19,163 nucleotides of DNA, taken from contig CAZUFC010000143.1 in assembly GCA_964619725.1 (NCBI GenBank), positions 1-19,163 on the forward strand, given 5' to 3'. This document shows positions 1-19,163 of the stretch, piece after piece (position 1 is the stretch's first letter; every line of letters begins with the position of its first letter). The DNA comes from an uncultured bacterium (lineage in GTDB: Bacteria > CSSED10-310 > CAZUFC01). The translations under genes and the position numbers were made by a program. Below the pieces are notes generated by a model, which saw nothing but the letters and a program-made list of their open reading frames with translations, made no database searches and was not told where the DNA came from.

Positions 1-453
1 TTCGTCAAACATTTCACAATTTTTTATCAGTCAATGTCAGGAGATGTGAAATTACCCTCCATGTGCACTTTAAATGGTGCACAAACTCGTTATTAAAACT
101 GAACCATACATGATATTGCCGGCGATGATCAGATACCCTTGTTTTTGGACAGCCTTTCGTTATTGGGGCATAAGAAAACAACCCCCTGGTCCGTTAATGC
201 TGAGGTTTCGCCTGCGTCTCGTTCCCGTATAAGCTCATGTTTTCGCCCTGTTGCCAGGGCGGTTCCAGAGCAGACAAAGGGTTTGAAAAAGTGTTGCACC
301 CATTTGATCGGTCACCATATCTTTAAATCAGGTTATGGTCCGTCGCCGGAATTTTATCCTGAACCATATCGTAAATATGTTCGATTCTCACCTCCCTTTC
401 AATTAATGTGGAGCAAAAAAGGCGACTGTTCTTACAGTATTTTGTTTATAGGT

Positions 454-508
454 AGTGCCTGTCCACTAACTCGATTCTCGATTCAAAATTTAATGCTGGA
501 CAGCCACT
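454..508. repeat. 55-bp mini-element with 12-bp terminal inverted repeats
   Basis: AGTGCCTGTCCA (454-465) and TGGACAGCCACT (497-508) are 11/12 complementary. The left end matches dispersed copies at 9131-9154 and 12796-12819. Confidence 0.65.
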
Positions 509-511
509 TGG

Positions 512-654
512 GTTTTTGATCCATAAACGGGCGAATTTATCTTAAAGCAATTAAGACAAGAATTTGCGAGGCAGGGGTAATGCATATACGTTGACTGATC
601 CAATCCGCAGCCAGACGCAGTATTGGGGGAAATTCGCCGTTTATGGACAAAAAC
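512..654. mobile_element. ~143-bp MITE-like palindromic element
   Basis: Arms GTTTTTGATCCATAAACGGGCGAATTT (512-538) and AAATTCGCCGTTTATGGACAAAAAC (630-654) pair at all 25 positions with two 1-nt bulges. The interior is non-coding. No clear target-site duplication. Confidence 0.6.
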
Positions 655-787
655 TAGGTAGCCGTGGTTTTTCCAGGGTCGCCGTCTTCTTTGGTAAGAG
701 GGGAATCGATACGCCGATTGTTATGATCGGCTCACTGAGTAAAATGTTATGAAAAAAGAGTAAATCCTGTTTGATCAGTCCTGGAAG

Positions 788-889
788 TTCGATTTCGATT
801 GCGATTACGATTGCGACCCCGACCCCGATACCGACCCCGATACCGATCCCGCCTCCGATTTCGAAACTCAACCCGACCCGGACCCCGAT
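788..889. repeat. Degenerate hexamer tandem repeat (nnCGAy), about 17 units
   Basis: CGA recurs every 6 nt from 790 to 844, then at 856, 862, 874 and 886. Confidence 0.9.
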
Positions 890-1028
890 GCTTAAACAAA
901 CGATCCTCGAAGAAAAAACAGCGTTGAATTCGTCAGACAGATAACTGCGGGCAAGGATCAGTTGTTTAATGGGGATTTCGATCAGTCAAGGGTTTTAAGA
1001 AAAAGTGCAGCCCCAAAATGATCAGTCG

Positions 1029-1149
1029 CAAAATTCCGTTTCTAATGTGAGACGGTTAATTTTCAAATACCGGTTTTTGCTTATACGAATGATTTAATAT
1101 TCCAGGCGTCCCTTCTGTCCCTTTGTCCCTTTGTCCTTTTGTCCCTTTG
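1029..1149 (-). repeat. Left copy of the ~120-bp inverted repeat flanking sppA, including 5 GTCCCT-core tandem units
   Basis: 1029-1115 matches the reverse complement of 4251-4337 at 75/87 nt without gaps. The GTCCCTTT-type tandem runs 1108-1149. Confidence 0.92.
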
Positions 1150-1167
1150 TATCTTCATTAATCTGAA

Positions 1168-3714
1168 TTAATTTTGGCGGTCCGACTGCGACAAGAGGAA
1201 GAGTTCCAGGTATTCGGATGGCATGATGGGCAGGGGTTTACCGTTATTTTTGAGGTAAATGTCGATCAGTTGCGATAGGGGTTCTTTCTGTTTTTTTATT
1301 TTAACCCCGAAGAGTTTGGGCATCAGGATACTGGTATCGAACAAATCGGGTTCGGGATATTCGATAATGTCGATTTTGACGTCTGGGGGGATTTCGGCTT
1401 TGACTCTGGCCAGTTCGACGGCGGTGTCCAGTCCTCCGATGAGGTCGACGAGTCCGGCTTCAATGCCGTCAATGCCTGACCATACTCGACCTTGTGCTAC
1501 CTTTTCGATCTCTTCGTAGTCCATGTTTCTGCCTTCGGCCACTTTTTCCACGAAATCGTGATAGAATGAGATGATGGTATCTTTCATGCGTTTTTGTTCT
1601 TTATCGGTGAGGTTTCGGTCGGGGAGAGTCATTCCGAGCAGGGGAATGCGGAAACCGAAGCCCAGATCGGCGTGTTCTCCGATTTTGACGTAGTCGGTGG
1701 TAACGCCTAATTTACTTTTGAAACCCTGGTCGTATAACCACCCGCCGATGACTCCGATGGAGCCTGTAATTGTGGTGGGAGCAGCTACGATCTGGTCGGC
1801 GTACATGGAGAGCCAGTAGCCCCCGGAGGCAGCGACCAGTCCTTGCGAGACTATGACGGGTTTTTTTTCGGTGCATTTTTTAACGGCTTCAGCGACGATA
1901 TCTGAAGCCAGTGCATCTCCTCCGGGCGAATCCACGCGCAGAACGACGGCTTCAATATCATCGTTCCTGGTTGCGCTTTGGACGTCTTTGACCAGCTTAC
2001 GTGCCGTTATTCCCTGGTCCATGGCGCAGACGCCCAGTGCATAAATGACGGCTATTTTCGGTCTTTCGCCCCAGTAGTCGTCGGTCGGCAGATGGAATTC
2101 ATCAAGCATGCCGGGTTGAACGAATTGTTTGTGCTCCTTCTTCAGTTCCTCTTTTTCCTCTTCGTCCCCTTCATCATCCTCGTCGCTCAGCATCTTGCGT
2201 ACGTCCTCCCAGTGCCCCAAACCATCCGCCAATCCCTGTTCCATGGCCGTTTCAGGCGTAAAAACAGTCACATCGTCAACCAGATTATCGAATTTTTCGT
2301 GAGTGATATTGCGGCTGTCGCAGATTTCTTTTTTTGCCGTGAAATACATGTCATCGAGGATGGCCAGGAGTTGTTCCTCTTCAGCATCGGACATGCTGTC
2401 CCGCGACAGCATCTCGGCCGCTGATTTATATTTCATGAACCTCCATTCGTCGAACCCTATCCCGAGTTTTTCCAGGGCGCCTTTAAAATAGTTATGTCCG
2501 AAGATGTAGCCCTGGAGCATGATCGTGCCTATGGGATCGAGGATGACTTTATCCGCTACGGAGGCGAAATGATATCCCGTTATATCGACGTTATCGATGT
2601 AGATGACCACTTCTTTTCCGGTTTCTTTGAATTCCGCGAGCTTCTGTCTTACTTCCCAGAGTTTTTCCCAATTTATCATCATTCCGGAAGTATTAATGAC
2701 TATGCCGCCTACGGAAGCGTCTTTTTCCGCAGCTTCGACGTAATCCAGAAGTCGGGCTAGAGTATTGGAGTCGTCGAACATAAGATAATTCTGATATTTC
2801 AGAGGTCCTTTCATGTCTAATTTCATGTATTTTTTGTCGCGGAAGGGACATTTTCCAAAGATATTTCTGTCCAGGGCGCCGACGCGAACTCCGAACGTAT
2901 TATACCCGTGGTCGCTTTCTTCATCGTAATGAGCCTGTGCGGTAACGCCGGCATAACCGAAGCTGAAATGGATTCCCACGGTGAACGATTCATCTTCGAA
3001 GTAGCGGCCGGCGAGCCGGATGCCGGGAAGAGGTTCGACCGCTGCGCCGGCGCTCCAGAATCCTTCGTCGAAGGTTTCACCGTCCTGGAGTGAATAATCG
3101 CCGAACAGGGAGAGTTTTTCGTTGCCGAAGGGTCGAACGGCCAGTTCCGCTATTCCTTCCTTGCCGGAGGAAGATGTTTCAAATAGGCCCGAAGCGCCGA
3201 GAGACAGATAGGGAAAAGGCCGGTACAAGGTTCCGATGGAAAAGATACTTTCACGATCGAATTCATCCTTGTCGCCGGATGACCAGCCGTAACCCAGCCC
3301 GAAACCGACTTCCCTGGTTCCGCCGGCAAGCGAAAGACGGAAATCCGTAACGCTTGCATCGCCGGCCTCTTCACGCATCACGCCGAAACCGAAATTAGGC
3401 AGGCTGGAAATGTAAGCCCAACGGTTTATATCGTTCCAATAACCGTCCTCTTCATCAGTATCGTCGCCATCGGTGTTTTCTTCATCTGACGGTAAGGCCG
3501 TATCCTGTTCCGACCAGGTAAAATACAGACTGGGCTCATGCACATAGGTCAGGACGGCTGGATTGACCAGACCGTAAAGGCCGAATCCCATAGCCCCGGG
3601 CGACGTCAGCAGATAATTGTAACGTTGATGGTATCCGCCGGTCTTTTCTTCGGCAAGTCCTGCCGCCGCAAGCATTACGATCGTCAGCATGACTGTTGCA
3701 AGAATCTTTTTCAT
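1168..3714 (-). CDS. sppA: Signal peptide peptidase SppA (peptidase S49, two-domain long form) with signal peptide and an extra ~260-aa N-terminal beta-strand-rich domain
   Basis: 848-aa ORF. S49 motifs: LRVDSPGG, AASGGYW (catalytic Ser), TITGSIGV, KYKSAAE (Lys base), VAQGRVWSG, GLVDLIGGL. The first S49 repeat (YHFASVADKVILDPIG) lacks the Ser. Signal peptide MKKILATVMLTIVMLAAAGLA; GAAAGGCGG upstream of the ATG. Confidence 0.93.
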   Translation of the reverse strand: MKKILATVMLTIVMLAAAGLAEEKTGGYHQRYNYLLTSPGAMGFGLYGLVNPAVLTYVHEPSLYFTWSEQDTALPSDEENTDGDDTDEEDGYWNDINRWAYISSLPNFGFGVMREEAGDASVTDFRLSLAGGTREVGFGLGYGWSSGDKDEFDRESIFSIGTLYRPFPYLSLGASGLFETSSSGKEGIAELAVRPFGNEKLSLFGDYSLQDGETFDEGFWSAGAAVEPLPGIRLAGRYFEDESFTVGIHFSFGYAGVTAQAHYDEESDHGYNTFGVRVGALDRNIFGKCPFRDKKYMKLDMKGPLKYQNYLMFDDSNTLARLLDYVEAAEKDASVGGIVINTSGMMINWEKLWEVRQKLAEFKETGKEVVIYIDNVDITGYHFASVADKVILDPIGTIMLQGYIFGHNYFKGALEKLGIGFDEWRFMKYKSAAEMLSRDSMSDAEEEQLLAILDDMYFTAKKEICDSRNITHEKFDNLVDDVTVFTPETAMEQGLADGLGHWEDVRKMLSDEDDEGDEEEKEELKKEHKQFVQPGMLDEFHLPTDDYWGERPKIAVIYALGVCAMDQGITARKLVKDVQSATRNDDIEAVVLRVDSPGGDALASDIVAEAVKKCTEKKPVIVSQGLVAASGGYWLSMYADQIVAAPTTITGSIGVIGGWLYDQGFKSKLGVTTDYVKIGEHADLGFGFRIPLLGMTLPDRNLTDKEQKRMKDTIISFYHDFVEKVAEGRNMDYEEIEKVAQGRVWSGIDGIEAGLVDLIGGLDTAVELARVKAEIPPDVKIDIIEYPEPDLFDTSILMPKLFGVKIKKQKEPLSQLIDIYLKNNGKPLPIMPSEYLELFLLSQSDRQN

Positions 3715-3819
3715 GTTTTCCGCCTTTCGTGAAGAACCGTATATTTCTGGAAACTTTTTTCGCTATAGAGTTTTGCTCCATTTAATTTCACAGCGAAATG
3801 AAGTCATCAAGCCGTCATG

Positions 3820-3847
3820 ATTATACACATTGCCGCCGTATATTCAA
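3820..3847 (-). promoter_or_regulatory. Candidate sigma70 promoter for sppA
   Basis: Minus strand TTGAAT (3847-3842), 16-nt spacer, TATAAT (3825-3820), about 105 bp upstream of the sppA start. Confidence 0.5.
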
Positions 3848-4024
3848 ATATCCAATCTTTCGGGCGCTGTTTGGTCTGCAGGAAAAAAAATATCCGCGAA
3901 ACTTCACGAATCTACGCGAAAAAAAGAGCTCGATATCCCTAAGTCGACGGGTTCATATTTGACATTGAAACTGATCAATCAGATGTTGCACTTTTTCCAA
4001 AATGTTTGACGGTTAATTCACGTG

Positions 4025-4074
4025 ATCGGCGTCGGGATCGGTACCTGTATCGAAATCGAAATCGGTATCGAAAT
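4025..4074. repeat. Degenerate hexamer tandem repeat (rTCGnn), about 8 units; inverted counterpart of 788-889
   Basis: TCG at 4026, 4032, 4038, 4050, 4056, 4062 and 4068. Confidence 0.85.
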
Positions 4075-4200
4075 ATGTAATTGAAAGGAGATTTGTTTTG
4101 TCCTGATCATATTTTCAAAACTTCTTATTTATTCACGGCTGCGAAAATTAGAACCTCGAAAAACGAATATCTGATCAGTCCGGAATTTTTATGCGAAGAA

Positions 4201-4337
4201 AGGGACAAAGGGACAAAGGGACCTAAGGGACCTAAGGGACCTAAGGGACGGAAGGGACGCTTGGAATATTAAATCATTGGTATAATCAAAAGCCGGCATC
4301 TGAAAATTAACCGTATCAGGAGATAAACGGAATTTTG
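4201..4337 (+). repeat. Right copy of the inverted repeat flanking sppA, including 7 AGGGAC-core tandem units
   Basis: AGGGAC at 4201, 4209, 4217, 4226, 4235, 4244 and 4253 (8-9 nt period), followed by the unique part homologous to the left copy. Confidence 0.92.
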
Positions 4338-4428
4338 GGGTTAGGATCAGTTTGGTTACAGGGGATTTCATTTAGGCGCTATTTTTACCGGAAGGAACTG
4401 CTGCCGCTTTTTGAACAGTCCCATTATT

Positions 4429-5325
4429 TTACTTATAGATTCTTTTGACGGCTTTTTCTACAGGGGTTCGCCATTTGTTGTGGAACCAGAAATAGTATTC
4501 TGGATGCTCCGCCGCTGCTTTTTCTATTTTCCGGTTCAGCAGTTTCGTAATTCTTTGGACTTCATCCTCGACAGTGGCGTCCATATTCGGATAAACCGGC
4601 GGATCGAAGCGCATTTTGTGAATACCTTTTTCATTTCTTCGTGATACGAGAAAAATAATGGGCGCCTGTGCTTTGACGGAAAGTATGGCCGGACCGGTAT
4701 GAGTTGACGCGGGTTTTCCGAAGAAAGGCACAAAAAGTCCTTTTTTGCCGGCATCCTGGTCCATCAGTATGCCGATATTTCCGCCTTGTTTCAGCAGGTT
4801 GAGTATTTTCAAAGTCGATTTGCCTCTTTCAATAAGTCCGACGCCTTTTTTGTTGCGAATTCGGGTGTAAAAGCAGTCGATGAGGATATTGTGTAAACGG
4901 GCCACGACGTATGTTAAGGGATATCCGTTGAGCGCCATGGGAAGTCCCATCATTTCCCAGTTGCCGAAATGACCGCCGACGAGAATGACTCCCTGGCCCT
5001 TTTTCTGCAGTTCTTCAAAATAATCGAAACCGTCGACTTCCATAAAATGTTGCATATTGTCGGCGGTTATCTCATCAAACCGGATATACTCAATCAAGTT
5101 TAGTCCCAGGTTAACGCACATCTCTTGTATTATCCGGTCAATCTGGTCCTGCGTTTTACCGGGAAAAGCGATCTTCAAATTTTTTCGGGCGACGTTGCGC
5201 CTGATGCCGGTAAGATAAGCCAGTCGACCCAGGCAGCGACCCAGAAAAAGGGCTGCCTGACGAGGCATTTTTTTTATAAACCAGGAAAGAGTGATCAAGG
5301 TATAATAGCCTATGAGATCGAACAT
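4429..5325 (-). CDS. lpxL: Lipid A late acyltransferase (LpxL/HtrB/LpxP family)
   Basis: 298 aa with an N-terminal membrane helix and motifs GHFGNWE (H-x4-E), ILMDQ, FVPFFGKPA and PEYYFWFHNKWR. Lies 5 bp downstream of lpxK. Acyl-chain specificity cannot be read from the sequence. Confidence 0.88.
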   Translation of the reverse strand: MFDLIGYYTLITLSWFIKKMPRQAALFLGRCLGRLAYLTGIRRNVARKNLKIAFPGKTQDQIDRIIQEMCVNLGLNLIEYIRFDEITADNMQHFMEVDGFDYFEELQKKGQGVILVGGHFGNWEMMGLPMALNGYPLTYVVARLHNILIDCFYTRIRNKKGVGLIERGKSTLKILNLLKQGGNIGILMDQDAGKKGLFVPFFGKPASTHTGPAILSVKAQAPIIFLVSRRNEKGIHKMRFDPPVYPNMDATVEDEVQRITKLLNRKIEKAAAEHPEYYFWFHNKWRTPVEKAVKRIYK

Positions 5326-5330
5326 AACGT

Positions 5331-6422
5331 TTATTCTCCGTCGGCGGATTCTACCGTTTTTTCGATAAGTCTGACGAATTGGTCTTTTTTGTCCGTGAAT
5401 TCAAGTTTGACGGTCAACATTGAAATATCGTCCGTGAGTTCCTTAAAATCCAGCAGCCGGACCGCGTCTTTTGCCGTGGTTATCACTCTGTCGGCGCCGG
5501 CATTCTTCGATTCCTCCAGCAAACGCTCAACATCTTTACGATCATAACGGTAATGATCTGGGAATGCCTTGAAATACAAAATGTTTGCCCCTACTTGCTC
5601 CATCGTCTTTTTAAATGATTCCGGTCGCCCTATGCCGGCGAAAGCGGCTGTTCTCATTCCTTGTAAAACAGCTAATTTTTCGGGAAGGCAGGTTTTAAGA
5701 TTCATCAGGCGGTCCGGTCGATGCCTGCAAAAGAAAAGGGGAGCATTTTCATTATATTTTTTAAGGTTTTCTGTAAGCGCTGTCCTATTTTCTATACGAT
5801 CATTATGCGTTACGACGATGGCGCCGGCTCTCTTGATGCCGGAGAGCGGTTCGCGTAAGGGGCCGGCAGGAAGTATCCCGGCGTCCAGACCGGACTTTTC
5901 GCCGTCGATCACCAGGATGTTCAACTGCCTATGAAGCTGAATGTGCTGATAAGCATCATCCAGGATGATAACGCCGGGGTGAAATGTTTTTTCGGCGAGA
6001 AGTCCGGCTTCATAACGGTCGGCTCCTACAATAACGGGTATGCTTTTTAACAGCCGGGCCATCTGATAAGGTTCGTCGCCCGCTTCCCGGGGAGTCGCCC
6101 GAATTTTTTCTCCGTCCGTCACGATCATAGGGTCTGAATCTCTTATACCCTTGTACCCCCGGCTTATGATGACGGGATGCTTTCCGGAACGAGCGTAAAA
6201 TTCAGCTATCCACATGGCAAGAGGCGTCTTTCCCGCGCCGCCTGCCGTAATATTTCCGACAGCCGTCACCGGCGTATCAAGCCTTTTCGTTTGTAATATT
6301 CCTCTCCTGTAAGCTATCTCACGCGATTTAACAATACCCGCATAAAGATAGGATAAAGGCAGCGTCCAGATTCTACCGAAAACTTTCTGTTCCACGCTGT
6401 TATGTTGATTTATTGCAGCCAA
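5331..6422 (-). CDS. lpxK: Tetraacyldisaccharide 4'-kinase
   Basis: Motifs VGNITAGGAGKTP (P-loop), ISRGY, AGDEP, LDDAYQH, LPAGPLRE, FAGIGRP, FPDHY, TTAKDAVRL. TTG start preceded by GAGAGGT. Confidence 0.96.
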   Translation of the reverse strand: MAAINQHNSVEQKVFGRIWTLPLSYLYAGIVKSREIAYRRGILQTKRLDTPVTAVGNITAGGAGKTPLAMWIAEFYARSGKHPVIISRGYKGIRDSDPMIVTDGEKIRATPREAGDEPYQMARLLKSIPVIVGADRYEAGLLAEKTFHPGVIILDDAYQHIQLHRQLNILVIDGEKSGLDAGILPAGPLREPLSGIKRAGAIVVTHNDRIENRTALTENLKKYNENAPLFFCRHRPDRLMNLKTCLPEKLAVLQGMRTAAFAGIGRPESFKKTMEQVGANILYFKAFPDHYRYDRKDVERLLEESKNAGADRVITTAKDAVRLLDFKELTDDISMLTVKLEFTDKKDQFVRLIEKTVESADGE

Positions 6423-6491
6423 GATTCAACCTCTCGCCGGTCGATACTGTTCGCCGGGTATCCAAGCGACGAAGGCGTAAGCATAATCGCC

Positions 6492-7829
6492 CTATTCCCC
6501 GGTCCTTTCCGGACCATAAGGCAATGCCGTCTTTAATTCATCCAGACACCTGCGGACAGCGCCCCGATTTTCATATATGGCCTGGCGACCCGCTTCACCG
6601 GCTTTTTTTCGTTTCCCCTCATCCTGAAATAGCTCCAGTAATCGCTCATAGAGCTCATTTTCATTTTTGATTTCAAAAGCCGCACCACGATCCTTCAACA
6701 ATGCGGCCGATTCTTTAAAATTATACATATGAGGTCCGAACAGGACGGGCAGGGAGAAGGCTGCCGGTTCAAGAATGTTCTGACCGCCGTGCGGAACCAG
6801 GCTTCCGCCCACAAAGGCAGCGTCGCCGGCCTGGTAGGCGGCCGCCAGTTCGCCCATAGTGTCCAGGATAATCACGTTTCTGGCTGTTTCATCGCTTCCG
6901 GTCCGGTTCGCATCCGGTTCACGCGGCATTTCCGATTTTAATGTGAATTCGATGTTTTTTGTTTTCAGACTCTCTTGAATTTCCGGGACTCTTTTCAAAT
7001 GCCTGGGCGCTATGATGAAGAACAGGCCGGGAATTTTTTCGCGGAGTCTGGAGTAAACGTCGACCAACCATTCATTTTCCCTGCCGTGTAAACTTCCGGC
7101 TATAAAAACAGGCTGATCGTTTTGTATCCCCAGTCTCCTTCGCCAGTCATTCTTTTCGACTTTTTCAATCCTCTGCAAAACCCCGTCATATTTCAGATTG
7201 CCGATTAGTTTAACCTTGTCCGGGGGCGCTCCGAGTTTAACTATTTTTGAGCAATCATCACCGGACTGCATCAGAAACCGGTAGAATTTTCCCAGTACTT
7301 TTTTCATGAATTTCCGGAACCGGAAATATCCTTTAAAAGAGTTATCGGAAATTCTTCCATTTATCAGAAATACTTTACAGTCGAATTTTTGCGCTGACTT
7401 GAGGAAGTTGGGCCAGATTTCCGTTTCCATCAAAAGCGCGCAACAGGGTCTGAGACGTTTCATAATACAGTCGGCGTTGCCGGGAAAGTCCAATGGGAAA
7501 AAAATAACCGCGTCCGCCCTCTTCGTTTCAGCCAGCGCTCTCCCGGTATCGGTCGTCACTGTCAGCAGTATTTTCAGTTTGGGATAAAAACGGCGAAGAG
7601 CCTCAATAATAACGGATGCCACATTAACTTCTCCGACGGAAACCCCGTGTATCCATATCCACTCATCATCGCCTTTCAGGGGAAAATTTTCAGGCAGAAA
7701 GCCGAAGCGTTCTTTTATTCCGGTACGATATCTTCCCTGAAATATCATTTTATAGAAGAAAAACGGCAAACCCATGAGGAAAGCCAGGGTGAAAAGCAGA
7801 TTATAAACGAGGTAACTCATAACGATCAT
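6492..7829 (-). CDS. waaA: 3-deoxy-D-manno-octulosonate (Kdo) transferase
   Basis: Motifs WIHGVSVGE, FPLD, ETEIWPN, NGRIS, GNLKYD, APRH, DTMGEL, FVGGSLVPHGGQNILEPA, GPHMYNF. The ATG at 7829 overlaps the lpxB stop (ATGA); 7820 is an alternative start. Confidence 0.96.
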   Translation of the reverse strand: MIVMSYLVYNLLFTLAFLMGLPFFFYKMIFQGRYRTGIKERFGFLPENFPLKGDDEWIWIHGVSVGEVNVASVIIEALRRFYPKLKILLTVTTDTGRALAETKRADAVIFFPLDFPGNADCIMKRLRPCCALLMETEIWPNFLKSAQKFDCKVFLINGRISDNSFKGYFRFRKFMKKVLGKFYRFLMQSGDDCSKIVKLGAPPDKVKLIGNLKYDGVLQRIEKVEKNDWRRRLGIQNDQPVFIAGSLHGRENEWLVDVYSRLREKIPGLFFIIAPRHLKRVPEIQESLKTKNIEFTLKSEMPREPDANRTGSDETARNVIILDTMGELAAAYQAGDAAFVGGSLVPHGGQNILEPAAFSLPVLFGPHMYNFKESAALLKDRGAAFEIKNENELYERLLELFQDEGKRKKAGEAGRQAIYENRGAVRRCLDELKTALPYGPERTGE

Positions 7830-9082
7830 ATCCTGTCTGAACTTGCAGAATCAGAAGATTCGGCATTCTGTGATCCGTCAACGCCTTCTTTGGACTGAAT
7901 CATGGGGGATTTTGGGGGATTCTTGCCGGAGCAGCCGTGATTCTTTTTTGAACGGATAAAGTCTGCTATAAGACGGGCGGCGCGTTGGGAAGCTCCGGGT
8001 TCTCCCAATTTTGCGGAGACTTCCTTGAGTCCTTCGACGATTCTGGATCGTTGAGGTTCCGACATCACGAATTCAAGCTCCCTGACTATATTTTCAGGCG
8101 TCACCTGGGATTGAATCAGTTCGGGAACCAATTTTCGTCCTGCAGTCAGGTTAGTTAAAGCGATATAGGGAACTTTGACCAGTCTTTTTGCGATGAAGTA
8201 ACTCAGTTTGGACATCTGATAACAGACGACCATGGGAGTGAAATGAAGGGCTGTTTCGAGGGTAGCTGTTCCGGAAGTGGTAACGACGGCTCGAGCGTTT
8301 TTTATGACGTTTGGACGCATTCCTTGGACGATGGGAAATGATATTCCCGTTTGCTGAAAAATTAAGCGCAATAGGTCATCGTCAATGGATTCGGCTTTAC
8401 AGATGACGGCCTGCAATTCGTTTCGTTCGCGGGTCATTTGCAGGGCGGCCTGCAGCATGGGCGGCAACATGCGTTGAATTTCCGATATTCTGCTTCCGGG
8501 CAAAAGCGCGATATAAGGTCGTTTCAAGTCTATGCCTTCAACTCTTTCCGCTTTATTCTCATTGCCCTCATCCTCATCATCGGGATACCTGTTCTTCAGC
8601 GGATGACCAATGAATTCGACTTCGATGCCGTAAGACGCGAAAAACTCCTTTTCAAAAGGCAGAATGACCGTCATCAAATCCGAAAAACGGGCCATTTTGA
8701 GGGTGCGTTTTCGTCGCCAGGCCCACAGTTGCGGACATATATGATAAATGACCGGTATGCCGGCGCTGTGAACCCGTTTGCCTATTCGAAAATTGAAATC
8801 AGGATAATCGATTAATACCAGGGCATCCGGTTTTTCCCTGATGATGCGTGATGCCGTTTCTTTGATTAACCGGCGTATCCGGGGAATATGCCGTATAACC
8901 TCGGTAATCCCCATGATGTTAAATTCAGACAGGTCCTGGAAAAGCTGAACCCCCTCAGCCTTCATCCGGCTGCCGCCTATCCCCTTCATGACTGTCCCGG
9001 GTCGTAAAAACTTCAATTCTCGCGCTAAGGCCGCGCCGTGTATATCGCCCGAAGTCTCTCCCGCTATGATGATAATCTTCAT
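7826..9082 (-). CDS. lpxB: Lipid-A-disaccharide synthase
   Basis: Motifs IAGETSGDIHG, IDYPDFN, PQLWAWR, ILPFE, FIGHPL, LLPGSRISE, SGTATLE, VPELIQ. Start moved to the ATG at 9082 (MKIIIIAGE), which matches the family N-terminus and follows GGGAGAGG. Confidence 0.96.
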   Translation of the reverse strand: MKIIIIAGETSGDIHGAALARELKFLRPGTVMKGIGGSRMKAEGVQLFQDLSEFNIMGITEVIRHIPRIRRLIKETASRIIREKPDALVLIDYPDFNFRIGKRVHSAGIPVIYHICPQLWAWRRKRTLKMARFSDLMTVILPFEKEFFASYGIEVEFIGHPLKNRYPDDEDEGNENKAERVEGIDLKRPYIALLPGSRISEIQRMLPPMLQAALQMTRERNELQAVICKAESIDDDLLRLIFQQTGISFPIVQGMRPNVIKNARAVVTTSGTATLETALHFTPMVVCYQMSKLSYFIAKRLVKVPYIALTNLTAGRKLVPELIQSQVTPENIVRELEFVMSEPQRSRIVEGLKEVSAKLGEPGASQRAARLIADFIRSKKNHGCSGKNPPKSPMIQSKEGVDGSQNAESSDSASSDRI

Positions 9083-9130
9083 GACCCTCTCCCGCTCCAA
9101 AACCGGAAATTCAGAACAATCTAACACAAT

Positions 9131-9154
9131 TAGCGCCTCTCCACAAACTCGATT
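9131..9154 (+). repeat. Dispersed 24-bp intergenic motif
   Basis: TAGCGCCTCTCCACAAACTCGATT is 21/24 identical to 453-476 (TAGTGCCTGTCCACTAACTCGATT). Confidence 0.75.
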
Positions 9155-9541
9155 TATCAATGAAATTTTCCGCTCGAATCAGAATATCCACATTCAGAAA
9201 ACAATTGTTCGGATTCCGCTGAGCAGGAATCACTCAGATCAACGCGGATAAGAGATGAAAAGATTGACAGATACTGTTGGCCGCATTTGAACAGACCCGA
9301 ATTTTATTGCAGTTTCCAAACCAAAAGATGGAACCGATATGAATTATACACTGTATAGTCGAGTTATACACTTTTGATCATTGCTGGGTGGAGAATTGCA
9401 TCATGGCCGGCGTTCAGGAGCTGTTTTATATCGTGAGTCCTGACGCTGCTTTTGCGTTTATCCGTCAGCGGTTTCGGGAGTTTTTCGGTTTTTCGCATAT
9501 GAAAAAACATGCTTTTTTACTTTTCCTGTTTGATGCGGAGT

Positions 9542-9558
9542 TTGGCCTGAGTTTTGCT
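9542..9558 (+). promoter_or_regulatory. Candidate sigma54 (-24/-12) promoter
   Basis: TTGGCCTGAGTTTTGCT has GG at 9544-45 and GC at 9556-57, exactly GG-N10-GC, with TGGC and TTGCT contexts. It ends 37 bp before the ATG at 9596. Confidence 0.6.
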
Positions 9559-9595
9559 ATTAAGTTACCCGGCATTTGTCGAAGGGAGTGAGCTA

Positions 9596-10051
9596 ATGAA
9601 TAATTCAACAAATGAAACGAAAGTATTAGTAGTTGACGACGAGCCTGTGGTTTGCCGCAGCGTCAAAAAGATTCTGTCGAAATATGAAAATTTCAGAATT
9701 GACGAGGCTCTTGATGCCAAATCCGCTTTGGACAAGATAGAGCATGATCGTTATGGAATCATTTTCGCAGATATGATCATGCCTGAAGTAGGCGGTATGG
9801 ACCTTCTTAAGATCGTGAAGGAGAAACATCCTGAGATCAGTTTCGTAATGATTACAGGATACGCCACCATAAAAACTGCAGTGCAGTCGATCAAATTCGG
9901 GGCATTGGATTACCTGCCCAAACCTTTTACTCCGGATGAATTGAAATTCGTTGCCGACAGAGCCTTAAAAAACTATAGAAACTACGTCAAAGAGCACACA
10001 TACGATTCCATTGAACTGACAAGCGAAGCGGATGCGCATTACGCCATCTGA
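9596..10051 (+). CDS. Response regulator receiver (NtrC-like REC) with a short tail and no output domain
   Basis: Motifs VLVVDDE, ADMIMPEVGGMDLL (phosphoacceptor Asp), MITGY, GALDYLPKPF. Start set at the ATG at 9596 after AGGGAG; 151 aa. Confidence 0.9.
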   Translation: MNNSTNETKVLVVDDEPVVCRSVKKILSKYENFRIDEALDAKSALDKIEHDRYGIIFADMIMPEVGGMDLLKIVKEKHPEISFVMITGYATIKTAVQSIKFGALDYLPKPFTPDELKFVADRALKNYRNYVKEHTYDSIELTSEADAHYAI

Positions 10052-10074
10052 ATTAGAGCGGAGTTAGTCCGTAA

Positions 10075-10126
10075 GCGCCTGCCCGTCAAATCATATTCGA
10101 TTAAAAATGCTTTGACGGTCAGGCGC
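10075..10126. repeat. 52-bp inverted repeat or mini-element downstream of the response regulator
   Basis: GCGCCTGCCCGTCAAA (10075-10090) and TTTGACGGTCAGGCGC (10111-10126) are 15/16 complementary with a 20-nt AT-rich loop and no U-tract. Confidence 0.75.
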
Positions 10127-10261
10127 GTGAATATGCCGGATGATCGATGCCGGAATTTGACTGCCGTAAGGCGGTTGACGCCAATGATTTGACTTTTTCC
10201 TGTTAATCATTAAATATTTAAACGCGACCGGGGTATTGAAACTGAGATCAAGGAGTAAATA

Positions 10262-12193
10262 ATGAAATTGAAAAAGGCGACGAAATTTATGCTTTTATGC
10301 GGTATTCTTGTTTTCATTTTTCCGGAACAAGCAATATTCGCTCAGTTTTCCCCGGACCCTCCGATAGACCTGGTGGATTTAAACGGTCGGAATTATGCGC
10401 AATCCGATCCCCAGGCTGTTGTCGGAGCATATTCTCGAAACGACATTTATTTTTGTTGGACCGACCTGCGTGAAGGCATGCCTAAAATATACCATACCAG
10501 GAGTATGAACGACGGACAGGACCTTCCTCAGCCGAATTACAGAATGGACCCTGAATGCCAGACATGCACGCAAATGTATCCTCAATTAATGACGGATAAA
10601 TATATGGGGACCGTTTATGCCTGTTTTCAGGAAAAAGACCCGCCTCAATTTGAGGAATTCGGGATTTACATGATGCGGAGCGAGAATTTCGGTTTGAATT
10701 ATGAATACAAGGTACGAATAAACGATGCGAATGAGGAGAGCATTAAACCGTCGATCGGTTTATCTGATTTCGGAAGGATATATGCGGTATGGACAAAGTT
10801 GGGAATGAATTCGACGGAGATAATGTTCGACAGAAGCACGGACGGCGGGAACACTTTTGGAAACGACATAATGGTGACGAATGATGATTATTCGGATAAT
10901 AATCCCGACATAGCCGTTTACAGCGGATTTGCGGATGATCAGATATGGGCGGTATGGGAAAGGGATGCGGGATTCGGCAGCAGTATTGCAGTCGCCAGGA
11001 GCGACGACAGCGGATACACGTGGTCTCAGGCGGCTTCTGTGTTCATGTCGCCTAACAACCAATACGATCCAAAAATAGAGATTAACGGACCGCGTTTCGG
11101 CGAACCGTTATCGATATATGTGACCTGGTCGGAACAAGTTTCAACCAGGGAGGCAATTTTCGTCGCCAAGTCCACGAACGGAGGCATGTCTTTCGATCTG
11201 GCGCAACCGGTCAATGAGAATCCGGGAGCGTTTGAAACAGGCCCGGCGGCTTTCAGCGTTGATTTTGACGGCGATCCTTACGTCTTCTGGCCGGAAAGAA
11301 ACGAACCTCCTCATTTGAAGATATCAGGGACATACAGTTGGGACCACGGCTTTGTATTCGCCCCGCCGACTTTTCTGACCCCGGAAATGTTTCCGGGAGA
11401 TGCGCGGCAGACTGATGTTTACGTTTCTCTACAGAAATACGCCTACATCGTCTATCAGCAAACCGGCTTTAATCCTGAAGCTCCTACGATTCTTTTCAAG
11501 AAATCTTATCCTCCTTTTGACGACAGTTTTAACGACGCGACGTTCGACGATTGGTCCGATTATTCCGGGATCGCCCAGAGTTCGAATCAGTTTCATGATC
11601 CGCTCGGAAATGCCTGTCAGTTCGGCGTTCCCGACAAGGGTCGACTTGCGGGCTTGCTTGAAAACACCTACGCTTCCCAGCAGGCAGGCATAGTTGATTT
11701 CTGGTTTTATGACGGGTATCCCGGCGCCGGATACATCAGCGCCGACTTTACCGTTACTCTCGAACAGCAATCTCCCGCCAAAGAAGGCGTCGTCCGTATT
11801 CTCGGCGTCGTCAATTCCAGCGACCCCCATACCTATTCCGTTTATGACGGCTCGAATTACAGTTCCACAGGCATTAGCAGAAGCGCCGGATGGCATAGAG
11901 TCATCATTCAAACTTCATCCGGCGGAATCACCATGCTGCTTGATGCCGCGAATTTCCCGGGAGGGCAACCCGTGTATACCGATACGTCTTTCACCTGGTT
12001 CGACAGGATCGCCTTCGAAGGCGGTACCGAAACCACGCCTTATTACCTGGACAGCGTTAGATTCTGGCTCGACGGTTCATTGACCGTTCCGGCAATCTCC
12101 AGCGCCGGCGCCCTCTTCCTGCTCCTCGCTCTTTCCCTGACCGTATTATACGTTAAAAGAAAACAAATCAGCGCTATTAACCCCACTCAATAA
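10262..12193 (+). CDS. Secreted BNR/Asp-box (sialidase-like beta-propeller) protein with a beta-rich C-terminal domain and an IPTL-CTERM-like membrane anchor
   Basis: Signal peptide. Six Asp-box-like motifs: SMNDGQD, SENFGLNY, STDGGNTF, SDDSGYTW, STNGGMSF, SWDHGFVF. C-terminus VPAISSAG, then a hydrophobic helix, then KRK. AAGGAG RBS. Confidence 0.8.
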   Translation: MKLKKATKFMLLCGILVFIFPEQAIFAQFSPDPPIDLVDLNGRNYAQSDPQAVVGAYSRNDIYFCWTDLREGMPKIYHTRSMNDGQDLPQPNYRMDPECQTCTQMYPQLMTDKYMGTVYACFQEKDPPQFEEFGIYMMRSENFGLNYEYKVRINDANEESIKPSIGLSDFGRIYAVWTKLGMNSTEIMFDRSTDGGNTFGNDIMVTNDDYSDNNPDIAVYSGFADDQIWAVWERDAGFGSSIAVARSDDSGYTWSQAASVFMSPNNQYDPKIEINGPRFGEPLSIYVTWSEQVSTREAIFVAKSTNGGMSFDLAQPVNENPGAFETGPAAFSVDFDGDPYVFWPERNEPPHLKISGTYSWDHGFVFAPPTFLTPEMFPGDARQTDVYVSLQKYAYIVYQQTGFNPEAPTILFKKSYPPFDDSFNDATFDDWSDYSGIAQSSNQFHDPLGNACQFGVPDKGRLAGLLENTYASQQAGIVDFWFYDGYPGAGYISADFTVTLEQQSPAKEGVVRILGVVNSSDPHTYSVYDGSNYSSTGISRSAGWHRVIIQTSSGGITMLLDAANFPGGQPVYTDTSFTWFDRIAFEGGTETTPYYLDSVRFWLDGSLTVPAISSAGALFLLLALSLTVLYVKRKQISAINPTQ

Positions 12194-12200
12194 CGCTGAT
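12167..12200. terminator. Hairpin at the convergent junction of the BNR and PilZ genes (possible terminator or 3'-stabilising stem)
   Basis: ATCAGCGCTATT (12167-12178) and AATAACGCTGAT (12189-12200) are 11/12 complementary with a 10-nt loop. A weak T-rich run follows on the minus strand only. Confidence 0.35.
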
Positions 12201-12204
12201 GAAT

Positions 12205-12546
12205 CTAATTCCCGTTATCAGAATTGTTTTTCCTCAGACGAACAAGTTCTATGCCGACCTGATAAGCCTCTCCCTTCAAATCCGGACGCGAATACACCAC
12301 CTTCCCCAATGCTGAAATCGTCGTATTTTTCTTCACGTTCTTTAATGCAAGATACAAATAAGAATTTTCCTTTAACGGCTCATTCGTTACTATCATAGCC
12401 CCGTTGCGGCTTACGTTCACCGTCCTGCCGCTCTTCGTTTCAGTCCCCTCCGTCTCTCCAGTCAAATAATCCACATGCATATCGGAGGACACGCGTTTCG
12501 ACTTTCTTTTCTCTTTTGTAAATTGATCCCCTGAAGTCTCGTTCAT
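12205..12546 (-). CDS. Stand-alone PilZ domain protein (putative c-di-GMP receptor)
   Basis: 113 aa with RxxxR (RKSKR) and D/NxSxxG (NVSRNG) motifs, plus GKVVY and YQVGIEL strands. GAAGGAG RBS. Confidence 0.88.
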   Translation of the reverse strand: MNETSGDQFTKEKRKSKRVSSDMHVDYLTGETEGTETKSGRTVNVSRNGAMIVTNEPLKENSYLYLALKNVKKNTTISALGKVVYSRPDLKGEAYQVGIELVRLRKNNSDNGN

Positions 12547-12596
12547 ACTTTAACTCCTTCACACAAGTCTGGTTGTAGCTCGCCTACCCAGTATCC

Positions 12597-12661
12597 TTTT
12601 TACAAAAAAACAAAAAAATTGTCAATTTCAACTCCGGGTAATGTAAAAAAATATTTTTACA
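12597..12661 (-). promoter_or_regulatory. Candidate promoter and palindromic operator upstream of the PilZ gene
   Basis: Minus-strand TTGACA (12625-12620), 17 nt, then a weak -10 TAAAAA. Palindrome TGTAAAAA-AATA-TTTTTACA at 12642-12661. Confidence 0.35.
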
Positions 12662-12795
12662 GCGAACTGATTTTTCCTGTTTCGTAAAATTTTCATCTCA
12701 AGTGAAAGAGGCGACAGGAACGAAAAAGATGCGGGTTTCGATAAGGACATCGACTGGCGGCAAAGCGTAACGCAGGGGAGGAATTTCAGTAACGC

Positions 12796-12819
12796 TGTCG
12801 CCTGTCCACAAACTCGAAT
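12796..12819 (+). repeat. Dispersed 24-bp intergenic motif, third copy
   Basis: TGTCGCCTGTCCACAAACTCGAAT shares the GCCT(G/C)TCCAC(A/T)AACTCGA core with 453-476 and 9131-9154. Confidence 0.75.
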
Positions 12820-12850
12820 AGTCTGTTAAAAAGGACTTATGGTGCGTACT

Positions 12851-14173
12851 TTAACGAATATATCCCAAAGATTTCAGGGATTCGATCTGTTGATCATCCA
12901 GTTCGATTTTAACTTGCTCGCTGAAATAGTGAGAGCAATGTATTTCAAAGTCCATGAACTTTTTGAGCAATTTTTCGGCTAATACAGGATGTTGTGTATA
13001 GATATTCTGATTTTCCTGCGGATCATTTTCCAGGTTGTAAAGGGCTTTATTATTGGGATCGACATGAAGCGCTTTCCAGGGTCCGTGAAGTACGGCCCGG
13101 AAAATCTGCTGGAAGTCCTGGTTCTGTTTGTTGTCGAGGTATGAAAAAGCGGTTTCCGGCTTTTCATCCGGTTTTTTCCGTTTGAGAAAATCCATCAGGC
13201 TTTGTCCTGCGGATTCATTTATGGGGTCAAGTTCCAGATAATCGATCAGTGTCGGCAGAATATCCATATTGGAAACAATTGAGTTAATGCTGACAGGACG
13301 GGCAGCGCCCGTCGGCAATCTGATCAACAGGGGTACGTGAATGACCGAGTTATGAAGGGAAAAACCATGCCCGAATCTATGGGTTTCCCATAGTTCCTCC
13401 CCGTGGTCTGATGTAAGAACGAATATGGTATCATCCAGCCAGTCGAATTTGATAAAAAGTTCTTCCAAATGTTCGTCCACATACCGTATTTCGCTGTCGT
13501 ATTTTGACTTGTAATCTTCCGGGAACTCAGGTTTCTTCTCATACAGAGGCGGACGACCGTGAGCCGGCTGATGCGGATCGTTATAATGCAAATAAATAAA
13601 ATAAGGATCGGCATTTCTGATTTCATTCGTCCAGGACATCAAGGCTTCATTGACGCGTTCCGCACCCTGGTAAGTAAAATTAGCGAATTTGTCGAAACCC
13701 CGGCTGAAACCTTCCGCTTCACATATGTTAAGATTATCGGTTACGGCGAATGTTTTGTAACCGGCATTTTTCAACTTTTCCGGAATAGTCGTGAGGGAAT
13801 CGGGGATTCTGTTGATGAGGGCCGACGGATTCGTTTTAAGTTCTTTCTGGAAAGCCAGCATTCCATTGACTACGCCGTGCTGGAAAGGATAAACGGAAGT
13901 GAATATTGAAGCTGTGGAAGGCGGGGTCCAGGATGAAGCTGAGTAAGCATTGATGAAGAGATAGCTGGACCGGGACAAATCAGAGAGGAAAGGAGCGGTT
14001 TCCCGATCGTAGCCGTAAAAGGGCAGTCTGTCCGCGCGCAATGTATCGATGACCGCCAGGACGATATTGGGTTTTTTAGGGGCTAGTTTCGCTGACTGAT
14101 CTGAATTATGAAGCGTGACCGCAAGAAAACAGAGAATCAGGATCAAAAGGATTGTTTGGATATTCTTTTTCAT
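12851..14173 (-). CDS. Sulfatase-like alkaline-phosphatase-superfamily protein, exported or membrane-anchored, non-canonical active site
   Basis: Motifs PNIVLAVIDTLRADRL, SWTPPSTASIFTS, HYNDPH, YDSEIRYVD, TSDHGE, HVPLLI, DILPT, LYNLENDPQE and C-terminal LKSLGY. Start set at MKKNIQ (14173), which precedes a hydrophobic helix. Confidence 0.88.
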   Translation of the reverse strand: MKKNIQTILLILILCFLAVTLHNSDQSAKLAPKKPNIVLAVIDTLRADRLPFYGYDRETAPFLSDLSRSSYLFINAYSASSWTPPSTASIFTSVYPFQHGVVNGMLAFQKELKTNPSALINRIPDSLTTIPEKLKNAGYKTFAVTDNLNICEAEGFSRGFDKFANFTYQGAERVNEALMSWTNEIRNADPYFIYLHYNDPHQPAHGRPPLYEKKPEFPEDYKSKYDSEIRYVDEHLEELFIKFDWLDDTIFVLTSDHGEELWETHRFGHGFSLHNSVIHVPLLIRLPTGAARPVSINSIVSNMDILPTLIDYLELDPINESAGQSLMDFLKRKKPDEKPETAFSYLDNKQNQDFQQIFRAVLHGPWKALHVDPNNKALYNLENDPQENQNIYTQHPVLAEKLLKKFMDFEIHCSHYFSEQVKIELDDQQIESLKSLGYIR

Positions 14174-14536
14174 TTTTTCAAATTCACTGAAGCAGGAGTC
14201 GCTTTGCCGCAGAAGCAAAGTAAATAAATTGTAACGGATAATCGGTTTGCGACCAAGTAAAAGTTTTCAAAGTCCGCGATTATACAGGCATATTTTTTAG
14301 GGAAATCCTGCGCCGGCAGTGGATAAGGCCGCTCATCACGGATAAAAGAAGCAGAGATTCGCCAAAATTATGAATCCTGTTCGATCAGCTCAAGGCGAAC
14401 GACTGCAAAGAGGTTGAGTTTCTCATTATGGATTGATAGATTTTATGTACAGAGGAGCGGGAATGCAAGTTGCGATCATCAGGATCATGTTTTTCCCGGC
14501 ATACGAGTCATTGAATGGGAGAGGGAAAATGAATCG

Positions 14537-14590
14537 GCGCCTGTTCAAAAGCAGAATTGAAATCAGCATTTGAGTTTATTGACGGGGCGC
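14537..14590. repeat. 54-bp degenerate mini-element upstream of hutU
   Basis: GCGCCTGTTCAAAAGC ... GAGTTTATTGACGGGGCGC. It has the same GCGCC...GGCGC ends and similar size to 10075-10126, and its right arm reverse-complements to ...GTCAATAAACTC, like the 24-bp motif. Confidence 0.5.
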
Positions 14591-14650
14591 TGATCAGGAT
14601 CGATTTAACGGTTAATGACGAATAATTAATGGAAACTTTGGAGTAGAGAC

Positions 14651-16669
14651 ATGAATAATTTTGACATTTCAGCGGCTATGACGATCAAGTTGTCTGAAGA
14701 AATGCCGCCGAATCCTGTTTTTAAAAGCGGAATACGCCGGGCGCCCAATCGGGGTTTCAATTTGACGAAGAACGAGACGCGTACGGCGTTGAAGAATGCT
14801 TTGCGGTATGTTCCCGAAGCGCTGCACGAGGAGCTGGCGCCGGAATTTTTAGAGGAGTTGACGAGTCAAGGACGAATTTATGGTTATCGTTACCGGCCCG
14901 AAGGGCGGATATACGGCAGGCCTGTGGATGAGTACAGAGGGATACTGGAGGGACGTGCTTTGCAGGTGATGATCGACAATAATCTGGATTTTGATGTGGC
15001 TTTGTATCCTTATGAACTCGTTACGTATGGCGAAACGGGTCAGGTATTTCAGAACTGGATGCAATACAGGCTAGTCAAGAAGTATCTTCAGAGCATGAAC
15101 GAGGAGCAAACGCTTGTCGTATCTTCTGGTCACCCGGTGGGTCTTTTTCCTTCCGACCGGAATTCGCCCCGGGTCATTTCAACGAACGGTCTTCTGGTTG
15201 GGGAATGGGACAACCCGGAATCGTTCAGGAAAGCGGCGGCGATGGGGGTAACGAACTACGGACAGATGACGGCAGGCGGATGGATGTATATCGGGCCACA
15301 GGGCATTGTTCACGGCACCTATATTACGCTGTTGAACGCAGGCAGGAAATACCTGGGAATTCCAGCGGACCATGATTTGAAAGGCATCTGTTTCGTCAGT
15401 TCAGGACTGGGCGGAATGTCCGGGGCCCAGGCGAAAGCGGTGGAAATAGCCGGAGGGATCGGCGTCATTGCTGAAGTGGACTTCAGCCGCATTAAAACCC
15501 GGCACGAGCAGGGCTGGCTGAGTAAATATTCCGACGACCTCGATCAGATAGCCGACTGGATGCGAGAATTCAAGGACTCTGGAAAACCGGTTTCCATAGG
15601 CTATTACGGCAATGTGGTGGAACTTCTGGAATATCTGGACGAAAAACAGATAGACATCGAACTGCTTTCCGATCAGACTTCCTGTCATGCCGTGTATGAG
15701 GGCGGTTATACGCCTGCAGGGGTATCCTTCGAAGAAGGCAGAAAAGTCCTTAAACAATCGCCTGACAGATTCAAAAAATTGGTGGACGGTTCATTAAGGC
15801 GTCATTATGCCGTATTGAAAGGGCTGACTGATAAGGGCGCCTATTTCTGGGATTACGGAAACAGTTTCATGGCTTCGGTATTCAACGCCGGTCAGACGGA
15901 TATCGCTAAAAACGGCCTGGATACCTCGGAAGGATTCATCTGGCCTTCTTATGTTGAGGATATAATGGGGCCGGTATGTTTCGACAACGGATTCGGTCCG
16001 TTCCGCTGGGTGTGTCTGAGCGGCAGGGAAGAGGATTTAAGAAAAACGGACAGAGCAGCGATGGATTGCATAGACCCTGACATGAGTCCGACGCATCGCG
16101 ATAATCATCACTGGATCGCTGAAGCGGAGGAGAATCGACTGGTGGTGGGGACGAAAGCGCGCATATTGTATAACGACGAGGCGGGGCGCATCAAAATAGC
16201 CCTTAAATTCAACGAAATGGTCAGAAACGGAGAAATCGGTCCCGTAATGCTGGGCCGCGATCACCACGACGTGTCAGGGACCGATTCGCCTTACCGGGAA
16301 ACGGCCAATATTTATGACGGCAGCCGCATAACCGCGGACATGTCGGTTCAATGTTTCGGAGGAAACATAGCGCGGGGTATGACGCTGGTGGTTCTCTCGA
16401 ACGGCGGCGGCGTGGGCATAGGCCGGGCAAGCAACGGCGGAAACGGTATTCTCCTCGACGGCAGCGAAAGAACAGACAACGTGATCCGAAAAGGTCTTTC
16501 CTGGGACGTCATGGGCGGCATCGCCCGCAGAAGCTGGGCCAGGAATCCACAGGCAATCGAAACCGCAGCCCGATGGAACCAGGTTCAAAAAGGCGCCGGT
16601 CATATTACCTTGCCGTTTGTTCCCGAAGATGAGCTGATCGATAAACTGGTTGAGGATAAGATTCGATAA
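14651..16669 (+). CDS. hutU: Urocanate hydratase, long (~670 aa) form
   Basis: Motifs NNLD, PYELVTYG, YGQMTAGGWMYIGPQGIVHGT, GLGGMSGAQ, SDQTSCH, DYGN, GPFRWVCLSG, GRDHHDVSGTDSPYRET, NGGGVGIG. GGAG RBS. Confidence 0.97.
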   Translation: MNNFDISAAMTIKLSEEMPPNPVFKSGIRRAPNRGFNLTKNETRTALKNALRYVPEALHEELAPEFLEELTSQGRIYGYRYRPEGRIYGRPVDEYRGILEGRALQVMIDNNLDFDVALYPYELVTYGETGQVFQNWMQYRLVKKYLQSMNEEQTLVVSSGHPVGLFPSDRNSPRVISTNGLLVGEWDNPESFRKAAAMGVTNYGQMTAGGWMYIGPQGIVHGTYITLLNAGRKYLGIPADHDLKGICFVSSGLGGMSGAQAKAVEIAGGIGVIAEVDFSRIKTRHEQGWLSKYSDDLDQIADWMREFKDSGKPVSIGYYGNVVELLEYLDEKQIDIELLSDQTSCHAVYEGGYTPAGVSFEEGRKVLKQSPDRFKKLVDGSLRRHYAVLKGLTDKGAYFWDYGNSFMASVFNAGQTDIAKNGLDTSEGFIWPSYVEDIMGPVCFDNGFGPFRWVCLSGREEDLRKTDRAAMDCIDPDMSPTHRDNHHWIAEAEENRLVVGTKARILYNDEAGRIKIALKFNEMVRNGEIGPVMLGRDHHDVSGTDSPYRETANIYDGSRITADMSVQCFGGNIARGMTLVVLSNGGGVGIGRASNGGNGILLDGSERTDNVIRKGLSWDVMGGIARRSWARNPQAIETAARWNQVQKGAGHITLPFVPEDELIDKLVEDKIR

Positions 16670-16769
16670 CGCCGGTAAAAGGGAATGCTGAATATTGCAG
16701 GCCGTCGCACGATGTTGAATTCCCTGCCCTGGAATGTCGACTGCAGTCAAACGACTTTGTGACTCACTT

Positions 16770-16797
16770 ATTCGCGTGATTAGCGTGATTCGTGGTT
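16770..16797 (-). repeat. Three-unit CACG(C)GAAT-type short tandem repeat
   Basis: Minus strand reads AACCACGAAT-CACGCTAAT-CACGCGAAT, 22/28 identical to 18971-18998 on the plus strand. Confidence 0.75.
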
Positions 16798-16807
16798 TCA
16801 AATAATA

Positions 16808-17635
16808 TCAAAGATATTTTTCGTATTCGTTAATAATATTTTGCAGATGATGTTTTTCTTCTCCTGCCAGGAGTCTGAAGACCAGTTTCTGATCTTCTTC
16901 CGGCATACGGCGTTCCATTCTGACATAAAGATCGTAGGAATTGGTTTCCAGGGATGCGGCCAGCATCAGCACATCTTTGGCTTCTTTGTTTTGAATCCAA
17001 TCCAGGGCTTCTTTGACGCGCATTCCTCCTTCCATTATTTCGCCGAAGTCTTCCATTTTTTCCACGGCATAATCGATTATTTTGCCGGAAATTTGTTTGT
17101 ATCGTTCAGCGAGGAGTTTTTTATGAAGTTCTTCATCCTGAAAAAGTTTCTGGAAAAGGTCGGAGGAAAATTCATCATGCCGTTGGGAGGAGATTTTCTG
17201 ATAGAATAAGCGTGAGCCTTCTTCGAGTGCGTAGGCCAGGGCTATCAAATCTTCCGTGGAATCGCCGTCGTCGAAATAGGCTGTGCCCGATTCCGGAGAA
17301 CCTTCTGCGAGTATTCCGTTCCAGGCGTTAATTCCGCCTTTCAGACTCACGGACCTTTTAAATCCCTCGTTTTTCAGCATTGAAGCTGCTGCCCTGCTTC
17401 GTATGCCTGCGGTGCAGTAGGCAACGGCTGTTTTATCTTTGGACATATCGGCGGTTTTTTCCGCGAGTTCAGGCAAGGGGATCAGCATGGAACCCGGCAG
17501 GTGTCCTTCTTCATATTCATCGGGTTGCCTGACGTCGATGAGGTAATAATCTTCATGTTTTTTTGTTTTCAAAAATTCCCGTAATTTTTCCGCGGAAACG
17601 GTATCGACTTTTTTAAAGTAATCCAGAAGCCCCAT
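16808..17635 (-). CDS. Rhodanese domain fused to a rubrerythrin/ferritin-like di-iron domain
   Basis: Rhodanese motifs IDVRQPDEYEEGHLPGS, YCTAGIRS (active Cys) and LKGGINAW. Two E...ExxH half-sites follow: LEEGSRLFY...DEELH and LETNSYDLY...EEKHH. AGGAGG RBS. Confidence 0.9.
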   Translation of the reverse strand: MGLLDYFKKVDTVSAEKLREFLKTKKHEDYYLIDVRQPDEYEEGHLPGSMLIPLPELAEKTADMSKDKTAVAYCTAGIRSRAAASMLKNEGFKRSVSLKGGINAWNGILAEGSPESGTAYFDDGDSTEDLIALAYALEEGSRLFYQKISSQRHDEFSSDLFQKLFQDEELHKKLLAERYKQISGKIIDYAVEKMEDFGEIMEGGMRVKEALDWIQNKEAKDVLMLAASLETNSYDLYVRMERRMPEEDQKLVFRLLAGEEKHHLQNIINEYEKYL

Positions 17636-17664
17636 TAAACGAACCTCCTGTTGAAGAGTCAGAA

Positions 17665-18786
17665 TTATTCATGCCGTTCGCCTGAAACCTGGAATTTATG
17701 CATGAAACGTTTGTCGATTTTATCTTTAATTTTAAAAGCGCATTTTCCATTGAAGGATATACCGAATTTACTGAAAATGCCGGTATCGTCGCCCAGGTTC
17801 AAGATCAGGAGATAGGCGCCTCCGGGATCGAATGGAAGGAGCGATTCGTCATTCAAGGTTGCTTTGAGGTTATGGAAAAGGACAGGGTTCTGTCTGACGG
17901 CGTAAACGCCGACTTTAGCGAGGGAGAACTCTTGAAAAGTGACGCAATCGCCGCCTCCGAAGATATCGGGATATTCGACGCATTTAAGGAAGCGGTCAAT
18001 AAGCAGTCCGCCGTCCGCTCCGGTCGGCAGACCTGAATCGACGAAAAGCCTGGGAGGTCTAGTACCGACGGCGACGATGACGAAATCGACGGGGAATTCG
18101 GAGTTGTCGGCCGCGGTTATTTTATCGTTATCAATGGAGTTGATGCGAATGCCTTCATGGACCCTGATATTTCTTTTAGACAGTGATTCAAGAGCCAGTT
18201 TGCGGACCCGTGCAGGAAATTCAGTCAGTATGGCGCCGCCGTTAAAAAGGTCTATTTCGCAGACGCCGTTATTATTATGGATCAAACGATGCAGGTTTCC
18301 CGCAATTTCAACTCCGGCGGGACCTCCGCCTATGACTGCTGCCTTGACCTTTTCGTTTTTGATGCGTTCCAGTATTCGGGTCTGCAGATCGATGAGCTTG
18401 CGGATAGGTTTTACTGTAAAGACATCGCCGGCTTTTTGATCGAATGCTTCGAGGGGAACTTCGCTTCCAATGTTAAATGAAACCACGTCATAATTGACGG
18501 ATTCGCCTGATCCCAGGGAAATCACGCGCTTTTCCGGCTCGATGGAAACCGCTTTGTCCTCCACAAAACGTCCGCCACGGTCTTCAACCATTTTTTGAAT
18601 GAAAAAACGGACTTCCTGCGGGCTGTAGAATCCGCCCAGCAGGCCGGGGCCCATGCCGGAGTAATACTGGTATGGATTCGGACTTATCAGTGTGACCTGA
18701 TGTCCCTGATCAACGATTTCCTTAAGATGGAGCATGGCGGTCATATGGGCATGCCCGCCTCCGACCAGAACCAGATGTTTCGACAT
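17665..18786 (-). CDS. FAD/NAD(P)-dependent oxidoreductase (NDH-2-like; resembles the N-terminal domain of SelD fusion proteins)
   Basis: Start moved to the ATG at 18786 (MSKHLVLVGGGHAH) after AAAGGAG. Motifs YSGMGPG, VKP, IGGGPAGVE, IFGGGDC, KVGVYAVRQ, KDKIDKRFM; 373 aa. Confidence 0.88.
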   Translation of the reverse strand: MSKHLVLVGGGHAHMTAMLHLKEIVDQGHQVTLISPNPYQYYSGMGPGLLGGFYSPQEVRFFIQKMVEDRGGRFVEDKAVSIEPEKRVISLGSGESVNYDVVSFNIGSEVPLEAFDQKAGDVFTVKPIRKLIDLQTRILERIKNEKVKAAVIGGGPAGVEIAGNLHRLIHNNNGVCEIDLFNGGAILTEFPARVRKLALESLSKRNIRVHEGIRINSIDNDKITAADNSEFPVDFVIVAVGTRPPRLFVDSGLPTGADGGLLIDRFLKCVEYPDIFGGGDCVTFQEFSLAKVGVYAVRQNPVLFHNLKATLNDESLLPFDPGGAYLLILNLGDDTGIFSKFGISFNGKCAFKIKDKIDKRFMHKFQVSGERHE

Positions 18787-18970
18787 AAGCACTCCTTTTA
18801 AAGTTTGCTTTGTCGGGCCGTTCACTAGAAAATTGCCCGACGGATCACGCTGCGGCGTTGAAGTTATCATAAAATAAAATATAACAATGCGGCAGCAGAT
18901 GCAAGAAAAAGTTAGTTCAACCTGATTTGCGAAGGATGCGAGCAGCATATTGCATTGCCGTATTTTTTAC

Positions 18971-18998
18971 AACCACTAATCACGCGAACCTAGCGAAC
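18971..18998 (+). repeat. Three-unit CACG(C)GAA-type short tandem repeat
   Basis: AACCACTAAT-CACGCGAAC-CTAGCGAAC. A looser relative with a 10-nt period lies at 3894-3920. Confidence 0.7.
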
Positions 18999-19142
18999 AA
19001 GAATGTCAACATTACCGTAAAACAAACGCCGTTAAGCTTTTATACAGCAACGAAATCCTAAAAACCATCCACGGTTGCCTATATTTCCCAAGAAATTCGA
19101 TTATTCTGACAAAAAAAATCATCGCCAAAGAACGAAGCGAAA

Positions 19143-19163
19143 GTAGAAGCGGCATCCTGCCGC
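19143..19163 (+). repeat. GTAG-type REP-like palindrome, truncated by the window end
   Basis: GTAG-AA-GCGGCA-TCC-TGCCGC: a GTAG tetranucleotide followed by a perfect 6-bp GC-rich stem. Confidence 0.65.

Follow-up and report, generated by a model that had tools for sequence, protein, structure and literature searches.

Repeat units, G-rich arrays and a recurrent GATCAGT heptamer in the non-coding spacers flanking sppA of an uncultured bacterium

The sppA gene is flanked on both sides by non-coding spacers in which the same sequence blocks recur. Our favoured reading, to which we give slightly less than an even chance, is that the spacers are a local nest in which simple-sequence arrays lie among short, lineage-specific repeat units. 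The repeats can be regarded as a fairly ordinary bacterial intergenic repeat cluster. The window analysed here is an entire 19-kb contig, and within its intergenic DNA the copies of two of the units, B and C, and of the heptamer GATCAGT are confined to the sppA locus; all three are absent from the remaining 1802 nt of non-coding DNA, which is distributed over six intergenic regions.

The sppA gene (1168..3714, minus strand) encodes an 848-residue S49 signal peptide peptidase (Pfam PF01343, E 1.3e-66), whose nearest relatives are at most 56% identical. The TIGR00705 alignment covers residues 317-792, and the N-terminal stretch of approximately 316 residues is unannotated. The spacers measure at least 1167 nt to the left of the gene and 714 nt to the right (1881 nt together). 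Both are non-coding: the codon scores of 13 spacer ORFs range from -0.36 to +0.12, compared with 0.01-0.52 for 12 genes, and there was no match to Pfam for the one spacer ORF tested, nor to NCBIfam for the seven tested. Neither of two spacer ORFs is present in the protein collection searched with them. The Rfam search returned no family at or close to the gathering score, and the search for tRNA genes found none. The best sigma-70-like match upstream of sppA, a consensus match only, lies at 3820..3847 on the minus strand (TTGAAT-16-TATAAT, 10/12 matches), and the repeats on the promoter side start beyond it.

Comparison of the two spacers shows that module C, which the initial annotation had described as an inverted pair, is longer than originally outlined: positions 1013-1155 align with 4355-4208 at 80.4% identity over 148 nt (E 1e-31 in a spacer-only search and 1e-28 in a self-search of the whole window). 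The module consists of about 95 nt of unique sequence joined to a G-rich tandem array, and is present in two copies. The left copy (1013..1155), with its forward sense on the minus strand, scores 106.6 bits on a profile of the C core, and the right copy (4208..4355, plus strand) scores 110.4 bits. The left copy starts 13 nt past the sppA stop codon and comprises, in order, an AAGGGAC-type array (1108-1150), an AT-rich core, a hairpin (approximately 1030-1063) and a distal TGATCAGT at 1019-1026. In the right copy the AAGGGAC array (4199-4258) is followed by a core with the -10-like TGGTATAAT, which is replaced by TCGTATAAG in the left copy, then by a hairpin (approximately 4303-4336) and the distal GATCAGT at 4345-4351. 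The hairpin is bulged and subterminal, 4-9 nt from the heptamer; a terminator scan flags 1036-1055, followed by TTAATTTTCA. Together with the T-run it may form a putative weak bidirectional terminator, placed after sppA in one copy and after an lpxL-like gene in the other. Folding of the C core as RNA is not significant (z -0.07 to -0.97).

Module A, a tract of hexamers, was also correctly identified as an inverted pair (792-841 against 4074-4025; 76% identity across 50 nt, with E 6e-5 in the whole-window search). The left tract (790..889, plus strand) contains some 17 CGAYNN hexamers and the inverted right tract (4025..4074, minus strand) about eight. The left tract is C-rich on the plus strand and therefore G-rich on the sense strand of sppA. 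The tandemly repeated portions of both A and C belong to a known class of G-rich simple-sequence array; AAGGGAC arrays were found at 125 or more loci in other bacteria, with inverted array pairs at 7 of 125 among the loci listed. In module C the left array (1108-1150) has a period of 8 nt and 5.2 copies, and the right (4199-4258) a period of 9 nt and 6.8 copies; the two evolve independently. Slippage would have lengthened and shortened them separately, giving rise to the 8-nt period on one side and the 9-nt period on the other. A canonical G4 motif, one of only two in the window, is found at 4202-4229 in the right array; the left array fits the motif only with a 13-nt loop, so that the right array alone has the strict four-tract form. 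On the coding strand, the left array lies 13-60 nt past the sppA stop, while the right array precedes the sppA start by 485 nt.

The repeat denoted B was only partly sustained in its original form, since the proposed pair (994-1031 against 4002-3965, 74% over 38 nt) has an E of 4e-4 in the spacer-only search and does not appear at E≤0.05 when the whole window is searched. When three copies are combined into a profile, however, a fourth is picked up independently, at 739-781 (E 6.6e-4). B is thus a unit of approximately 55-60 nt with at least four copies, which score 42-48 bits, compared with no more than 8.2 bits elsewhere in the window and 6.3 bits in 20 shuffles. The first copy (264..323, plus strand; 46-51 bits with the three- and four-copy profiles) is 71% identical to 980-1034. 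The second (729..791, plus strand) scores 42.3 bits once included in the profile, carries GATCAGT at 773 and directly adjoins module A. The third (976..1038, plus strand), the left B of the initial annotation, has GATCAGT at both ends (980 and 1020) and overlaps the distal end of left C. The fourth (3961..4016, minus strand), its right B, is separated from module A by 8 nt and carries ACTGATC at 3970; A and B are thus adjacent in the same way on both sides. The contig itself starts inside B-like sequence, a hint that the repeats extend beyond the sppA locus.

Module D, a unit of about 30 nt in two direct copies (949-979 and 4338-4369, 81% over 32 nt), is supported in the spacer-only search (E 0.004) and is not significant at window scale. 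The left copy (plus strand) reads GGATCAGTT..GGGGATTTC and has a bounding heptamer on each side (956 and 980); the right copy, which overlaps the end of C, lies on the same strand, and D is consequently flipped relative to the other three modules, which are mirrored. A further proposed module, E, does not hold as a repeat: the exact match between the two sites is limited to 10 nt (E 2.5, chance level). With the B copy found at 739-781, the left site becomes the 3' end of the B copy at 729-791. The right site (4169..4187, plus strand), CTGATCAGTCCGGAA, combines an 8-nt palindrome with a CGGAATTTT motif; it is not significant, and its score on the B model, 4.1 bits, is no higher than 20 shuffles can give (maximum 6.3 bits). 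Similarly, the "related end" reported at 763-778 and 14373-14388 exists but is at chance level, with 3.8 bits against the B model and about six 16-mer pairs with one mismatch or fewer in each shuffled window.

The left and right module orders given previously agree with the coordinates. Modules A, B and C lie inverted in one spacer relative to the other. Read toward sppA, each keeps the same orientation on both sides, and their order is A-B-C in the left spacer and C-A-B in the right; B follows A at 8 nt on the right, and B-like sequence follows A on the left. The description of the modules as shuffled and flipped is correct in that the order of A, B and C differs and D is flipped, but the arrangement is not one of free shuffling: it can be described as a mirrored block with a single transposition and a single flipped 30-nt unit. 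Identities are in a similar range for the different modules (C 80-84%, D 81%, A 76%, B copies 3 and 4 74%), and the repeat copies overall are 16-40% diverged, with no young copies. We suggest that an inverted duplication placed copies of an ancestral A+B+C block on both sides of sppA, and that enough time has since passed for them to diverge by 16-26%. Later local events would have shifted C relative to A-B, flipped D and given rise to additional copies of B, and approximately 80 nt may have been inserted between A and B on the left. The two orders and the flipped D require events beyond a single mirrored duplication.

The heptamer GATCAGT/ACTGATC occurs 12 times in the window, compared with a mean of 1.84 in dinucleotide shuffles, none of 200 of which reaches 12. 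The eight occurrences noted earlier (594, 773, 956, 980, 1020, 3970, 4173 and 4345) were recovered and all lie in the non-coding flanks of sppA. A ninth (1264) falls inside the span that the initial annotation considered, yet within the sppA coding sequence, and the other three (9835, 13244 and 14095) are also in coding sequence. The Poisson probability of at least eight heptamers in 1881 nt is 2e-11, or 1.4e-6 after copies related by descent are collapsed to five origins. Five independent origins in 1.9 kb (P ~1e-6) are much for passive microhomology, and would be expected of a site recognised by a protein.

The heptamer is present in three of the four B copies (the first ends in GATCGGT, with one mismatch), in both D copies and, distally, in each of the two C copies, and lies 4-12 nt inside every B, C or D block end that carries one. 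The claim that it lies mostly at module boundaries is therefore accurate as to proximity to block ends, but the homology extends 4-12 nt beyond it, which makes it a conserved subterminal motif and not a demonstrated breakpoint. The extended motif is (T/G)GATCAGT(C/T), with a palindromic TGATCA/GATC core that makes joins possible in either orientation. Template switching or illegitimate recombination may have made repeated use of it as microhomology; we do not take it to be the site of a dedicated enzyme. A site-specific recombinase supplied in trans, the second alternative of the initial annotation, crossing over at the TGATCA core to assemble, reorder and invert non-coding cassettes, would account for the flipped D between heptamers 956 and 980 and for the three heptamers at 956-1026 (spacings 24 and 40 nt), and a palindromic core would permit both inversion and excision. 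We consider this very improbable: the homology passes through the heptamer instead of ending there, no conserved recombinase-binding arm or attC-like fold surrounds it, and the case depends on one 32-nt similarity in a small search space. In agreement with the initial annotation, Pfam searches of 13 ORFs of the window found no transposase, recombinase or HUH nuclease.

The left spacer also contains a MITE-like element of approximately 145 nt (512..656), with 25-nt terminal inverted repeats (514-538 against 653-630, 88%) and the ACTGATC at 594 in its interior. As DNA it folds at -28.7 kcal/mol (z -5.3), and none of 200 shuffles is equally stable. The presence of this element counts against a passive local nest. 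It is possible, if unlikely, that B, C and D form a genome-wide non-autonomous mobile family (MITE-, REP/BIME- or BOX-like), whose members insert into or beside one another and whose recognised end includes GATCAGT, the transposase or HUH nuclease being encoded elsewhere. Such a family would explain the enriched heptamer, subterminal in three unit types, and its closeness to the bulged C hairpin, whose arms are resembled by those of the 512-656 element in the same spacer; the B-like start of the contig, which breaks off in repeat-like sequence, is likewise in its favour, as is the mosaic clustering, which is typical of BIME and BOX elements. However, all copies of B, C and D and the eight non-coding heptamers lie beside one gene, with none in the six other intergenic regions, and the window encodes no enzyme. 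Neither a hairpin nor terminal inverted repeats occur in the B units (z -0.28 to +1.37), and reading of the sequence revealed no target-site duplication around C or 512-656. The absence of young copies, the continuation of homology beyond the heptamer and the simple rearrangement described above also lean against a dispersed family, as do searches of plasmids with both spacers and of phages with the right spacer only, which gave no matches except one of 38 nt to the array.

Several 8-9-mers are nearly restricted to non-coding DNA (GATCAGTC at 5 of 6 sites, CGGAATTTT at 4 of 5, ACGGTTAAT at all 4), and GATC is denser there (7.1 per kb, 26 sites) than in coding DNA (4.4 per kb, 68 sites). These observations are consistent with GATCAGT, CGGAATTTT, ACGGTTAAT and GAAAAAGTG being protein-binding sites kept by selection and recognised by a nucleoid protein, a transcription factor or a system that reads GATC methylation. 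Acting alongside the terminators and the G-rich arrays, such sites would serve to regulate sppA and the upstream LPS operon or to insulate them. The C-rich strands, which aim at sppA symmetrically from both sides, and the terminator-like hairpin fit this proposal. We nonetheless judge it improbable, since the similarity spans whole blocks of 55-148 nt and not just short sites, which points to common descent rather than convergence. In addition, no other promoter region in the window contains the motifs, and two to four copies are too few to show conservation above the neutral expectation.

Among known systems, a local nest of repeat units can be compared with the BIMEs of enterobacteria, which are built from REP units, and with the modular BOX elements of pneumococci. 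As in these, a few unit types of 30-60 nt form intergenic clusters with variable number, order and orientation, frequently placed after gene ends and devoid of coding capacity. In contrast with BIMEs, the B units are not imperfect palindromes and have no REP GTAG head, and Pfam found no RAYT or other enzyme in the sppA window; a GATC-containing heptamer bounds the units here, and is not known to do so in BIME or BOX elements. MITEs, of which the Correia elements of Neisseria are an example, resemble the 512-656 element in its size and terminal inverted repeats, and C in its length (approximately 150 nt) and its promoter-like and terminator-like sequences. They differ in that no target-site duplication was seen, the 512-656 element has one copy in the window and C is without terminal inverted repeats.

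The tandem arrays have other counterparts. In the part of MacGregor 2015 (PMC4679880) consulted, intergenic direct repeats of the heptamer TAACTGA are described from Beggiatoaceae, Cyanobacteria and Bacteroidetes. They are likewise short tandem repeats of one unit, common to distant phyla with no evident transfer mechanism according to that part, but are placed just ahead of start codons, at a distance of a few nucleotides, whereas the sppA arrays lie after the stop or far upstream of the start. The AAGGGAC arrays probably belong to the G-quadruplex-prone repeats described near ORF ends in other bacteria. The consulted part of Rehm et al. 2015 (PMC4692102) reports G-rich quadruplex-forming repeats, GGGNATC and GGGGA(C/T)T, in Xanthomonas and Nostoc, with a preferred position after an ORF stop, as for the left array. 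As far as that part describes them, they share with the present arrays tandem 7-9-nt units with a G3 tract (AAGGGAC here, GGGGACT in Nostoc), a non-coding location and a copy number that differs among related copies. The sppA arrays differ in that their unit is 8-9 nt rather than 7, the strict four-tract motif occurs on the right only, and the array is joined to a duplicated 95-nt unique sequence.

The spacers on both sides of sppA have a real repeat structure that goes beyond what the initial annotation saw: module B has four copies, and there are G-rich arrays as well as an element with terminal inverted repeats. The structure is also more orderly than first described, being mirrored around the gene with the adjacency of modules A and B kept. 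The sppA gene itself (1168-3714, minus strand; Peptidase_S49, E 1.3e-66) is followed on its right by a minus-strand run of LPS genes (lipid A acyltransferase, lpxK, Kdo transferase and lpxB, with more genes beyond). The closest relatives of its product are at most 56% identical, and those with names come from MAGs of Eisenbacteria, Ignavibacteria and Bacteroidota. The window is an entire contig from an uncultured organism of the FCB group, for which the collections searched contain no close relative. Homologues of equal extent (about 805-815 aa, 96-100% coverage, the best 56% identical) are common in FCB-group metagenome bins, and the N-terminal stretch of about 316 aa (residues 1-316) has no Pfam or NCBIfam match.

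The two spacers, at 1-1167 and 3715-4428, are non-coding. No Pfam match (one ORF tested) or NCBIfam match (seven ORFs tested) was found in them, nothing came near the gathering scores of Rfam, and ARAGORN reported no tRNA. With codon log-odds trained on the 12 genes of the window, the 13 spacer ORFs score between -0.36 and +0.12, compared with 0.01-0.52 for the genes and a mean of -0.25 for off-frame controls. A 126-aa ORF at 139-519 and a 60-aa ORF over module C have no match in the protein collection, not even themselves, and their absence from it is no evidence either way on the copy number of the repeats. The best sigma-70-like match for sppA in a consensus scan is at 3847-3820, so that about 580 nt of the right spacer lie beyond the likely promoter.

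The strongest of the repeats common to both spacers is module C, the unit that carries the AAGGGAC array. Its two copies (1013-1155 and 4355-4208, inverted) are 80.4% identical over 148 nt, with an E value of 1e-28 at the scale of the window, so the repeat is solid and longer than first described. Read in its forward sense, which is the plus strand on the right and the minus strand on the left, the module begins with the AAGGGAC tandem array and continues with GCYTGGAATATTAAATCATT, a -10-like hexamer, a bulged hairpin (AAAATT-AA-CCGT / loop / ACGG-AATTTT, with a variable loop) and a GATCA(G) motif 4-9 nt beyond the hairpin. The hexamer is TGGTATAAT in the right copy and TCGTATAAG in the left copy; an outward promoter was considered here and rejected, as the hexamer is not conserved and the promoter scan called neither copy. 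The left copy starts 13 nt past the sppA stop, and its hairpin with a T-run was scored as terminator-like on the plus strand (1036-1055); in the right copy the equivalent hairpin, judged by sequence, is on the minus strand, about 100 nt past the point where the lpxL-like gene stops. A structured RNA gene was likewise rejected: Rfam gives no family near its gathering scores and the RNA fold of the C core, on both strands, is no better than that of shuffled sequences (z -0.07 to -0.97). The consensus fold of the two copies has nine pairs and one compensatory change, which is not enough for a judgement. An invertible DNA segment would lie between inverted repeats, be served by an invertase and occur in both orientations in a population. 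Inverted C copies do lie on the two sides of sppA, but they are only 80% identical, with a longest exact run of 17 nt, and no invertase gene is present in the window.

Modules A and B are also inverted between the spacers. The repeat of module A, the hexamer tract, is real (792-841 and 4074-4025, 76% over 50 nt, E 6e-5 at window scale). A coding reading of this tract, suggested by frames that by eye give Asp-X repeats or peptides rich in I, P and T, was rejected because codon positions 1 and 2 vary while position 3 is fixed as C, and because codon scores fall in the non-coding range and no family matches. Module B (994-1031 and 4002-3965, 74% over 38 nt, E 4e-4 in a search of the spacers only) is supported by a profile search. 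The first profile was made from three stretches (262-325, 974-1040 and, reversed, 3955-4022) and finds a fourth, previously unseen copy at 739-781 (E 6.6e-4). In the resulting four-copy model the copies at 976-1038 (B3), 264-323 (B1), 3961-4016 on the minus strand (B4) and 729-791 (B2) score 42-48 bits; the next best match in the window reaches 8.2 bits, and 20 shuffled windows never exceed 6.3 bits. The B family therefore has at least four copies, with the consensus GTCAA..TTT..GAAAAAGTGCA..(11-12 nt)..TGATCAGT. Sequence at 1-40, 889-945 and 4150-4186 resembles B less closely and is no more than suggestive. The first of these stretches, at the contig start, reads GTCAAACATTT...ATCAGTCAATGTC and resembles 4011-3961 reversed; its score with the B profile falls short of significance, and a contig starting in this way would be consistent with an assembly that broke within repeated DNA.

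The two smallest modules fare less well. The direct repeat of module D (949-979 and 4338-4369, 81% over 32 nt) is supported but weak, with an E value of 0.004 in the spacer-only search. Module E, at 772-781 and 4172-4181, is an exact direct match of 10 nt with an E value of 2.5, which is the level of chance, and its left copy is the 3' end of a B copy abutting module A, since the B profile matches 729-791. A pair of related ends at 763-778 and 14373-14388 does exist, yet carries no weight because such 16-mer pairs occur about six times per shuffled window.

The initial annotation regarded the modules as shuffled and flipped between the spacers. The order does differ and D is flipped, but the rearrangement is far less than free shuffling. 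The two spacers carry A, B and C in opposite orientations, so that all three modules read the same way toward sppA from either side; D, direct in window coordinates, is the sole unit flipped relative to the mirror. Toward sppA, the left order is B2-A-(86 nt including D)-B3-C and the right order is C-(133 nt)-A-(8 nt)-B4. The adjacency of A and B is preserved on both sides, with C on the opposite side of the A-B pair. A mirrored block, a single move of either C or A-B, the flip of one 30-nt unit and one insertion are enough to describe the arrangement, together with additional B copies of older date. Identities between copies are broadly alike (C 80-84%, D 81%, A 76%, B3/B4 74%), while B1 and B2 are more distant than B3 and B4. 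Because the divergences are alike and B1 and B2 stand further off, the modules fit a single old segmental duplication laid over an older expansion of B.

The most economical account of the locus would be an old inverted segmental duplication around sppA, followed by small local rearrangements and by slippage of the tandem arrays; the heptamer GATCAGT (ACTGATC on the other strand), with its palindromic core, would mark the ends of units as a conserved motif, and illegitimate joins may be guided by it. A serious rival is a dispersed mobile family of repeat units. The element with terminal inverted repeats described below and the recurrence of one heptamer in unlike units are features that such a family would share; the B copies of the window, on the other side, number four and are all beside sppA, the remaining 1802 nt of intergenic sequence having none. 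If the units were dispersed and bounded by the heptamer, they would form a new short interspersed repeat family in a poorly known FCB-group lineage, and the locus would also point to the responsible enzyme. As observed, the locus clearly exemplifies how long bacterial spacers can be made of few diverged units, how a short palindromic motif can recur at unit ends, and how duplication of a segment can copy a minisatellite together with the unique sequence next to it.

The enrichment of the heptamer is real. It occurs 12 times in the window, compared with 1.84 expected, and none of 200 shuffles reaches 12. The eight sites first reported are all present and all non-coding; the further four are coding, among them one at 1264 inside the span first described. 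The other 1802 nt of intergenic DNA in the window contain none. Its density is 4.25 per kb in the sppA spacers and 0.109 per kb in 1.11 Mb of unrelated bacterial DNA. Descent of B accounts for three copies and descent of D for two, and after collapsing by descent five independent origins remain in 1.9 kb (P about 1e-6). The heptamer is common to unrelated unit types and lies near the ends of the B, C and D blocks. In the B copies it is 9-12 nt from the 3' end (with GATCGGT at that place in B1). Its distance to the start of the unit is 4 nt in B3 and 7 nt in both copies of D, and its distance to the distal end is 7 nt in the left copy of C and 4 nt in the right copy. In each unit bearing one, however, it is inside the homologous block, and it is not established as a breakpoint because homology continues beyond it.

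The palindromic core is TGATCA in six spacer heptamer sites and CTGATCAG at 4171, the latter recurring at 14590. Two 9-mers also recur: ACGGTTAAT at 1052, 4009, 4306 (minus strand) and 14608, non-coding in all four sites, and CGGAATTTT, non-coding in four of five sites (347, 1030 on the minus strand, 4181 and 4328 among them). Sites of both often adjoin a GATCAG site. A literature search for the exact strings of the array units and the heptamer returned papers judged unrelated by title, with no description of the motif or the modules.

A dedicated recombinase is a remote explanation of these observations. In its fullest form, (T/G)GATCAGT(C/T), with the palindromic TGATCA core, would be the recognition and cleavage site of a putative trans-acting nuclease or recombinase (HUH-type or other) of an FCB-group lineage, which would copy, reorder and flip non-coding units into mosaic intergenic arrays around housekeeping genes. 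The excess of the heptamer near unit ends is what such an enzyme would leave; the homology that runs past the heptamer and the lack of any transposase, recombinase or HUH nuclease in the window (Pfam, 13 ORFs) speak the other way, and we consider this reading very improbable. If true, it would represent a cassette-shuffling system for non-coding DNA.

The left spacer also has a 145-nt element at 512-656. Its terminal inverted repeats of 25 nt (514-538 and 653-630) are 88% complementary and enclose a centre of 91 nt, in which ACTGATC occurs at 594. As single-stranded DNA it folds with -28.7 kcal/mol (z -5.3), and none of 200 shuffles folds as well. Its arms (..ATAAACGGGCGAATTT..) resemble the hairpin arms of module C and the recurrent CGGAATTTT / ACGGTTAAT motif. 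The element looks like a MITE and is present as a single copy in the window. On reading the sequence, no matching direct repeat of the kind left by target-site duplication flanks 512/656, 1013/1155 or 4208/4355.

The tandem arrays that open the two C copies fit in several ways into a described class of G-rich repeats. The right array (4199-4258) has a period of 9 and 6.8 copies by TRF, with AAGGGAC seven times; the left array (1108-1150) has a period of 8 and 5.2 copies, with AAGGGAC four times. Both consist of tandem short units with a run of at least three G, as do G-rich quadruplex-forming repeats. At 4202-4229 the right array matches the canonical G4 motif of four or more G-tracts joined by loops of 1-7 nt, which occurs at just one other place in the window; the left array matches only if a loop of 13 nt is allowed. 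The left array lies 13-60 nt past the sppA stop, on the coding strand, and the genes next to the right array are 171 nt and 485 nt away. Rehm et al. (2015, PMC4692102) describe G-rich heptamer repeats of Xanthomonas and Nostoc, GGGNATC and GGGGA(C/T)T, that are genome-wide and over-represented in non-coding DNA, and MacGregor (2015, PMC4679880) a comparable cross-phylum heptamer repeat. The arrays of the window resemble those of Rehm et al. in having G-tract units, a place after the stop codon (left) and a canonical G4 (right).

Contigs of other bacteria were scanned for three AAGGGAC units with 1-3 nt between them, and such arrays were found, as a raw count, in at least 125 loci of other genomes. 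Among the matches listed, the phyla include Acidobacteriota, Planctomycetota, Verrucomicrobiota, Lentisphaerota, Chlamydiota, Bacteroidales, Desulfobacterota and Armatimonadota, besides others, and some MAGs have three or four array loci each. A regular expression gives 144 array stretches in the 125 loci listed. Where the listed locus is at least 3 kb, 66 of 88 arrays are outside crude long ORFs; some of the 22 arrays scored as "inside" come from genomes of high GC content, for which so crude a model of ORFs cannot be relied on. Arrays on opposite strands less than 300 nt apart, forming long hairpins, occur in 7 of the 125 loci listed, and another array of period 5-12 lies within 250 nt in 72 of them. 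The density of such arrays is 1.69 per kb near AAGGGAC arrays and 0.685 per kb far from them, at a permissive TRF threshold and with some arrays being variants of the AAGGGAC unit. In a Balneolaceae MAG (locus L014), TGTTCAA/GTTCGAA arrays adjoin AAGGGACT arrays, a pairing that resembles the TTCGAT-type tract and AAGGGAC array of the window. Example loci of the AAGGGAC arrays are L014 10001-10166, L025 9150-9243, L087, L088 and L113.

Among the matches listed in other genomes, the ORF nearer to the array is on the 5' side of the G-rich strand in 31 of 53 cases (P 0.27), a weak trend. BLAST of the whole window against the 125 loci listed gave array-to-array matches only. Profiles of B and of the C core, run against 1.11 Mb of other-genome loci, found nothing better than E 0.26, as expected for unrelated genomes. 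Searches of plasmids with both spacers and of phages with the right spacer returned one 38-nt array match, to an Acetobacter plasmid, and otherwise none. The presence of AAGGGAC arrays in non-coding DNA of at least 125 loci in many phyla extends the described class of G-rich 7-9-nt repeats, a by-product of the analysis that may prove more widely useful than the sppA locus itself.

Other repeats are present elsewhere in the window. The motif (G/T)(C/T)CAC(A/T)AACTCG occurs four times on the plus strand (74-90, 460-476, 9138-9154 and 12803-12819), each time within non-coding DNA or where it borders on coding DNA; two of the copies are upstream of the minus-strand lpxB and PilZ genes, and the motif may be a promoter or operator element. 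An inverted pair at 16760-16807 and 18961-19008 (75% over 48 nt, E 5e-4 at window scale), with GCGTGATTA repeats, has one copy upstream of a pyridine-nucleotide oxidoreductase gene and the other between the urocanase and rhodanese-rubrerythrin genes. Directly past a response-regulator gene, a 52-nt near-perfect palindrome (10075-10126, 81%) contains the 8-mer TTTGACGG, which has seven occurrences in the window; the palindrome is probably a bidirectional terminator.

A REP unit is an imperfect palindrome of 20-40 nt that folds into a hairpin, whereas the B units have no palindrome: as single-stranded DNA the four copies give z values of -0.28, +1.21, +0.02 and +1.37 (200 shuffles each), and membership of the REP class fails. 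REP units are dispersed through intergenic DNA in tens to hundreds of copies and often flank the gene of a RAYT (Y1 HUH transposase); no RAYT was found among the 13 ORFs of the window. Terminal inverted repeats, as in MITEs, are present in the 512-656 element, absent in B and not evident in C, which has an internal hairpin only. The attC sites of integrons are imperfect inverted repeats that fold, with a GTTRRRY core, unlike the GATCAGT here, and have an intI integrase nearby; around the units bearing the heptamer no fold was seen, and the window has no integrase. An FNR/CRP-type box, a dif site and an oriC-like GATC cluster, considered by eye, gave no consistent match across copies. The locus is a lineage-specific mosaic of short intergenic repeats and G-rich arrays of a published type, and in its behaviour the mosaic at sppA is comparable to BIME and BOX clusters.
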